DNA from: Ignavibacteriota bacterium
GTDB taxonomy: Bacteria > Bacteroidota > Ignavibacteria > UBA10030 > UBA6906
Direction of reading: 5' to 3'
Length of the DNA: 64,000 bases
Assembly (NCBI GenBank): GCA_963843525.1
Contig: CAWJKM010000002.1
Span: 209,913 to 273,912, forward strand
The position numbers and the translations under genes were made by a program. The notes below the pieces were generated by a model. That model was given only the letters and a program-made list of their open reading frames with translations, was not told the DNA's origin and did no database searches. Below, one piece after another: positions 1 to 64,000 of the stretch (position 1 is the stretch's first letter; each line of letters starts with the position of its first letter).

Positions 1-94
1 TAACAAAAGCGACGCTGTATGGCAGCGATGGGCCATATTCGGCAAGCTGGTGGGGTGTTCCGTACAGGATGTTTTAGTCTCTTTGACCCTGGGG

Positions 95-135
95 GGTGAA
101 AAAGGTCCGGGCTTTGCGGGGGGCAAAGCCCGGAC
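95..135. other. GC-rich hairpin (13-bp stem gtccgggctttgc / gcaaagcccggac, loop gggg) in the 5' intergenic region; a T-run follows it on the minus strand
   Basis: Inverted repeat read directly from the sequence; possible terminator or structured element for a gene outside the window. Confidence 0.3.
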
Positions 136-211
136 TCGCTTGTCCCGGGGTGCAAATGTTGCGATTCATACCCGATTTCGACTAATTGTACACTGATCCG
201 ATCAAACGTCC

Positions 212-1096
212 ATGCAAAAAGTATCCTTCATAGCCGTCCTGTTCGCGTTTCTGGTGTTCGGGTGTCAGCACCCGACGGAAGTCCAGGTGCAACAGGACGA
301 CAAACCGGATCCGGTGGAAGTGACGCCGGTGCTTGTGCAGGATACGACGACATACCAGAGCCTTCTCGACTCTGCGGCCATTACTCCCGCCGATCAGTCA
401 CGTTTTGCCGCTTTCCTGCTGGTCTCCCGAATTCAGTACGATGCCGGCGGACAGGTTGTCACGACGACCACTTCGAATGTGCTCTTCACCGATCCTTTGC
501 GGCCGTTGCGCTTCAAGGGAAAGGTTTTCGGGTACTGGGGATTCAACATTGCCCCGAGTCTCGTGGCGCCGCTCACCATCAATGGAAACACGATGCGGCT
601 GATCCCGCACTGGATACGGGCTGAAAACGGCATGATGTTCCCCTTCGGCTGGGAGTATTACTGGGCGGCGACAGGTAACCCTCGATTCGACACTACGTAC
701 ACTTGGCAGAGCGTCACTGATACCGTCGGGGCCGTGAACGTGTCGATCCAGGCTCCCCCGCCCTTGACTGTCCTCGCACCGAAGGGAGGCGGGGTGTTCT
801 CGCGCAACGAGGGCCTGACACTGCATTGGACCGGAGGTGCGGGCGTAACGATTTACCTCAGTTCTCTTGATCGGATCACGAATCAAACGCGGCCGTTGGT
901 GATGTTCAAACCGCTCGGCAGTTCCGGGCGGGCTGTTATCCCCGCGAGCGTTCTCCAGGCGTTGCCGGACAAACGATATTTCGTTTTGACCTTTGTCCTT
1001 GCAAACCGGAGAGAGAACCCGAGCGTCGCGAGTTACAGCGGGAACATCCTTACGCAAGCCGCATCAGTGTACAACTGCTACGTCGAATTCCGGTAA
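212..1096 (+). CDS. hypothetical lipoprotein (294 aa)
   Basis: ORF with N-terminal signal peptide ending in lipobox-like FGC (MQKVSFIAVLFAFLVFGCQ); no recognisable catalytic motifs. Confidence 0.55.
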   Translation: MQKVSFIAVLFAFLVFGCQHPTEVQVQQDDKPDPVEVTPVLVQDTTTYQSLLDSAAITPADQSRFAAFLLVSRIQYDAGGQVVTTTTSNVLFTDPLRPLRFKGKVFGYWGFNIAPSLVAPLTINGNTMRLIPHWIRAENGMMFPFGWEYYWAATGNPRFDTTYTWQSVTDTVGAVNVSIQAPPPLTVLAPKGGGVFSRNEGLTLHWTGGAGVTIYLSSLDRITNQTRPLVMFKPLGSSGRAVIPASVLQALPDKRYFVLTFVLANRRENPSVASYSGNILTQAASVYNCYVEFR

Positions 1097-1203
1097 GGTT
1101 CCTTTTGGCGGGAAGACGATCCCAGGCACATACAGAATCCGAGCAGAATCGACCGCCATCCTTCCCGCGGATCGGGAGATCGGCCTCCGCCTGCGCGGGT
1201 CGG

Positions 1204-3189
1204 GTGGCCCGATATGTCGGCGATTCGTTCGTCGCGGTGATCTTGTTTTGTTCTTTCTCATTCAGCCAGGCTGTGTTTACTCCCCGGGAAATTTCTCTGG
1301 GCGCCGGCGTATCGTTTGTGAATGATGTCAGGGGCCTTGCCGCCAACCCCGCGGGGCTCCCGGGGATGCGGGATTGGGATGTTGAAGTCGTCAGCGCGGT
1401 GCCAAACCACGGGAGCGGATTCGTGTTCGATGGGGTGGCTGTCGGCAAACGGCTGTTTGACCGTCATGCGCTGGCGATACAGTATTCTCCGGCCACGGAG
1501 CTGGACTTCGTCCTCCCCTCAAGCGTGAAGTTCAGCGGAATCGATTTCTCGACCGACCGGACGATTACCTACAAGGAGCCGCTTGCGATTTCATATGGCG
1601 TCAGGCTTTCCAACGCTTTTTCGGTCGGGGTGGGAGGGCGGATGCGGTCGGAGGCGGTGAGCGAGCCGCAGCTCCAGTTCATTGACACGTCGGTCTCGGC
1701 ACTGCCAAATGAAGATAAGCGGACATCGTGGTTCCTCGACCTCGGTCTGAACTGGCAGCCGTCGAGGTTTTTCACCCTCTCTGCGTTGGCCAGGGGAATT
1801 CCGGTGGCCCCGGGCGGGGAATTGGAGCCTGAATTCAGACTCTATGAACTCCCACAGAAAACGACCTTCGAAGGCGGAATCGAATATTCTGCATCGGCAT
1901 CTCTCCGGGTGGCGCTGCAGGGGAGCTCAGCAGGGACAGGGGCAGTGGGAATGGAATGGATTCCGCTGCGGGATTTCAGCGTACGGGGGGCGGTCTACGC
2001 AGACCGGGACGAGTCACCGTTCGTGAATGCCATCGCTGTCGGCACGGGATGGATTGCGGGACCCCTTGAACTGGAGGTCTCGTATCTCCGGTTTGTGAAC
2101 CAGGCGAAACGCACGGGGACGATCCTTGCTTCTGAGCTCGCACACTCGGTTATCCATACCATCGGTATGAGTCCTTTTGCACCGGACCGTCTGAGTGTCG
2201 GCGTGAAAGTCTCCCTCGGGAACATCCACGTCCCGGTGATCAGGATTTTAGGGGTGGAGATGTCGGGCGCGATCTACCCGGTGATATCTCAGGAATTTGC
2301 CTACAGACCGGTCGGTAAAGTCCGTATTCAGAACATCGCCAGCACCACCGTGCAGGCAACGTCGTCGTTTTTCATCGACCAGTTGATGGACCATCCGACG
2401 GAGTCGGCGTCGGTCAAGTTGAATCCGGGAGAAGAGATGGACATTCCGCTGTTCGCGGTGTTCAACGACCATATTCAGAATGTCACCTCGGTGTCGGTGC
2501 GTGAGGGGACGGTGGTAGTGAGCGCAACGACGGTCGGCGGCGAAGACGATCGGTCACAGACGCGCGTTGTCATCCGGGGGAGGAATGACTGGGATGGGAA
2601 CGCCGAATCGCTCCGGTTTTTTGTGAAGCCCGAGAATGCCGATGTTCTCAGGACGACACGGGATATTTTGCTGGCGCAGCGATCGAGCTTTGAGGCCGTC
2701 TCGCCGGCGCTGCAGCTCTTCGAAAAGGCCCGGGCTCTCTTCAATGCGTTCGCAGGCAAGTTGGTGTATGTCAACGATCCGAAACTCAGCGCCGACTATG
2801 TCCAGTATCCTGACGAGACACTCCGCATCCGGGGGGGAGATTGTGATGACATGACCGTCTGTTTTTCTTCTCTCCTGGCGAGCGTCGGCATATCGACCGC
2901 GTTTGTCGATGTTGTCCCGCCGAAGCATCCGGAGGACAGTCATATTTATCTCATGTTTGATACGGGTCTTGACCCGCAATATGCGGACCAGATTTCTCCG
3001 AACCCGAAGCGGTACGTTATCAGGAAGAACACCGCCGGCAAGGAGACAGTCTGGATACCCGTGGAGTCTACGGTCATCATGAAGGGATTTGAAGATGCCT
3101 GGTCGACCGGAGCGCGGGAGTATTACGATGATGTGGAAGTCAATATGGGATTATCCCAGGGGTGGGTCAGAATTGTCGATGTGGATTAA
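1204..3189 (+). CDS. secreted transglutaminase-like domain protein with a beta-rich N-terminal domain
   Basis: C-terminal GGDCDDMTVCF motif typical of the transglutaminase-like cysteine-protease superfamily. The ORF track starts at 1105; a signal-peptide-like stretch (ARYVGDSFVAVILFCSFSFSQA) follows an in-frame GTG at 1204, so the start is uncertain. Confidence 0.6.
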   Translation: MARYVGDSFVAVILFCSFSFSQAVFTPREISLGAGVSFVNDVRGLAANPAGLPGMRDWDVEVVSAVPNHGSGFVFDGVAVGKRLFDRHALAIQYSPATELDFVLPSSVKFSGIDFSTDRTITYKEPLAISYGVRLSNAFSVGVGGRMRSEAVSEPQLQFIDTSVSALPNEDKRTSWFLDLGLNWQPSRFFTLSALARGIPVAPGGELEPEFRLYELPQKTTFEGGIEYSASASLRVALQGSSAGTGAVGMEWIPLRDFSVRGAVYADRDESPFVNAIAVGTGWIAGPLELEVSYLRFVNQAKRTGTILASELAHSVIHTIGMSPFAPDRLSVGVKVSLGNIHVPVIRILGVEMSGAIYPVISQEFAYRPVGKVRIQNIASTTVQATSSFFIDQLMDHPTESASVKLNPGEEMDIPLFAVFNDHIQNVTSVSVREGTVVVSATTVGGEDDRSQTRVVIRGRNDWDGNAESLRFFVKPENADVLRTTRDILLAQRSSFEAVSPALQLFEKARALFNAFAGKLVYVNDPKLSADYVQYPDETLRIRGGDCDDMTVCFSSLLASVGISTAFVDVVPPKHPEDSHIYLMFDTGLDPQYADQISPNPKRYVIRKNTAGKETVWIPVESTVIMKGFEDAWSTGAREYYDDVEVNMGLSQGWVRIVDVD

Positions 3190-3202
3190 TGGGGAACGTA
3201 TC

Positions 3203-3901
3203 ATGAAAACCTTGACCTTCTTATGTGCGATGGCGCTTCTTCCGGGCGCTGCGGCCGCGCAGGGAATCGCCGTTCAAAAAATCCAGGGCGATGTTCAGGT
3301 CCGGCACGGAGTGACAGAGCACTGGATGGCCGTGGCTGCGGGAGACATTTTGAAGCCGGACGATTCCATGAGGACGGGAGCGGACGGACGCGCCGAGATC
3401 GTTGCCGAGCGCGGCGGGATGCAAAAAAAGATCTCCCTCCCCTCGGAGGTGATCGTGGACATGGCGGACATCCGCGACCTGACCGCGGAAGAGCTCATGC
3501 TGAAGTTGACCATGGAACGCGTCCGTTCCTCACCGTATAAGTCCCGGGAGGATATTCCATCGCCCAATGCCGGTGTTGTGCATGGCGGGGACAAGGGGAC
3601 GGGTCCGGCGCTCCCTGCGAACGATCCCGTGCAGGGGACGATGCAATGGAACGGCGCACAGGTGCTGTTCGATAACGGATTCTATTCCACATGCGCGCTG
3701 AAAGGATTGGAGCTCTACCGACTCTATCCCGTAACCGCCAAAGATTACAGGCACCGCCTCATTGTCGCCGAGTCACTCGACCGCGCAAGCTTGCGCGGTG
3801 AGGCTCTCGCCGAGTACAACGCAATGCTTGGTCTTGAAGGGTTGACCCGGGCAGAGGTGGCGACAGTGAAGGAGGCAATGGCGGCTCTGCAGCAGCGTTG
3901 A
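3203..3901 (+). CDS. secreted FecR-domain protein
   Basis: Signal peptide MKTLTFLCAMALLPGAAAAQ, then QGDVQVRHG..W..GDILKPDDSMRTGADGRAEIV, which matches the FecR/DUF4974 fold pattern. ATG at 3203 lies inside the longer track ORF that begins at 3089. Confidence 0.55.
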   Translation: MKTLTFLCAMALLPGAAAAQGIAVQKIQGDVQVRHGVTEHWMAVAAGDILKPDDSMRTGADGRAEIVAERGGMQKKISLPSEVIVDMADIRDLTAEELMLKLTMERVRSSPYKSREDIPSPNAGVVHGGDKGTGPALPANDPVQGTMQWNGAQVLFDNGFYSTCALKGLELYRLYPVTAKDYRHRLIVAESLDRASLRGEALAEYNAMLGLEGLTRAEVATVKEAMAALQQR

Positions 3902-3935
3902 CTACACGCATACACCCTCCACAGCTCGAGACGAC

Positions 3936-4601
3936 ATGTTCATAGGTCATTATGCGGTGGCTCTGGCCGCGAAGAAGGCCACCCCGAAAACATCTCTCGG
4001 GCTGTTGTTCATTGCGGCACAATTCCTTGATTTGCTCTGGCCCCTCCTGGTCGTTTTCGGTGTGGAGCACGTCGGCATCGCACCGGCGACCGATCCATTC
4101 TTACGGCTGAATTTCCTCAGCTATCCTTTCTCCCACAGCTTGTTCGGCGCTTCCGTCTGGGCACTCGCGCTCGGAGGGCTCGTGGTTCTCTTCCGGAGGG
4201 ATATCGCTGAAGGGCTCATCATCGCAGGCTGTGTGATCAGCCATTGGATTCTGGACTTCTTTACGCATCGGCCGGACCTTCCCCTCACGTTTGAAGACCG
4301 GACAAAAGTGGGGCTGGGCCTATGGAATTCTGTTGCATGGACCATGCTGGTAGAGGTGGCGTTGTTTGCCGGCGGCGTGTACCTGTATCTTCAGGTCACA
4401 AAGGCGAAGGACAAGATCGGCGTGTACAGTTTCTGGGGCCTGATCGGCATTCTCTTCGTTATCTACGTCGCCAACATTTTCGGTCCCCCTCCCACCGATG
4501 CATCCCAGATCGGACTCCTTGCGAACGCAGCATGGGTATTTGTCGTGTGGGCGTTTTGGACGGACAGGCATCGCGCGGTAAAGGAGAAGAGTAGGAAGTA
4601 A
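3936..4601 (+). CDS. membrane-bound metal-dependent hydrolase-like protein (YdjM/DUF457-like)
   Basis: Multi-pass membrane protein starting MFIGHYAVALA with His-rich short loops (HWILDFFTHRPD). Confidence 0.4.
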   Translation: MFIGHYAVALAAKKATPKTSLGLLFIAAQFLDLLWPLLVVFGVEHVGIAPATDPFLRLNFLSYPFSHSLFGASVWALALGGLVVLFRRDIAEGLIIAGCVISHWILDFFTHRPDLPLTFEDRTKVGLGLWNSVAWTMLVEVALFAGGVYLYLQVTKAKDKIGVYSFWGLIGILFVIYVANIFGPPPTDASQIGLLANAAWVFVVWAFWTDRHRAVKEKSRK

Positions 4602-4674
4602 GAAGTAAGAAGTAAGAAGAAGGAAGTATGCGGTATGCAGTAGGCAGTAGGCAGAAAGAAGACAGACAGATGCG
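4591..4674 (+). repeat. degenerate heptanucleotide tandem repeat (TANGNAG-type, about 12 units) immediately 3' of the stop codon
   Basis: gtaagaa g|taagaag|taagaag|aaggaag|tatgcgg|tatgcag|taggcag|taggcag|aaagaag|acagaca|gatgcgg; 7-nt periodicity read by eye. Confidence 0.7.
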
Positions 4675-4685
4675 GCCTGGATGGG

Positions 4686-6284
4686 CTACATCGCTCCATC
4701 GGTTTCAAGCTTGTCAAAGGAGAAACCAAACAGTTTCGGGTTCTCCCCGATCACCGCCGCTGAAAAAATGTAGTACACATAGTCGTAGGTCTGGCGGGGG
4801 ATGCGATCGCGATAGGTCTGGAGGAGAGCCCAGAAATTCCGTTGCCTCGGGTTTTCCGGAAGTGCCCGGATCAGACTCCTGACCGCATTAGGCCCCCAGT
4901 TGTATGATGCCAGGACCAGCAATCCCGACGCCTGCGCTTCCGTGTCATAGATATCCCGGATGTATGCCGCCGCTGCCAGAGTCGACTTTTCCGCGAGGTG
5001 CCGTTCATCGCGTGGATCGGACCGCGCAATCTGCACAAGCGGCCCGGTCCTCAATCCGTACTGTATGGCTGTTGAAGGGATGAATTGCCACATCCCCTTG
5101 GCTATTCCAAATCTCGTGGGCGGTCCGCACAGGGTGGTGTCGAACCCGCTTTCCTGGAGCGCGAGATAGAAGAATTGCGGTGGGAGGTGCTCGTCGAGCA
5201 TGCTGTGGGTGATGAGACGGTCGTACCCCAATTCATGCGCGCGCTGAATGGAACTCGGAAGTCTGTCGGAGAGTCTCCACTCTCTGATGTAGCGTTCCAC
5301 CTCTTTGACGAATCCTTTCGGCATGTCGACCTCGCACTCTCCGAACAGGCGGGCCATCCTGTAAATCGTCAGGGTTTTTTCGTCAGAAGTCCCCTTGTAG
5401 ATGCCGAGCTCATCAACGTACTGGTCATAGCTTCTGTTCATCTGATTCAGTTTGTCCCAGTACCGGGACATCAATACACGTGCGGACGTGTCTCCCGATG
5501 CCTGGACTTCCCTTTCGAGGTTCCTGAATCCCAGTTCCAGCTCTTTCATCTGATAGAACACATCTTTCGCCTTTGTTTCGAGCTCCTGGTATTGCGTGTG
5601 CTTGTAATAGGCATAGGCGAACCCTACAAGTCCGACGACGGCGAGCACTGCAACGTACTTCCGGTATCTCTTCCTTTCGTATTTGCCTGCCCGTTCTATG
5701 AATTTCCTGACGAGTTCCTTGTGCTCCTCCACCGAGATGATGCGTGTTGACGCACGGATCACATTTCGCAATTGAGCGGGAAGACGCAATGCATGCCGGT
5801 GTTCATGTTCATCGACGGCCGGTCGTTCGATCCTGAATCCGAGGACAGGCCCCGATGGTCCCAAGCGCGCCGAAACTCCCGTGGCGAGGGGTGTTGCTTC
5901 GATGGCCTTTCCATCGAGATAGATCCCCTTTGAACCCTCAACCGTGCGCAGCCACCAGCAGTCGTCTTCGAAGACGACCTGTGCGTGATGCGGACTCACA
6001 TTATTGGATCCGATGGAAACGTCGCTGCGGGGATCGCTTCCGATCGAGAACGGTTTGTCGAACCGGAGAATGGTGGCGGGCGCACCCGGATGTTCCAGCG
6101 ACACGAAGACGATCGGCCGGTGTGTTGGCGCAGCGGTCTGCGGGCTATGATCCATGGGCGATGCTCCTGCAGACGGTTGCCGTGGGAGGGGTAGAAATGA
6201 ACCTGTCGAAAAATTAAGAATTGGGGGAGTAAGTCGCAAGAGAGGGAATATGCTTCGGATCGGGGACTGTTCCCTCGCACACAC
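4686..6284 (-). CDS. FHA-domain / transmembrane / SLT-domain lytic transglycosylase
   Basis: N-terminal FHA signature (FSIGSDPRSDVSIGSN...VSPHHAQVVFEDDCWWLRTVEGSKGIYLDG), one TM helix (VAVLAVVGLVGFAYAYY), C-terminal SLT motifs (ESGFD...IAKGMWQFIPSTA, ...ASYNWG). The true start may be the internal Met at about 6155. Confidence 0.7.
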   Translation of the reverse strand: MCAREQSPIRSIFPLLRLTPPILNFSTGSFLPLPRQPSAGASPMDHSPQTAAPTHRPIVFVSLEHPGAPATILRFDKPFSIGSDPRSDVSIGSNNVSPHHAQVVFEDDCWWLRTVEGSKGIYLDGKAIEATPLATGVSARLGPSGPVLGFRIERPAVDEHEHRHALRLPAQLRNVIRASTRIISVEEHKELVRKFIERAGKYERKRYRKYVAVLAVVGLVGFAYAYYKHTQYQELETKAKDVFYQMKELELGFRNLEREVQASGDTSARVLMSRYWDKLNQMNRSYDQYVDELGIYKGTSDEKTLTIYRMARLFGECEVDMPKGFVKEVERYIREWRLSDRLPSSIQRAHELGYDRLITHSMLDEHLPPQFFYLALQESGFDTTLCGPPTRFGIAKGMWQFIPSTAIQYGLRTGPLVQIARSDPRDERHLAEKSTLAAAAYIRDIYDTEAQASGLLVLASYNWGPNAVRSLIRALPENPRQRNFWALLQTYRDRIPRQTYDYVYYIFSAAVIGENPKLFGFSFDKLETDGAM

Positions 6285-6433
6285 ATGATTAACAATTCGC
6301 GAACTAATATTGACTACTGACGAGAGAAGCTGTACCTTGAAAATACGGAAAACCGTGCATTGGGTGCCGGAAGTGAGGAGCTCTTAAAGTCAATCATCCC
6401 GTCAACTTGCAGGGGAAACATCTTACGGGAAGA

Positions 6434-6483
6434 CGATGAAGTAAGCCGTATGCCGTAGGCAGTATGCAGATGGCGATAGCAGC
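6434..6483 (+). repeat. heptanucleotide tandem repeat (TANGNAG-type) in the divergent promoter region
   Basis: gatgaag|taagccg|tatgccg|taggcag|tatgcag|atggcga|tagcagc. Confidence 0.6.
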
Positions 6484-6675
6484 CTCCTTCGTATCTCCCA
6501 GTTCTGTACTTTGACAACCGAAGCCTTTTCATCGCGATGATGGAAAGGCTTTTGCGGTCTATGGGGTGACGATCGATGATAGTCAGCCGGGGGAGCACTG
6601 ACCAGATCATGACCTGGTCGCCAATTTCCTCACCGGGGCTTGTGTCTGTAAAAGATCAAAGCAAAGGATGTCATT

Positions 6676-7869
6676 ATGATGAAATATTTATGCTTGGTAC
6701 TCTTCCTGACCTTCAGCATTACTACCCCCTACGCCCAGGACTCGGCACGATCAAAGGGTTCCACCTCCGGGCATGACGAGAACGCCGGGGCCTTCGGATC
6801 AATTTCCATTTCATCGCAGCCCGGAGAAGCTGATGTCTACCTCGACAACGGAATGGTCGGGAGGACTCCTCTCTCTCTTGCGCGTTTTCCTGCGGGACAT
6901 CACACTCTGCAGGTAACAAAGGACGGTTACTGCGATTTCAACGATTCGCTGGACGTGGTAGCCGGGTCAGAAGTCACCCGCACAGTTCGGCTTGATAGCG
7001 CCTGTGGATTCGTCGTTCGGTCCATTCCTGATAGCGCGGCCGTCTACGTTCAGGACCTCTACATCGGCAAGACTCCGCTGACTATTAATATCCGGAAGCC
7101 AGGATGGGCCACCATCAAAATTTCAAAGCGCGACTACGCCCTGTATCAGAAGAATGTATTGTTGGAACCGGGAAGGACCGCCAATATTGACGCCCAGTTA
7201 TCAGCTCGTTTCGGAACATTCACCCTGGATTCTTATGCCAATGACATGGCGGTGTCCATCGACGGCACGCAGTACGATGGAGCGGCTCTGCACGAACAGA
7301 TGCTGCCGGCCGGCAATCATGACATAGTCATTCATCGCCCAGGTTCCACCGACAGCATTGCGCAATCAATCTTTCTCAGTATCGGTGAACAGAGTCGATG
7401 GGGTGTTCATTTCGGGAGGTTCACCATGAAACATTGCTTTCAATCCATGCTTCTCCCGGGATTGGGCCAGATGACTGACGGCGCGTTGCTCAAGGGTGTG
7501 GTGATGATGGCTGCCTTCGCTGCCTCTACCGCGTTCGCCGTCCTCGAGAGCAACGATTACACGGCGAAGGTTGACGATTTCAACAATGCCTACAACAATT
7601 ATAGACGACTCACCAACGAGGATGCGGCGAAGCAGGCAAGAGACGCATTAATTGACAAGCACAGTAGCCTCAACACCTCATTCAAATTGCGATCGGCTGG
7701 AATCATTGCGGCGTCGTCGATCTACATCTTTTCCGTTGTCGATGCGTTGCTCTTTCACACAAGGGAAAATGTCCTTGAACCCTTGTCATCGGAGGAATTG
7801 GGGCTCATTCACTCTTCCCTTGTTCTCTCCCCATCGGGCGGGCAGTGCACATTGACCATTTTCTTCTGA
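6676..7869 (+). CDS. PEGA domain-containing protein with signal peptide and C-terminal TM segment
   Basis: Repeated PEGA-like modules (ISISSQPGEADVYLDNGMVGRTPLSL; VRSIPDSAAVYVQDLYIGKTPL; FTLDSYANDMAVSIDGTQYDG). Confidence 0.6.
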   Translation: MMKYLCLVLFLTFSITTPYAQDSARSKGSTSGHDENAGAFGSISISSQPGEADVYLDNGMVGRTPLSLARFPAGHHTLQVTKDGYCDFNDSLDVVAGSEVTRTVRLDSACGFVVRSIPDSAAVYVQDLYIGKTPLTINIRKPGWATIKISKRDYALYQKNVLLEPGRTANIDAQLSARFGTFTLDSYANDMAVSIDGTQYDGAALHEQMLPAGNHDIVIHRPGSTDSIAQSIFLSIGEQSRWGVHFGRFTMKHCFQSMLLPGLGQMTDGALLKGVVMMAAFAASTAFAVLESNDYTAKVDDFNNAYNNYRRLTNEDAAKQARDALIDKHSSLNTSFKLRSAGIIAASSIYIFSVVDALLFHTRENVLEPLSSEELGLIHSSLVLSPSGGQCTLTIFF

Positions 7870-7885
7870 GGCTTGAGAGACTACA

Positions 7886-8302
7886 ATGAAAACCAATAAT
7901 CTGTGGAAAATGGCAATTGTCGGGATATCCGCTCTGATGGTCGTTTCATGCAAAAGTCCCGTAGAATTGAATCTCGACAACCCGCATGATCCCGACTCCG
8001 CCCTCTGGGTAGCGACGCGGCCCAGTATTAGCAGGGCGACACTGACGCCGGAGTATACGATCAATCTCCTCTGGATTTACGCGGACAAATATGCAGTATC
8101 GTTCAAGATCGAACGCCGCACGTACGGTACGAATACCTACGCCCTTCTCGGCACCGTAAGCGCTTCACCCGGGGGATACTACTATCAGTACGTGGATTCC
8201 TCTGCGATTCCAGCCGGCCATACTTATGCCTATCGCGTCGGTGTTGTTGGATCGGCGGGCGCAGTGACATATTCCTACGATTTTTTGGTTGATGTGTATT
8301 GA
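7886..8302 (+). CDS. small secreted lipoprotein, hypothetical
   Basis: Signal peptide with lipobox (MVVSCKSP); beta-rich sequence; no match to a known family. Confidence 0.45.
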   Translation: MKTNNLWKMAIVGISALMVVSCKSPVELNLDNPHDPDSALWVATRPSISRATLTPEYTINLLWIYADKYAVSFKIERRTYGTNTYALLGTVSASPGGYYYQYVDSSAIPAGHTYAYRVGVVGSAGAVTYSYDFLVDVY

Positions 8303-8413
8303 CTGCTTGCCGATCGATTCTCGGTGGTGATTTGGAAAAGTCCAGGGGGAAAGGAACCCAACAGCCGTAAGGGGCCTGATTTGTAAAATTGCCCAGAATT
8401 GCGCTTTTTATAG

Positions 8414-9877
<1,464 letters not shown>

Positions 9878-10196
9878 AACGATCCAGGTTCGCTGTGTGA
9901 GAGGCTCCCACTATGAGTCCAGAGAGTGAACCGTACATTTGTCCGCATTGCCGCAAGGACGTTCAACCGGACGATGATTTCTGCTCCCGTAAGACAAGTC
10001 CACTCTCCATGGGTAGTCCGGACTACACATTGTTCCGTGCGTCAGGGGAATATATGGCCACATCATCAATGAGTTCAAGCTCATGGTTCCCCTCCAGGAA
10101 GTCCTCCCGGCAAAAGAGAAGCTGCGCGAGCTGGAATTCCTGAAATAGTCGTGCCCCGTTCCTTATCGGCTTGCCACTTCACAGGGAAACACACCC

Positions 10197-10700
10197 GTGA
10201 TCCCACTTCATAACCCGCAGGACATTCGCATCATTCCCTACCGGTCGGAACTCCAACCGGCGTTCGAGCGGCTTAACCTTGGGTGGCTGAAGCAGTATGA
10301 CCTGTTGGAAGAGGAAGATCTGAAGTACCTCCATGATCCTGATCGGCACATCGTGCAACAGGGAGGACAAGTATTTTTCGCCCTTTCCGTGGAGGAGGTG
10401 GTCGGGACGTGTGCGGCCATACGGCTGAACGCATGCATCTTTGAGCTGGCAAAACTTGCCGTCGAACCGAACTTCCGACGACGCGGTCTGGGGCGTCTTC
10501 TCTCCGAGACGGTCATCTCGTTTGCACGACAGTCGGGTGCGACTCAGGTGGTCCTTACTTCAAACAGTGCGCTGAAAGAAGCGATCCTGCTTTACGAATC
10601 ACTCGGGTTCAATCACACCCCGATGCCGCCGGAAATACGATATCGTACGGCCAACGTGTATATGACCCGGGAGGTGGGGGAACGGAAAAATCATTCGTAG
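10197..10700 (+). CDS. GNAT family N-acetyltransferase
   Basis: Acetyl-CoA binding motif ...VEPNFRRRGLGRLLSE... Confidence 0.75.
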   Translation: MIPLHNPQDIRIIPYRSELQPAFERLNLGWLKQYDLLEEEDLKYLHDPDRHIVQQGGQVFFALSVEEVVGTCAAIRLNACIFELAKLAVEPNFRRRGLGRLLSETVISFARQSGATQVVLTSNSALKEAILLYESLGFNHTPMPPEIRYRTANVYMTREVGERKNHS

Positions 10701-10730
10701 GTCCATGCTCCCATTTCCCGGAAGGATGAA

Positions 10731-11687
10731 ATGGATCGAGGACTGGAAGGAAATCTTCGTCGACTCGTGACATGGTTGCTGAAGGGCGACCCTGCCATCC
10801 GCTGGCAGGTAATGCGCGACCTTCAGAGTGAACCCGAAGCCAAATGGATGGCAGAACAACGTCGTATCGCCGTCCAGGGATGGGGCGCTCGAATCCTCGC
10901 ACACCAGGATGAAGACGGCCGCTGGACACCCCGCTTCTATGGCCAGAAGTGGATCTCGACAACCTACGCGATGCTGTTGCTTCGTGATATGGGACTTGCC
11001 CATGACTACCGGGGTGCACGCAAAAGCTGTCTTCTCTTCCTGAATGAAGGACTGGGGGTCGATGGAGGAATCGTTCCTTCACGCTCATTTGGACGAAGCG
11101 AAGAGTGTGTCACCGGATTCGCTCTCAGGCTCCTCTCGTGGTTTCGGGTCGAGGACGAGCGCCGTGAGCGGGTCGTCGAATACTTGCTTCGCCGACAGAT
11201 GAGCGATGGCGGTTGGAACTGCCAGCGCTATCGGGGAGCGACCCATAGCTCGTTTCACACAACAATCAATGTGCTTGAAGGACTGCGAGATTACGTCGAT
11301 GCCTCCGGCCCTCGCTTGAAGGAGGTGCTGAAAGCGGAAGCACGGGCCCGCGAGTTCTTCCTCAGGCACCGTCTGTACTGCTCGCATAGAACAGGTACAG
11401 TTGCCAAAACCTCTTTTACACTATTCTCCTTCCCCCCGCGTTGGCATCATGACGTTTTGAGAACGCTGGACTACTTCAGGGCATCCAACAGTGAATATGA
11501 TGAACGTCTGGAAGATCCAGTCGGTTTGGTTCTGAACAAACGCCGCGATGACGGCACCTGGGCACTTCAAAACCGGCATCCAGGACGGACGTTTTTTGAA
11601 ATGGAACAGCCGGGAGCGGCGAGCCGGTGGAACACTCTGAGGGCGATGCGGGTGCTTGGATGGTGGGATAACGTCAGACTTAAATAA
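10731..11687 (+). CDS. alpha/alpha-toroid repeat protein with QW motifs (prenyltransferase or terpene-cyclase-like)
   Basis: Repeated Q..DG.W motifs (QDEDGRWTP, RQMSDGGWNCQRY, KRRDDGTWAL) characteristic of prenyltransferase beta-subunit and squalene-cyclase repeats. Confidence 0.5.
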   Translation: MDRGLEGNLRRLVTWLLKGDPAIRWQVMRDLQSEPEAKWMAEQRRIAVQGWGARILAHQDEDGRWTPRFYGQKWISTTYAMLLLRDMGLAHDYRGARKSCLLFLNEGLGVDGGIVPSRSFGRSEECVTGFALRLLSWFRVEDERRERVVEYLLRRQMSDGGWNCQRYRGATHSSFHTTINVLEGLRDYVDASGPRLKEVLKAEARAREFFLRHRLYCSHRTGTVAKTSFTLFSFPPRWHHDVLRTLDYFRASNSEYDERLEDPVGLVLNKRRDDGTWALQNRHPGRTFFEMEQPGAASRWNTLRAMRVLGWWDNVRLK

Positions 11688-11698
11688 GGCGTGGACTC

Positions 11699-12160
11699 GT
11701 GAACATCCTGGGAATTGGACCGCTGCTGGCCATCGTCGGCGGATCGGCCTTTGGAGTGCTCATCGTCGTCGAAACTCTCTTCGAACTTAGAATCGATCTC
11801 CCTTCACCATGGAGGGAAATCTCACTCCTGGTGGGTATTGGCCTCATTTTCATCGGTGTTATCCTCTGGGTTCTTTCGGCCATAGCGGTCGAGCGCGCTT
11901 TCAAGCACCATCGGTTGGAAACGGGAGGCGTTTATCGGCTTTGTCGAAACCCGTTATACGCAGCGTTTATCGTTTTCATCGTCCCGGGACTCGCGTTCGC
12001 GCTCTTCGATCCATTTGTTCTCCTTGTGTCGGTGGTGACCGGTGCTGCCTTCAAGCTCCGGATCGGGAAGGAAGAGGAGTTTCTTCAACGCGAGTATGGA
12101 GAAGAGTATACAAGATATGCCGAAAAGGTGGCACAACTCGTACCGTTTGTGAAAGTCTGA
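11699..12160 (+). CDS. isoprenylcysteine carboxyl methyltransferase (ICMT/PEMT) family membrane methyltransferase
   Basis: ETGGVYRLCRNPLYAA...EEEFLQREYGEEYTRY signature of the ICMT/phospholipid methyltransferase family. Confidence 0.75.
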   Translation: MNILGIGPLLAIVGGSAFGVLIVVETLFELRIDLPSPWREISLLVGIGLIFIGVILWVLSAIAVERAFKHHRLETGGVYRLCRNPLYAAFIVFIVPGLAFALFDPFVLLVSVVTGAAFKLRIGKEEEFLQREYGEEYTRYAEKVAQLVPFVKV

Positions 12161-12243
12161 TCGACTGCCCGACGGTTGTCCCACCGTTGCTGATATGGGT
12201 TCGAAGGAGTGCCTTCACCGCGAATGGAGACCAGAGGTGGCTG

Positions 12244-13284
12244 TTAGTCGAACCGGTACTTCCTGTAGGTCTGGACGCTTTCTTCGAGCACGACTTTCAG
12301 GAAGCCCATGAACGGCACGATGAAGAGCATTCCGATGATTCCGAAAAAATGTCCCGCAACAAGGATCCCCAGTGCTACCGCAACGGGGTGAAGGTCGACA
12401 CTCTTGCCGACCGCCATCGGCTGCACCAGGACATCGTCGATCAGTTTCAAGGCTCCAAAGACGATAATCACGGAGACCACACGGCTAATATCCCCCTGTT
12501 CAACAAGGACCGCGGCGACCGCTGCGGAGGCGCCCGCAATCGGACCGACAAACGGAATCAGGTTGGCGAGGCCGGCAAAGATTCCGATGAAGACAAAGTA
12601 GGGAACTCCCAGAATCCAGAGTGCAATCGTCGTCAAGGCCCCAAACACCAGCGCATCAATAAACTGTCCGCGGAGATAGTTGCCGAGCTGAACGTCCATC
12701 TTGTAGAGGAGGTCCATCGCGAATTCAAAATACCTGTTGGGCACCTGACCGATGAAGTAGCGTTTGATATGACTTCCGTCCTTCAGAAAAAAGAACATCA
12801 GAAACGGCGTCATGATCATCCCGATAGCGAAGGAAATCGAGCCTTCGAGAACGGCCCCCGGGATCCGCTCTGCAAATCCGATTTTGAGTCGATGGACCTC
12901 CGCGTTCAGGTCGATCCTCCCGAATCCGAGATAGTCGAACCGGTCATCGAGGAGAGCCTGGATGCTCGCGACTACTTTATGCGCCTGTCCGGAAGCGTTG
13001 CCGGTTTTCAATGCACGGATCTGTTCGATGGCAATGGGGGAGAGCAGGAACCACAGGAGGGCCACCGCCCCGACGACCGCGATGAGCAACAGACCGGCCG
13101 CGATCCCACGGTGTACCCCGCGGTATTCCAGTCTGGTGACGAGCGGGTTCAGGATATAGGAGAGCAGGACAGCAATGGCCACAATCTCCGCCACGCCGCC
13201 CACGTACAGGACAACGATGAGCAGGAGAATCGTGGTAAACAATGCCATCAACTGAAACGTATGTCGTCCCTGCGTTCCCTGCAT
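12244..13284 (-). CDS. AI-2E family transporter (PerM/YhhT-like)
   Basis: Multi-TM protein with the AI-2E motif NLIPFVGPIAGASAAV. The ORF extends to 13332, but the likely start is MQGTQG at about 13284. Confidence 0.8.
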   Translation of the reverse strand: MQGTQGRHTFQLMALFTTILLLIVVLYVGGVAEIVAIAVLLSYILNPLVTRLEYRGVHRGIAAGLLLIAVVGAVALLWFLLSPIAIEQIRALKTGNASGQAHKVVASIQALLDDRFDYLGFGRIDLNAEVHRLKIGFAERIPGAVLEGSISFAIGMIMTPFLMFFFLKDGSHIKRYFIGQVPNRYFEFAMDLLYKMDVQLGNYLRGQFIDALVFGALTTIALWILGVPYFVFIGIFAGLANLIPFVGPIAGASAAVAAVLVEQGDISRVVSVIIVFGALKLIDDVLVQPMAVGKSVDLHPVAVALGILVAGHFFGIIGMLFIVPFMGFLKVVLEESVQTYRKYRFD

Positions 13285-13291
13285 GCCGTCT

Positions 13292-13831
13292 TTACCGATC
13301 TTCTGATGTTTTGGCACGCTTGACGGAATCAAGTTCCACTGTCAGTGCGGTGACCCAATCGTCAGCCTGACGGAGCCGGCTGCCGATGTGGCGCGCGATA
13401 CGGAGAACAATTTTCAGCCCCAGGCGCGGATTGCGGTCGATAAGTTCGAACAGATCCGGCTGAAAGAATCCGAGCACGGTGCAGTTTGTCCTGGCGACTG
13501 CCGACGCTGATCGCGGGCCTTCGTCCAGGAGAGCCACCTCGCCGAAGAAATCGCCATCCTGCATTTCAAAGAGCTGTTGATTTTCAGGCTCTGATATGAT
13601 TGCAACCTTTCCTTCCTGGACGACGTACATGCCCATCCCCGGTTCACCCTGGCGGAAGATAATTTCGTCGGGAAGATAATCGCGCCGGTGGAGAATGCGA
13701 TCAACCGAGATGAGTTCTCTCCGGTTCAGATTTTGGAAGATAGGCACGCGGGCAAGAAGTGCAAGGTGGCTTGTTCTGCTTTGTCCGTCGTTGATGCGCG
13801 CGCCGAGGAGACGGGCCCATGGAGTAGTCAT
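13292..13831 (-). CDS. cyclic nucleotide-binding domain protein
   Basis: cNMP-binding beta-barrel signature (IIFRQGEPG..MYVVQEGKV...GDFFGEVALLDEGPRSASAVA). Confidence 0.75.
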   Translation of the reverse strand: MTTPWARLLGARINDGQSRTSHLALLARVPIFQNLNRRELISVDRILHRRDYLPDEIIFRQGEPGMGMYVVQEGKVAIISEPENQQLFEMQDGDFFGEVALLDEGPRSASAVARTNCTVLGFFQPDLFELIDRNPRLGLKIVLRIARHIGSRLRQADDWVTALTVELDSVKRAKTSEDR

Positions 13832-14110
13832 GGTGGAAGATCCTGGTTCGGTGGATGCGTTGGGCGTGACGGAGGGGGGAGATGCTGTTACTGTCGACCC
13901 CCGTCTATATAGCCGAAAAAGTGGAAGAAAATCAATTGATGCGGATGAAGTTTGAGTGGCGGGAACTGCTCGACGGCAGAGCTCCGAGAGTGGAGACCCG
14001 GGGTGTTTTCCCAGGCTTTTTTCACGTATCGTGAATTATCTCGCGAAAACGTGGCGCAAGAGGCTTGAATCCTGCGAAATCACTCTAATCACAAAAAGAA
14101 TCATGATCGT

Positions 14111-14605
14111 TTGAGGAAGCAAATGAATTCTTCAGAGCCACAACAGGGGAGGATATTGTGGGGCAGGGCGATTTTAAACGGACTCATGGCCTGGGCTATT
14201 GGATTTGTGCTGTACCTGATTCCCGGGCTTGTCGTGGGGTTCCGTATGGGATTTGATCTGGGTCCGAAACTGCAGGATAGCTCAGCGGTAAGCCAGCAGA
14301 TCGGTCAGACCGTATCTGCGATGTACCGCGAGAACGTTTATCTGATGGCAGCCTACATGGTTGTCATGGCGGTGCTGGTGTTCTGGCGCGCGCGCGCGAT
14401 CTCCCGAAAATCCCCGGGCAGAGCGGTCATCCATGGCGCAATTGTCGGTGCAGTCCCGGCGGTTATTGCAATTGTCTCGCTTGCTGCGGGGAAGGGAAAT
14501 TATCTCTCTGTCATTGAAGCGGTCGTCTACCTTCTCGTCGGGGCGCTCGCAGGAAACATGCGAAAGGATCAATCCGCTGTTCCCATGGAGCCTCCGGTGT
14601 TGTAA
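14111..14605 (+). CDS. hypothetical membrane protein
   Basis: Four predicted hydrophobic helices; no recognisable motif. Confidence 0.4.
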   Translation: MRKQMNSSEPQQGRILWGRAILNGLMAWAIGFVLYLIPGLVVGFRMGFDLGPKLQDSSAVSQQIGQTVSAMYRENVYLMAAYMVVMAVLVFWRARAISRKSPGRAVIHGAIVGAVPAVIAIVSLAAGKGNYLSVIEAVVYLLVGALAGNMRKDQSAVPMEPPVL

Positions 14606-14637
14606 GAGTCGACCCTTTCCGTCGTGCGTGCAGCACT

Positions 14638-14928
14638 TCACAATTTAATTGCATCGCCTTCACCAAACCATGATTCCGTGTCCCATCGGAACAAGAAGAA
14701 GAGCTGCCACCACCGGTGCTTTGTCTGGCCGTACCGGAAGCTCATCACCGCATCCGCCCCCCGACGTTTGGCCTTGTGAGAAAGTCTGGCTTTTACTTCC
14801 CCGAGGTTGGCATTCTGACGCGATATCTCGACACGGAGATGTTTGAGAACCGTCGCTCCCGGAATTCGTTCCTCCGTGAAGAAAACCTCGTTCAGAATCG
14901 TTCCGCTGACTCCGGCTCGTTGTTCCAT
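14638..14928 (-). CDS. YbjQ/UPF0145-like small protein
   Basis: FFTEERIPGATVLKHLRVEI ... RRGADAVM resembles the DUF74/YbjQ pattern; shares a TAATG stop/start overlap with the upstream gene. Confidence 0.45.
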   Translation of the reverse strand: MEQRAGVSGTILNEVFFTEERIPGATVLKHLRVEISRQNANLGEVKARLSHKAKRRGADAVMSFRYGQTKHRWWQLFFLFRWDTESWFGEGDAIKL

Positions 14929-15119
14929 TATTTATTCCGTTCAAATATGACGATGATTTCCTGACGTGCGCTCCCGACCGATGAAATATCGGCAGTGGCG
15001 ACACTGATGACGGCCCACCCCTGTTCAGCGTAAGAGTTGATGGCCGCTTCGAGCTTTTCCGGATCAAACTTGCCCCCGAAAAACCGGTCCTTCTGGGTCA
15101 TCACCTTGTATTCTTTCAT
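14928..15119 (-). CDS. DUF4177-like small protein
   Basis: MKEYKVMTQKDRFFGGKFDPEKLEAAINSYAEQGWAVISV matches the DUF4177 pattern. The internal ATG at 15119 was used; the track ORF extends to 15548. Confidence 0.5.
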   Translation of the reverse strand: MKEYKVMTQKDRFFGGKFDPEKLEAAINSYAEQGWAVISVATADISSVGSARQEIIVIFERNK

Positions 15120-15226
15120 CGCATCTCCCTGAGTGGTTAAGTGACAGTAAGACAGCTGGCGGGCTGGTCGTTCGCTGTTCGTTCCCGGCAGGGATGTCGC
15201 AGCAAGGCGCCCTGCAGATGGCTGGA

Positions 15227-15760
15227 TTATCCGGCATCGTAGGACCGGAGTTGCGAGGCGAGCAAAGCGCCGCCCCTGATGGTGGCAAGCAGGTAGATCG
15301 TGCCCGGGATTCCGAACCAAAACCAGAAGGTCTCCGGATACTCGAGGGATGCGCGAGCACCGAATGTCAGAACAACTATGACATACCCCGCGAGGAGGAA
15401 CGCGCACCCGGCCGCCAATGCGACAAGCATTCCTTTGACACGGTACAGGCGTTTTTTGATTCCGCGGGTCAACCAACTGACGGCGATTGCCGTTATGACC
15501 CCGACAATGCAGGACACCATCGACAACAGCAGCCCGAATATCGAACAAAGATACGCGAGCGTTATTCCGTTTTCAAGCAGTGTGGGCCAGAGAACAGCGG
15601 GGTCGGAAGCCCCTGCAATGAACAGCGATGATCTGACAATCGCATAGATCGCAAAACCGAAGGAGTAAACGAACGACAGTGCAACTCCCACCAGACAACC
15701 CGTTGTCGCGGCAGATTTGACGGTTGTCCCTCGAGGGGCTTGGAGTGACTGCGAGTTCAT
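15227..15760 (-). CDS. hypothetical membrane protein
   Basis: Hydrophobic, multi-TM protein; overlaps the upstream gene by 4 nt. Confidence 0.4.
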   Translation of the reverse strand: MNSQSLQAPRGTTVKSAATTGCLVGVALSFVYSFGFAIYAIVRSSLFIAGASDPAVLWPTLLENGITLAYLCSIFGLLLSMVSCIVGVITAIAVSWLTRGIKKRLYRVKGMLVALAAGCAFLLAGYVIVVLTFGARASLEYPETFWFWFGIPGTIYLLATIRGGALLASQLRSYDAG

Positions 15761-16371
15761 TGTCCGATTCTCCCCTCCGCCCGGGCCTTTACCCCCAGCA
15801 TCTCGCCGCTTTCCATGACAAAGTGTGCGGGCTCAAAAATCCCATAGTACAGCCAGCGGTTCATTCTTCCGGTTTCGACATCGGTTGAGGGATATCGCAC
15901 GATTAATCGTGTCGTCTCTGCACCGACCGGGATCAGCGCAAAAGTCCACCCTCCGAAACAGAGAGCTTGATCGGGGTAGAGCAACGTGACGGTGACCGTT
16001 GGACCCTTTTCCTGAAGGGACAGCCTGTCGCCCCGGTTGAGGGTCTGGTATTCCGGTTGGATCCGATCGGCGTTGTGCATATCTGCTGCGAAGAGGTTCT
16101 CGAGCCAGGTATAGCTGTAGAATCCTCCGCGGCGTTGTCCCATCTGGACGAGCCATTGCCACACAACGGATGGCGGCGCGTGAATGGTGATCGCCCGTGT
16201 GGACGTATTTGCGTTGGGGGGATAGAAAAAATCTCCCGGGAGGCCCAGGGCAATTTCGTCAGCGGTCGCCCCCCAACGCATATGGAGTGGCCGGACGTAC
16301 CAGAAGTACACGGAGATCCACACAGCTGAAGAGATGAGAAACGCCGCAACGATCCGTTGAAGGGTTTTCAT
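15757..16371 (-). CDS. SRPBCC-like protein with an N-terminal TM anchor
   Basis: TM helix followed by ...ITIHAPPSVVWQWLVQMGQRRGGFYSYTWLENL, which resembles the polyketide-cyclase/SRPBCC fold family. Confidence 0.4.
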   Translation of the reverse strand: MKTLQRIVAAFLISSAVWISVYFWYVRPLHMRWGATADEIALGLPGDFFYPPNANTSTRAITIHAPPSVVWQWLVQMGQRRGGFYSYTWLENLFAADMHNADRIQPEYQTLNRGDRLSLQEKGPTVTVTLLYPDQALCFGGWTFALIPVGAETTRLIVRYPSTDVETGRMNRWLYYGIFEPAHFVMESGEMLGVKARAEGRIGQ

Positions 16372-16411
16372 AGAGCAGGGATTAAAGAAGGATGCATTGA
16401 ACCCGGTTCCA

Positions 16412-17998
16412 TCATTCCTCGAGTATCCATCTCCTCGCGCGTTCCATTACCGCATCGACACCCGCCTGGTCGTTCTCCGGGGACTGCCGCACTTCAATAT
16501 CCGGCATGACGCCATGGTGATCCCCACTGTCCCCGTTGGCTCGCACAAAATAGGCGGAGGAGACTCCCACCAGTAACCGCGTGTTCGGCAAATCAAACGG
16601 ATAGACTTCCCCAAAGGCATTCGGAATGCCGCCCGTTTCCTCGCCGATGAGTGTTGCAAGGTGATAGTCGGCCACCGCGTTTGCCAGCATCATCGCGCTC
16701 GAGAAGGTTTTCGGGCCGATCAGGAAGCAGGTTTTTCCGCGGAAGCGCAAGGAGTTGGTATCCGGCGTTTCAGGGGCAGACGTATCGATGACGATCGCAC
16801 CGTCGTCCGCCCCCAAATACTTCCGTGCTTCTGCGCTCACCCAGGTGAGGGGCATCCAGCGGATCCACCACGGCAAATGCAGGCGGAGATACGTTTTGTA
16901 CTCGGCGCTCATCTTCCACTCCTTCCGTTGCGCGCTCCTGAACGATGAATCTGTCAGGAACGACAGAAGCGCATCTCCCAACCGTGAATCTCCTCCGCCG
17001 TTGTTCCGCAGATCGATAATCAGGCCGCGTGGAGGGTTGATCTGGAAACCTGCGAAGGTCGTCAACAGGAATTTGTTGAACCGATCGAAGTTTACCATCG
17101 CCCGGAAGTTGATGTATCCGATCTTCTCTCCGGTTCTTTCAAGCTGATAGGGAAGACCTGATCCCATCTCCTTCGCCAGGAGGGAATCCCGCCGCGTCAT
17201 CTCGGCGCGACTGACACCATCAATATGGCGGTTCGTCTGCTCCCGCGACCCGCGCAATTGAACAAGGAGTTCGTACGGCGGATCGATCCGGTGTAACCAG
17301 AGCAAGAGTTGCATCCAGCTCGCAACGCGGTGCTCCCTGTAGGATTTGCGTTCGCCACTGAAGCCCGCGAGGAACTGGCAGGCGAGAGAATCCATGGAGT
17401 AACCGTTGATCCTCACAATCCTGTCCCCCGGGACAAGCACAGTGACAGGATTGTAACACCGTGTAATGGTGACTCCCGTCTCCGATGAATAGTCGATAGC
17501 GAAGGGAAACAGGAGACCGCCGCCGGACTGGTAGGCCGAAAATTCTTCTGTCGGTGGAGAGACGCTTGTGTGGGCGTCTCCCACCAGTGCAGCCAGGGGG
17601 GCAACGCGCGTATAGAATGCGTCTCGCGTCAGCGGAGTGGTCAGGTCTCTTTTGATCCGCCAACGTGCGGAATCGATTCGGGATTTCGGCGTGGAGGCGT
17701 AGAGGTTTGGATGAACATCCTGCATGACTCGCACGAGACGGTCGACGTCGCGTCGCAACTCCTCAGGCGGGAACTCCTTTCCGAATTCCTCGGGGGAATA
17801 GGGTTGATGAACGCGGGGAGACTGGATCAACGACGCGCAACCCGCGAACAGGAGCATCAGAGCGGCGACGCTGCAGGAAGCGGCACACACCTTTAGATCC
17901 GGGCGGCTGCGCCGGCGATGCACAATGAATGGACGGAAGACAAACGCCGCGAAATTGCGGTCCAACGGGAAACAATTGTACGCCATGGGATACTCCAC
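16412..17998 (-). CDS. S41 family peptidase (tail-specific protease-like)
   Basis: LIIDLRNNGGGDS and GPKTFSSAMMLANA catalytic Ser/Lys regions. Confidence 0.8.
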   Translation of the reverse strand: MEYPMAYNCFPLDRNFAAFVFRPFIVHRRRSRPDLKVCAASCSVAALMLLFAGCASLIQSPRVHQPYSPEEFGKEFPPEELRRDVDRLVRVMQDVHPNLYASTPKSRIDSARWRIKRDLTTPLTRDAFYTRVAPLAALVGDAHTSVSPPTEEFSAYQSGGGLLFPFAIDYSSETGVTITRCYNPVTVLVPGDRIVRINGYSMDSLACQFLAGFSGERKSYREHRVASWMQLLLWLHRIDPPYELLVQLRGSREQTNRHIDGVSRAEMTRRDSLLAKEMGSGLPYQLERTGEKIGYINFRAMVNFDRFNKFLLTTFAGFQINPPRGLIIDLRNNGGGDSRLGDALLSFLTDSSFRSAQRKEWKMSAEYKTYLRLHLPWWIRWMPLTWVSAEARKYLGADDGAIVIDTSAPETPDTNSLRFRGKTCFLIGPKTFSSAMMLANAVADYHLATLIGEETGGIPNAFGEVYPFDLPNTRLLVGVSSAYFVRANGDSGDHHGVMPDIEVRQSPENDQAGVDAVMERARRWILEE

Positions 17999-18034
17999 GA
18001 ATCGTTGGACTATCCCCCGGGGGGTGAGTGTTCT

Positions 18035-19531
18035 CTATTTGAAGAGGTCCTCCACCTTCATCACCTTCACGTTTCCGACCTTGACCGGATACTTCTCGAT
18101 CACCTTGTCCTCTTTCAGGACGCTCTCCGGTTTCGGCGTCTTGTACGTGATCGGGCTCGGGGCGTCATTGAGGAGGGCCTGCTTCCAGGACTCCGCATCC
18201 TTTGTCACCACGGCGATCTCCATGTTGCCATAGTGGAAGTGCTTCCTGATCGCGGTATTGACTTCTTTGAGCGTCATCGACTTCAATGCGGTGCGATAAT
18301 TCTGAAGATGGCTCCCCTTGATGCCATAGAATCGATCGTCGAGAGCGTAGCCGAGGCGTTCCATCGTTGTCGGTGCGAAATGAAGGATGTACTTCGAAAG
18401 GAAACTGCGCGTAAGCTCGAACTCCTGTTGCGTCATGCCGTGGTCCACGAGATGCTTGTATTCGTGGAGTGCCGCGCGCAGGGCAAAAAAGCGTGTCTCG
18501 TTCGGCACGGGCCGGATCCAGATTTCAAAGATCTGTTGCCGGCGTGCGACGTTTTGCGGGGGTACGGTCCGCATTCCTCCGTTCGGAAAATGTTCGATAT
18601 ACGCATAATCACCGTAGTTGAGTCCCCGTTGTTCGCGGATCACCTGGTACAGGTGACTGCTCGAATTCCGGTGCTCCCCCAACCAGGAAGTGGCAAGGGC
18701 AAGCGGATACCAGTCTTTTTGTCCCCGCAGCACATCGAGGGGAAATCCGATGCTGATGGCGGTTGCCGGTGCATCCTTGTCTACCATGACCACATTGAAT
18801 CCCTTCTCTGCTTTCGGGGCGGGTTTCGGGGCGATAGGTGGCGTGCCCGGGGGAAGTTCCGCCAGATCTTTTTTGAGCATGTCGAGCAGTGCCTGATCAT
18901 AGCCGCCGCCCAACCCGATGACGACATTCCCTTCTGTGTAATACTTTCCATAAAATGCACGGACATCATCGAGCGTGATGCTCTTCACGCTGGATACCAG
19001 CCCCTCGTGAATATGTCCATACCCTGTTCCGGCAAAGATCGTGGTATACAAGAGCGCCTTCCCCAATTCTTCGTCGCTCGAATAGCGGAGTTGATTCTCC
19101 AGGTAATTGATCGCCTGGCTCTTCAGGCGGTCAAGATCATCCTGGTGGAAGGCGGGACGCAGGATGGCATCCATGAGAAGAGGGTAGTAGTCCTTCAAAT
19201 TGTCCTTGTGGACGCGTCCCGCGATTACCACCTGTTCGACGGACACCGAAGCGGAGTATGCCGCGGCAAGCGGATACAACCGGTCGAGAATATCCTCGTA
19301 GGAATTCTTCCGGGTCGCAGCGTCGGTGAGCATCCCCGCGGTGATGGCAGCAAGGCCTTCCTTTCCCGCCGGGTCGTTTTGTGACCCCGCCAGAAATTCA
19401 ATCTTGAAAGATATCGTGGGGTCGTTGGTGACCGGGAGCAACACAAATCGTGAGTTCGACACGACAGACCCTCCCTGAGAGATGGAAACTGCAAGGAAAA
19501 ACAGCGCGGTGAAACAGAGTCGGGTGTTCAT
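18035..19531 (-). CDS. M16 family peptidase, non-catalytic-type subunit
   Basis: M16 (insulinase) fold similarity and a signal peptide; lacks HxxEH; overlaps the upstream partner by 4 nt. Confidence 0.7.
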   Translation of the reverse strand: MNTRLCFTALFFLAVSISQGGSVVSNSRFVLLPVTNDPTISFKIEFLAGSQNDPAGKEGLAAITAGMLTDAATRKNSYEDILDRLYPLAAAYSASVSVEQVVIAGRVHKDNLKDYYPLLMDAILRPAFHQDDLDRLKSQAINYLENQLRYSSDEELGKALLYTTIFAGTGYGHIHEGLVSSVKSITLDDVRAFYGKYYTEGNVVIGLGGGYDQALLDMLKKDLAELPPGTPPIAPKPAPKAEKGFNVVMVDKDAPATAISIGFPLDVLRGQKDWYPLALATSWLGEHRNSSSHLYQVIREQRGLNYGDYAYIEHFPNGGMRTVPPQNVARRQQIFEIWIRPVPNETRFFALRAALHEYKHLVDHGMTQQEFELTRSFLSKYILHFAPTTMERLGYALDDRFYGIKGSHLQNYRTALKSMTLKEVNTAIRKHFHYGNMEIAVVTKDAESWKQALLNDAPSPITYKTPKPESVLKEDKVIEKYPVKVGNVKVMKVEDLFK

Positions 19532-20928
19532 TGGTGGGCTCCTTCCAGAACGACCACGGTTCTGTGTTCAGGCACAAAGAACAACTTCGCAGCGGCCATG
19601 ATATCGTCCGCCGTGATGCTCGCCATCTTCGTGTAGAGGGTGTCGATTGCTCCCAATCCGCCCGTCAGCGCCACGGTGCGGGCGACCCCGCCGGCGACGT
19701 GGTCCGGCGTGTCGAGGTGCATCAGAAAACCGTACTTCTGGCGCCGTTGAAGATCGTCCAGCCGCTTCGCATTGACCGGAGTTGTTTGATATTGGTGGAT
19801 GGTCTTGTAGACCTCATCGCGAACATAGGGGACGTCTTTTGCGTCCTTCACCATGGCGTAGATCTCGAAGAGGGGGACGTCGCGGTTCATGGGGATGGAT
19901 GACTGGATAAACTCCACCTTCTGCTCTTTGATATAGAGTTTCTTGTAAATCTCGCTTGTCTCCCCGAAGGCAAGATCACCGAGAAGCAGCGCCGCGACAT
20001 AGTCCGTGTTGGTCGGGTCAAATGCGTCCCCTTTGTAGGCAATATCGATGATCGGAAGAGTCTTGCCGGGGTAATTGATCTCGGCACTCCGTTCGCCCTG
20101 TTGCGGCGGTTCGGAGGTCACCTTCGGGGCCTGATAGCCGGGCTGCCAGTCTCCGTAGTATTTTGTAATAAGATCCATCGTCTTCGCTTCATCGAAATCC
20201 CCCGCAATGACGATGACCACATTGTCGGGCCTGTAGAATCGATGGAAAAAGGAAAGACTGTATTCATACTGTTCAGGCATGGCCTTGATGTCGGCCTCGA
20301 ATCCGATTGTCGTATGCTTGTAGGTGTGGACGTCGTAGGCGAGGTCCTGCATCTTCTCGTTCAATACCGCAAAGGGGCTGGTGATGCTCTTGCGATACTC
20401 GCCGTAGACCGCGCCCGCTTCGGTCTGGAACGCCGGCTTTGCATACGACAGGTGCTCAAAGCGATCGCTTTCCAGCTCGATCACCCTTGCGAGGTCTTCG
20501 CTGGCGAAGTTGAGGTGGAATGCAGTGTAATCGTCGGTGGTATAAGCATTTGCATCGGCGCCGATGGAGGTGATCAGGCTGTCATACACCCCCGCCGGAT
20601 ACTTCTCGGTGCCACGGAACATCATATGCTCGAAGAAATGAGCAAATCCCGATTTGCCCTTCTCAACCTCGTCACGGCTCCCCGTGCGGACGACGGAGTA
20701 GTAAGCCACGAGCCCGGGACTCTCCATGGGGATCATGATGACCCGGAGCCCATTGGGCAATACTTCAGTTCGATAGGAGTATGGAAAGATGGAATCAGTC
20801 ATTGCAGTACCTGCTCCAATGATGAGGAACAGCATCAGGATGATGCTGGTTCGAAGGGAAGACATAAGAGCGCTCCATCGTGAAAGGTTGGAATGTAGCA
20901 TTTCGATTGGTGAAACGGGTTGAAGCAA
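19528..20928 (-). CDS. M16 family zinc peptidase (insulinase/pitrilysin-like)
   Basis: Inverted zinc-binding motif GFAHFFEHMMFRGT; signal peptide. Confidence 0.85.
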   Translation of the reverse strand: MLQPVSPIEMLHSNLSRWSALMSSLRTSIILMLFLIIGAGTAMTDSIFPYSYRTEVLPNGLRVIMIPMESPGLVAYYSVVRTGSRDEVEKGKSGFAHFFEHMMFRGTEKYPAGVYDSLITSIGADANAYTTDDYTAFHLNFASEDLARVIELESDRFEHLSYAKPAFQTEAGAVYGEYRKSITSPFAVLNEKMQDLAYDVHTYKHTTIGFEADIKAMPEQYEYSLSFFHRFYRPDNVVIVIAGDFDEAKTMDLITKYYGDWQPGYQAPKVTSEPPQQGERSAEINYPGKTLPIIDIAYKGDAFDPTNTDYVAALLLGDLAFGETSEIYKKLYIKEQKVEFIQSSIPMNRDVPLFEIYAMVKDAKDVPYVRDEVYKTIHQYQTTPVNAKRLDDLQRRQKYGFLMHLDTPDHVAGGVARTVALTGGLGAIDTLYTKMASITADDIMAAAKLFFVPEHRTVVVLEGAHQ

Positions 20929-21921
20929 TCATCCGGCCAGGATGGCATCGATGGTCTTGATCTCCCCGGCAGAAAACTCCAGGGTCTTCAGCGCCGCGAC
21001 ATTCTCTTCAAGTTGTGATATTCGGCTGGCGCCGATGAGTGCCGACGTGACCTCCGGATTTCTGAGCACCCAGGCAATGGACATTTGGGCAAGGCTTTGT
21101 CCGCGCCGGCGCGCAATCTCATGCAACGCACGCACTTTTGAGAGCTTGTCTTCGGTCACCTGCTCCGCCTTGAGAAATCCGTGCGGCTTCGCCGCGCGCG
21201 AGTCGGCGGGAATGCCGTTGAGATAGCGGTTCGTCAGCAGTCCCTGTGCCAGGGGGGAGAAGACGATGCACCCGATGCCTTCGTTGCTGAGCACGCGCAA
21301 AAGGTCGGGCTCCACCCAGCGGTTGAACATATTGTACACCGGCTGGTGAATCAAGCAGGGCGTTCCCAGCGATCGGAGGATCCCGGAGGCGCGTGCTGTC
21401 GCTTCGGCGGAATAGTTCGATATCCCCGCATAGAGTGCCCGACCGCTCCGCACGGCGAAATCCAGTGCCATCATGGTCTCTTCGAGAGGAGTATCGGGAT
21501 CAGGTCTGTGGGAATAAAAGATGTCCACATAATCGACGCCCATGCGCTTCAGACTCTGGTCGAGGCTTGCGATGAGATATTTTCGCGATCCCCACTCGCC
21601 GTACGGCCCGGGCCACATAAGATATCCGGCCTTCGTGGAGAGGATCAGCTCATCGCGATGGGCGCGGAGATCATCCCGGAGAATTTTGCCGAACGTCTCC
21701 TCCGCAGACCCGGGAGGAGGACCGTAATTGTTTGCAAGGTCGATGTGCGTGATCCCAAGATCGAATGCACGGAGGACAATGGAGCGCGCGGTGGCATGGT
21801 CATCAACGCCGCCGAAATTATGCCAGAGTCCGAGCGATACTCCGGGGAGCTTGATCCCGCTTTTTCCGCATCGGCGATAGGGTATCGCGTCGTATCGATT
21901 CGAGAGAGCTGTATAAGCCAT
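20929..21921 (-). CDS. aldo/keto reductase (YghZ-like)
   Basis: AKR motifs ([12 protein letters not shown], ...[15 protein letters not shown]). Start taken at [10 protein letters not shown]; the track ORF extends to 22047. Confidence 0.85.
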
Positions 21922-22011
21922 ACACCCCGCCAGGATGTTAGTTGAAAGGAAAGTCGAGGAAGCGGTGCCCGGTGACCCGTCGCAAGAAACATACAGCGCA
22001 TCTCTCCCGCC

Positions 22012-22100
22012 CACAGCTTTCTGCATACTGCCTACAGCTTTCTGCATACTGCCTACAGCTTACTGCTTACTTTCTTCTTCCTTCTTCATACTTCATACTC
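22012..22100 (-). repeat. heptanucleotide tandem repeat (TANGNAG-type on the minus strand) between the rhomboid and AKR genes
   Basis: Reverse complement: tatgaag|tatgaag|aaggaag|aagaaag|taagcag|taagctg|taggcag|tatgcag|aaagctg|taggcag|tatgcag|aaagctg. Confidence 0.7.
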
Positions 22101-22106
22101 TCCGTA

Positions 22107-22865
22107 TCACCCCTGACTGAATCTGTCCAGAAACTCTCTTTCGTTCATTGTCAGCGAATCGGTTCCTTCACCGTGGAGCTTCTTCATAATCCTGTCGTAC
22201 TCTTCACGGTTGACTTCGTGGAGCTTATCGCGTTGAATGCCGGACCATCGCCGAAGATCCCAGGAGGACGGCGATGGCACACGCACTTCGTGCGGAATCA
22301 ATGTCTCGCGATGGCGCTTGTCCAGCCAACGGACGTATAGCCATCCTCCCGCAAAACCTCCGAGGTGGGCAAAGTGTGCGATATTGCCGCCCATCCCTCC
22401 GAACCCGCCAAAGAGCGACAGACCGGTCAGGATCAGCACAAACCATCTCGCCTCAACCGGGAGGACGCCCCAGATGTAGATCTGATCCCTCGGCCAGAAG
22501 TGAGCGTAGCCGATGAGGACTCCGAAGATCGCCCCGGACGCCCCGATAATTGCGGTGTACGGAGTGAAAATAAATGAAAGCAGGCCGCCCATCATTCCGC
22601 TCACGAAGTACAGAATGAGAAAGTGTTTCGCACCGATTTCGAGTTCCAGGCGCGGTCCGAAGAAATAGAGCCCGAGCATGTTGAAGAACAGATGCCAGAT
22701 GCCGCCATGGAGGAACATATAAGTAATGATCGTCCACGGCCTCGTGAGGATGTAGATCGGCACCAGCATGAACTGTTCCGTAAACCCCGGGACAGCGACG
22801 GAGATGACGTAAACGATGACATTGGCCGCAATGAGGCGGAAAGACCAGCTGGTCATAGATGACAT
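22107..22865 (-). CDS. rhomboid family intramembrane serine protease
   Basis: [10 protein letters not shown] (GxSG) and AHLGGFAGG (His) motifs in TM helices; hydrophilic C-terminal extension. Confidence 0.85.
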
Positions 22866-22887
22866 ATTCTGTAGCCCCGGTAATGAA

Positions 22888-23631
22888 TCATTTCTCCTCC
22901 AAAGTCTTCAGAAGTTCCGCTGCCTTCTGCTGGCGGGGGACATCGATGGCGACGCGAACGGGCAGCGTGAGAACCTTTTCCAGGGCCGCACGGGCGTCCC
23001 CGGGTCGCCCCATGTCAATATAAAGGACTCCCAGTTCGTAATAATGCCTCATTACCTCCGGCGCGATCGTGATTGCCTTATTCAGCGACTCTTCCGCTTC
23101 TTTGTATCCGCCTTGAGGGATTCCGCCGAAAAAGATTCCTGCCAGTCGGCGTTGGATCCAGCTGACGTTTCCCAGTGCCCGGAAGAGCGATCCCCTGATA
23201 GAGAGCGCAGCGTCATCCCGGGGATTGAGAGCGAGCGCCTTGCCGGTTTCCGCAAGGATTTCAAAGCTCAAATCGGTCTGGCGTTTCATGTCTGCGTCGA
23301 GCGCAAGATAACCGAGTGCCCCGGCAAGCCACGTGTGCCCCTCAGAGATCGTGGGATCCAGCGTGATGCATTGGCGGGCGTACTCTGCTCCTTTCTTGCA
23401 CAATTCCACCCGTCGTGCATCCCCAAAGGGTTCGCCGTAGCAAACATAGGCCCGCGCCAGCCTCCACAGAACCGAAGGATCGGCAGGGTTCGCATGAACG
23501 AACTCCTCATACGAGGTAATCGCGGCAGGGTAATCCATCCGGAGAAAGGCTTCGTCTGCAGCAGACAACGTTGCCGGAAGCCTGTCGCCACCCGCCATGA
23601 AAGGCAGGAGAAAAAGAGTTATTGCCAGCAA
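22888..23631 (-). CDS. TPR repeat protein, secreted
   Basis: Signal peptide plus several TPR-like 34-residue repeats (W..LA.AY...G....A). Confidence 0.6.
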   Translation of the reverse strand: MLAITLFLLPFMAGGDRLPATLSAADEAFLRMDYPAAITSYEEFVHANPADPSVLWRLARAYVCYGEPFGDARRVELCKKGAEYARQCITLDPTISEGHTWLAGALGYLALDADMKRQTDLSFEILAETGKALALNPRDDAALSIRGSLFRALGNVSWIQRRLAGIFFGGIPQGGYKEAEESLNKAITIAPEVMRHYYELGVLYIDMGRPGDARAALEKVLTLPVRVAIDVPRQQKAAELLKTLEEK

Positions 23632-23883
23632 TTCGCCTTCGCTTTCGTCCTTACTGCGTAAATTGTGTCAATCGGCCGCCAAAACCCCATGACCCGGCTC
23701 CGTTAATGACATAAATCCGGTGAATGTGCTAATCCCTGTGCGGGGAATCATTTGGAATCCAAGAGGTCCAGAGTGGCGAAACTTGGGGACTGTGGGCAAC
23801 TCAAATGGTAAGAGAAAAAGAGGAAAGAATAAACGCTTTCTGGGGACTTTCTTGACACAGAATTCTAATAATCCCCTAAATCT

Positions 23884-23940
23884 TCCGTTTTCCCCCCCTC
23901 TCCCCCTCTCCCCCTCCCCTCATCTCCCTTCTCCCCCCCG
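23884..23940 (+). repeat. C-rich low-complexity tract with about 7-nt periodicity (ctctccc-type heptads)
   Basis: ccccccctctccccctctcccctcccctcatctcccttctccccccc. Confidence 0.5.
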
Positions 23941-24028
23941 ACAATTCTTCATGAAAATTTAACTTCCCATCGTCCTCTTCATTTCGTATACTTTGATCCC
24001 GATGTAGGTAAGACACCCGGAGGCGAAA

Positions 24029-24859
24029 ATGTTGGTGGAAGAGAAGAAAATTGGATTCGATTATCAGCGGCGCTTAGACGGCAATTGCGGGCAACGTGCT
24101 CTCATGCATGCGCTGTTGATACTCGGACACCCTGTTTCGGAAGACGAGGCGCATCAGCTGACCGATCGGCCGCGATGGAAAACACGGCTCACTGGCACGG
24201 ACGAACGCCATATGAAACTTGGCGTCAGGCGGGCAGGGTTCAAGCCGTTGGCGCGGGTTTCATACGACCGGGCGGAAGCGCATCATGAAATCGACGCAAT
24301 GCTCGAAAGCAGTTTTCCCGTCATCATCTGCGTAGAAGATCAACAACATTGGGCCGTGCTTGCCGGAAAAGCCAGTTCGTCACAGTATTACTGGATCGAC
24401 TCCGCCGATGATGATCTTTATGGCACGTGGACCTGGACCGACATCGCAGACTGGATGGAAACCAACGGGGAGTATTACTTCATCGGGGTCGCACCGAAAA
24501 CGAAAGCGGACCGCCGCACCTCAGCCGTGCCCGATTTCTTCCGGATGTATCAGGGATTTGATGACGATGATCTTGCCGAATACTGGGGGTGGTATCTCGA
24601 GGACCTCCGGAAATGTTTCGATCTGCCGGAACACACGGCGGGCGCAATCAACGCCCGGGCGTTCTTCGAGAGGTATGGGAAGACGATCTACGACGCCTGC
24701 AAGGAGAGCTGTCGCTCCATTGACGAAGACCAGCTGCACTATGAATATGGGAATTACCGGAAAGTGGCGTTCGTGCATAACATGAGTGTCTCCCGTGAAC
24801 GCATCGAAGAAGCGATTGCGCGACTGACTTCGGCGGTGACGTTTACTGCAATGCTGTAG
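24029..24859 (+). CDS. standalone C39-like cysteine peptidase domain protein
   Basis: QRRLDGNCGQRALMHALLILG (Gln/Cys-Gly motif) and QQHWAVLAG (His motif) resemble peptidase C39/C39_2 catalytic motifs; no transporter domain. Confidence 0.4.
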   Translation: MLVEEKKIGFDYQRRLDGNCGQRALMHALLILGHPVSEDEAHQLTDRPRWKTRLTGTDERHMKLGVRRAGFKPLARVSYDRAEAHHEIDAMLESSFPVIICVEDQQHWAVLAGKASSSQYYWIDSADDDLYGTWTWTDIADWMETNGEYYFIGVAPKTKADRRTSAVPDFFRMYQGFDDDDLAEYWGWYLEDLRKCFDLPEHTAGAINARAFFERYGKTIYDACKESCRSIDEDQLHYEYGNYRKVAFVHNMSVSRERIEEAIARLTSAVTFTAML

Positions 24860-24955
24860 TCAGTTGACAGTATACAGTAAACGGTATACAGTATACGGTT
24901 AATAGTAATCAGCGGACAGGGAGTACGAATTACGATATATGATGTATGAAGACGG
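24855..24955 (+). repeat. heptanucleotide tandem repeat (TA.ACAG-type) just 3' of the stop codon
   Basis: tagtcag|ttgacag|tatacag|taaacgg|tatacag|tatacgg|ttaatag|taatcag|cggacag|ggagtac|gaattac|gatatat|gatgtat. Confidence 0.6.
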
Positions 24956-24976
24956 CTGCGCGGGTTGGGGTTGCGT

Positions 24977-25849
24977 TCACGCCGATTCTTTGACGACAGC
25001 GACAAGATCTTCCACCTTCCATTCGTTTCCCCGAAACACCTTCACGAGTTTTCCTTCCGGGTTGATGACCGCCGTCCGAAGATTATGGTCTATCAATCCT
25101 TCACTGGGTTCATAGGTGAGTCCAAAGCCATCCACAAACTTTCCGAGCGCGTTGCCCGCTGTATCAGGATCAGTTGCGAAGTCCCACACCGAAAAGTCCG
25201 CCCCGTAATTCATTCCGTATTGTCTGAGAACCGCCGGCCGGTCGAATGACGGGTCGAAGCTGATCGAAAGCAGATGCCAGCGTCCATTGAGTGCCTGGTC
25301 GGACTTCAGGATTCGCTGCAGGTCGGCGAACTGCTGACTCATCCTGATGCAGAAATCCGGCAGCGGACACCGGGTATAAATGAACGTCAGAACAAGGGTC
25401 TTCCCGCGGAAGGTGGAGACCTGTAACGGATTCCCGTCCTGGTTGACGAGTTTCAGGTCGGGAATTGTCTCACCGTCGCGATAGAGATGCTTGAATTCTA
25501 TCTCTTCGGGAGTCATCGCGTTCACGGTCTCGCCGCGTCGGAGAACCTGGATCGTCTCAAGCCAGCTTTCTGTTCGCGATACGGCCAGCGTGGCGCCGAT
25601 GGAATCGCCCACTGCGATCCTGTTCAGCAATGAAAGGTCTTTGATCTTAAACGGCATGGTCATTGCAGGCATGTAGTCGGGAATCGCCTCGTGCGACACC
25701 GTTACCCGGTGAGCAGTGGAATCGATGCCGACGACTTTGCCCCGGAGGGGGAACGTGACCATGTCGACGGGTTGTTTTTCCCTGGCGCAAGAGAAGAACA
25801 CACAGGAAATGAAAAGTGCGAGAGCGAGCGGGCGCATTGTGGGAATCAT
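24977..25849 (-). CDS. SCO1/SenC family copper chaperone-like lipoprotein
   Basis: Thioredoxin-like TFIYTRCPLPDFC and DHNLRTAVINPEG motifs, plus a Met-rich MTMPF segment. Start taken at the ATG that overlaps the barstar stop codon (ATGA). Confidence 0.75.
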   Translation of the reverse strand: MIPTMRPLALALFISCVFFSCAREKQPVDMVTFPLRGKVVGIDSTAHRVTVSHEAIPDYMPAMTMPFKIKDLSLLNRIAVGDSIGATLAVSRTESWLETIQVLRRGETVNAMTPEEIEFKHLYRDGETIPDLKLVNQDGNPLQVSTFRGKTLVLTFIYTRCPLPDFCIRMSQQFADLQRILKSDQALNGRWHLLSISFDPSFDRPAVLRQYGMNYGADFSVWDFATDPDTAGNALGKFVDGFGLTYEPSEGLIDHNLRTAVINPEGKLVKVFRGNEWKVEDLVAVVKESA

Positions 25850-26304
25850 CCAATTGTGAGGCCGGTGGCCCCGAGTCGTTGCCTTGTCGATGTCTCCCCT
25901 TCCGGCGTGCATTGAAAGATGACCCGTTCGAGCGGCGTCTCTTCGAGTTCATGGACCGTCTGGAGAATGGAGGCAAGAGTCCGGAGATCACCGTCATGAC
26001 GGGGGAGCAGATTGTCTGCATTTGTGATTACGAGAATCAGCTGCTCCGCGCCCAGCCATTCGAGATCGCCCAGACATTCTTCGAGGGCGTCCCAGTTGTC
26101 TCCGAAATAGTGGGGAAACTGAAGAGCGGCGGCGAATTCCTGAAACAGCCGTTCCCGCGTCTGGCATCGTTGTCCCCTGAGTATCCGCGCAGCCTTCCCG
26201 TTTCGTCCCTGTATTTCCGAAGTAAGATCGTCGATCTCACTTTCAGTGACGGCGAGAAGGTGGACCCACAGGGAGAGTCCTTCCAATTCAGTGTAAGTGA
26301 TCAC
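25846..26304 (-). CDS. barstar-family ribonuclease inhibitor
   Basis: ...LFQEFAAALQFPHYFGDNWDALEECL... is characteristic of barstar. Confidence 0.7.
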   Translation of the reverse strand: MITYTELEGLSLWVHLLAVTESEIDDLTSEIQGRNGKAARILRGQRCQTRERLFQEFAAALQFPHYFGDNWDALEECLGDLEWLGAEQLILVITNADNLLPRHDGDLRTLASILQTVHELEETPLERVIFQCTPEGETSTRQRLGATGLTIG

Positions 26305-26704
26305 GCGGTTTTGCCTCCGGCCTTCTCTTCAGATGAATGGGGGGAATCGGGCTCAATGTCCGGTAGTGATCAGCCGTATACCACCCCCGGTTTGTGTCGG
26401 TATCCACGACGATTCTCTCCGGACCCCGACTGACCCCTTTCTTCTTCGGGTGAACATCGTATTCCCGATACCGCCCCCGGGGAAGGCGGTGCTCACGGTT
26501 GTACCAGGGTGCTCCTCCGACATATCCTTCCGGCGCACGCCCGAAATCAACGACGTGGTTGTACACTTCCAGCACATGGCGGGGAACCGCTCCCGATTGT
26601 CGCTTCTCGAGCTTCATTTGTGGCGAAACCTTCGGCTGGGCGCTTCCAACCGTCAGCGACGCCGTGAGCAGAAGCGGGAGAGCAACGCGAAAAAAGAGTT
26701 TCAT
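26288..26704 (-). CDS. secreted ribonuclease of the barnase / RNase Sa (N1/T1-like microbial RNase) family
   Basis: Signal peptide MKLFFRVALPLLLTASLTVGSA; catalytic region YREYDV...GVSRGPERIVV...WYTADHYRTL. The internal ATG was used as start. Confidence 0.75.
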   Translation of the reverse strand: MKLFFRVALPLLLTASLTVGSAQPKVSPQMKLEKRQSGAVPRHVLEVYNHVVDFGRAPEGYVGGAPWYNREHRLPRGRYREYDVHPKKKGVSRGPERIVVDTDTNRGWYTADHYRTLSPIPPIHLKRRPEAKPRDHLH

Positions 26705-26774
26705 TGGCCAGCCATACGATTGAGGAAACATAAAGAGATATTGGATAAAATTCGAGTAGACCGGTGTCCTGTGA

Positions 26775-27539
26775 TCATTCCACTACTCTATACCGCAAGG
26801 CATACACCGATACCCAGAAGGCGGCCAGGAGAAACAACAGAAATCCTGCAGCCTCCAGAAACGGCTGTGTCGATTCGCCGCCAATAGTCGCAAAACGAAG
26901 AACGTCAGTATGCCATGTGAGGGGATTGAAATAGGATACGGTACGGAGCCACCCGGGCATGGAATCCACAGGGTAGAAGATGCTGCTGACGAACATGAGA
27001 ATGAAGTAGGCCGCGTTCAAGAAGGTATTGAACATGTCGTTCCGTCTGATACGCAGGGCAAAAAACGTAAGAAAGAAGAACCAGCCGGCGGTGCCGGCAA
27101 CGACGGCAAGAGCGAGCAGGCCGATTCGTTCCCAGAGGATGGTGATTTCCAGGAGCGTTGCACCGGCGAGCACGGTGATAGCCGCCTGGATGAGGGCCAT
27201 GAGGGCATTGAAACAGATTTTCCCGATCAGGAACTGACCCCGCGTCATCGGATAGGTAAGGAATTCGTAGAAGATGCCGTTATCGCGGTCCACGAAGAAT
27301 CCATAGGCGGTATTGATCGCGATGCCGAAGGAGGACATTGCTAGAACGCCCGGGAGAAAAAATGCGTTGTAGGAAATCCTTTCCGGCCCATGGATGAATC
27401 CCCCGCCAAGCGCGGCGTTGAACGAAAGACCAAAAAGAAGCAGATACGCCAGCGGCACCAAGAGATCGTAAAACAGCCAGGTCATGCTCGTGGTCCGGAT
27501 CTTGAATTCCCTGTACATGACGGCAAGGATCATGCTCAT
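26775..27539 (-). CDS. ABC-2 type transporter permease
   Basis: Six-TM ABC-2 topology; 4-nt overlap with the ATPase gene. Confidence 0.7.
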   Translation of the reverse strand: MSMILAVMYREFKIRTTSMTWLFYDLLVPLAYLLLFGLSFNAALGGGFIHGPERISYNAFFLPGVLAMSSFGIAINTAYGFFVDRDNGIFYEFLTYPMTRGQFLIGKICFNALMALIQAAITVLAGATLLEITILWERIGLLALAVVAGTAGWFFFLTFFALRIRRNDMFNTFLNAAYFILMFVSSIFYPVDSMPGWLRTVSYFNPLTWHTDVLRFATIGGESTQPFLEAAGFLLFLLAAFWVSVYALRYRVVE

Positions 27540-28522
27540 CGCGTATCCCTCCTTGCGCCGGATCCTCCGAGGATCTCCATATACGCATCCTCCAGAGTTG
27601 CGCCGCGGGTTTCCAGGGAGACCAGCGGATGATCGACCGCCACTTTTCCGATCAGGGAGAACACATCGGAGCGGCTCACCGGAACACTCAATGTCATGGT
27701 GTCGCGATTTCTGGAGATTTTGACGGGGGAGAGCGCGACAAACGCAGCGTAGGTCGCTTCGTCAAGCGACCGAAACGTAATACTGATATCGATGAGGTCT
27801 GAAACCTCCGAGGTGATCGCGGCGAGATCTCCGCATGCAACGATCTTCCCTCTGTCGACCAGGGCAATCGTGTCGCACAGCTCTTCGGCTTCTTGGAGGA
27901 TGTGTGTTGTGAGAAACACCGTTCTTCCCTTCTCCGCCTGTTCGCGAAATGCCTCAAGCGTCGAGCGTTTCGTGATCGGATCCATACCGGTCGTCGGCTC
28001 GTCGAGAAATACCACGGGGCTGTTGGACATATACGCCTTGGCAACCTGAACGCGTCTTTTTGCACCGCCGCTCATGTCAATGACTTTCTGGGTACGGTAT
28101 TCCTCCAGCCCGAAACGCGCCACCGCCTCGTCGATTTTGCGTTCGGCATCCTTCCTCGTGATGCCGTGAAACCGGGCAAAGGTGCGGAGATTGTCGTTCA
28201 CACTGAGGTAAATCTCCACGGCGTTCTCCTGGAGGACTGCGCAAATTCGGCGCCTCACTTCAAGAGGCGAGCGCGTAACGTCGAATCCCAGTACCGAGAC
28301 CTCGCCCGAAGTGGGAAGAATCAACGTCGTGAGTATGCGCAGGAGAGTAGTCTTCCCGGCACCGTTTCTTCCCAAGAGACCGAAGACCTCCCCCGCGCGG
28401 ACTTCAAGGTCGATTCCGTCGAGCGCGGGCACCGCCTTTGAGGTGTTCGCACGATAGGTTTTACGAAGATGTGAACACCGTATCGCCGCCTGATCTGTAT
28501 GCGCCATGATGTTCAGCTTCAA
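27536..28522 (-). CDS. ABC transporter ATP-binding protein
   Basis: Walker A GRNGAGKTT, signature LSGGAKRRV, Walker B VVFLDEPTTGMD. Confidence 0.9.
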   Translation of the reverse strand: MKLNIMAHTDQAAIRCSHLRKTYRANTSKAVPALDGIDLEVRAGEVFGLLGRNGAGKTTLLRILTTLILPTSGEVSVLGFDVTRSPLEVRRRICAVLQENAVEIYLSVNDNLRTFARFHGITRKDAERKIDEAVARFGLEEYRTQKVIDMSGGAKRRVQVAKAYMSNSPVVFLDEPTTGMDPITKRSTLEAFREQAEKGRTVFLTTHILQEAEELCDTIALVDRGKIVACGDLAAITSEVSDLIDISITFRSLDEATYAAFVALSPVKISRNRDTMTLSVPVSRSDVFSLIGKVAVDHPLVSLETRGATLEDAYMEILGGSGARRDTR

Positions 28523-28728
28523 GTCCTTTGCGTAACCGCTGAGTATTCAATAGAAGGCGTGGAAGTTCCCCGTAGAATATATGAATTTCGTAACATTTTC
28601 CCCAACTATCCGTATTTGATGAAAGAAAACCAGGAAACCGCGGGCATAGCTCCACTCAGGAATCGTCATTCCGAGGTGGTCATAGCTCGGAGGATAGCCA
28701 GGCAAAGCTCAACGACAAAGCAGATGTC

Positions 28729-30654
28729 ATGTTCCGCGCGGCATTCACAGGAACATTTATGAAACCCTCCCTCTCCATTGTGTTCTGTATCGTTTTCCTG
28801 AGCGCCCAGTCATGGGCAGGAGAACGCGATATTGTCTCCCTGCGCAACTTTGCTGACACCGAGCTCAAGTCGGCAGGGATAGAACTGTCCGTACCGACAA
28901 AAGTCCACATCGTTGCTCTCGGCGGGGGCGAAGAGGAGAGCTGGGGGTCCAATCCGAATACGATGTACGCCTACGGCTGGATCCTCAATGCGAAGACCCG
29001 CGAACTCGTGTGGGAGATGACGCGAGGAAACACGTCGGCGTCAGGCGATGACCGAAAATTCGACGGAGAAATCACGCTTGATCCGGGCGAATACGAGGTG
29101 TACTTCACGGCCTATGCCTTCGTGGAACACTCCGCGTTTTCGCATTTCCAGGTGAATATCGATCATCGGAATTCACCGCTCTTCAAGTCTCCCGACGAAT
29201 CGAAGAAGAATTTTTTTGGCTGGTTCAAAGACCTCTGGACCGGTGACATCAGCCGCGACTTTTACAAGCGTGCACCCCACTGGGGGATCGACCTTCTCAT
29301 CGACGAATCCTCCGCGTCCACCATCGGCAAGTTCACTCCGCCACTCGAATTTCCGAACACCGTCTCCCATGCCATCGGACTTGGGGATAACCAGTGTATC
29401 CGCATTGCCTTCGAACTCCAAAACGAGACCACCCTGCACGTCTATGCGCTTGGCGAACGCGGACGCGAAAATGAGCTCCCCGACGGCGGGTGGATCGAAG
29501 ATCTCTCTGACCGCCACAGGGTCTGGGAGATGAGCAGCTCTCCGCTGACCTACGCTGGCGGGGGGGCAAAAAATGTCAAGTTCCAGGGGGATATTCAGCT
29601 CCAGCGCGGTAAATATATCCTCTACTATATTTCGGACGACAGCCATTCCATGGACGATTGGAATACGGCGCCCCCGTTCGATCCGTTGAACTACGGGATT
29701 ACCATAACGATCCCTGAAGAGTCGGACCGGTCGAACTTCAAACAGATCCCGTACAACGACTACGAGAATGTCATCGTCAGCATTATTCGGCCGGGCGATG
29801 AAGAACACCACGCAGAAGGATTCACTCTCAAGGAGGATGCCGACATTCGCGTTCTGGCATTCGGCGAGCGGTCCAATGCCCGCAGGACGATGGCGGACTT
29901 CGGCCAAATCATCAACGCCCGGACCCGCGCAAAAGTCTGGACAATGGATGTCGAGAGAACGTATTACGGTGGAGGAGCGCCCAAGAACCGCTACATCGAC
30001 GAAATCGTCCACCTCCCGCGTGGAAGTTATGAGGTGTCTTATACGACCGACGATTCGCACAGCTATGACGATTGGAATGATGACCCGCCATTTGATCCGT
30101 CCCACTACGGCATCACCGTCATGGGTGTCGGCCCGAAATTCTCCCCATCGATCGTTGGAAAATACGTCGAGGAACGCGACAAGAGCATCATCTCGCAGAT
30201 TATTCATGCGGGAGATGATGAGGACAAGACCGAGCATTTCAGACTGAGCAAACCCACACGCATTCGCATCTATGCGATCGGTGAAGGGATGGGGCGGGAC
30301 ATGTACGATTACGGCTCCATCGAGAATGAGAAAACAGGTGACGTCGTATGGGAGATGACCTATCCCATGACTTTTTATGCAGGCGGAGCGAGGAAGAACA
30401 GGATGGTCAACACGACCATCATCCTTGAAAAAGGGGATTATGTTCTCCGTTGGAGGAGTGATGATTCGCATTCCTACGACGACTGGAACTCCGATCCTCC
30501 GGACGATCAGGACTACTGGGGTATCACACTCTTCCGGGATGAAGGGGAAGACTTTGCGCCGAAACTTGTTACCCCACCGGAGCCGCCTGAGAATCCCGAT
30601 ATTCCTTTGGTACCGCACAAGGGGCATCCTCTCCCCAAGCCACCGAAGCGTTGA
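28729..30654 (+). CDS. secreted protein built from four ~140-aa repeat modules of an uncharacterised type
   Basis: Signal peptide, then four modules each ending ...SDDSHS(M/Y)DDWN..PPFDP..YGIT...; the ends of the third and fourth modules are YTTDDSHSYDDWNDDPPFDPSHYGITV and WRSDDSHSYDDWNSDPPDDQDYWGITL. Confidence 0.6.
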   Translation: MFRAAFTGTFMKPSLSIVFCIVFLSAQSWAGERDIVSLRNFADTELKSAGIELSVPTKVHIVALGGGEEESWGSNPNTMYAYGWILNAKTRELVWEMTRGNTSASGDDRKFDGEITLDPGEYEVYFTAYAFVEHSAFSHFQVNIDHRNSPLFKSPDESKKNFFGWFKDLWTGDISRDFYKRAPHWGIDLLIDESSASTIGKFTPPLEFPNTVSHAIGLGDNQCIRIAFELQNETTLHVYALGERGRENELPDGGWIEDLSDRHRVWEMSSSPLTYAGGGAKNVKFQGDIQLQRGKYILYYISDDSHSMDDWNTAPPFDPLNYGITITIPEESDRSNFKQIPYNDYENVIVSIIRPGDEEHHAEGFTLKEDADIRVLAFGERSNARRTMADFGQIINARTRAKVWTMDVERTYYGGGAPKNRYIDEIVHLPRGSYEVSYTTDDSHSYDDWNDDPPFDPSHYGITVMGVGPKFSPSIVGKYVEERDKSIISQIIHAGDDEDKTEHFRLSKPTRIRIYAIGEGMGRDMYDYGSIENEKTGDVVWEMTYPMTFYAGGARKNRMVNTTIILEKGDYVLRWRSDDSHSYDDWNSDPPDDQDYWGITLFRDEGEDFAPKLVTPPEPPENPDIPLVPHKGHPLPKPPKR

Positions 30655-31015
30655 CACGGGATGAGAAGGCTTCCTTTGCCGCCGCGTTCCCCGGCGAAGG
30701 AAGTTATTGCATGGAGGTATCCCTTAACCCTCACATCCCCGATTCACAGATTTCCGGTCTCTCCTGGAGGTATTCATTGACATTCTTTTTTTCGGCATCT
30801 ATATTCTAGTACTCCACCCTACACCCGTTCTCTCCGTGGTACATGTCCGGTGACCTTCAACCGCAAGTGCAAGACCGCTCCGGCCGCGACTGTATCGCTG
30901 AACTGCGTCATCATCAACCTGCGTCCAACACGCCCAGCAAGCATGAAGACAAGAGGGATGTGTAATTCGGTCTTTTAGCCACCGCCGTCGGGAATACCAT
31001 AGGAACTGACCCATT

Positions 31016-32986
31016 ATGATAGAATCTCTCGTTGCGGTCCTGTTCATTGTCGGGCTCCTTTTTTTCCTTGCCTGGTTCATTCTCGGCTCGATCTACAGCA
31101 TCGGACCGACACAAGTAGGACTTGTTCGCAAGCGGTTTGGCAAGAAATTGCCCGGCGACAACCCGGTGGCCTTCAACGGCGAAGCCGGCTATCAGGCCGA
31201 ATTGCTGATGCCCGGACTCCGTTTCAAGTTTTCTCCCATCTTTGCGGTCACGAAGCACCCGTGGGTCCAGGTCCCGGCCGGCCAAATCGGTGTCGTCATC
31301 GCCCAGGTGGGCAAGCCTCTCCCGATCGGTGCGAAGTCGGCGGCCTACAAGAATGATTTCGGCAACTTCACGGATTTCCGGGCGTTCGTGAGCGGAGACG
31401 GTCAGAAAGGGGTGCAGCGTCCCGTCCTCGCCCCCGGCACTCTCGCGCCGATTCATCCCGTCGCGTTTCTGGTGATAACCAAGACGCTGGTGTATGGTGT
31501 GCCGGTCTCCGAAGAACTGCGACAACGGATGGACAAGAGTACCATGACCTGCGAGGCCTTCGGCCTCGACGTCCGGCAGCTCGACGTCACACGTATCGAA
31601 CCGCATGCGACGGAGGGAGGCAGAGTGCTCGACATGATCGGCGTCATCACAAGCCTTGAAGGGGATCCCCTTCCGGCCGGTGATATCGCAAGCCGTCTGG
31701 GTGCATTCGATGACATACGAGAAATGGAAGACGATGCGCGGCGGGCAGGTGCGCAGCCGCTCACCAATTCGAAACTGATTGAAACAATCCTCGGCAGCAA
31801 GAACGGCGAGCACAAGAGCTATCAGGATTTTCAGGCGTTCCTCGACAAGGGCGGGAGAATCGGCCTTCAGCATGATCCGTTGCTGTATGGCGCGTATAAC
31901 CTCAATCCTTTCCTTCTGCGCGTCGAGCAGGTGCCCATGCTTGTCGTCGAGCAGGGACAGGTGGCGGTCGTGAAATCCTATGTCGGCCTCCCGACGGAAG
32001 ACACATCGGGCGTCGAGTTCAAATTCGGGAGCCTGGTGCGTCCCGGTCACCGGGGCATCTGGGAGGAACCGCTCAGAACCGGAAAGTACACCATCAACCC
32101 GCGCATTTATCAGGCGGAGGTCGTCCCCACGTCCATCCTCAACCTGAACTGGTCGAAAGAGACGTCGGAAGCGCATAAGCTTGACGAACGGTTGACGGCC
32201 ATCGTGGCGAAGAGCCGCGAAGGATTCCAATTCAGTATCGACCTGCAGGTCCTCATCCATGTCCCCGACACGCAGGCCCCCCGCGTGATTTCCATGGTCG
32301 GGAGCATGAAAAACCTCGTCGACGAGGTGCTCCAGGCCGCAGTCGGGAATCTGTTCCGCGACAAACTGGGCGGGATGCCGGCAATCAAATTCATCGAGAC
32401 GCGCCAGATGGTTCAGGAAGAAGCGATGCAACACATCTCCCAACAGCTCGATAAGTATGAAGTGGAGACAAAAGGCGTCTACATTCAGGACGTCATTCTT
32501 CCACCGCAGCTGGTAAAGGTCCTGACCGAACGGGAAATCGCGAACCAGGAAGTCCAGACCTACAAAATGCAACAGACCGCACAGGAGCAGCGCATCGCCA
32601 CCGAAGCGGCAACCGGCAAGGCGGATATGCAGAAGCAGCTTGCACAGTCGGAAGTCGGCATTACGATCAAGAAGAACAACGCCGACGCGAGAGTGCAGGA
32701 AGCGCGCGGAGATTCGGAGTACGTAAAGCAGACCGGTACCGCCCAGGCAGACGTCATCCGCGCGCAGGGCGTCGCCAAAGCGGAGGGTTTCAAAGCCCAG
32801 AATGAGGCGATCGGTCAGACCGGCACCATGCTCGTCAACGTGGCGACAGTCCTCGCAGACAAGAACACGAAAGTCGTCCCCGATATCCTGGTGACAGGCG
32901 GGGGCGGTTCCATCGACGGACTTGCCGCGACGCTCACGAGGCTGTTTGCGGGAAAGACCACGGAGATTCAGAAAAAAGAGAAGTAA
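31016..32986 (+). CDS. flotillin-like SPFH/band-7 domain protein (YqiK-like)
   Basis: N-terminal TM helix, SPFH domain, then a long Q/A/E-rich coiled coil. Confidence 0.8.
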   Translation: MIESLVAVLFIVGLLFFLAWFILGSIYSIGPTQVGLVRKRFGKKLPGDNPVAFNGEAGYQAELLMPGLRFKFSPIFAVTKHPWVQVPAGQIGVVIAQVGKPLPIGAKSAAYKNDFGNFTDFRAFVSGDGQKGVQRPVLAPGTLAPIHPVAFLVITKTLVYGVPVSEELRQRMDKSTMTCEAFGLDVRQLDVTRIEPHATEGGRVLDMIGVITSLEGDPLPAGDIASRLGAFDDIREMEDDARRAGAQPLTNSKLIETILGSKNGEHKSYQDFQAFLDKGGRIGLQHDPLLYGAYNLNPFLLRVEQVPMLVVEQGQVAVVKSYVGLPTEDTSGVEFKFGSLVRPGHRGIWEEPLRTGKYTINPRIYQAEVVPTSILNLNWSKETSEAHKLDERLTAIVAKSREGFQFSIDLQVLIHVPDTQAPRVISMVGSMKNLVDEVLQAAVGNLFRDKLGGMPAIKFIETRQMVQEEAMQHISQQLDKYEVETKGVYIQDVILPPQLVKVLTEREIANQEVQTYKMQQTAQEQRIATEAATGKADMQKQLAQSEVGITIKKNNADARVQEARGDSEYVKQTGTAQADVIRAQGVAKAEGFKAQNEAIGQTGTMLVNVATVLADKNTKVVPDILVTGGGGSIDGLAATLTRLFAGKTTEIQKKEK

Positions 32987-33078
32987 CAGAGCAACCGGCG
33001 TACGCTCATCCCGAGGGAGACATTGACCGTCGCGGGCGGACGTTCTTACGATACAGACGAACCAGTGGGAGAACTTGC

Positions 33079-33288
33079 GTGAATATTACCGTAGAGAATT
33101 GGAAAGACATCGAACGTGAAATCAAAGAATCGGGCGTCCAGGAAACGATCTATGACGAACGAGGCTACCTGAAAACAATCATCTCGAAGAACGGGACGCG
33201 ATACGACTTGCCCGTGGAAGTGATTGCGCAGCTTGTCGATTCGGGAGCCGTCAAGTTCACGCTGGGCAGGCGGACACTGAACCGGTAG
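33079..33288 (+). CDS. small hypothetical protein (69 aa, GTG start)
   Basis: GGGAGA Shine-Dalgarno-like sequence 7 nt upstream; codon usage typical of the neighbourhood. Confidence 0.35.
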   Translation: MNITVENWKDIEREIKESGVQETIYDERGYLKTIISKNGTRYDLPVEVIAQLVDSGAVKFTLGRRTLNR

Positions 33289-33340
33289 GTCGTAAAGCTG
33301 TCTCCGGGCACCCCGTCGAATCATACACATCGAGGACAGC

Positions 33341-34057
33341 ATGATCGAGAGCCTTCGGTCGATTGCAAAGATGATTGATCATTCGTTGTTGCACCCCACT
33401 CTCACCGATCAGGAATTGCTCGATGGGTGCAGGATCGCGCATCAATCTGATGTCGCCTCGGTGTGCATCAAGCCGTATGCCGTGCCGCTTGCTGTTCAGG
33501 CCCTTGCTGAATCCGACGTTGCTGTCGGGACAGTAATAGGATTCCCCCATGGGAACAGCCGCCCCGACATCAAGCTCAAGGAAGCGGAACGTGCGCTGAC
33601 AGATGGCGCAACCGAGTTGGACATGGTGGTGAACATCGGGAAGGTTTTAGGTAATGACTGGCAGTACGTGAATGACGAAGTGCGACTGCTCAACGACCTT
33701 GCGGTGAGCCAGGGCATCATTCTTAAAGTCATCTTTGAAAACGATTTTCTGAACCGGGACGAAGACAAATTGCGGCTCTGCGGAATCTGCAACGAGAACC
33801 ATGTTGCATTCGCCAAGACTTCAACAGGATACGGGTTCGTCAAGCAGCCGGATGGGGCGTATCAATACAAAGGTGCAACGGATCATGACCTGACGTTGAT
33901 GCGGGGGGCATGTGATGCATCGGTTCAAATCAAAGCGGCGGGGGGGATTCGGACCCTGGACGATGTCTTGCGAGTCCGTGCGCTTGGGGTGACACGTGTG
34001 GGGGCGACGGCGACAGTGGCAATTCTGGCGGAAGCCAGGGAAAGAGGATATCGATAA
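33341..34057 (+). CDS. deoC: deoxyribose-phosphate aldolase
   Basis: Class I aldolase DeoC signature (IDHSLLHP..., VCIKPY, VIGFPHG, HVAFAKTSTGYG with the Schiff-base Lys). Confidence 0.88.
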   Translation: MIESLRSIAKMIDHSLLHPTLTDQELLDGCRIAHQSDVASVCIKPYAVPLAVQALAESDVAVGTVIGFPHGNSRPDIKLKEAERALTDGATELDMVVNIGKVLGNDWQYVNDEVRLLNDLAVSQGIILKVIFENDFLNRDEDKLRLCGICNENHVAFAKTSTGYGFVKQPDGAYQYKGATDHDLTLMRGACDASVQIKAAGGIRTLDDVLRVRALGVTRVGATATVAILAEARERGYR

Positions 34058-34122
34058 TTGCAGGGGGAAAGCTTCCGGAAGCGATAGCAATCACAGGGAG
34101 CACTATTCGGACAATTCCCGGA

Positions 34123-34470
34123 TTGGCATGGCTTGTCAAAACGCCGGCATTTCACGCAAGAGAGAGGGACCGCATGACAAAACAGCGGAAGGACCATGTT
34201 GTCGGAGTCGCGTGGTATCGTGCAGAACAATGGTCGGCCCTGAGAGAGTTCTGCGAGGATAGCGAAGAGATAGAATCCACACACGCAGCCTGGAAACGAG
34301 GAGCAGAAAAAGCGATGCGTGCTCTTCGCAGGGAAGGGCAGGCAGTGGAGCCGGTCGATTTCGATCTGGAGGAGTTCAAGGTGTGGTGCGCGGTAAACGG
34401 GACGAAACCGATCGGCGCGTCCCGGTCCGAGTTTACTGCACAGAAGCTGCGCGAAACCCGGGCGAAATGA
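34123..34470 (+). CDS. hypothetical protein
   Basis: ORF only; charged or helical sequence; the start may be the internal MTKQRK. Confidence 0.3.
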   Translation: MAWLVKTPAFHARERDRMTKQRKDHVVGVAWYRAEQWSALREFCEDSEEIESTHAAWKRGAEKAMRALRREGQAVEPVDFDLEEFKVWCAVNGTKPIGASRSEFTAQKLRETRAK

Positions 34471-34517
34471 CCCCACTCGGCATGGCCCCAGTTGGCTGAA
34501 GTGCAATAGGGAAAACT

Positions 34518-34770
34518 ATGGCAGGCTAGGCAACCAGAAATTCCCTCTGCGCAAGGCAAAAACATGGCAGGCTAGGCAACCAGAAATTCCCTCTGCGCAA
34601 AGCAAAATCATGGCAGCCTAGGCAACCAGAAATTCCCCCTGCGCAAGGCAAAAACATGGCAGCCTAGGCAACCAGAAATTCCCTCTGCGCAAAGCAAAAT
34701 CATGGCAGCCTAGGCAACCAGAAATTCCCTCTGCGCAAAGCAAAATCATGGCAGCCTAGGCAACCAGAGG
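34518..34770. repeat. 46-bp direct tandem repeat, 5.5 copies (atggcagSctaggcaaccagaaattccctctgcgcaaRgcaaaaWc)
   Basis: Units begin at 34518, 34564, 34610, 34656, 34702 and 34748 (partial); there are no spacers, so this is not a CRISPR array. Confidence 0.9.
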
Positions 34771-35218
34771 GAGGAAACTTGCCTCATTCTGTCGCGCTAC
34801 CCGCAAACGCGGTCTTCCGGGTAATCCTTGCGTGCCACCCTGTATTCAACGCCCCTGCGATCATTGGGAACCCAGCAAGATTCCGTAAGGATCGACCGGT
34901 CGGCGATCTCCCCGCTCTACCATTCTTCAAGAGCTCGCTTTGGATTTTGGGCTGAACACACCTTTCTCGGTCTTCTTGACATTACCCTCCACGCAGGTTA
35001 ATTTGAGATGCCAACGCCCCCTTTCCTGAACGAGGCGTCTTGACAAAACCCTGAAGGGAGAAAAATCTCTTCCGTCCGCCTCAGGAGGGGAGAGGTTTCT
35101 GCATTTTGGTGTCGGGTTACGAGCGCCCACCCCGGATCGTGCCGACGATCTGATCTTTCTCTCCCTCGCAGATGACCCCTGTGTGGCCGGTAATTACCAC
35201 TGACCAGAAAGCCTTCCC

Positions 35219-38071
35219 ATGACACCCCCGCGATCTCGCACAATCATTCTCGTCCAGTTCCTGCTCCTTGCCGCTGGTTGCGCCTCTGCGTTTGAGAAGC
35301 AATCCGACGGCGTCTTGTTTGAACTCACGAAACACAGACCAGCTGATCCACAATGGATGAAGGTCCAGGTGTGCACAGAAGACATCGTGCGGATCATCGC
35401 TTCGCCTGAGAAAGCATTCTCCAAACGTCCGAGTCTGATGGTCGAGAAAACGGCGAGGGAACCAGTGCCATGGACAGTGACCAGCCGCGACGGATTTGTC
35501 GATATCTCCACACCACGGATCACCGTGCGCGTTCAGCCGGAGAACGGGTCGGTGACGTTCTACGACTCGACCGGGCGGCTCCTGCTCCATGAAAAAGAGA
35601 GCGGCGGCAAGAGTATCAGCGCCGCAGATGTGATGGGAGAGAAGACGTTCCACATCCAGCAGCTGTTCGACTCCCCGCCGGATGAGGCGTTCTATGGTCT
35701 GGGGGGCAATCAAAACTCCATCATGAACTACAAGGGACATGACGTCGATCTGTACCAGCATAACATGGTTGAGGTGGTTCCCTTTCTCGTCTCGAACCGG
35801 AACTACGGAATCCTCTGGGACAACAACTCCCACATGAAACTTGGCGATATCAGGGAGTTTCAGCCCCTGTCCGTCCTGAGGCTCTTTGGGTCAGACAGTG
35901 TGGAAGGCGGCCTCACCGCTGAGTACTTCAGAGACTCCACGTTCAACTCTCTTTTTACTTCCCGCCGCGAATCAACGATCGACCATGAGTATACGGATGT
36001 CCACGATTCCCTCCCCGACGGATACCAGCAACATGTTGCCGCTGTTCGGTGGAGCGGCACAATCGCTGCCCGAACGACAGGGACGTATACGTTCAGGCTC
36101 TGTGGCAGCGGATACATCAAAATGTGGCTCGATGGCAAACTCGTTGCAGACTTCTGGCGTCAGAACTGGCTCCCGTGGACACATTTCCCTCGCCTCGCGA
36201 TGGAGGCAGGAAAAGCCTGCACCATCAAAATCGAGTGGATCCCTACCGGCGGTGCCATCAGCGTGAACTGCCTCGGCCCGGCAGACGACCTCTACAAGAA
36301 CAGTCTTTCCCTCTACTCGGAAGTGGCCGATCAGATCGACTACTATTTTGTCAGAGGAGACAACCTCGATCAGGTCATTCATGGGTACCGGCAGCTTACC
36401 GGCAAGGCACCAATGATGCCCCAATGGGCATTGGGTCTATGGCAGTCGCGCGAGCATTACGCATCGCAGGATGAAATTCTCTCTGTTGTCGGCGAATTCC
36501 GGAAGCGCAGCATCCCTCTCGATAACATTGTCCAGGACTGGTTCTATTGGAAAGAGGACAAATGGGGTGACCATGAGTTTGATCCGACACGGTATCCGGA
36601 CCCTGCAGCGATGATCCGAACGCTCCACGACGATCTGCACACTCACATCATGATTTCCGTCTGGGCGAAGTTCTATGTCGGGACCAGAAACTTCGAAGAG
36701 TTCCGGAAGAACGGGTGGCTGTACATGCGGAACGTCGAGAAGGGGCAGCGCGATTGGGTCGGCCCCGGGTATGTCTCGACGTTTTACGATCCGTATTCGG
36801 AGGGCGCGCGCGATCTTTTTTGGAAACAGGTGAACGAGAAGCTGTTCAGCAAAGGAATCGATGCATGGTGGTTGGATTGTACAGAACCCGACATTCAATC
36901 CAATCTCTCCCGGGAGGAGACAATCCTTCGCCAGGGCCCGACCGCTCTGGGATCGGCATCGCGCTACCTGAATTCCTTTTCCCTCATGCAGACGCGTGCG
37001 GTCTACGAAGGTCAACGCACGGTCAACCCGAATCAACGCGTGTTCATCCTGACCCGGTCGGCATTTGCCGGAACGCAACGCTATGCAGCGGCGACGTGGA
37101 GCGGCGACATCGCGGCCCGATGGTACGACATGAAGGCGCAAATTTCGTCAGGCTTGAATTTCACGCTCGCGGGTATTCCGTACTGGACCATGGACATCGG
37201 CGGGTTTGCTGTCGAAGCGCGGTATGAGCATCCGAACGCAGCAGACCTCGACGAATGGCGCGAACTGAACACGCGCTGGTTCCAATTCGGATCGTTCTGC
37301 CCCCTCTTCCGGGTGCACGGACAGTTTCCCTATCGCGAGATGTTCAATGTAGCCCCGGAAAACCACCCTGCATACCAGGCAATGCTTGCGTACGACCGGT
37401 TGCGATACCGGCTGATGCCGTATCTCTACTCCCTGGCGGGCATGGTCACGCGGAACGACTACACCATCATGCGCGCGCTCGTCATGGATTTCGGGAAGGA
37501 TACAAACGTCCTGGGCATCGGCGATCAGTTCATGTTCGGTCCCGCATTGCTTGTGAACCCGGTGACCGAATACAAAGCAAGAAGCCGGTCCGTCTATCTT
37601 CCCGGGACCGGCTGGTACGAGCTCCGGACGGGGAAACACATCGCCGGCGGACAGTCCATCACGGCCGAAGCTCCGTATTCCGATATCCCGCTCTTTGTGA
37701 AAGAGGGATCGATTATTCCATGCGGACCCGACATCCAGTACACGGCGCAAAAACCTGCCGACCCGATCCGGCTGTTCATCTACACCGGAGGCGACGGCGC
37801 ATTCACCCTCTATGAAGACGAAGGGGTGAATTACAACTACGAGAAGGGGTTGTTCTCGACGATTCCGCTCACGTACAGTGAGAAGAACCACATGCTGACG
37901 ATCGGGACGAGACAGGGGGAATTCCCGGGAATGCTTCGGAAAAGATCCTTCGATATCGTCTGGATTAGCGGGAGCAGGCCGTCCGGACTTGACTTCGCGT
38001 CCGCTCCGGATGCTACGATTGCCTATGATGGGACGCCGCAGTCTGTAGAAATGAAGTTCAAGTCGAGATAG
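35219..38071 (+). CDS. GH31 family glycoside hydrolase (alpha-glucosidase/alpha-xylosidase-like) with a PA14 insertion
   Basis: Signal peptide; PA14-like GTYTFRLCGSGYIKMWLDGKLV; GH31 catalytic region GIDAWWLDCTEPD; conserved GH31 C-terminal beta-sandwich. Confidence 0.85.
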   Translation: MTPPRSRTIILVQFLLLAAGCASAFEKQSDGVLFELTKHRPADPQWMKVQVCTEDIVRIIASPEKAFSKRPSLMVEKTAREPVPWTVTSRDGFVDISTPRITVRVQPENGSVTFYDSTGRLLLHEKESGGKSISAADVMGEKTFHIQQLFDSPPDEAFYGLGGNQNSIMNYKGHDVDLYQHNMVEVVPFLVSNRNYGILWDNNSHMKLGDIREFQPLSVLRLFGSDSVEGGLTAEYFRDSTFNSLFTSRRESTIDHEYTDVHDSLPDGYQQHVAAVRWSGTIAARTTGTYTFRLCGSGYIKMWLDGKLVADFWRQNWLPWTHFPRLAMEAGKACTIKIEWIPTGGAISVNCLGPADDLYKNSLSLYSEVADQIDYYFVRGDNLDQVIHGYRQLTGKAPMMPQWALGLWQSREHYASQDEILSVVGEFRKRSIPLDNIVQDWFYWKEDKWGDHEFDPTRYPDPAAMIRTLHDDLHTHIMISVWAKFYVGTRNFEEFRKNGWLYMRNVEKGQRDWVGPGYVSTFYDPYSEGARDLFWKQVNEKLFSKGIDAWWLDCTEPDIQSNLSREETILRQGPTALGSASRYLNSFSLMQTRAVYEGQRTVNPNQRVFILTRSAFAGTQRYAAATWSGDIAARWYDMKAQISSGLNFTLAGIPYWTMDIGGFAVEARYEHPNAADLDEWRELNTRWFQFGSFCPLFRVHGQFPYREMFNVAPENHPAYQAMLAYDRLRYRLMPYLYSLAGMVTRNDYTIMRALVMDFGKDTNVLGIGDQFMFGPALLVNPVTEYKARSRSVYLPGTGWYELRTGKHIAGGQSITAEAPYSDIPLFVKEGSIIPCGPDIQYTAQKPADPIRLFIYTGGDGAFTLYEDEGVNYNYEKGLFSTIPLTYSEKNHMLTIGTRQGEFPGMLRKRSFDIVWISGSRPSGLDFASAPDATIAYDGTPQSVEMKFKSR

Positions 38072-38119
38072 TTCCTGCACTTTTGCGACCCGTTTCACGG
38101 CACGATAAGGAAATTCACC

Positions 38120-40573
38120 ATGAACACATCACGAATCACCGCAGGACGATCTGCTGCCAGCTTCCTGGTCCTTTTCATTCTCACTTCACTGGCGGTCACA
38201 GGGTGCGTACCATCGCCTGCAACCAGGAAGGCAGAAGACTTCTGCAAAGATTGGAAGTTCATGCTCGGCGATCTCCCGGACGGTCAGCAACCGGGCCTGG
38301 ACGATTCTCAATGGCGGCAACTCAACCTGCCGCACGACTGGAGCATCGAAGGCGCGTTCAGTGAGAAGAACCCTGCCACGCCCGGCGGAGGAGCCCTGCC
38401 CGGCGGGATTGGCTGGTACAGGAAAGAATTCACAATGCCGGAGACCGAACGAGGGCGCCTGGCATTTGTGGATTTCGATGGGGTGTACAGAAACAGCAAG
38501 GTCTGGATCAACGGCCACTTCCTTGGCTTGCGGCCGTACGGCTACATCTCATTCCAGTACGAGCTGACGCCCTACCTGCATTACGGGAACGAAAAGAACG
38601 TCCTGGCCGTCAAGGTCGACAACTCAGAGCAACCGAATTCGCGCTGGTATTCCGGCTCGGGGATCTACCGCAAGGTCTGGCTGACCACAACGGCGAAGAC
38701 CCGTGTTGATCACTGGGGGACCTACGTCACGACCCCTGCGGTGACCGAACATGCCGCAACGGTGGCTCTCCGGACTCGCGTGCGCAACGCCGGGACAGAA
38801 GATCTCCCCGTCACGCTCAAGACCGTCATTCACGACAACAAGGGAAATGAAGTCGCACGCGCGGAGGTCAATGGCGTCGTGCCAAAGGATTCGGCGCGCT
38901 CGTTCGATCAGTCGCTCACGGTGGATAATCCGGTTTTCTGGTCGATCGAGCAGCCGGCCCTGTATCGTGCCGTCACGTTCGTCGAAGCCAACGGAGCGAC
39001 GATGGACCGGTATGATACGCCCTTCGGCATTCGTACCTTCGAGTTCGATCCCGCAAAAGGATTTTTTCTCAACGGTAAGCCGCTCAAAATCAAAGGCGTA
39101 TGCGATCATCATGATCTTGGATGCCTCGGCGCAGCCGTCAATACCCGCGCGATCGAACGTCAGCTCGAACTCCTCAAAGGAATGGGGGTCAATGCCATCA
39201 GGACTTCCCACAATCCTCCCGCACCGGAACTCCTCGACCTGTGCGACACCCTGGGGTTCATCGTGATGGACGAAGCCTTCGACATGTGGAAGAAAGGGAA
39301 GACCCCGTATGATTACTCATTGAACTGGGAGGAATGGCATCGCCGGGATTTAACCGATATGGTTCTGCGGGACAGGAACCATCCGAGCGTGTTCATCTGG
39401 AGCATCGGCAACGAAGTCATGGAACAGTGGGATCAGAAGGATAGCAGCGGGAGCGTTATCGCGCGCGAGCTCGCATCGATCGTGAAATCCCTGGATCCGA
39501 CCCGTCCTGTTACGGCCGCCTGCAATGAGCCGAATCCGCTGAACCCTCTCATCCGTTCGGGCGCCCTGGATTTGGTCGGTCTCAATTATCACATAGAGGG
39601 ATTCCCGACGTTCCCCACAACGTATCCGGGAAAGAAATTCATTGCGACGGAGACGACCTCGGCGCTGGAAACCCGCGGCTCCTACGATATGCCCTCCGAC
39701 AGCATACGACGCTGGCCGCTCCGCTGGGATCGCACGTTTCTCGACGGAAACCCGGACAATACCTGTTCGGCGTACGACAATTGCAGCACTCCGTGGGGGT
39801 CGACACACGAAGAAACCTGGAAGGTCATAAAGAAATATGACTTTCTCTCGGGAATGTTCATCTGGACCGGATTCGACTACCTGGGAGAACCTACTCCATA
39901 CGGCTGGCCATCCCGGAGTTCATATTTTGGGATCATCGACCTCGCGGGGTTTCCCAAGGATTCGTACTACATGTATCAAAGCGAGTGGACGGACAAACCC
40001 GTGCTTCACGTGTTCCCCCACTGGAACTGGAAGCCGGGACAAACGGTCGATGTATGGGCGTACACGAATTGTGAAGAGGTGGAGCTTTTTTTGAACGGGA
40101 AATCGCTCGGAACCAGAAAGAAGAGCGGAGATGAACTGCATCTGATGTGGCGGCTCACGTTTGTCCCGGGTACGTTGAAAGCGGTGGGACGTTCCGGCGG
40201 GAAGGAGGTTCTGGTCCGTGAAATCAAGACGGCGGGTGCTCCGGCAAAAATCGCGCTCGAGGCCGACCGGAGCGCGATCTCGTCAAACAGTGAAGATCTG
40301 TCGTTCGTCACTGCGAAGGTGCTGGATGCCGATGGCACGATGGTTCCCAACGCCGACAATCTGCTCCACTTCACCATTTCAGGGGCCGGTCAAATCGTCG
40401 GCGTCGACAACGGTCTTCAGACGAGTCACGAACCATTCAAGGCGACCGACCACAAGGCCTTCAACGGCCTTTGTCTCGCTGTGATACAATCCACGGAGAA
40501 ACCCGGGAGCATAACTCTCAAAGCAAGCGCCGATGGTCTGAAATCGTCGTCGATCGTGATCGAATCACGCTGA
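38120..40573 (+). CDS. GH2 family glycoside hydrolase (beta-galactosidase-like)
   Basis: GH2 N-terminal sugar-binding region (DWKFMLGD...W..LNLPHDWSIEG) and TIM-barrel region (NAIRTSHNPPAPELLDLCD, WSIGNE). Confidence 0.88.
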   Translation: MNTSRITAGRSAASFLVLFILTSLAVTGCVPSPATRKAEDFCKDWKFMLGDLPDGQQPGLDDSQWRQLNLPHDWSIEGAFSEKNPATPGGGALPGGIGWYRKEFTMPETERGRLAFVDFDGVYRNSKVWINGHFLGLRPYGYISFQYELTPYLHYGNEKNVLAVKVDNSEQPNSRWYSGSGIYRKVWLTTTAKTRVDHWGTYVTTPAVTEHAATVALRTRVRNAGTEDLPVTLKTVIHDNKGNEVARAEVNGVVPKDSARSFDQSLTVDNPVFWSIEQPALYRAVTFVEANGATMDRYDTPFGIRTFEFDPAKGFFLNGKPLKIKGVCDHHDLGCLGAAVNTRAIERQLELLKGMGVNAIRTSHNPPAPELLDLCDTLGFIVMDEAFDMWKKGKTPYDYSLNWEEWHRRDLTDMVLRDRNHPSVFIWSIGNEVMEQWDQKDSSGSVIARELASIVKSLDPTRPVTAACNEPNPLNPLIRSGALDLVGLNYHIEGFPTFPTTYPGKKFIATETTSALETRGSYDMPSDSIRRWPLRWDRTFLDGNPDNTCSAYDNCSTPWGSTHEETWKVIKKYDFLSGMFIWTGFDYLGEPTPYGWPSRSSYFGIIDLAGFPKDSYYMYQSEWTDKPVLHVFPHWNWKPGQTVDVWAYTNCEEVELFLNGKSLGTRKKSGDELHLMWRLTFVPGTLKAVGRSGGKEVLVREIKTAGAPAKIALEADRSAISSNSEDLSFVTAKVLDADGTMVPNADNLLHFTISGAGQIVGVDNGLQTSHEPFKATDHKAFNGLCLAVIQSTEKPGSITLKASADGLKSSSIVIESR

Positions 40574-40585
40574 GACGATGCACCG

Positions 40586-42460
40586 CTAGGACATTTTATA
40601 CAGAGCGTACGTTTTCCCCGGAACGACGACAGAGAGTGTGCCGTTTCGACTTGTCAGCGGGAGTTCTTTTCCAGCCAGCAGCGAGAGTTTCGGGGAATTC
40701 ATATTCACATCGAACGTTGCCTCCGCGGATTGTCCGGAGGGATTCAGGATGACCAGCACAATATCTGTATCTTTTGCCCGGGCGTAAATGAAGGGATACT
40801 TGCCTTTCTTCGCGAACAGCGGGACAAATTCGGCGTACGCTGCGAGGGCGGGTTCGGAATGCCTCAAGTGAATGAGTCGGCGCGTTCTGTTCAGGAGTGA
40901 ATCGGGGTCTTGTTCCTGCGGGGCCACGAGCGGGGCGTCGCCGGCAGGATCCACAGGCAGGTAGAGTTTCTCCGAAGGAGCAGTCGAAAATCCCAGGTTC
41001 TTTTCTTTGCTCCATTGCATGGGGGTCCGGGCACCGTTGCGTGGACGATACGCTCCTTCCACCTGCGGCCAATGCTCCGGCATTTGCCGCATGCCGATCT
41101 CGTTCCCATAGTAGATGAACGGCACACCGGGCATGGTCAACCCGAATGCGTAGATGATCTCGAGATCGTCGTCGTCTCTTCGATTTCCAAGCCTCGCGTT
41201 GTCGTGGTTGCCGAGGGGGAGAGAGATGTACCCTTTCCCGTGCGAGGGCTGATACTGTTCCATGAACTTTGTGAGAAAGAACGTGATGTCCCCTTTCCCG
41301 TCCTCGTCAAAATAGCTGTGCCCCTCGGAATAACCGTTGAGGATCCGCCAGCTCTCTTTCTGGAAGAGGTCGTTGTACCCTTCGAACCAATGGAAAAAAT
41401 CGGCATGGAAGCAGCCATTGAGCGCTGCGATGGGAGAGGACCATTCCGACACGATAAAGGCCTCCGGATATTCGTTATTCAGGATCTCCCGGATCTCATG
41501 CCAGAACTGAGTTGTCCCATCCCCGCGCATTGAGAAGAACTGTTGATTCCCTTCTATCCCGGAGGACTTCACGAGCGCTCCCGCCATGTCGGCGCGGAAT
41601 CCATCGGCGCCCATATTCATCCAGTATCGAAACACCTTCTTCATTTCTTCCCGCATCGCCAGCACATCCGGGTGGTCGATCGGCAGTTCCCATTTTTGCC
41701 CGGGGTCGGGAACGTCGAATCCATAATTCAATGCCGGTTCGCAATAATAGAAGTTCTGCATGTACTGTCCGTTCCTGGTTCCGTATCCTTTGATAAATGC
41801 CCCCTGAAATCGTTTCGGGGGATCCAGCCAGATATTGTCAGTCCAGATATACCAGTTCGATTGCTTGTTGGCATTCTGCTGTGCTGAGGCTTTGAACCAT
41901 GGATGGTCGATCGATGTATAGCTTGCGACAAAATCAAACAGAATTTTCAGACCGCGCTTGTGTGCTTCCGCGAAGAGGGTGCGAGCATCATCGTTCGTCC
42001 CATAGCGCGGCGCGACCGTGTAATAGTCGGAGATGTCATAACCCGCATCGCCGAATGGGGAAGTGAAAAACGGATTGATCCAGACCGCATCGACTCCCAG
42101 GCTCTTGATATAGTCAAGCTTCTGTATGATCCCCTGAAGGTCGCCTATCCCATCGCCGTTTGAGTCGTAGAAGGTTTGCGGGTACACCTGGTAGAATACA
42201 GCGTTATGAACCCATGATGGGCAATGGGGAGGAACAGAGAATTTTCCCGAAATCTTCCCCTCAGTCCATTCCGAGACAGGCCGGGTTTGTCCGGATCCGG
42301 AATCAGGCTCCGTCGCAAATAAACGAGGTATGGACGATTTCAAAGATTCGGCCGGGCTGAGATTGAAGAATCCGGCGCCGGCGGCAGCCGCGATGCTGCC
42401 GAGAAACATACGCCTGTCGCCTTTGTATCGTTTCATAGGTGGGGCTCCGTAGTCTTTCAT
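40586..42460 (-). CDS. GH13 family alpha-amylase/alpha-glucosidase with a Tat-like signal
   Basis: GVDAVWINPFF...GYDISDY, catalytic GADGFRADMAG, and a twin-arginine-like N-terminus (RRMFLGSIAAAAGAG). Confidence 0.88.
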   Translation of the reverse strand: MKDYGAPPMKRYKGDRRMFLGSIAAAAGAGFFNLSPAESLKSSIPRLFATEPDSGSGQTRPVSEWTEGKISGKFSVPPHCPSWVHNAVFYQVYPQTFYDSNGDGIGDLQGIIQKLDYIKSLGVDAVWINPFFTSPFGDAGYDISDYYTVAPRYGTNDDARTLFAEAHKRGLKILFDFVASYTSIDHPWFKASAQQNANKQSNWYIWTDNIWLDPPKRFQGAFIKGYGTRNGQYMQNFYYCEPALNYGFDVPDPGQKWELPIDHPDVLAMREEMKKVFRYWMNMGADGFRADMAGALVKSSGIEGNQQFFSMRGDGTTQFWHEIREILNNEYPEAFIVSEWSSPIAALNGCFHADFFHWFEGYNDLFQKESWRILNGYSEGHSYFDEDGKGDITFFLTKFMEQYQPSHGKGYISLPLGNHDNARLGNRRDDDDLEIIYAFGLTMPGVPFIYYGNEIGMRQMPEHWPQVEGAYRPRNGARTPMQWSKEKNLGFSTAPSEKLYLPVDPAGDAPLVAPQEQDPDSLLNRTRRLIHLRHSEPALAAYAEFVPLFAKKGKYPFIYARAKDTDIVLVILNPSGQSAEATFDVNMNSPKLSLLAGKELPLTSRNGTLSVVVPGKTYALYKMS

Positions 42461-42735
42461 ACGAGTGGAGAAACCTTGTCATGGGCGGAACGTGCGTCGG
42501 CATTTCGCAGGGTTGACCAGGCGACGTTCTTTCGACGGTATCAATATATATACCGGATTGTACACTTTCATGGAAAATCACCGGGTCGATTATGTGTAAA
42601 TTACACCAGAGAAGGAGGGACAGTCATCTCTGGAACACCGACCCGTGTCTCCTTTATCACGCGAAACTACATTAACCCTTTCAGTTTGTGAAAGGGGATT
42701 GCCTCGAACGATATAACATATGTGAGGAATAGAAG

Positions 42736-44448
42736 ATGAAAAGATCCCTGTTCATTCTTCCTCTGTTGCTTTTCTCGGTGGTAAACGGTTTGGGTCAAAC
42801 CGAACACATACGGTCAAGCGTGAGATCACAGAATGTTACCGAGGAATTTCCTCATCTGGAAAAACATGGTACGGCAACGCAACTGGTCGTCGAAGGGAAG
42901 CCGCTCCTCCTGATCGCCGGCGAGCTGCACAACTCTTCGTGCGGTGGCTTCGACTCTATGAGACCACTGTGGAAGAGACTGGCCGGGAAGAACCTGAACT
43001 CCGTCATCGCCACTGTATCCTGGGAGCTGATTGAGCCCTCCGAGGGAAATTTCGATTTCGCACTCGTGGACAGTGAGATCGCAGGAGCAAGAGAGGCGCA
43101 CTTGAAGCTGGTCCTCATCTGGTTCGCGAGCTGGAAGAATGCAGGTTCTGTCTATATCCCGTCATGGGTCAAAGAGAACTATAAAAAGTATCCCAGAGCT
43201 GAAGATGAATCCGGAAAGCCGCTGGAAATCCTGTCAACGTTTGGCGAAGCCTCCTGGAGAGCAGACGCCAGAGCATTTGCGGCGCTGATGCGTCATCTGA
43301 AAGAAGTTGACGGCAAGACACAAACCGTGGTCATGATACAGGTGGAAAATGAAGTGGGTTTGCTTGACTTTATGGGAAAGACCCCCGGCAATGCGCGACG
43401 GGATTTCAGTCCACCTGCCAATTCTGCCTACAATGGTCCTGTACCACAGCAATTGACGGACTACCTTGTCCAAAACAAAACTGTCTTGTTCCCCGAGCTC
43501 TACAAAGTGTGGGGAGCGAACGACTGCAAGACGTCTGGTTCATGGGAAGAGGTATTCGGCAAGAGCGAATTCAGGCCCGAGAAGGAAAACTGGCGGTACT
43601 ACTCCTTCTATACCGAAGAGCTCTTTTCGGCGTGGAATTACGCGAGCTACGTGGAAAAAGTCGTTGCAGCCGGAAAGAAGGAATATCCATTGCCGATGTA
43701 CGTGAACGCGTGGCTGAAACAACCCTTCAGCTATTGGCCGGGAAGGTATCCGTCGGGCGGGCCGCTGCCACAGGTCCTGGATGTTTGGCGGGCGGCCGCC
43801 CCATCGGTCGATTTCATCGCTCCTGATATTTATATTGATGAGTTCACGTGGGTATGTCAGGAGTACACCAGAAGCGGTAATCCCTTGTTTATCCCGGAAA
43901 CTCGAGGCGGAGAGGTGGGTGCCGCAAGGGCGTTTTATGCCTTCGGGGAATTTGATGCCGGATGTTTCTCCCCGTTTGGCATTGATGGCAATCGTTCCCC
44001 GGGAAACGACCCTCTGGATGAGAGCTATGCAGTGCTGCAAACCCTCTCCCCTCTTATTCTTGCGAACCAGGGGATGGGAACAATGAAAGGGATCCTGGTT
44101 GACACAGTATCGCCGGTCCAGCGCTTCGCATTGGGAGAGTATTGGATTGAAGCGAGGCTTGCAGGACCACAGGGACCGTCTGTTGCCGGCGGTCTTATCA
44201 TCCAAACAGCCCCCCAGGAATTCTTCGTGGCCGGCAGGGGGCTCGACATCTTCTTCATTTCCAACAGCGACTCCGGGCGCATCGGAGTAAAAGCAGTGGA
44301 TGAGGGAACTTTTGAAAAAGGCAAATGGGTTCCTGAGAGAAGATTGAATGGAGATGAAGTGCATGCGAGTACCTTCGACGGGACGGGGCCGAGACTTCCC
44401 GGTGACAGGGTGAGCATTCAGAAGATCTCGCTCTATTCTTATCGATGA
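42736..44448 (+). CDS. GH35-like glycoside hydrolase (putative beta-galactosidase-type TIM barrel)
   Basis: Signal peptide; LIAGELHNS...W..L...NLNSVIATVSWELIEPSEGNFDF and VVMIQVENEVG (catalytic-acid-like) resemble GH35. Confidence 0.6.
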   Translation: MKRSLFILPLLLFSVVNGLGQTEHIRSSVRSQNVTEEFPHLEKHGTATQLVVEGKPLLLIAGELHNSSCGGFDSMRPLWKRLAGKNLNSVIATVSWELIEPSEGNFDFALVDSEIAGAREAHLKLVLIWFASWKNAGSVYIPSWVKENYKKYPRAEDESGKPLEILSTFGEASWRADARAFAALMRHLKEVDGKTQTVVMIQVENEVGLLDFMGKTPGNARRDFSPPANSAYNGPVPQQLTDYLVQNKTVLFPELYKVWGANDCKTSGSWEEVFGKSEFRPEKENWRYYSFYTEELFSAWNYASYVEKVVAAGKKEYPLPMYVNAWLKQPFSYWPGRYPSGGPLPQVLDVWRAAAPSVDFIAPDIYIDEFTWVCQEYTRSGNPLFIPETRGGEVGAARAFYAFGEFDAGCFSPFGIDGNRSPGNDPLDESYAVLQTLSPLILANQGMGTMKGILVDTVSPVQRFALGEYWIEARLAGPQGPSVAGGLIIQTAPQEFFVAGRGLDIFFISNSDSGRIGVKAVDEGTFEKGKWVPERRLNGDEVHASTFDGTGPRLPGDRVSIQKISLYSYR

Positions 44449-44507
44449 AATCATGAGTGGAAGCTCTGGTAACTCTCAGACAGATGTTCAACAAGAAGTG
44501 GGAAGAC

Positions 44508-46910
44508 ATGAAATCCATACTCGCCAAACCGGCGGCCCTTGCGATAATCGTGGCAACAAGCTTTTCCGCAGCCACATACGACGCTGCCGCGTCGATTCTG
44601 TCATACAAACAAGATCTCCACGGAGTGACCTTCAAGTTGGACAAAGGCGTAATGGAGTTGAAGGTCTGCAAAGACGACATCATCGAGGTGAAGTACAGCA
44701 CCTTGCCGGCCTTCGCGGCGAAAACTTCGTTGGTGGTGACGAATGAATGGAAGACGCCGGCGAAGTTTCAGGTATCTGACCATGCGGGTCACATTGTCAT
44801 CTCCACAGCGAGGCTGAAAATCGACGTGGACAAGGCAACGAACGCCATCCAGTGCGCTGACGTCAAAGGCCACGTCATCCTGGCCGAGGCCGGCGCAGCG
44901 GGGAAGACCATGACGGCGGCGACCGTGGCAGGCATTGACACCTACACCTGCTCCACGGAATTCCTTTCACCCCAGGATGAAGCACTGTTCGGGCTGGGCT
45001 GCCACCCCGAGGATCCGATGGCAATGAACTACAAGGGAAGAGATCAGGACATGGCCATCAAGTACATGACGGGGGCAATCCCCGTCCTCCTGTCGACGAG
45101 AGGGTACGGGTTGATGTGGGACAACTATGCCGCTTCAAAGTTCTTTGGTGCGGAGGATGGCAACACCAAGTATAAATATGTATCGGAAAGCGGGACGATG
45201 GTCGATTACTATTTCTTCTATGGCCCGGATTTCGACCACATCATTGCACTCTATCGTGAGGCGACGGGGCAGGCTCCGATGTTTCCCCGATGGGCGTTTG
45301 GCCTCTTCCAGTCTCAGGACCGATACCAGAGCCAGGCGGAAGTCTTGTCGGTCGCACAGAACTACCGCAAAAATCAGATCCCTGTGGACTGTATTGTGCA
45401 GGATTGGTTCTATTGGGAGCCCGATGTGATCGGCTCCCATGTCATGTACCCGACCCGGTATCCGGATCCGAAGGCGATGGTGGACGAATTGCACAACGAC
45501 CATCTTCATGCGATGATCTCCATCTGGCCCGTCTTTGCGAAGGGGACAAACGACTACGAGGGGCTGAAGAATGCCGGCGGGCTGACCTCGATCACGTGGG
45601 ACAACGTGATGACACACACGTTTGACAACTATTATGACGCGCACAGTGCCCCTGCCCGCGATCTCTACTGGCAGCAGATCAGAGACAGCCTGATCGGCCG
45701 TTATGGCTGGGACGCAATTTGGGTCGACCAATGCGAGCCGGACAACGGCAGCCTTCTCGATGCGCGACGACAGGCCGACTTCGCGATTGGCAAGGGAATC
45801 GATTACTTCAATACGTACTCACTGATGCACACGACCGGGCTCTACCAGCATTGGAGAAAGGACGTCCCCGGGAAGCGCGCCTTCTTCCTCGCGCGCCAGG
45901 CCTTCGCAGGGCAACAGCGGAATGCTACGACCTTGTGGTCCTCTGATATCACCTGTACCTTCCAATCATTCAAAAATCAAGTCCCCCAGGGGATCAATGC
46001 CTGCGCATCAGGTATCCCGTACTGGACATCCGACATCGGCGGATATCATCTCAACTGGAAGGCACCCGATTGGTCGGCACCGGCAAATCGGGAGTTGTTC
46101 ACCCGATGGTTCGAGTTCGGAGCGTTCTGTCCCGTGTTCAGGATCCACGGGAAGGGAGAACGAGCCCTCTTCTCGAGCAACTGGGACGCAGACACGAAAG
46201 CAATTCTGTTGAAGTACGACAATCTGCGTTATCGCCTCATGCCGTATCTCTATTCGCTCTCGTGGAAAGTCACCCATGAGGCATACACCATGATGCGGGC
46301 TCTCTCGTTCGATTTTAGAAATGACCCATCGGTCTACAACATCAAAGACCAGTACATGTTCGGCCCGGCATTTCTTGTCAGCCCGGTAACCGACCAACTG
46401 TACACCCTGGAGGCAGAATTTCCTCCCCCGAAGACAAGAAAAGTATATCTTCCGAAATCGACCCGGTGGGTGGATTTCTGGAGCGGGTTGGTTCTCGAGG
46501 GCGGTCAGACCATCAACGCATTCGCCCCCATAGAAAAACTGCCTCTTTATGTCAAAGCCGGGTCCATTGTTCCTCTCGGGCCCTTCGAGCAATATGCCGC
46601 CGAGAAGCCTGCTGATCCGATAGAACTCCGGATCTATCCCGGGGCAAACGGACAGTTCACACTCTACGAAGACGAAAACGACAATTACGACTACGAGAAG
46701 GGCGAATACGCAACGATAAAGTTTACATGGGATGACGGTCAGAAGACTCTGACCATATCCGATCGAAAGGGTGAGTTCCCCGGAATGTTGAAGGAACGGA
46801 CGTTTAGTATAGTCGTAGTGGGGAGGGGACAGGGCGCTGGTGTGGAGATTTGCCCGCGACCGCTCAGGACTGTGAAATACAACGGTACCATGTTGAAAGT
46901 GAAGTTATGA
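44508..46910 (+). CDS. GH31 family glycoside hydrolase, paralog of 35219..38071 without PA14
   Basis: AIWVDQCEPD catalytic region. The C-terminal ...RKGEFPGMLKERTFSIVV is near-identical in pattern to the first GH31 (RQGEFPGMLRKRSFDIVW). ATG at 44508 with a signal peptide; the track ORF begins at GTG 44457. Confidence 0.85.
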   Translation: MKSILAKPAALAIIVATSFSAATYDAAASILSYKQDLHGVTFKLDKGVMELKVCKDDIIEVKYSTLPAFAAKTSLVVTNEWKTPAKFQVSDHAGHIVISTARLKIDVDKATNAIQCADVKGHVILAEAGAAGKTMTAATVAGIDTYTCSTEFLSPQDEALFGLGCHPEDPMAMNYKGRDQDMAIKYMTGAIPVLLSTRGYGLMWDNYAASKFFGAEDGNTKYKYVSESGTMVDYYFFYGPDFDHIIALYREATGQAPMFPRWAFGLFQSQDRYQSQAEVLSVAQNYRKNQIPVDCIVQDWFYWEPDVIGSHVMYPTRYPDPKAMVDELHNDHLHAMISIWPVFAKGTNDYEGLKNAGGLTSITWDNVMTHTFDNYYDAHSAPARDLYWQQIRDSLIGRYGWDAIWVDQCEPDNGSLLDARRQADFAIGKGIDYFNTYSLMHTTGLYQHWRKDVPGKRAFFLARQAFAGQQRNATTLWSSDITCTFQSFKNQVPQGINACASGIPYWTSDIGGYHLNWKAPDWSAPANRELFTRWFEFGAFCPVFRIHGKGERALFSSNWDADTKAILLKYDNLRYRLMPYLYSLSWKVTHEAYTMMRALSFDFRNDPSVYNIKDQYMFGPAFLVSPVTDQLYTLEAEFPPPKTRKVYLPKSTRWVDFWSGLVLEGGQTINAFAPIEKLPLYVKAGSIVPLGPFEQYAAEKPADPIELRIYPGANGQFTLYEDENDNYDYEKGEYATIKFTWDDGQKTLTISDRKGEFPGMLKERTFSIVVVGRGQGAGVEICPRPLRTVKYNGTMLKVKL

Positions 46911-47028
46911 CCTGCAGGGGACCCGACTTCATGAAATGTTCTTGATCTCATCGTTCGGAGGCACGGTCCCCCCGACAAATGTACTGTTGGGGGGACTGTC
47001 AATGCTGTTCCCCCGTAGAAGGCTCATC

Positions 47029-49545
47029 ATGAAATCCTGTCTCATCGTCCTTCTTGTCTCGATTCCACTCGTGCTGCTCGCGCAGTCTGAGGGCACGATT
47101 CGCGTGAACCAGCTCGGCTACTCCTGCACCTCGGTAAAGATTGCGGTTGCCCTCCTTCTCGGAAATTTCCCTGGTGTGGATCATTTCGAAGCCTGCGATG
47201 CGGTAACGGATTCGGTGTCGTTCCGGTCGGACCGGATCCAACCGTCGGGCCCCTATGGTTCATTCGGCCGGACGTTGCGTCTCGATTTCTCCAGGTTTGA
47301 ACGGCCGGGCGGCTACTACCTCCAGCTTGGAGGAGTCCGATCGCCGGTGTTCCGCATCGGAGATGACGTGTATGACGGGGCGGCGGACTTCCTGCTGCGC
47401 TATATGCGCGAACAGCGATCCGGGTTCAACCCCTACCTCCGGGATTCATGTCACACTCATGACGGTTATGTCATCTATCATCCGGGACATGATTCGGACC
47501 ATGTCGACGTTGTCGGCGGATGGCACGATGCATCCGATTATCTGCAGTATGTGACGACTTCCGCAACGGCAGTCTACCAGATGCTCTTTGCGTATCAGCA
47601 CCATCCGGAGGTGTTTGGAGACCGTTATCGCGCTGACGGGCTTCCTGGCGCAAACGGGACCCCGGACATCCTGGATGAAGCGGCGTGGGGATTACGCTGG
47701 CTTCTCAAAATGAATCCCGCACCCGGCGTGCTGTACAATCAGATTGCCGATGATCGCGATCACCAGGGATTCCGCCTCCCGACGGAAGACCCGGTGGACT
47801 ATGGCAAAGGGAAGGAGCGTCCGGTGTATTTCTGCACCGGGAAACCCCAGGGGCTCTTTCAGTATGCCAATCGCAGTACGGGCCTTGCTTCCACCGCGGG
47901 CAAGTTCGCTTCGGCATTTGCGCTCGGGGCTGAGCTGTTTGCACTCCGCGACACGGCGTTTGCACGTGTGCTCACAGACCGCGCGCGTTCGGCATATCTC
48001 AGCGGCAAAGAGCATCCCGGAGTCTGTCAGACTGCACCGTGCAAGTCACCTTACTTCTACGAGGAAGACAACTGGGTCGACGATATGGAGCTTGCAGCCG
48101 CGCAGCTTGCGAAGACCACCCGTGATACTGCATATCAGAAAGATGCGCGGTTGTACGGCCGGAAGGAAACCGTGAACCCGTGGATGGGGCAGAATGCCGT
48201 CCGTCACTATCAGTGGTACCCCTTCATCAACCTCGGACATGTGCGGCTCGCCGAGGAAGACCCGCGTGCAAGGAAGGAGTTCATTGCGTATCTCAAAGAA
48301 GGGATCGAGCGGGTCAGACAAAGAGCGGAACATCAACCATTCCGTCTTGGGATCCCTTTCATCTGGTGTTCGAACAATTACGTGAGCGCGTTCCTCACGC
48401 AGCTCCAGTTGTATCGATCGCTCACCGGCGACAACTCGTACGCGGAATTCGAAGCGGCCGCACGCGATTGGCTTTTCGGCTGCAACCCGTGGGGCACAAG
48501 CATGATCATCGGTCTCCCACGCGGAGGTGTGTCGCCAAAGGACCCCCATTCGGCTTTTTCGCACCTCTATGGCTATCACATCGATGGCGGGCTCGTGGAT
48601 GGGCCGGTGAACGCGTCGATCTTCAACGCATTAAAAGGAATCCAGCTCTCACACCCCGATCTGTTCGCGGCATACCAGGGAGATGTTGTCTATCACGACG
48701 ATTGGGGCGACTACTCGTCGAATGAGCCGACGATGGACGGGACGGCCGGTTTGACCATGGCTCTGGCAGCGCTGGAAGATCATGGGAAGTCCGGGATCAA
48801 ACGGAGGAGAATGATATTCGACGAGGGAGGGATCATCCGCGGAGATACGACGGAAAAGGTCATCCATATGGTCTTTTCCGGCCACGAATTTGCCGATGGA
48901 GGAAAAACGATAGCCCGGGTGCTGGAAAGACACCATGGGAAAGCATCGTTTTTCTTCACGGGTGGGTTCTACCGCGACCCAAGGAATTCAACACTCATAC
49001 AGCTTCTCAAACGGGATGGCCAGTACCTTGGGCCGCATTCCGACGGGCATCTTCTGTATGCGCCGTGGGACCGGCGTGATTCGACGCTTCTGACGGAGGC
49101 CCGATTTCAGGAGGATGTCCGGAAGAACTTTGCGGCAATGGCGCGCTGCGGTATACCAGCGGCACACGCCAGATGCTTTCTGCCGCCGTTCGAGTGGTAC
49201 AACCGGACAGTCTCGGACTGGGCGAAACGTCTTGGACTCACATTGATCGACTTCACCCCCGGGACATACTCCAATGCCGACTACACCACCCCTTCGATGG
49301 GAGCGAAGTATCTGTCCAGCGACAGCATTCTCACAAGGATTCTCCGGTACGAATCGACGCACCGATCAGGACTAAACGGCTGTATTCTTCTGATGCACGT
49401 CGGGACGGATCCGGAACGGACGGACAAGCTATACAACCGGATGGACGGGCTTTTGACGGCGCTGGAGCGCAGGGGATACCGGTTCGAGACTATTCGTCGA
49501 CTGGCGTCCACCGCTCCAGAAGCTGCTCCGGGATCCCATCGATGA
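47029..49545 (+). CDS. GH9 family glycoside hydrolase fused to a C-terminal polysaccharide deacetylase (CE4-like) domain
   Basis: CelD_N-like Ig domain (RVNQLGY), GH9 motif GGWHDASDYLQY, (alpha/alpha)6 barrel. C-terminal ~250 aa show the NodB-like pattern (HMVFSGHEFADGG...GKASFFFTGGF...GPHSDGHL). Confidence 0.7.
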   Translation: MKSCLIVLLVSIPLVLLAQSEGTIRVNQLGYSCTSVKIAVALLLGNFPGVDHFEACDAVTDSVSFRSDRIQPSGPYGSFGRTLRLDFSRFERPGGYYLQLGGVRSPVFRIGDDVYDGAADFLLRYMREQRSGFNPYLRDSCHTHDGYVIYHPGHDSDHVDVVGGWHDASDYLQYVTTSATAVYQMLFAYQHHPEVFGDRYRADGLPGANGTPDILDEAAWGLRWLLKMNPAPGVLYNQIADDRDHQGFRLPTEDPVDYGKGKERPVYFCTGKPQGLFQYANRSTGLASTAGKFASAFALGAELFALRDTAFARVLTDRARSAYLSGKEHPGVCQTAPCKSPYFYEEDNWVDDMELAAAQLAKTTRDTAYQKDARLYGRKETVNPWMGQNAVRHYQWYPFINLGHVRLAEEDPRARKEFIAYLKEGIERVRQRAEHQPFRLGIPFIWCSNNYVSAFLTQLQLYRSLTGDNSYAEFEAAARDWLFGCNPWGTSMIIGLPRGGVSPKDPHSAFSHLYGYHIDGGLVDGPVNASIFNALKGIQLSHPDLFAAYQGDVVYHDDWGDYSSNEPTMDGTAGLTMALAALEDHGKSGIKRRRMIFDEGGIIRGDTTEKVIHMVFSGHEFADGGKTIARVLERHHGKASFFFTGGFYRDPRNSTLIQLLKRDGQYLGPHSDGHLLYAPWDRRDSTLLTEARFQEDVRKNFAAMARCGIPAAHARCFLPPFEWYNRTVSDWAKRLGLTLIDFTPGTYSNADYTTPSMGAKYLSSDSILTRILRYESTHRSGLNGCILLMHVGTDPERTDKLYNRMDGLLTALERRGYRFETIRRLASTAPEAAPGSHR

Positions 49546-50524
49546 AGCGCGAAGGCTTCGAAAGGATCATGCCTGTCTCTCGGTCGTAGATGTTGATGGG
49601 GTAGGTTATGAAGAGATGTTCCTTCGCCCGGGTGCACGCGACATACATCAGCCTTCGTTCCTCCTCCAGCGCATCATCATCTGCCGCCGCCCGCGTGACC
49701 GGGAACCTCCCTTCGAGCGCGTACATGACGAACACCGTATTCCACTCCAACCCCTTCGCGCTGTGAATCGTGGAGAGGATGAGCTTCTCATCGTCGTTTC
49801 CCGGGTCGCTGATGTCGGTGACGCTCTCCGTCGCCGGCTCAAGCGCGAGATCGGTCAGGAGCGTCGACAGAGAACGATACCGTTCGGTGATCTGCTGGAA
49901 CATCTCCAGATCCTTTGCCCGCTTGTGATGATCATCGTACCGGAGCTTAAAAATCGGCTCGTAGTATTGGAGGAGTCGTTGGACACGGTCGGCCGGCATA
50001 AGATGATCCGGTGCGGCATCGTTCAACGCCTCGAAGAGCAGGGCGACTTTGTCCGGGTACGTGATCGCATTGCCTTTGACTGCCGGGAGCCGGCTCGATG
50101 CCGGAGTGCCGGGAGCGAGGCGTTTCGAAAGGATGTCGTTGAGAACCTTCTCCGCCGTGCGGGGTCCCACCCCTTCGACCAGGAGGAGGATACGGTTCCA
50201 TGCGACCGCGTCGCGGGGGTTCTCCAGGACGCGAAGATAGGAAACGATATCCTTGATGTGCGCCGTCTCCATGAGCTTCAATCCGCCGTACTTGACGAAG
50301 GGGATGTTTGCTTTCGTGAGTTCCACTTCGAGATCAAACGAGAGATAGCCCGATCGGAAGAGGACGGCGATGTCGGTCAGTGGAATCCCCTCTTCGCGAA
50401 GTTCGAGGACGCGCTGGACGATGAACCGCGACTGGATATTTTCCGTCTGCGTAGTCACAATGGCCGGCAGTTCACCGCCGGTCCTGTGTGTGTACAGCGC
50501 TTTCGAGAACTTGTGCCTGGTCAT
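49490..50524 (-). CDS. UvrD/PcrA-family helicase, C-terminal half (domains 2A/2B, motifs V-VI)
   Basis: ...DIAVLFRSGY...IPFVKYGG...ILSTIHSAKGLEWNTVFV...EEERRLMYVACTRAKEHLFITY. The ATG overlaps the stop of the upstream methyltransferase gene (ATGA). Confidence 0.8.
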   Translation of the reverse strand: MTRHKFSKALYTHRTGGELPAIVTTQTENIQSRFIVQRVLELREEGIPLTDIAVLFRSGYLSFDLEVELTKANIPFVKYGGLKLMETAHIKDIVSYLRVLENPRDAVAWNRILLLVEGVGPRTAEKVLNDILSKRLAPGTPASSRLPAVKGNAITYPDKVALLFEALNDAAPDHLMPADRVQRLLQYYEPIFKLRYDDHHKRAKDLEMFQQITERYRSLSTLLTDLALEPATESVTDISDPGNDDEKLILSTIHSAKGLEWNTVFVMYALEGRFPVTRAAADDDALEEERRLMYVACTRAKEHLFITYPINIYDRETGMILSKPSRFIDGIPEQLLERWTPVDE

Positions 50525-51402
50525 TCTTTTCCCTTGCTCCACGGGTCCTTCGCGGCAGGCGGGAAAGCATCCCGGATTCGGCGCACGTACTCCGGCGTGG
50601 TGCCGCAGCATCCGCCCACGAATATCGCCCCGAGATCGATCCAGCGCCCGGCGAACGCCGCATACTCTTCCGGCTCCACGTCGCACTGCATCGTTGCCTC
50701 CCGTTCCTCGCCCGGCATGCCCACGTTCGCGTACACGCCGAACGGGAGCGATGCGGCCTTCCGCAGCCGTTCGACCGCGCGGTCGATGATACGCGGAGAC
50801 ATACAGTTTATCGAAAGGGCGTACGGGTGATACGGTTCGACGCGGCGGACAGCCTCCTCAAGAGGTTTGCCGTCATACAGGTTCCCGCCGGCATCGCACA
50901 GAAAGCTCACGATGGTCGGAACGCCGGTGGACACGGCAGCTTTACACGCCGCTTCCGCCTCTCTGGACGTCCCCATGGTCTCCAGCAGCAGCATATCCAC
51001 ACCTGCCTCTGCCAATCGTTGTGCGTGGAGGGCGTGTTCCGCGGCCAGCGCATCATCGGGCGGGACACGCTCGGGATGGTAGCAGTCTTCGAGCGGCCCC
51101 ATCGAGCCGGCGATCTTCACTGTTCTTCCGGGGAAGGCATTCCGTGCCTCGTTGGCCAGTGCAACGGCTAATTGCGTCAGCTCGGCGGAGCGGTCTGGGA
51201 GCCCCGCGCGCCGGAACGTCCTGGGTGTCGTGCGGAAAGTGTTGGCGGTGATCAGATCAGCGCCGGCAGCGATGTACTCTTCATGGAGTGTGCGGACCAA
51301 TCCCGGGTCGTCAACCAACGCGTTTGCCGACCAGAGCGGCAGATTCGTGTTCGCGCCTCTTCGCGCGAGCTCGGTCCCGATTGCGCCGTCAAGGATGAAC
51401 AT
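50521..51402 (-). CDS. homocysteine S-methyltransferase domain protein (MmuM/BHMT-like)
   Basis: MFILDGAIGTEL...LWSA..., AGADLITANTF, and zinc-binding GGCCGTTPEY. The track ORF extends to 51453 through a repeat tract; start taken at MFILDG. Confidence 0.8.
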   Translation of the reverse strand: MFILDGAIGTELARRGANTNLPLWSANALVDDPGLVRTLHEEYIAAGADLITANTFRTTPRTFRRAGLPDRSAELTQLAVALANEARNAFPGRTVKIAGSMGPLEDCYHPERVPPDDALAAEHALHAQRLAEAGVDMLLLETMGTSREAEAACKAAVSTGVPTIVSFLCDAGGNLYDGKPLEEAVRRVEPYHPYALSINCMSPRIIDRAVERLRKAASLPFGVYANVGMPGEEREATMQCDVEPEEYAAFAGRWIDLGAIFVGGCCGTTPEYVRRIRDAFPPAAKDPWSKGKE

Positions 51403-51403
51403 C

Positions 51404-51495
51404 GCTCTCTCCCTTTCCCCCCGTCCCCAGTCCCCAAGTCTCCCAGTCCCCAAGTCCCCAAGTCTCCCACTCTCCCCCTCAGTCCCTCGCCCTTC
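51404..51495. repeat. C-rich 7-8-nt periodic repeat (gtcccca / agtctccca units) at the helicase-N / methyltransferase junction
   Basis: gtcccca gtcccca agtctccca gtcccca agtcccca agtctccca ... Confidence 0.6.
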
Positions 51496-52471
51496 GTATG
51501 ATCTCGTTTGTCAAATCCAGTATCGGCTGCGTGCTCCGGTAATTTTCTTCGAGCTTCACGATCTTGCATTCCGTGAATTGATCCGGGAATTCGAGAATAT
51601 TCCGTACCGTCGCGCCGCGGAAGCTGTAGATCGACTGTGCATCGTCTCCCACGACCATGAGGTTGCCATGATGTGAGGCGAGGAGCCGGACAATCTCGGC
51701 TTGAATCAGGTTCGTGTCCTGATATTCATCCACCATGATATATTTGTAGCGCTCACACACCGTCGTCCTGACCGACTCCACATCGCGGAGCAGTTTCCGG
51801 AGATACAGAAGGAGATCGTCGTAGTCCATCAGGTTATGCTGGGACTTGTACTCTTCGAACGCCTTCTGGAGGACGAGGATCTCTTCGAGATAATTCTCGT
51901 AATGGGGGTATTCCTCCTGGAGAATCTCACGCACGGGGCGGACGGTGTTGACGGCTTTGGAGAAGATGTCGTAGAGCGTCTGTTTGCGCGGGAAGCGTTT
52001 CTCCTTCGTGTCGAACTTGAAACGTGTCCGGAGAAGGTTCACGACGTCTTCTGCGTCGCCCTGATCGAGGATACTGAACGACGAATCGAATCCGATGAGC
52101 GACGCGTACTGGCGGAGGAGGAGGTTCGCAAAAGAGTGGAACGTCCCGCCGGCGACGTTTTCGCATCGGGCATCGAGGAGCATGGAGGCGCGGCGGAGCA
52201 TTTCCTGCGCCGCCCGCCGGGTAAACGTCAGGAGCAGAATCGCTTCCGGTTTAACTCCGAGTTCCACAAGATACGCAACCCGGTAGACGATGGTCCTGGT
52301 TTTCCCCGTTCCCGCACCGGCGATAATCAGGTGCGGACCATTGACAGATGACACAGCTTCGTACTGGGCCGGATTGAGCTGGTTCCGGTAGTCGATCTGA
52401 AACGTGTGTTGACCGGGAGACTCCGCAGCCGGTTCGGGGTACGGGGTCTTTTTGAGAAGGTATTTTTTCAT
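51479..52471 (-). CDS. UvrD/PcrA-family helicase, N-terminal half (domains 1A/1B, motifs Q, I-IV)
   Basis: LNPAQYEAV, Walker A AGAGTGKT, Walker B MVDEYQDTN, VGDDAQSIYSFRGA, NYRST. The ORF ends inside the repeat tract a few residues after motif IV. Confidence 0.8.
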   Translation of the reverse strand: MKKYLLKKTPYPEPAAESPGQHTFQIDYRNQLNPAQYEAVSSVNGPHLIIAGAGTGKTRTIVYRVAYLVELGVKPEAILLLTFTRRAAQEMLRRASMLLDARCENVAGGTFHSFANLLLRQYASLIGFDSSFSILDQGDAEDVVNLLRTRFKFDTKEKRFPRKQTLYDIFSKAVNTVRPVREILQEEYPHYENYLEEILVLQKAFEEYKSQHNLMDYDDLLLYLRKLLRDVESVRTTVCERYKYIMVDEYQDTNLIQAEIVRLLASHHGNLMVVGDDAQSIYSFRGATVRNILEFPDQFTECKIVKLEENYRSTQPILDLTNEIIRRARD

Positions 52472-52504
52472 GATCGGCGCATCACTGGCAGGGGAACTGC
52501 CAAT

Positions 52505-53518
52505 TCATAATTTCTTTGCAGGATATTCCTCGAGCGTATCGAGGATCCCCTCGATTGTCTTCGGCGAATTCCCTTCGGCGCGGTTGTTGACGTACACATA
52601 GAGTGTCTTCTTCTCTGCGACGCAGCGATGGACAGCTTCCACGATGCCCTCCCGCAGTTCCGGATTCTCCTCACGGATCCGGTCGTACGGTTTGAATGTC
52701 TGCACCGCCTGTTCATACGTCCTTCCCGGTTTGAGAAGGGCGCGGACGACGGAGAAGTCGGTGGTCAGCACGCCGGACACTTCCAGTTGCCGGATCACGG
52801 GCGGCATACGCGTCCAGTTGTTCAGCACATGGGCGACTCCGTGCGACCGGAGCATCGTGAGATAATTTTCCTTGAGGTACTCTGCATTCCGAATCTCCAC
52901 GGCGTACGAGTACCCCGGGGGGAGCTTTGACAGGAATTCTTCGAGGAGGTCGACGAACCGTTCATCGGTCAAACCCGAGTTGGGATAAAACGTCGAGAAC
53001 TCAAAGATAATCGCTCCGCGCTTGCTGTGGAGTGCGTCGAGCGGGCGAAGGAATGCGTCTTCGAAGAGGCGGGCATTGAGAAAGTCGGGATTTTCCGTGC
53101 CTGCCTGGGCTCCATAACGGGCGATGTTCGGATAGCGGCGTACCGTAATCCGGTCGGTCACTTTCAGGGCAAGGACGAATCCATCCGGCGTATCGTCATG
53201 GATGCGCTCCATTTTCTCGAGGTCGGGAAAGTCGTACAGGGCGAAGTCGGCGCAAACGGTCGGGAAGACCGTGGCATACTCCGCAAGGCACCCCTGTTCG
53301 AAGTTTCGCTGCGAGGAATATTTTTTGTTGTAGACCATCCCTCTCCACCCCGGGTACTTCCAGGAGGAGGACCCGAACAGAATTCCCCGCGAGGTCCATG
53401 CCGCCAGGCGGTTCCGGTTTTTTTCCACATACTCCGAGGAAGGGAACTTCGCTGTTTCGGGAAACAACGGGAGGGTCGCATCCTCCGGTTTTGGCTTCCT
53501 TGTTCTGGGCATAGTCAA
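52505..53518 (-). CDS. DUF72 (YecE-like) family protein
   Basis: ...SSSWKYPGWRGMVY...AEYATVFPTVCADFALYDFP... is typical of DUF72. Confidence 0.6.
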   Translation of the reverse strand: MTMPRTRKPKPEDATLPLFPETAKFPSSEYVEKNRNRLAAWTSRGILFGSSSWKYPGWRGMVYNKKYSSQRNFEQGCLAEYATVFPTVCADFALYDFPDLEKMERIHDDTPDGFVLALKVTDRITVRRYPNIARYGAQAGTENPDFLNARLFEDAFLRPLDALHSKRGAIIFEFSTFYPNSGLTDERFVDLLEEFLSKLPPGYSYAVEIRNAEYLKENYLTMLRSHGVAHVLNNWTRMPPVIRQLEVSGVLTTDFSVVRALLKPGRTYEQAVQTFKPYDRIREENPELREGIVEAVHRCVAEKKTLYVYVNNRAEGNSPKTIEGILDTLEEYPAKKL

Positions 53519-53542
53519 ATATACGAACGTCGAAGGCGAAAG

Positions 53543-53573
53543 AAAAAGTCCACGCTGCGTGGACTTTTTCTTT
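53543..53573. terminator. bidirectional Rho-independent terminator-like hairpin
   Basis: gaaaaaGTCCACGCtGCGTGGACtttttc: an 8-bp GC-rich stem flanked by an A-run and a T-run, between the membrane-protein gene and the DUF72 gene. Confidence 0.6.
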
Positions 53574-53603
53574 GTTACTCCATCGTTACCGTGTGCGCAC
53601 TAT

Positions 53604-54461
53604 TCAGCCGCCGACCTGGATTCCGGTGAGAATCACAAACACCGACCAGAGGATCCAGAGAGCGAAGACGAGGACCAGGATCTTGTTCAGATCTTTCCGG
53701 AAAAGGCGGGAGAGCCCGATGCTGACGACGACAAGGTCCCAGATGGTGAAGAAATTGACCTTGCTCAGTGCGACATCCAGCTTATTCTGCACAGAGAACC
53801 CGTTGAGGACAAAGAGCGCGAGATTGGGACCTGCGTGGAGGTGGTCGAAGGCGATCGCCATGATGGTTGTGACGATCGATTCCAGGCTCCCGATGAAGAA
53901 TGTGAGACCGACAATTTCCACCACTTTCATATAGGGTGCTGATACCTTCATCACCGTCCTTCCGAGCAGCCAGTAGACCAGGCAGACAAGGAAGAGGGCG
54001 ATGGGGGTCACGATCAGGAGCGCGCCGCCTGTGGTGATCATCATCCAGGGTGAAGCGGGGTCGGTGAACTTTTCCATCTGCTCGCGTGCCTGGTCGGCCT
54101 GTTCGGGAGTCATTTTCCCGCTCTGGATCGACTCCTGGAACCGCTGTTCCGTGGATTCGCGTATCTGGGTTCGTAACTGGTCGGCAAGCGACGGGTTCCG
54201 GAGCATCATCTGTGACATCCCGAACGAAACAACGATGAAGATGATGAGAGGAATGACCCAGTTCGAAGGAGTGGAAGCGGTATCCCGGACGTTGTCGAAG
54301 AGCTCCCCCGGTGAAGCGAAGACATTGGTCAGTTTTTCTGTGAAGGACATCGGCTTGACGGTGGATTCGCCTGTTGGCGTCGTGGTAGATAGGTCATCCA
54401 TGGATGGCTCCTTTGATGGTTGGGAACAGCCCAACGTAGCGAAAACCCCTTTGAGAATCAA
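53604..54461 (-). CDS. Yip1-like multi-pass membrane protein
   Basis: Hydrophilic N-terminal third followed by five or more TM helices. Confidence 0.4.
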   Translation of the reverse strand: MILKGVFATLGCSQPSKEPSMDDLSTTTPTGESTVKPMSFTEKLTNVFASPGELFDNVRDTASTPSNWVIPLIIFIVVSFGMSQMMLRNPSLADQLRTQIRESTEQRFQESIQSGKMTPEQADQAREQMEKFTDPASPWMMITTGGALLIVTPIALFLVCLVYWLLGRTVMKVSAPYMKVVEIVGLTFFIGSLESIVTTIMAIAFDHLHAGPNLALFVLNGFSVQNKLDVALSKVNFFTIWDLVVVSIGLSRLFRKDLNKILVLVFALWILWSVFVILTGIQVGG

Positions 54462-54497
54462 TGGGTTTTAGAGACGACATTTTTGACGTCTCCCCAC

Positions 54498-54526
54498 TTG
54501 ACAAGACGACAAATTTGTCGTATCGT
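54498..54526 (+). promoter_or_regulatory. sigma70-like promoter (TTGACA-17-TATCGT) with a perfect 14-bp palindrome CGACAAATTTGTCG in the spacer, upstream of dinB
   Basis: ttgaca at 54498-54503, 17-nt spacer, tatcgt at 54521-54526; palindrome at 54507-54520; read directly. Confidence 0.5.
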
Positions 54527-54556
54527 ACCTGTGAACTCACCCCCTGCCCCTCTCTT

Positions 54557-55714
54557 ATGACTCTCTTCATCCATCTTGATCTCGATTGCTTCTTCGCCGC
54601 CGTCGAGACCGTCCTGCATCCCGAACTTCGCGGTGTTCCGCTCTGTGTCGGGGGGCAGCGGGGAGGACGGGGGATTGTGACCTGTCCGAATTACGAGGCG
54701 CGCGCGTATGGTGTCCGGACGGCCATGTCGGTGCGTGCGGCGGAACAGCTCCTGCCGCGGGGCGCCGTGTTCCTCCGGGGGAACCATCACCTGTATGGTG
54801 AATATTCACGGCGTGTCATGACGGTTCTGGAATCGTTTACGCCCGAAGTGCGACAACGGAGCATCGATGAAGCGCTGATGGAAGTCGGGGGATGCCTTCA
54901 CTTCTGGGGCCACGATCCGGCCCGCATGGGGCAGGCGATCAAGGACCGGGTCCGTACGGAAACGGGCCTGACGATCTCCGCCGGTGTTGCGCCCAACCCC
55001 CTGTGCGCGAAGATCGCAGCCGGATGGCGTAAACCCGACGGTCTCGTGGTGATCCCTCATGGCGAAGTACAGGAATTCCTTGCGCCGTTGCCGGTGGACG
55101 TTGTGCCCGGAATCGGCAAAAAGACCGCGCCGCGTCTTGCCATGCACGGCATCCGGACAGTGAGTGATCTGATTGCCCGGCGGCCGCCCCGCGAGAGCTG
55201 GCTCGGTTCGCTGCTCCGGGGATTGCTTGATGAAACGGGAAGTTCAGGACGGCACGACGCTGATGCTGTTGAGCACTCGATCTCGCGCGACAGGACATTC
55301 GGTCAGGATACTGCCGACCGGGAACAGATCGAATCGACGCTCTTCCTGCTGACCGAGCGTTGCTGCAAAACCCTCCGGGTCGAGGGGCTCGCGGCATCGA
55401 CGGTGACCCTGAAGGTACGTTTCGCGGATTTCACCACCGTGCAGAAGCAGGAAACGCTGCCCGCGGCGGTGGTGAACGAAGAGCAGATCTTCGCGGCCGT
55501 CCTGCTGCTGCTGGGCGACCTTCTTCCGCCCTGGCGGTTTGTGCGTCTTGTCGGGGTGAAGGTGTCCCATCTTTCCCCGCTGGAAGGACAGCAACTCACA
55601 CTCGATGCCGGGACGTCGGAACGACTGCATGAGCTGCACCGCCGGGTGGATGCGCTGCAGGAACGGTTTGGAGAAGCGAGCGTGCGGTGGGGAAGAGGGG
55701 TGGGGACATTTTAA
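54557..55714 (+). CDS. dinB: DNA polymerase IV (Y-family)
   Basis: Y-family motifs (HLDLDCFFAAVE, SIDEA...) and length about 385 aa. Start taken at MTLFIHLD; the track ORF begins at 54461. Confidence 0.85.
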   Translation: MTLFIHLDLDCFFAAVETVLHPELRGVPLCVGGQRGGRGIVTCPNYEARAYGVRTAMSVRAAEQLLPRGAVFLRGNHHLYGEYSRRVMTVLESFTPEVRQRSIDEALMEVGGCLHFWGHDPARMGQAIKDRVRTETGLTISAGVAPNPLCAKIAAGWRKPDGLVVIPHGEVQEFLAPLPVDVVPGIGKKTAPRLAMHGIRTVSDLIARRPPRESWLGSLLRGLLDETGSSGRHDADAVEHSISRDRTFGQDTADREQIESTLFLLTERCCKTLRVEGLAASTVTLKVRFADFTTVQKQETLPAAVVNEEQIFAAVLLLLGDLLPPWRFVRLVGVKVSHLSPLEGQQLTLDAGTSERLHELHRRVDALQERFGEASVRWGRGVGTF

Positions 55715-55752
55715 ATTTTAGATTTTAGAATTTAGATTTTAGATTTTAGACT
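55710..55752 (+). repeat. TTTAGAT heptanucleotide tandem repeat (about 6 copies) immediately after the dinB stop
   Basis: tttaaat|tttagat|tttagaa|tttagat|tttagat|tttagac. Confidence 0.8.
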
Positions 55753-55929
55753 GGTTCAGGCGAGGTCATAGGGCACACCGTCATAAGCATGGGCTTCAGG
55801 CGCTCTGATTTAGGCGCGCCGTCATTGCCACGACCTTCAGGTCGTGGGCAAATTTCAAGAGGCGCTCTCTAACCAGTGAGGGGTTTTAACCCCCCTCAGT
55901 GGTTCTATCGACCAGTGTCCGATTGACTT

Positions 55930-56994
55930 TTGTCAATTGGTCTTTATCGGCGGCCATCTCCTCTGGAAGAGGGGAAGAGTGGTATCCCAATCCCCCGGCA
56001 ACGTGAAGAACAACTCGCGCTTCGATTTGCCGGACTTACGCTTGTTCACGAGAATCGAATATTATTGTGGACGGGTCTGAGGAGAAACCAGCGCACACTC
56101 GTCGGATCAAGGGAAGGGCGGATGCTTTCCGGTATTGCACAAAATATCTTCCCGTACGTCGGTGCGTGGGCACGGCATGGCGTCTTCATCGCGCTTGCGT
56201 CGGGGGATGCAGCGGCAAGAGGCGGACTGAATGACGGCGACGAGGCGGCGCTCTTCGGCGTGGCGCGGGTGGAGGTGCCGCCGTACGGAGCGGTGCCGCG
56301 TTCTTCACGCATCACCGCGGATGCCGTTGATGTGGTGATTGAAGATGAGACGCTGGTCTACCGCTTCCCGTACCATTACCCGGACCGCGCGCACCGGGGG
56401 GAAATGAACGCCGACTTCCTGAATCCGCAGCGTTTTCTCGATCGCGTGGCGCCGGTGCTTGACCTGTTCGGAGAACGGGCGCGATTGGTGATGCTGCGGC
56501 CGGCACCGCTCTACAGGACGGAGGAAATCGCGTTTGAGGAGATCCTGGAGCGTCTCGACCGGTTTCTCGCGCACCTGCCGGCGGCATACCGGTATGTGCT
56601 TGAACCGCCCGCTCCCATGGTTCTCCGGCGCGAGTATTTTGATTGTCTTCACGCACGGGGTGTGGTGCATATGTTCAGTGAGGGGGAAGCGCTCTTTCGA
56701 GCGTTGCCATCGGTGGGGGAACAGCTTTTCATCCCCGGGGCGGTCGCCCCACCGTTCTGCGTCGTGCGGAGCGGTTTTCCCGGGGAGATCCCCGGCATGC
56801 CGCATCGGCGGTTTGATGGAGCGCTCCGGAGACAGGGATGGTACGATGCGGTGTGCCGGTGTCTTGTTGAGCATCTGCCGGTGTATCTGTTTGTTGACGA
56901 CGGGACGAACCCTCTCGACTCGCTGATGGCGTTGATGGAAATGCTGAACGAGGACCTGGCGAAACGGTCGGTGCTGCGGCAGAACGCAGCCTAG
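55930..56994 (+). CDS. divergent DUF72-like protein (paralog of 52505..53518)
   Basis: The central and C-terminal regions align with the other DUF72 protein (ADFLNPQRFLDRVAPVLDLFGERARLVMLRPAPLY... versus PDFLNARLFEDAFLRPLDALHSKRGAIIFEFSTFY...). The N-terminus is degenerate and the start is uncertain. Confidence 0.5.
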   Translation: MSIGLYRRPSPLEEGKSGIPIPRQREEQLALRFAGLTLVHENRILLWTGLRRNQRTLVGSREGRMLSGIAQNIFPYVGAWARHGVFIALASGDAAARGGLNDGDEAALFGVARVEVPPYGAVPRSSRITADAVDVVIEDETLVYRFPYHYPDRAHRGEMNADFLNPQRFLDRVAPVLDLFGERARLVMLRPAPLYRTEEIAFEEILERLDRFLAHLPAAYRYVLEPPAPMVLRREYFDCLHARGVVHMFSEGEALFRALPSVGEQLFIPGAVAPPFCVVRSGFPGEIPGMPHRRFDGALRRQGWYDAVCRCLVEHLPVYLFVDDGTNPLDSLMALMEMLNEDLAKRSVLRQNAA

Positions 56995-57002
56995 AAATTT
57001 TA

Positions 57003-57365
57003 CTGTAGGTCGGGTCGCTGACCCGACCAATTCAGACGGGAGACACTGCATGGCCGGCGGGACGGGTCTGGCGACCCGTCCTACAAATGGACACTCTGTA
57101 GGTCGGGTCGCTGACCCGACCAATTCAGACGGGAGACACTGCGTAGCCGGCGGGACGGGTCTGGCGACCCGTCCTACAAATGGGCACTCTGTAGGTCGGG
57201 TCGCTGACCCGACCATCTCAGACGGGAGACACTGCGTAGCCGGCGGGACGGGTCTGGCGACCCGTCCTACAAATGGACACTCTGTAGGTCGGGTCGCTGA
57301 CCCGACCATCTCAGACGGGAGACACTGCGTAGCCGGCGGGACGGGTCTGGCGACCCGTCCTACAG
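57003..57365. repeat. 93-bp tandem repeat, about 3.9 copies, each unit carrying two perfect 9-bp-stem hairpins (REP/BIME-like)
   Basis: Units begin at 57003, 57096, 57189 and 57283. Hairpins are GGTCGGGTCgctGACCCGACC and GGACGGGTCtggcGACCCGTCC. The array sits directly 5' of a RAYT-like transposase remnant. Confidence 0.85.
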
Positions 57366-57389
57366 ATCTTCGTACGTACCCATTGACAA

Positions 57390-57622
57390 ACATACTTTCT
57401 TCGTTCAAGAAGTACACTGCTCGACGAGCAAATAAGCTGCTCAGCCGTCAGGGAGCATTCTGGCAAGATGAATCATACGACCATCTCATCCGCGCCGGGG
57501 AAGAGCTTGAACGGACGATGTGGTACGTAGTGAACAATCCCGTGAAAGCGAAACTCGCAAAGGAATGGCAGGACTGGGAATACACGTACGTGAAGCCAGA
57601 CCTTCTGAATTTCGCTTTTTGA
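57390..57622 (+). pseudogene. truncated REP-associated tyrosine transposase (RAYT, IS200-like Y1 transposase): C-terminal ~80 aa only
   Basis: ...FKKYTARRANKLLSRQGAFWQDESYDHLIRAGEELERTMWYVVNNPVKAKLAKEWQDWEYTYV matches the RAYT C-terminus (Y..NPV catalytic Tyr region). The HUH N-terminal half is absent, and the upstream part of the track ORF (57050-57389) is just a translation of the REP array. Confidence 0.65.
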
Positions 57623-57644
57623 ATTTGGAGTTGGATTTTGGCCT

Positions 57645-58349
57645 ATGACTTCCTCCGTCTCTCTTCGCCCCTCCACCGCAGTGCCATATGCGGCGCTCGT
57701 CAGTCAGTTCCATGCCGAGCCGCACGGCAAGCTCTATTGCCTGCATGGCGACGCGCTGGCGTTCCGCGTCGCCCTTTCGGCCGCATCGCAGGCAATCCTG
57801 CGCGGGATGACGGTCGCGCTGGTGGACGGAGCCAACAGGTTTGATGCGTATTTCATCGCGGAATTTGCGCGCCACGTCGAGATGCGGGGCGGGCCGCCGC
57901 CGGGCGAATTGCTCAACCGGATCTTCGTGTCGCGCGCCTTCACCTGCTACCAGATGGAGGCGGTGGTGACGGAACGGCTTCCAAAATTTCTCGACAGAAC
58001 GGGCGCCAGGGTCGCGGTGCTTTTTGGACCGCTCGATACGTTCTACGACGACCAGGCCCCGTTCTTCGAAGTGAAAGCGGGCGTCGGACGGATGATCGAG
58101 GCACTCCAACGGTTGCGGGAGCACCAGATCGGCGTGCTTGTCGCTTCGCAGGATGTGCGCCTTGCCTCCGGGGAACGGAGCAGCCTCTTTCCGCGCTTCG
58201 CCGCGGCGATGGACGGTGTCTATACGGTGGAGCAACAGGAGGGCAAGCTCCTGATGCATGCTCAGGCTGCTCCGGTCATGAAACCGCCGCGGCGGGTCAA
58301 TAACCACACACCGCTCCGGATTCATGAGAGGAGTACCGGAAAGCTCTGA
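57645..58349 (+). CDS. RecA-fold protein without a Walker A motif (ImuA/SulA-like)
   Basis: RecA-like strand/helix pattern (...GMTVALVDGANRFD..., LNRIFVSRAFTCYQMEAVV, ARVAVLFGPLD) with no GxxxxGK[ST]. Its stop overlaps the next start (TGATG). Confidence 0.4.
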   Translation: MTSSVSLRPSTAVPYAALVSQFHAEPHGKLYCLHGDALAFRVALSAASQAILRGMTVALVDGANRFDAYFIAEFARHVEMRGGPPPGELLNRIFVSRAFTCYQMEAVVTERLPKFLDRTGARVAVLFGPLDTFYDDQAPFFEVKAGVGRMIEALQRLREHQIGVLVASQDVRLASGERSSLFPRFAAAMDGVYTVEQQEGKLLMHAQAAPVMKPPRRVNNHTPLRIHERSTGKL

Positions 58350-58666
58350 TGACACAAGACGTCGAACGACGAGGAGACGCTATGGGACGTACAGTGCCGA
58401 CATTCACGATGGTGCTCCAGCAGGAGATCGATAGCTGGGGAAAATTCCGGCGTGCGCTGCGGAAGGAAGACCAGGATGCGATGGACGATCTCTTCCGGTC
58501 CGCCCAGTTGCAGCTTGCCGGCAGTGCGTATGCGGCACGGCCGATTCCGTTCGAAAGCATCGCCATGGCCATGCTGATCGCGCAGCAGCGCCGCATCAGT
58601 GAGCTTGAACGCCGGCTGTCAAAAGAGGAACAGCGCGTGAGCCTTGTTACCACAGATCGTCCCTGA
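58349..58666 (+). CDS. small hypothetical protein (105 aa) in an operon between the RecA-fold protein and PolB
   Basis: Translationally coupled ORF; predicted C-terminal coiled-coil (AQQRRISELERRLSKEEQR). Confidence 0.4.
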   Translation: MTQDVERRGDAMGRTVPTFTMVLQQEIDSWGKFRRALRKEDQDAMDDLFRSAQLQLAGSAYAARPIPFESIAMAMLIAQQRRISELERRLSKEEQRVSLVTTDRP

Positions 58667-58727
58667 GCGAAGGACATGGCTCCATGGTTGATGATCAACC
58701 GACAAGTGAATTGAAGATGGTGGTAGC

Positions 58728-61058
58728 ATGACCGGCTGGCTCTTTGATCTCTATCCTTCTCCGCGCGGCATCACGATCTGGCTGATGGACAATGACGGAC
58801 GCAAATACCGCTGCACCCACCCGTTCGTCCCCTCGTTCTATCTGCATGTCGATCGCGCGGGCGCGGAACGTGCGGCGAAGATTGTCGAACGCTTCCCCTT
58901 CCGGGTGTCGTTCCACGCCGACCGCCGGCGGGAGATCTATACGGATGAGGAGTGGGAGGTCTACCGCGTCGATGTGCACGATACGTTGCACTTCAAACAG
59001 GTGGTCCAGGCGCTCGAACGGCATTTCCCGCATTTCGTGTTCTTCGATTCCGATATTGCGGTCCAACAGCTGTTCCTCTACACCAGCGGATTGTTCCCGC
59101 TCGCGTTCGGCGACTACACCCTTGATGAGGAGGGGACGCTGCTCCGGTGGGATCTCCGTGACGTGTACGACGCGATGGACTATACGCTTCCTCCGCTGGT
59201 GATGATGACGCTGAAGAACAAACCCGATTTCGTCTCGACGAAACACCGGAAGAGCTTTCAGCTGGAGGTGACCTACGACGGATCGACGTACGCGCTGGAG
59301 CACCATGACCCGGCGGAGATCCTGCACGCCCTCGAGCGTCACCTCACCCGGTGCGATCCGGACATCATCATGACGGAGCATGGCGATGCGATTCTCCTCC
59401 CCCTTCTGACGCGTCTTTCGGCGGAGGAGAAGGTGCCGGTGTCGTTCAACCGTGACGTTTCGGTGGGATACAACACGTCCAAAGCGTCGAGCTATTTCTC
59501 GTACGGGAAGATCGTGCATAAGGAAGGCGCGTTTGAACTCGCCGGGCGCTGGCACCTCGATCTGGAAAACTCCTTCATGATGAGCGAAGCGAGCCTGGAC
59601 GGCGTGGTGGAGATTGCGCGGCTGACACAGCTGCCTGTCCAGCACCAGTCACGCGCGACCATCGGCTCCGCCCTCTCTTCAATGCAGCTCTCCTGGGCGG
59701 AGCGCCACGGCTATCTCATCCCCGCGAAGAAGCGGGAGCCGGAGGAATTCAAGACCGCGAGCACGCTGCTGCTCGCCGACCGCGGCGGCGTGATTTTTCA
59801 GCCGCTCCTGGGGTTCCATGAGGAAGTGGCGGAACTCGACTTCGTCTCGATGTATCCGACGATCATGGTGGAACACAACGTATCGCCCGAAACGGTCAAC
59901 TGCCGGTGCTGCCACAACGCACGCGTTCCCGAGCTCGGGTACACGATCTGCGAACGCAGGGAGGGGATCGTCCCTGCAACGCTCCGGACGGTTGTCCGGC
60001 GACGAGGCATATATAAGAAAAAGAAGAAAGCGCTCAAAGCGGCGAACGATCCCTCCTGGATGCTGTTCGACCGACGTCAGAATGCCCTGAAATGGATGCT
60101 GGTCACCTGCTTCGGCTACCTCGGCTACAAGAATGCGCGGTTCGGCCGCATCGAGGCGCACGAAACAGTCAATGCGTTTTCCCGCGATGCAATCCTCCAC
60201 GCGAAGGAAGCAGCGGAAGCGCAGGGGTATCAGTTCATCCATGCCATCGTCGACTGCATGTGGATCAAGAAGCCGGGAGCGACACAGGCCGACTATGAAC
60301 GGCTGGCCGTGCAGATCAGTGAAGAGGTTGGCATCGACCTGTCGCTCGAAGGGATCTACTCCTGGATCCTCTTCCCTTCCTCGAAAATCGATCCCCTTCT
60401 GCCGACCGCGAATCGCTATGTCGGCTGGTACAAAAACAACGAAATCAAGATCCGCGGCATCGAAGTGCGCAGAAGGGATACGCCGGTCTTTATCAAACGC
60501 ATGCAGGGAGAGCTGCTGAAACTGATGGGTGAGGCGAAAAGCGTCAGCGGCATCGAAACCATGGTCCCGCTGCTTGTGGCTAAGGCAGGGGAGTTTGTGG
60601 GGATACTTCGCAAGGGCAGGGCGGATCCGCTGGAACTGGTGATCCACTGCCATCTCCTGCGTGAACCAGAAGAGTATACCACCAATACCGTCAATGCTTC
60701 CGCCGCCAAAGCCCTTGCAGAGGCGGGCATTCATCTTGCCGCGGGGGAAATGGTGGACTATGTCGTCGTGGATGCCACAGGGAAAAGGCGTCCCGAAAAG
60801 GCCCGCCCGATGGCACTGTATGCGCTGGAGGATGGCTACGACATTGAATTCTATACGAAACTTGCTCTGAAAGCGATAGAAACGCTCTTGCTGCCGTTCG
60901 GTTACCCGGTGTCCCGTCTTGCGCAAATCTTTCATGTGAATGCGGGAAAGCCCGAACGCGGGAGAAAACGCACCGATACCGGCCAGCTGTCGCTGTTTGA
61001 ACTCCACGATTCCATCACCCAGAAGATCGCTTTCGACAAGGAACAGTTCGCACCGTGA
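58728..61058 (+). CDS. family-B DNA polymerase (Pol II-like) with a degenerate 3'-5' exonuclease motif I and an altered motif C
   Basis: Motif A LDFVSMYPTIM; motif B region ALKWMLVTCFGYLGYKN; motif C region EAQGYQFIHAIVDCMW (YGDTDS replaced by HAIVDC). The Exo I DxE region aligns to VMMTLKNK. Confidence 0.8.
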   Translation: MTGWLFDLYPSPRGITIWLMDNDGRKYRCTHPFVPSFYLHVDRAGAERAAKIVERFPFRVSFHADRRREIYTDEEWEVYRVDVHDTLHFKQVVQALERHFPHFVFFDSDIAVQQLFLYTSGLFPLAFGDYTLDEEGTLLRWDLRDVYDAMDYTLPPLVMMTLKNKPDFVSTKHRKSFQLEVTYDGSTYALEHHDPAEILHALERHLTRCDPDIIMTEHGDAILLPLLTRLSAEEKVPVSFNRDVSVGYNTSKASSYFSYGKIVHKEGAFELAGRWHLDLENSFMMSEASLDGVVEIARLTQLPVQHQSRATIGSALSSMQLSWAERHGYLIPAKKREPEEFKTASTLLLADRGGVIFQPLLGFHEEVAELDFVSMYPTIMVEHNVSPETVNCRCCHNARVPELGYTICERREGIVPATLRTVVRRRGIYKKKKKALKAANDPSWMLFDRRQNALKWMLVTCFGYLGYKNARFGRIEAHETVNAFSRDAILHAKEAAEAQGYQFIHAIVDCMWIKKPGATQADYERLAVQISEEVGIDLSLEGIYSWILFPSSKIDPLLPTANRYVGWYKNNEIKIRGIEVRRRDTPVFIKRMQGELLKLMGEAKSVSGIETMVPLLVAKAGEFVGILRKGRADPLELVIHCHLLREPEEYTTNTVNASAAKALAEAGIHLAAGEMVDYVVVDATGKRRPEKARPMALYALEDGYDIEFYTKLALKAIETLLLPFGYPVSRLAQIFHVNAGKPERGRKRTDTGQLSLFELHDSITQKIAFDKEQFAP

Positions 61059-61128
61059 GGTTGTTCGATCCGTACCACACAGCTGTCCACCACCCACTAC
61101 CATCACTCACTACACCACGGAGGTTCTC

Positions 61129-61740
61129 ATGCGTATCACCGCGGGAAAGTTGGTTCCGTCTCTCATCCTCGCGCTTGTCCTGGCCGTCCCATCCGTTCTC
61201 GCACAGGAAAAACAGGGAGATGCGGCCATGCAGGAAATGATGAAGAAATGGCAGGAGGCGATGACACCCGGCGCGCCGCACAAGGCGCTGGCCGGTCTCG
61301 AAGGCGAATGGAATGCCGAAGTGAAATCGTGGATGAACGGTCCCGATGCTCCTCCTTCCGTATCCCAGGGAAAATGCACCATGAAAATGGTTTTCGGCGG
61401 CCGGTATCTGGAGCAGGAATTCACCAGCGAGATGATGAATATGCCGTTCAGCGGAATGGGATTCACCGGCTACGACAATGTCAACAAGAAATATGTCGGC
61501 TTCTGGATCGACAACATGAGCACCGGGATGTCGACGATGGAAGGCTCCATGACTCCGGCGGGCGATGTCCTCACGATGTACGGAAAGATGGACGACGTCA
61601 CCACCGGGGAACACGGGAAGACCATGAAGTACGTGACCAAAATGGAAGGGCCGGACAAGCAGGTCTTCGCGGTGTACGACCTGTCTATGGATGATGCAAA
61701 ATCCAAGATGATGGAGATCGTCTACACACGCAGGAAGTAG
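61129..61740 (+). CDS. DUF1579-like secreted protein
   Basis: Signal peptide (LVLAVPSVLAQE); GGAGG Shine-Dalgarno 7 nt upstream; Met-rich beta protein. Confidence 0.5.
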   Translation: MRITAGKLVPSLILALVLAVPSVLAQEKQGDAAMQEMMKKWQEAMTPGAPHKALAGLEGEWNAEVKSWMNGPDAPPSVSQGKCTMKMVFGGRYLEQEFTSEMMNMPFSGMGFTGYDNVNKKYVGFWIDNMSTGMSTMEGSMTPAGDVLTMYGKMDDVTTGEHGKTMKYVTKMEGPDKQVFAVYDLSMDDAKSKMMEIVYTRRK

Positions 61741-61841
61741 GACCGGAACATCGTCGAAGACAGTTGCGCGCACTGGAGACACGGGCATCACCCGGTTGGT
61801 GATGCCCGTCGAGTGTGATCCATCCCGGTGCGTTTCCCCCT

Positions 61842-63309
61842 CTACCGCAAATCATAGCGCAGGAATGCACCCATCGCACCCGCAAACGCAAAAAGGGTCA
61901 ATGCGATGATAATTCCCGCAGGCGGGACCACGGTGGAATAGATCCGCCGGCCGGGCGGCGCCGGCGGGGAATAGTGAGGCATGTCGCTGACATCCAGTGT
62001 TCCGCGTTGTCGCGGCGCGCTGAACTTGAACCCCGAGTTCGAATCGAAGGTGATGCGCATCCCTCCCGTTCCTCCCGCCTCTTTCTGTTTGCGTTCGGTG
62101 TACGCCGTGAATTCCCGGCGATAGTCCCGCATACTGTTTTCATAGCGGTCCTTCATGTCCGGATCGGTGCCGGACAGCGTCATCGCTGCAATCTGGTATG
62201 CCGAGGCGGGAGAAAACAGAGCCAGTGTGAAACCCAGATCCTGCTGTTGCGCCCTCCGGAGACGCCAATCTTCCTCCAACCGGCGACCCTCCGCTTCGAT
62301 CGTGGCCTGGACCGTCTTGCGCAGAGCGTCGTCTTCATCCGCCCATTTGGACAATTGGGAATCGCGGTATGACTCCCGATCCTCTTCCTTCATTGAGGCC
62401 ATTCCCCGTCCGCGGTCACGCCAGCGGGCGATGGAAGACGTGTTAAACGCCTCCCACTGGTCTTTTGCATAGGCATCCCGTTGCCCTTCCACCTCGTCGT
62501 AGCTGGGAACCGGGAGCGCGAGAGAAGCGACCATCATACCTGCCCTCGGGATGACCAGCACGAACACGATCCACGCGGCGAGACAAAAGAGAAACGACAT
62601 GCCGGAGCGCTGCGTCGAGGCGGAAATGAGAATTCCGAGCGCAAGGAAGAATAGGAATAACAACAGAGATAATCCCAGGAGGGTAACCAAGCGACCCCAA
62701 TCCGAACCCGACAGGGGCACACCCTCCAGAACCACCAGCAGTAACCCCAGGAGGACGGCAAGGGAGAGGGGAAAAACGAGCCCGAACGTTGTCCCGACGA
62801 ATTTTGCGGCGACGTACTGGACGCGCGAGACGGAATTCGAGAACGTCAGGGCCAGCGTCCCCTGCTCGCGCTCGCCATTGACCGCATCGTAGGTAAAGAG
62901 GATCGCAAACAGGGAAAGCACCACTGTTGACGATGAATGCAAAATCGGCCGACCGGAAGAGTGCAAAGAGAGGATTGTCCGAATAGGTGCTGTTTTGAAG
63001 ATTCACCGGTTCCTGATCGTTGATGGGCGAAAAGCGGCCGACGTCGTTTGCGACGCCTGCCACAAACACCTGGAGAGGGTCGGGCTGACGGAAAGCCGTC
63101 ATGCTGACGTTTCGCCATGATGCTTCGTGGGCCATCTGGTCTGCAGCAAGAGAACGCGCCGCTTCCATCCGTCGGACCGCGTTGTTGTAGTCGGTAATCC
63201 CTGCCTGGATGCTGAGGACGATGAGAAGCGCGGCAACAAGGAAGGTCGCGAGAAATTTCGGACTGACCAGAATACTCTTGAGTTCTTTCCGAAGGATGAG
63301 CGAAAACAT
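61842..63309 (-). pseudogene. ABC-2/DUF3526-like transporter permease carrying an apparent frameshift
   Basis: Two overlapping ORFs (62443..63309 N-terminal part; 61842..62966 C-terminal part) form one contiguous permease if a 1-nt shift is assumed near 62940-62960 (frame A ...DFAFIVNSG; frame B ...VVLSLFAILFTYDAV). Confidence 0.5.
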
Positions 63310-63399
63310 AGAGTCCTCGACACTGATTACGTATGGACAATTCTCCGGGATCGGAGTCGGCCTACAGTCTCTGCGGGAATCCTCACGGCAGAGACTTCT

Positions 63400-64000
63400 T
63401 TACCGGACGTCATACCGCAAGAACCGCCAGAGAGCCAGCGAGAAAAAAAGGGCGTTAAGGAGCACCAGAAGTCCGAGATCGAGCGCTGCATCGCCGATGA
63501 CGGCAGGGAAATCCCGTGGCTGGTATTCAAACACCGGCAATTCATAGGGATCAATTGGCGTTGGCGTTTTATTGTCGTCGGCGTGTCTGAAAATGATCAT
63601 TGCGCCGCCGGGGTTCATTCCGGTCTTGGCCATCATGAAATTGCCGAACGCCTGCTGGTATGCCTTCGCCGAGCGGAGAAAATTGCTTTCGAGCTCGAGC
63701 GACGTCCCGGCCAGCGTACTTGCGGCCAGGGAGAACATCGTCGTGGGGGAGAATCGGGCAAGGCCCAGCGCCAACGCCTGCTGTGCGGCAAGCCCGTTCT
63801 GTCGTTGTTCGTTGAGTCGGGCCGAGAGCTCCCGCATTTTCTTGTCGCGTTCATCGGCGAGTGTGCCCATGAATGATTGGAACTCCTTCATCATCGAATC
63901 GGGATTCCCGACGGAAGTCGGCTTGAACAGTGCGGTGCGTTCGCGATCCTCGGCAAACAGCTGCATATTCAACCGCGTCTTTTGCGCGGCAATATCGTCG
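63400..64000 (-). CDS. ABC-2/DUF3526-like permease paralog, C-terminal part only (gene continues beyond the window end)
   Basis: C-terminal ...LALWRFLRYDVR parallels ...GAMGAFLRYDLR of the neighbouring permease; the ORF is open at the window edge. Confidence 0.5.
   Translation of the reverse strand, partial: DDIAAQKTRLNMQLFAEDRERTALFKPTSVGNPDSMMKEFQSFMGTLADERDKKMRELSARLNEQRQNGLAAQQALALGLARFSPTTMFSLAASTLAGTSLELESNFLRSAKAYQQAFGNFMMAKTGMNPGGAMIIFRHADDNKTPTPIDPYELPVFEYQPRDFPAVIGDAALDLGLLVLLNALFFSLALWRFLRYDVR

Follow-up and report, generated by a model that had tools for sequence, protein, structure and literature searches.

The analysed window, a stretch of 64,000 nucleotides (64 kb) from an Ignavibacteriota bacterium, carries between two intact genes a tandem array of four REPINs (57003-57364, no strand assigned), which abuts the 3' remnant of a RAYT (TnpA-REP, REP-associated tyrosine transposase) gene (57365-57622, + strand; ...TYPLTNILSSFKKYTARRANKLLSRQGAFWQDESYDHLIRAGEELERTMWYVVNNPVKAKLAKEWQDWEYTYVKPDLL). 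The upstream flanking gene (55930-56994, + strand), which is weakly DUF72-like, has its stop codon, and the downstream flanking gene of 234 aa with no assigned family (57645-58349, + strand) its start codon, at the same position as in the syntenic locus L208; the downstream gene is followed, as in relatives, by DUF8156 and family-B DNA polymerase genes. In L208/L209 a spacer of 48 bp (TGAACATTTTAGAATTTAGATTTT...ATG) separates the same two genes, and neither RAYT nor REP sequences occupy the site in four syntenic loci from at least three relatives (spacers of 48-310 bp). All four of these loci are empty, with neither a full-length RAYT nor another intermediate found at the site. As the block at 57003-57620 (+ strand) is missing from L208/L209 and the other syntenic loci, the approximately 0.6 kb of array and tail can be considered an insertion in this lineage. 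Its left end coincides exactly with the REPIN terminus (ATTTTA/CTGTAGG, the slash marking the boundary), its right end is situated between 57604 (...CCTTCT/GAATTT) and 57620 at an AT-rich, ambiguous junction, and the last five to six codons of the tail including the stop (57605-57622) are probably flank sequence.

Structure and conservation of the tandem REPINs

Tandem Repeats Finder delimits the array at 57003-57364 with a period of 93, 3.9 copies, 97% matches and a score of 675, which bears out the four tandem 93-bp units proposed in a first-pass annotation made from the sequence alone. Four 83-bp REPINs (57003-57085, 57096-57178, 57189-57271 and 57282-57364) are connected by 10-bp linkers of the sequence AATGG(A/G)CACT, and each consists of a type 1 REP on the + strand and a type 2 REP on the - strand, which are separated by a 34-nt spacer and point their heads outward. 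The type 1 REP (GTAGGTCGGGTCGCTGACCCGACC; 57005-57028, with further copies at 57098-57121, 57191-57214 and 57284-57307, all on the + strand) possesses a GTAG head, a 9-bp stem and a 3-nt loop (GTAGG-TCGGGTC-gct-GACCCGA-CC). The inverted type 2 REP (GTAGGACGGGTCGCCAGACCCGTCC, read on the - strand; 57060-57084, 57153-57177, 57246-57270 and 57339-57363) differs by a compensated exchange of T:A for A:T in one stem pair and by a loop of 4 nt (GTAGG-ACGGGTC-gcca-GACCCGT-CC). Both 9-bp stems are perfect, exactly as the palindromes had been written out in the annotation. Each of the two hairpins occurs four times, compared with no match for type 1 and a mean of 0.16 matches for type 2 in shuffles of the window. 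By its defining anatomy, the array consists of GTAG-tagged REPs in REPIN layout.

Folding of the unit, suggested in the same annotation as a check of the hairpins, agrees with them. As single-stranded DNA, the hairpins alone are predicted to fold with -10.6 kcal/mol (type 1, z = -5.1) and -11.1 kcal/mol (type 2, z = -4.0), and the whole 93-bp unit with -24.7 kcal/mol (z = -4.4) into one long inter-REP hairpin, compared with -21.7 kcal/mol for the state with two separate hairpins. The five positions that vary among the four units belong without exception to the inter-REP spacer of 34 nt or the linker of 10 nt. Of 143 REP matches from other genomes, 141 have complementary bases at the two stem positions that vary, and this complementarity, together with the lack of substitutions in the eight local hairpins compared with five between them, indicates that the REP hairpin is under selection. 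The copy number of four is that of a single assembly; the contig of a metagenome-assembled genome (MAG) of a 99.7%-identical strain (L121) ends 45 bp past the array.

Other copies of either REP were found neither in the rest of the 64-kb window nor in the 6.6 kb of L121. A scan of a genome collection with the REP pattern recovered at least 120 loci, the source genome not being among the matches listed, and these more than 120 matches compare with about 2-20 expected by chance in a rough estimate; viral contigs gave no REP match. Among the matches listed, other Ignavibacteriota/Bacteroidota MAGs (L020, L023, L063, L097, L117) contain the same 24-nt hairpin as intergenic doublets and tandem clusters, and in another Ignavibacteriota MAG (L023 twice, L117) the identical 24-mer is present between genes in several copies.

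The array is located directly 3' of the stop codon of the upstream gene, and could incidentally serve as a hairpin or terminator-like structure at the mRNA 3' end. A promoter and terminator scan found nothing exceeding chance, nor does a T-tract follow the REP stems, and Rfam returned only far-sub-threshold matches to long hairpins, such as MIR918 with 41 bits versus 268.

The RAYT remnant and its REP-bearing relatives

The end of the downstream ORF, recognized as a RAYT C-terminus already in the first-pass annotation, is matched by the NCBIfam model NF047646 (REP-associated tyrosine transposase; E=3.9e-15, model positions 72-145 of 146) and by a family HMM built from nine full-length relatives (E=1.9e-40, positions 149-232 of 232), and has 840 relatives at E<=1e-10. 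The NF047646 score of 56 bits stays below the whole-protein cut-off of 80 bits, as expected for a match that spans about half a domain; full-length relatives likewise score below 80 (52-72 bits). A profile search against Y1_Tnp or RAYT, failure of which the annotation had named as one refutation, came out divided, since the dedicated RAYT model matches while Pfam Y1_Tnp does not match the tail even at E<=10. As the full-length relatives are themselves sub-threshold on Y1_Tnp (17-22 bits versus a cut-off of 23), the failure of the Pfam search is due to the model rather than to the sequence. ESYDH, the catalytic Tyr motif, is intact, and of the tail motifs (FWQDESYDHLIR ... WYVVNNPV) FWQ and YVVNNP fit the published signature WQ / YIxNNP of TnpA-REP subclass 2.4 (PMC6006769). 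By motifs and relatives, the tail is assigned to this subclass (Quentin et al., 2018, BMC Genomics 19:475, PMC6006769), which equals RAYT group 4 (Bertels et al., 2017, PMC5581495).

The family HMM aligns to no other piece of a RAYT in the 64-kb window, neither an intact gene nor an N-terminal piece with the HUH half (N-H-[IFV]-H in subclass 2.4), so that its absence, as read in the annotation, stands, and the RAYT sequence here is a gene fragment and not a functional member. The loss is larger than the 5' half which the array had been proposed to replace: the 5' part is indeed absent, but approximately 140 of approximately 220-240 codons, about 60-65% of the gene, are missing and approximately 80 C-terminal residues remain. 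With the metal-binding HUH half lost, the local stub would be incapable of catalysis despite its Tyr helix. According to the family alignment the tail contains no frameshift and no stop and has kept every family-invariant residue including the Tyr, which is unexpected for an old pseudogene and suggests that either the truncation is recent or the stub has been kept for some reason. GC and GC3 of the tail are 0.50 and 0.58, compared with 0.59-0.63 and 0.67-0.76 in neighbouring genes, a difference in favour of an insertion; one substitution, which is non-synonymous, distinguishes the tails of the two strains, too few to judge purifying selection. The residues RTY before LTNIL were considered as the remnant of an older REP 3' end (CCGTCCTAC) and this was rejected, as relatives devoid of hairpins likewise conserve an aromatic residue two places ahead of (L/V)T.

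As 93 bp equal 31 codons, a mechanical ORF of 190 aa (57050-57622, + strand) covers the greater part of the array and shares the frame of the RAYT tail, and it is probably not a functional gene. Neither its repeat part nor the antisense ORF of 370 aa at 56305-57417 has a Pfam match, which makes it reasonable to regard both as repeat artefacts, as had been suggested. As the opposite strand of the array is just as open, openness is a property of the repeat.

Intact relatives comprise 210-265 aa, and their IMPNHVH motif precedes the start of homology in the window by about 25-100 residues. The break in the window gene is not randomly placed but falls within the hypervariable loop that joins the HUH strand (beta3) to the next helix (alphaC), and the array fills the position of this loop, 9 nt ahead of the start of family homology. 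In-frame insertion of REPs between the HUH and Tyr motifs has been described for subclass 2.4 (Quentin et al., 2018, PMC6006769), and an intragenic REPIN in a RAYT ORF was accordingly discarded as a new finding. The intact ORF of L106 carries GTAGGTCGGGTCGCCGACCCGACC...GGACGGGACGGCGTCCCGTCCTAC in frame in the loop, one base off the type 1 REP of the window and in the same reading frame (VGRVADPT), and L080 combines an upstream REPIN array with fixed linkers and an intragenic REP. The one-base variant of the REP being present inside and upstream of the intact RAYT genes of L106 and L080, and the array directly abutting a RAYT tail, the linkage of REP and RAYT claimed at the outset holds for this locus.

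Loop insertions with an in-frame REP are encountered in L106, L080/L127, L128, L133, L137, L157, L177 and L191 and in the proteins P0013, P0016, P0017 and P0021; among 79 metagenomic relatives, about 12 have perfect hairpins of 7-10 bp in the loop. Breakage at this REPIN is likewise encountered elsewhere: in L124 the N-terminal half, HUH motif included, leads via a REPIN into a Cas4-like ORF, and REPINs lie between the tails. There are also proteins that consist of the tail alone, preceded by an N-terminus translated from a REP, among them P0008, P0018 and P0020. No solitary tail was found in 80 metagenomic loci, all of which were chosen by full-length matches.

Relation to described REP and RAYT systems

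The closest resemblance is to the REPtrons of subclass 2.4, with which the locus shares the tail motifs WQ and Y[IV]xNNP, the N-H-[IV]-H motif of its relatives, long GTAG-headed REP hairpins with G:C pairs at the foot, REPs in frame inside the gene between the HUH and Tyr motifs and a fitting taxonomic range (Bacteroidetes and various phyla). In contrast to those, the window gene is cut in that loop with the Tyr half alone left, and the REPIN at the break point is amplified to four tandem copies; the publication on the subclass describes in-frame insertions, but not truncation at them. Palindrome dimers or groups within ORFs which add 20-30 residues and keep the frame, and dimers reiterated in tandem with flanking DNA, are also known from a survey of GTAG REPs (Di Nocera et al., 2013, PMC3733652), in which the REP sequence of the window is unlisted and no GTAG repeats are reported in Bacteroidetes.

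As in the E. coli REPtron and its BIMEs (Ton-Hoang et al., 2012), inverted REPs alternate in tandem with linkers of fixed length (here 34 and 10 nt), a GTAG guide tetranucleotide is situated at the hairpin foot and the repeats accompany a gene for a Y1 HUH transposase, and the tail aligns weakly with residues 93-140 of the E. coli TnpA-REP structure 4er8 (E=0.026; Messing et al., 2012, PMC3479197). On the other hand, there is no sequence relation to the Y, Z1 and Z2 REPs or linkers of E. coli, and the E. coli RAYT belongs to subclass 2.2, is intact and has no REP inside the gene. Judged by these comparisons, the locus would work like a BIME without being a member, the sequences being unrelated and the RAYT subclass another one. 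With the REPINs of Pseudomonas fluorescens (Bertels and Rainey, 2011, PMC3116915) it has in common the inverted doublet foldable as one long hairpin, the tandem clusters and a cognate RAYT flanked by REPINs, but those are associated with RAYT groups 2/3 and occur in hundreds of copies per genome, compared with zero others in the 64 kb here. An autonomous IS200/IS605 element is not present, with a truncated gene that is single-copy in the window and a right end without hairpin.

Origin of the insertion and its rival readings

The locus is probably a REP/RAYT (REPtron) relic, consisting of four REPINs and the last approximately 80 codons of a subclass 2.4 gene in a roughly 0.6-kb insertion between intact genes, which would have lost the N-terminal part of the gene by recombination between REPINs. 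By analogy with the E. coli enzyme, each REP would be a GTAG-headed hairpin recognized by the RAYT on single-stranded DNA and may be cut and rejoined by the HUH/Tyr active site, and two inverted REPs would constitute a mobilizable unit, the REPIN. Among RAYTs, cleavage and rejoining of single-stranded DNA are known for E. coli TnpA-REP only (PMC3479197, PMC8266576). The starting state would have been a RAYT gene of the subclass with an in-frame REP or REPIN in the loop between HUH strand and helix and with upstream clusters of REPINs. Recombination of the intragenic REPIN with an upstream REPIN of the same orientation, either homologous or by RAYT-mediated cut-and-join, would delete exactly the N-terminal approximately 140 codons and leave REPINs followed by the C-terminal tail, the arrangement that is observed; the four near-identical units may then have arisen by unequal recombination or slippage. 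Mobility of the REPINs at present would require an intact RAYT elsewhere in the genome.

Alternatively, REPIN and RAYT tail might have arrived as one piece, a trans-acting enzyme having excised the segment between the intragenic REPIN and a downstream REP and inserted it without target duplication, with expansion of the array before or after insertion. This reading is tentative and rather doubtful. It would account for the empty site with both flanking genes unchanged in the relatives, for the left boundary exactly at CT-GTAGG of the first REPIN, for a plausible right boundary (...CCTTCT/GAATTT) where L124-like relatives possess a downstream REP (CT/GTAG) overlapping the RAYT stop, and for the lack of an evident target-site duplication, as expected of Y1 transposases; the unit of tail and REPIN occurs twice in tandem in L124, and one event would be needed instead of arrival plus deletion. 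However, the AT-rich right junction permits more than one alignment, the relatives are only approximately 82% identical in the neighbouring protein, so that precise loss there is conceivable, a second copy of the composite was found nowhere, L124 is a short k-mer-assembled contig and REPtrons are reported not to transpose as units (PMC6006769). An L080-like REPtron deleted in situ accounts more directly for the multi-copy array upstream. An extension, which we consider unlikely, is that the intragenic REP of subclass 2.4 makes the 3' part of the gene a cargo of its own REP system, with modules of REPIN and Tyr half scattered or duplicated to intergenic sites and the window representing one such insertion instead of a gene decayed in situ.

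It is very unlikely that the 190-aa ORF is a functional truncated RAYT with an N-terminal 31-residue repeat, which might, for example, bind REP DNA and inhibit or regulate an intact RAYT. Truncated transposases act as inhibitors or regulators in other systems, and the unit is exactly 31 codons, open in the frame of the tail, reads through the type 1 REP in the VGRVADPT frame of intact relatives and is joined to a tail with all family-invariant residues, Tyr included; intact proteins furthermore tolerate REP insertions in this loop (PMC6006769). Yet the ATG at 57050 is inside the first repeat, a start without conserved context, the array is equally open on the opposite strand, the repeat part matches no family, the sole strain-level difference in the tail is non-synonymous, GC3 is below that of neighbouring genes, and a GC-rich 93-bp unit that is in frame and stop-free arises by chance in approximately 5-10% of cases (rough estimate), which is not small. 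Also very unlikely is an array unrelated to transposons, be it a structural or regulatory repeat (terminator stack, protein-binding, CRISPR-like) placed beside a transposase fragment by chance, or an assembly artefact. The zero other copies in the window, the position right after the stop codon of a gene, where hairpins can be terminators or stabilizers, and the break of the same-strain short-read assembly at this place would fit. Against it stand the same 24-nt hairpin in intergenic position in L020, L023, L063, L097 and L117, its one-base variant inside and beside the intact RAYT genes of L106 and L080, the excess of more than 120 pattern matches over the approximately 2-20 roughly estimated for chance, stems without T-tract and the lack of any Rfam match near the gathering score. 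As the array contains no unique spacers it is not a CRISPR, and the five differing positions among the four units argue against simply collapsed or duplicated reads.

The REPtron relic, as the preferred reading has it, belongs to an ordinary type of bacterial repeat locus that has been described before. For annotation, the 190-aa ORF and the 370-aa antisense ORF are not to be considered genes, and the tail is to be flagged as a RAYT pseudogene. The locus provides a clean worked example of a REPIN cluster with a RAYT remnant in a genome of the Ignavibacteriota/Bacteroidota type, a group little covered by REP surveys, and it shows that subclass 2.4 RAYT genes can also break at their in-frame REP site. 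If REPIN and tail were indeed mobile as a unit, a domesticated transposase would fragment and disperse its own gene.

Anatomy of the REPIN array and its RAYT remnant

The repeat at 57003-57364, described in the first-pass annotation as four tandem 93-bp units with two perfect 9-bp-stem palindromes each, was recovered by Tandem Repeats Finder as a single array (period 93, 3.9 copies, 97% matches, score 675), and both palindromes, perfect 9-bp helices, occur in it four times. Each unit starts with CTGTAGG and carries the type-1 hairpin GTAGGTCGGGTC-GCT-GACCCGACC on the + strand (e.g. 57005-57028; four exact copies versus none in shuffles of the window) and, after a 34-nt spacer, the type-2 hairpin (e.g. 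57060-57084; four copies versus a shuffle mean of 0.16), which reads GGACGGGTC-TGGC-GACCCGTCC-TAC on the + strand and GTAGGACGGGTC-GCCA-GACCCGTCC on the - strand. Folding as single-stranded DNA confirmed the hairpins, with -10.6 and -11.1 kcal/mol individually (z = -5.1 and -4.0), -21.7 kcal/mol for the two-hairpin state and -24.7 kcal/mol (z = -4.4) for the whole unit as one long hairpin.

The four 83-bp doublets are connected by a 10-nt linker, AATGG(A/G)CACT, and units vary at five positions, all in spacer or linker and none in the eight hairpins; units 3 and 4 are identical, and the spacer variant AATT is common to units 1 and 2. Type-1 and type-2 REPs differ by a compensated swap (T...A versus A...T) at one stem position, with which the small hairpins stay perfect and the long inter-REP hairpin gains a mismatch. 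REP clusters of matching anatomy were reportedly described by Bertels and Rainey in 2011. With GTAG at the base of each G+C-rich hairpin, hairpins in inverted pairs and doublets in tandem with fixed linkers, the repeat has the anatomy of GTAG-tagged REPs arranged head-outward as REPINs, in agreement with REP clusters and BIMEs as described previously (Di Nocera et al., 2013, PMC3733652; Quentin et al., 2018, PMC6006769).

Directly downstream, the product of 57365-57619 matches NCBIfam NF047646, REP-associated tyrosine transposase (RAYT), at model positions 72-145 of 146 (E=3.9e-15), besides a weak match to Escherichia coli TnpA-REP (4er8, E=0.026). An exhaustive HMMER search retrieved 5,230 relatives at E<=1e-3, of which 840 reach E<=1e-10; those of full length have 210-265 aa, and the tail always matches within their last ~80 residues. 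A family HMM built from nine full-length relatives aligned to the window with positions 149-232 of 232 only (E=1.9e-40) and detected no further RAYT fragment in the 64 kb. A RAYT C-terminus lacking the HUH half, as first proposed, is supported by both models, but not by Pfam Y1_Tnp, which does not match the tail; this failure reflects a limit of the model, since full-length relatives also score below its own cut-off. The tail retains FWQ-x-ESYDH with the catalytic Tyr and WYVVNNPV; it lacks ~140 codons, comprising the HUH motif, which reads IMPNHVH in relatives, and all that precedes this motif. Because the HUH motif is absent, the stub is predicted to be unable to cleave DNA, and mobility of the REPINs in the source genome would need an intact RAYT elsewhere.

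The window holds further repeats. A 46-bp tandem repeat (34512-34768; 5.6 copies, 95% identity) is apparently intergenic, flanked by ORFs that end at 34470 and begin at 35219. The 21-bp unit GCCTACAGCTTTCTGCATACT occurs three times in tandem (22009-22071), with related inverted copies at two sites 15-17 kb away (4590-4665, 6439-6479), and C-rich simple repeats of the TCCCC and GTCCCCAA types lie at 23881-23947 and 51408-51503.

Intragenic REPs and the distribution of the REP core

The family alignment is hypervariable in the loop that leads from the HUH strand to the following helix (...LT-x-IL-x-S-x-KK-x-TA...). This loop has 9 to 137 residues among the top relatives, and in a subset of relatives it is translated REP DNA. 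Locus L106 of a Bacteroidota MAG encodes an intact 239-codon ORF (...IMPNHVHMVLEL-VGRVADPT...GRDGVPSY-ALTNILTSLKKYTALRAN...) whose loop DNA, GTAGGTCGGGTCGCCGACCCGACC ... GGACGGGACGGCGTCCCGTCCTAC, is in frame, one base off the type-1 REP of the window and read in the same frame. L080, another locus of this MAG, combines a loop REP with a REP on the downstream side and, just upstream, a tandem REPIN cluster whose linkers are 16 nt long; its full-length RAYT ORF (1041-1730; also in L127) has an intact HUH motif but Cys in place of the catalytic Tyr (FWQDESCDHVV). The loops of ~12 of 79 metagenomic relatives hold perfect 7-10-bp hairpins whose sequences are lineage-specific, the others having short hairpin-free loops. 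In a further RAYT relative, whose sequence is identical in two independent metagenome samples (L125 and L126, ~180-300), an in-frame TGA between the HUH and Tyr halves may mark a nonsense pseudogene or a read-through/recoding site.

The tail fits, as a fragment, TnpA-REP subclass 2.4. This subclass, equivalent to RAYT group 4 of Bertels et al. 2017, is found in Cyanobacteria, Bacteroidetes and various phyla, has the motifs NH[IFV]H, WQ and YIxNNP and harbours REPs inside its genes between HuH and Y with the reading frame kept (Quentin et al., 2018, PMC6006769); a REP inside a RAYT ORF as a new observation was accordingly discarded. Since family homology of the tail begins 9 nt past the last REPIN, the gene is cut within the very loop where the intragenic REP usually resides. 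Of the earlier proposal that the array replaced the 5' half of the transposase gene, the loss of the HUH part and the position of the array directly before the tail stand; the missing part is to be read as ~140 codons, with the cut in the intragenic-REP loop.

Scanning one genome per species with the pattern GTAGGWCGGGTC-N3-4-GACCCGWCC gave at least 120 stretches (L001-L120) in ~55 assemblies, versus ~2-20 by chance according to our own estimate, and inverted doublets with 5-60-nt spacers make up the majority of the matches listed. Of the 143 matches read back, 141 have complementary bases at the two W positions, a covariation that strongly supports the predicted small hairpin. The exact 24-nt type-1 hairpin is also present in Ignavibacteriota/Bacteroidota MAGs (L020, L023, L063, L097, L117); in L023 it is duplicated in tandem with a period of 110 bp, and in L117 a diverged, partial copy of the same unit precedes it, in both cases between ORFs. 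REP classes are as a rule species- or genus-specific, whereas the assemblies here are labelled Planctomycetota, Verrucomicrobiota, Ignavibacteriota/Bacteroidota, Acidobacteriota, Myxococcota, Chloroflexota and one Actinomycetota; this breadth therefore suggests that the RAYT-REP pair has spread horizontally or is under strong constraint, unless inflated by MAG binning errors.

Insertion into a conserved gene string

In related MAGs the gene order Yip1 (- strand), dinB, a ~290-aa weakly DUF72-like gene, a 234-aa gene, DUF8156 and family-B polymerase is kept. The string from the dinB-like Y-family polymerase through the weakly DUF72-like gene, the 234-aa protein of no known family and DUF8156 to the family-B DNA polymerase (54461-61058), syntenic in several of them (L121, L207-L210), may be a damage-tolerance cassette; six copies of the heptamer ATTTTAG run from the dinB-like gene's stop codon onward (55708-55750). 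The DUF72-like and 234-aa genes lie 48-310 bp apart in four syntenic loci (L207, L208, L209, L210), and RAYT and window-type REPs are absent from that spacer in all four.

In L208, which like L209 encodes a neighbour protein 82% identical to that of the window, the spacer reads ...GCAGCC-TGA-ACATTTTA-GAATTTAGATTTT...ATG, compared to ...GCAGCC-TAG-AAATTTTA-[CTGTAGG...array...tail...CCTTCT]-GAATTTCGCTTTTTGAATTTGG...ATG in the window. Upstream stop and downstream start occupy the same positions, and therefore both host genes are intact. Judged against these spacers, array and tail are evidently an insertion relative to the syntenic relatives. On the left, the extra DNA ends precisely at the REPIN terminus. 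On the right, the AT-rich flank leaves its end ambiguous within 57604-57620; by one reading this end falls where, in relatives such as L124, a downstream REP overlaps the RAYT stop codon with its CT|GTAG. The tail has a GC content of 0.50 and a GC3 of 0.58, lower than its neighbours, and is also present in a strain 99.67% identical over 6.6 kb, whose short-read contig stops 45 bp beyond the array. The corresponding spacer of other lineages (L207 4868-4965, L210 4690-4810) carries different palindromes, such as CCCCTCTCTTACAAAGAGAGGGG and CCCCCTTCTCATTATAAGAGAAGGGGG in L207, and hairpin elements seem to land there recurrently.

Origin of the locus

The N-terminal part was most likely lost by recombination between the intragenic REPIN and another REPIN of the same orientation or, alternatively, by a RAYT-mediated cut-and-join between the two. 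A single deletion would convert an L080-like succession of upstream REPIN array, N-half, loop REPIN and tail into the array and tail of the window, and unequal recombination or slippage then probably produced the four units. Tail-only proteins with translated-REP N-termini recur among the relatives (e.g. P0008, P0018, P0020). RAYT halves appear shuffled at REPINs in L124, a short k-mer assembly in which misassembly is possible: within 1-1406, two tails, each followed by a REPIN, precede an N-half with HUH that continues in frame through its loop REPIN into a Cas4-like ORF, an arrangement that would indicate that breaks at the loop REPIN occur.

That REPIN and tail instead arrived as one REP-bounded piece would require fewer events and fits the empty site in relatives and the end points of the extra DNA, but with an ambiguous right junction and no second copy known it is considered a possible though rather unlikely course. 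A functional truncated RAYT encoded by the 190-aa ORF (57050-57622) is very improbable: its frame is kept and the conserved residues are intact, yet the array is equally open on the opposite strand and the start codon lies within a repeat. Also very improbable is an unrelated structural repeat or assembly artefact, as the same hairpin recurs with RAYTs elsewhere and the units differ at five positions.

The locus works like a BIME/REPIN cluster; by sequence it is not a member of the enterobacterial BIMEs, nor is it an autonomous IS200/IS605 element. While REPs, REPINs, RAYTs and REPs inside subclass-2.4 genes are all already known, the locus adds an example of truncation at an intragenic REP with tandem amplification at that place, together with an empty-site comparison.
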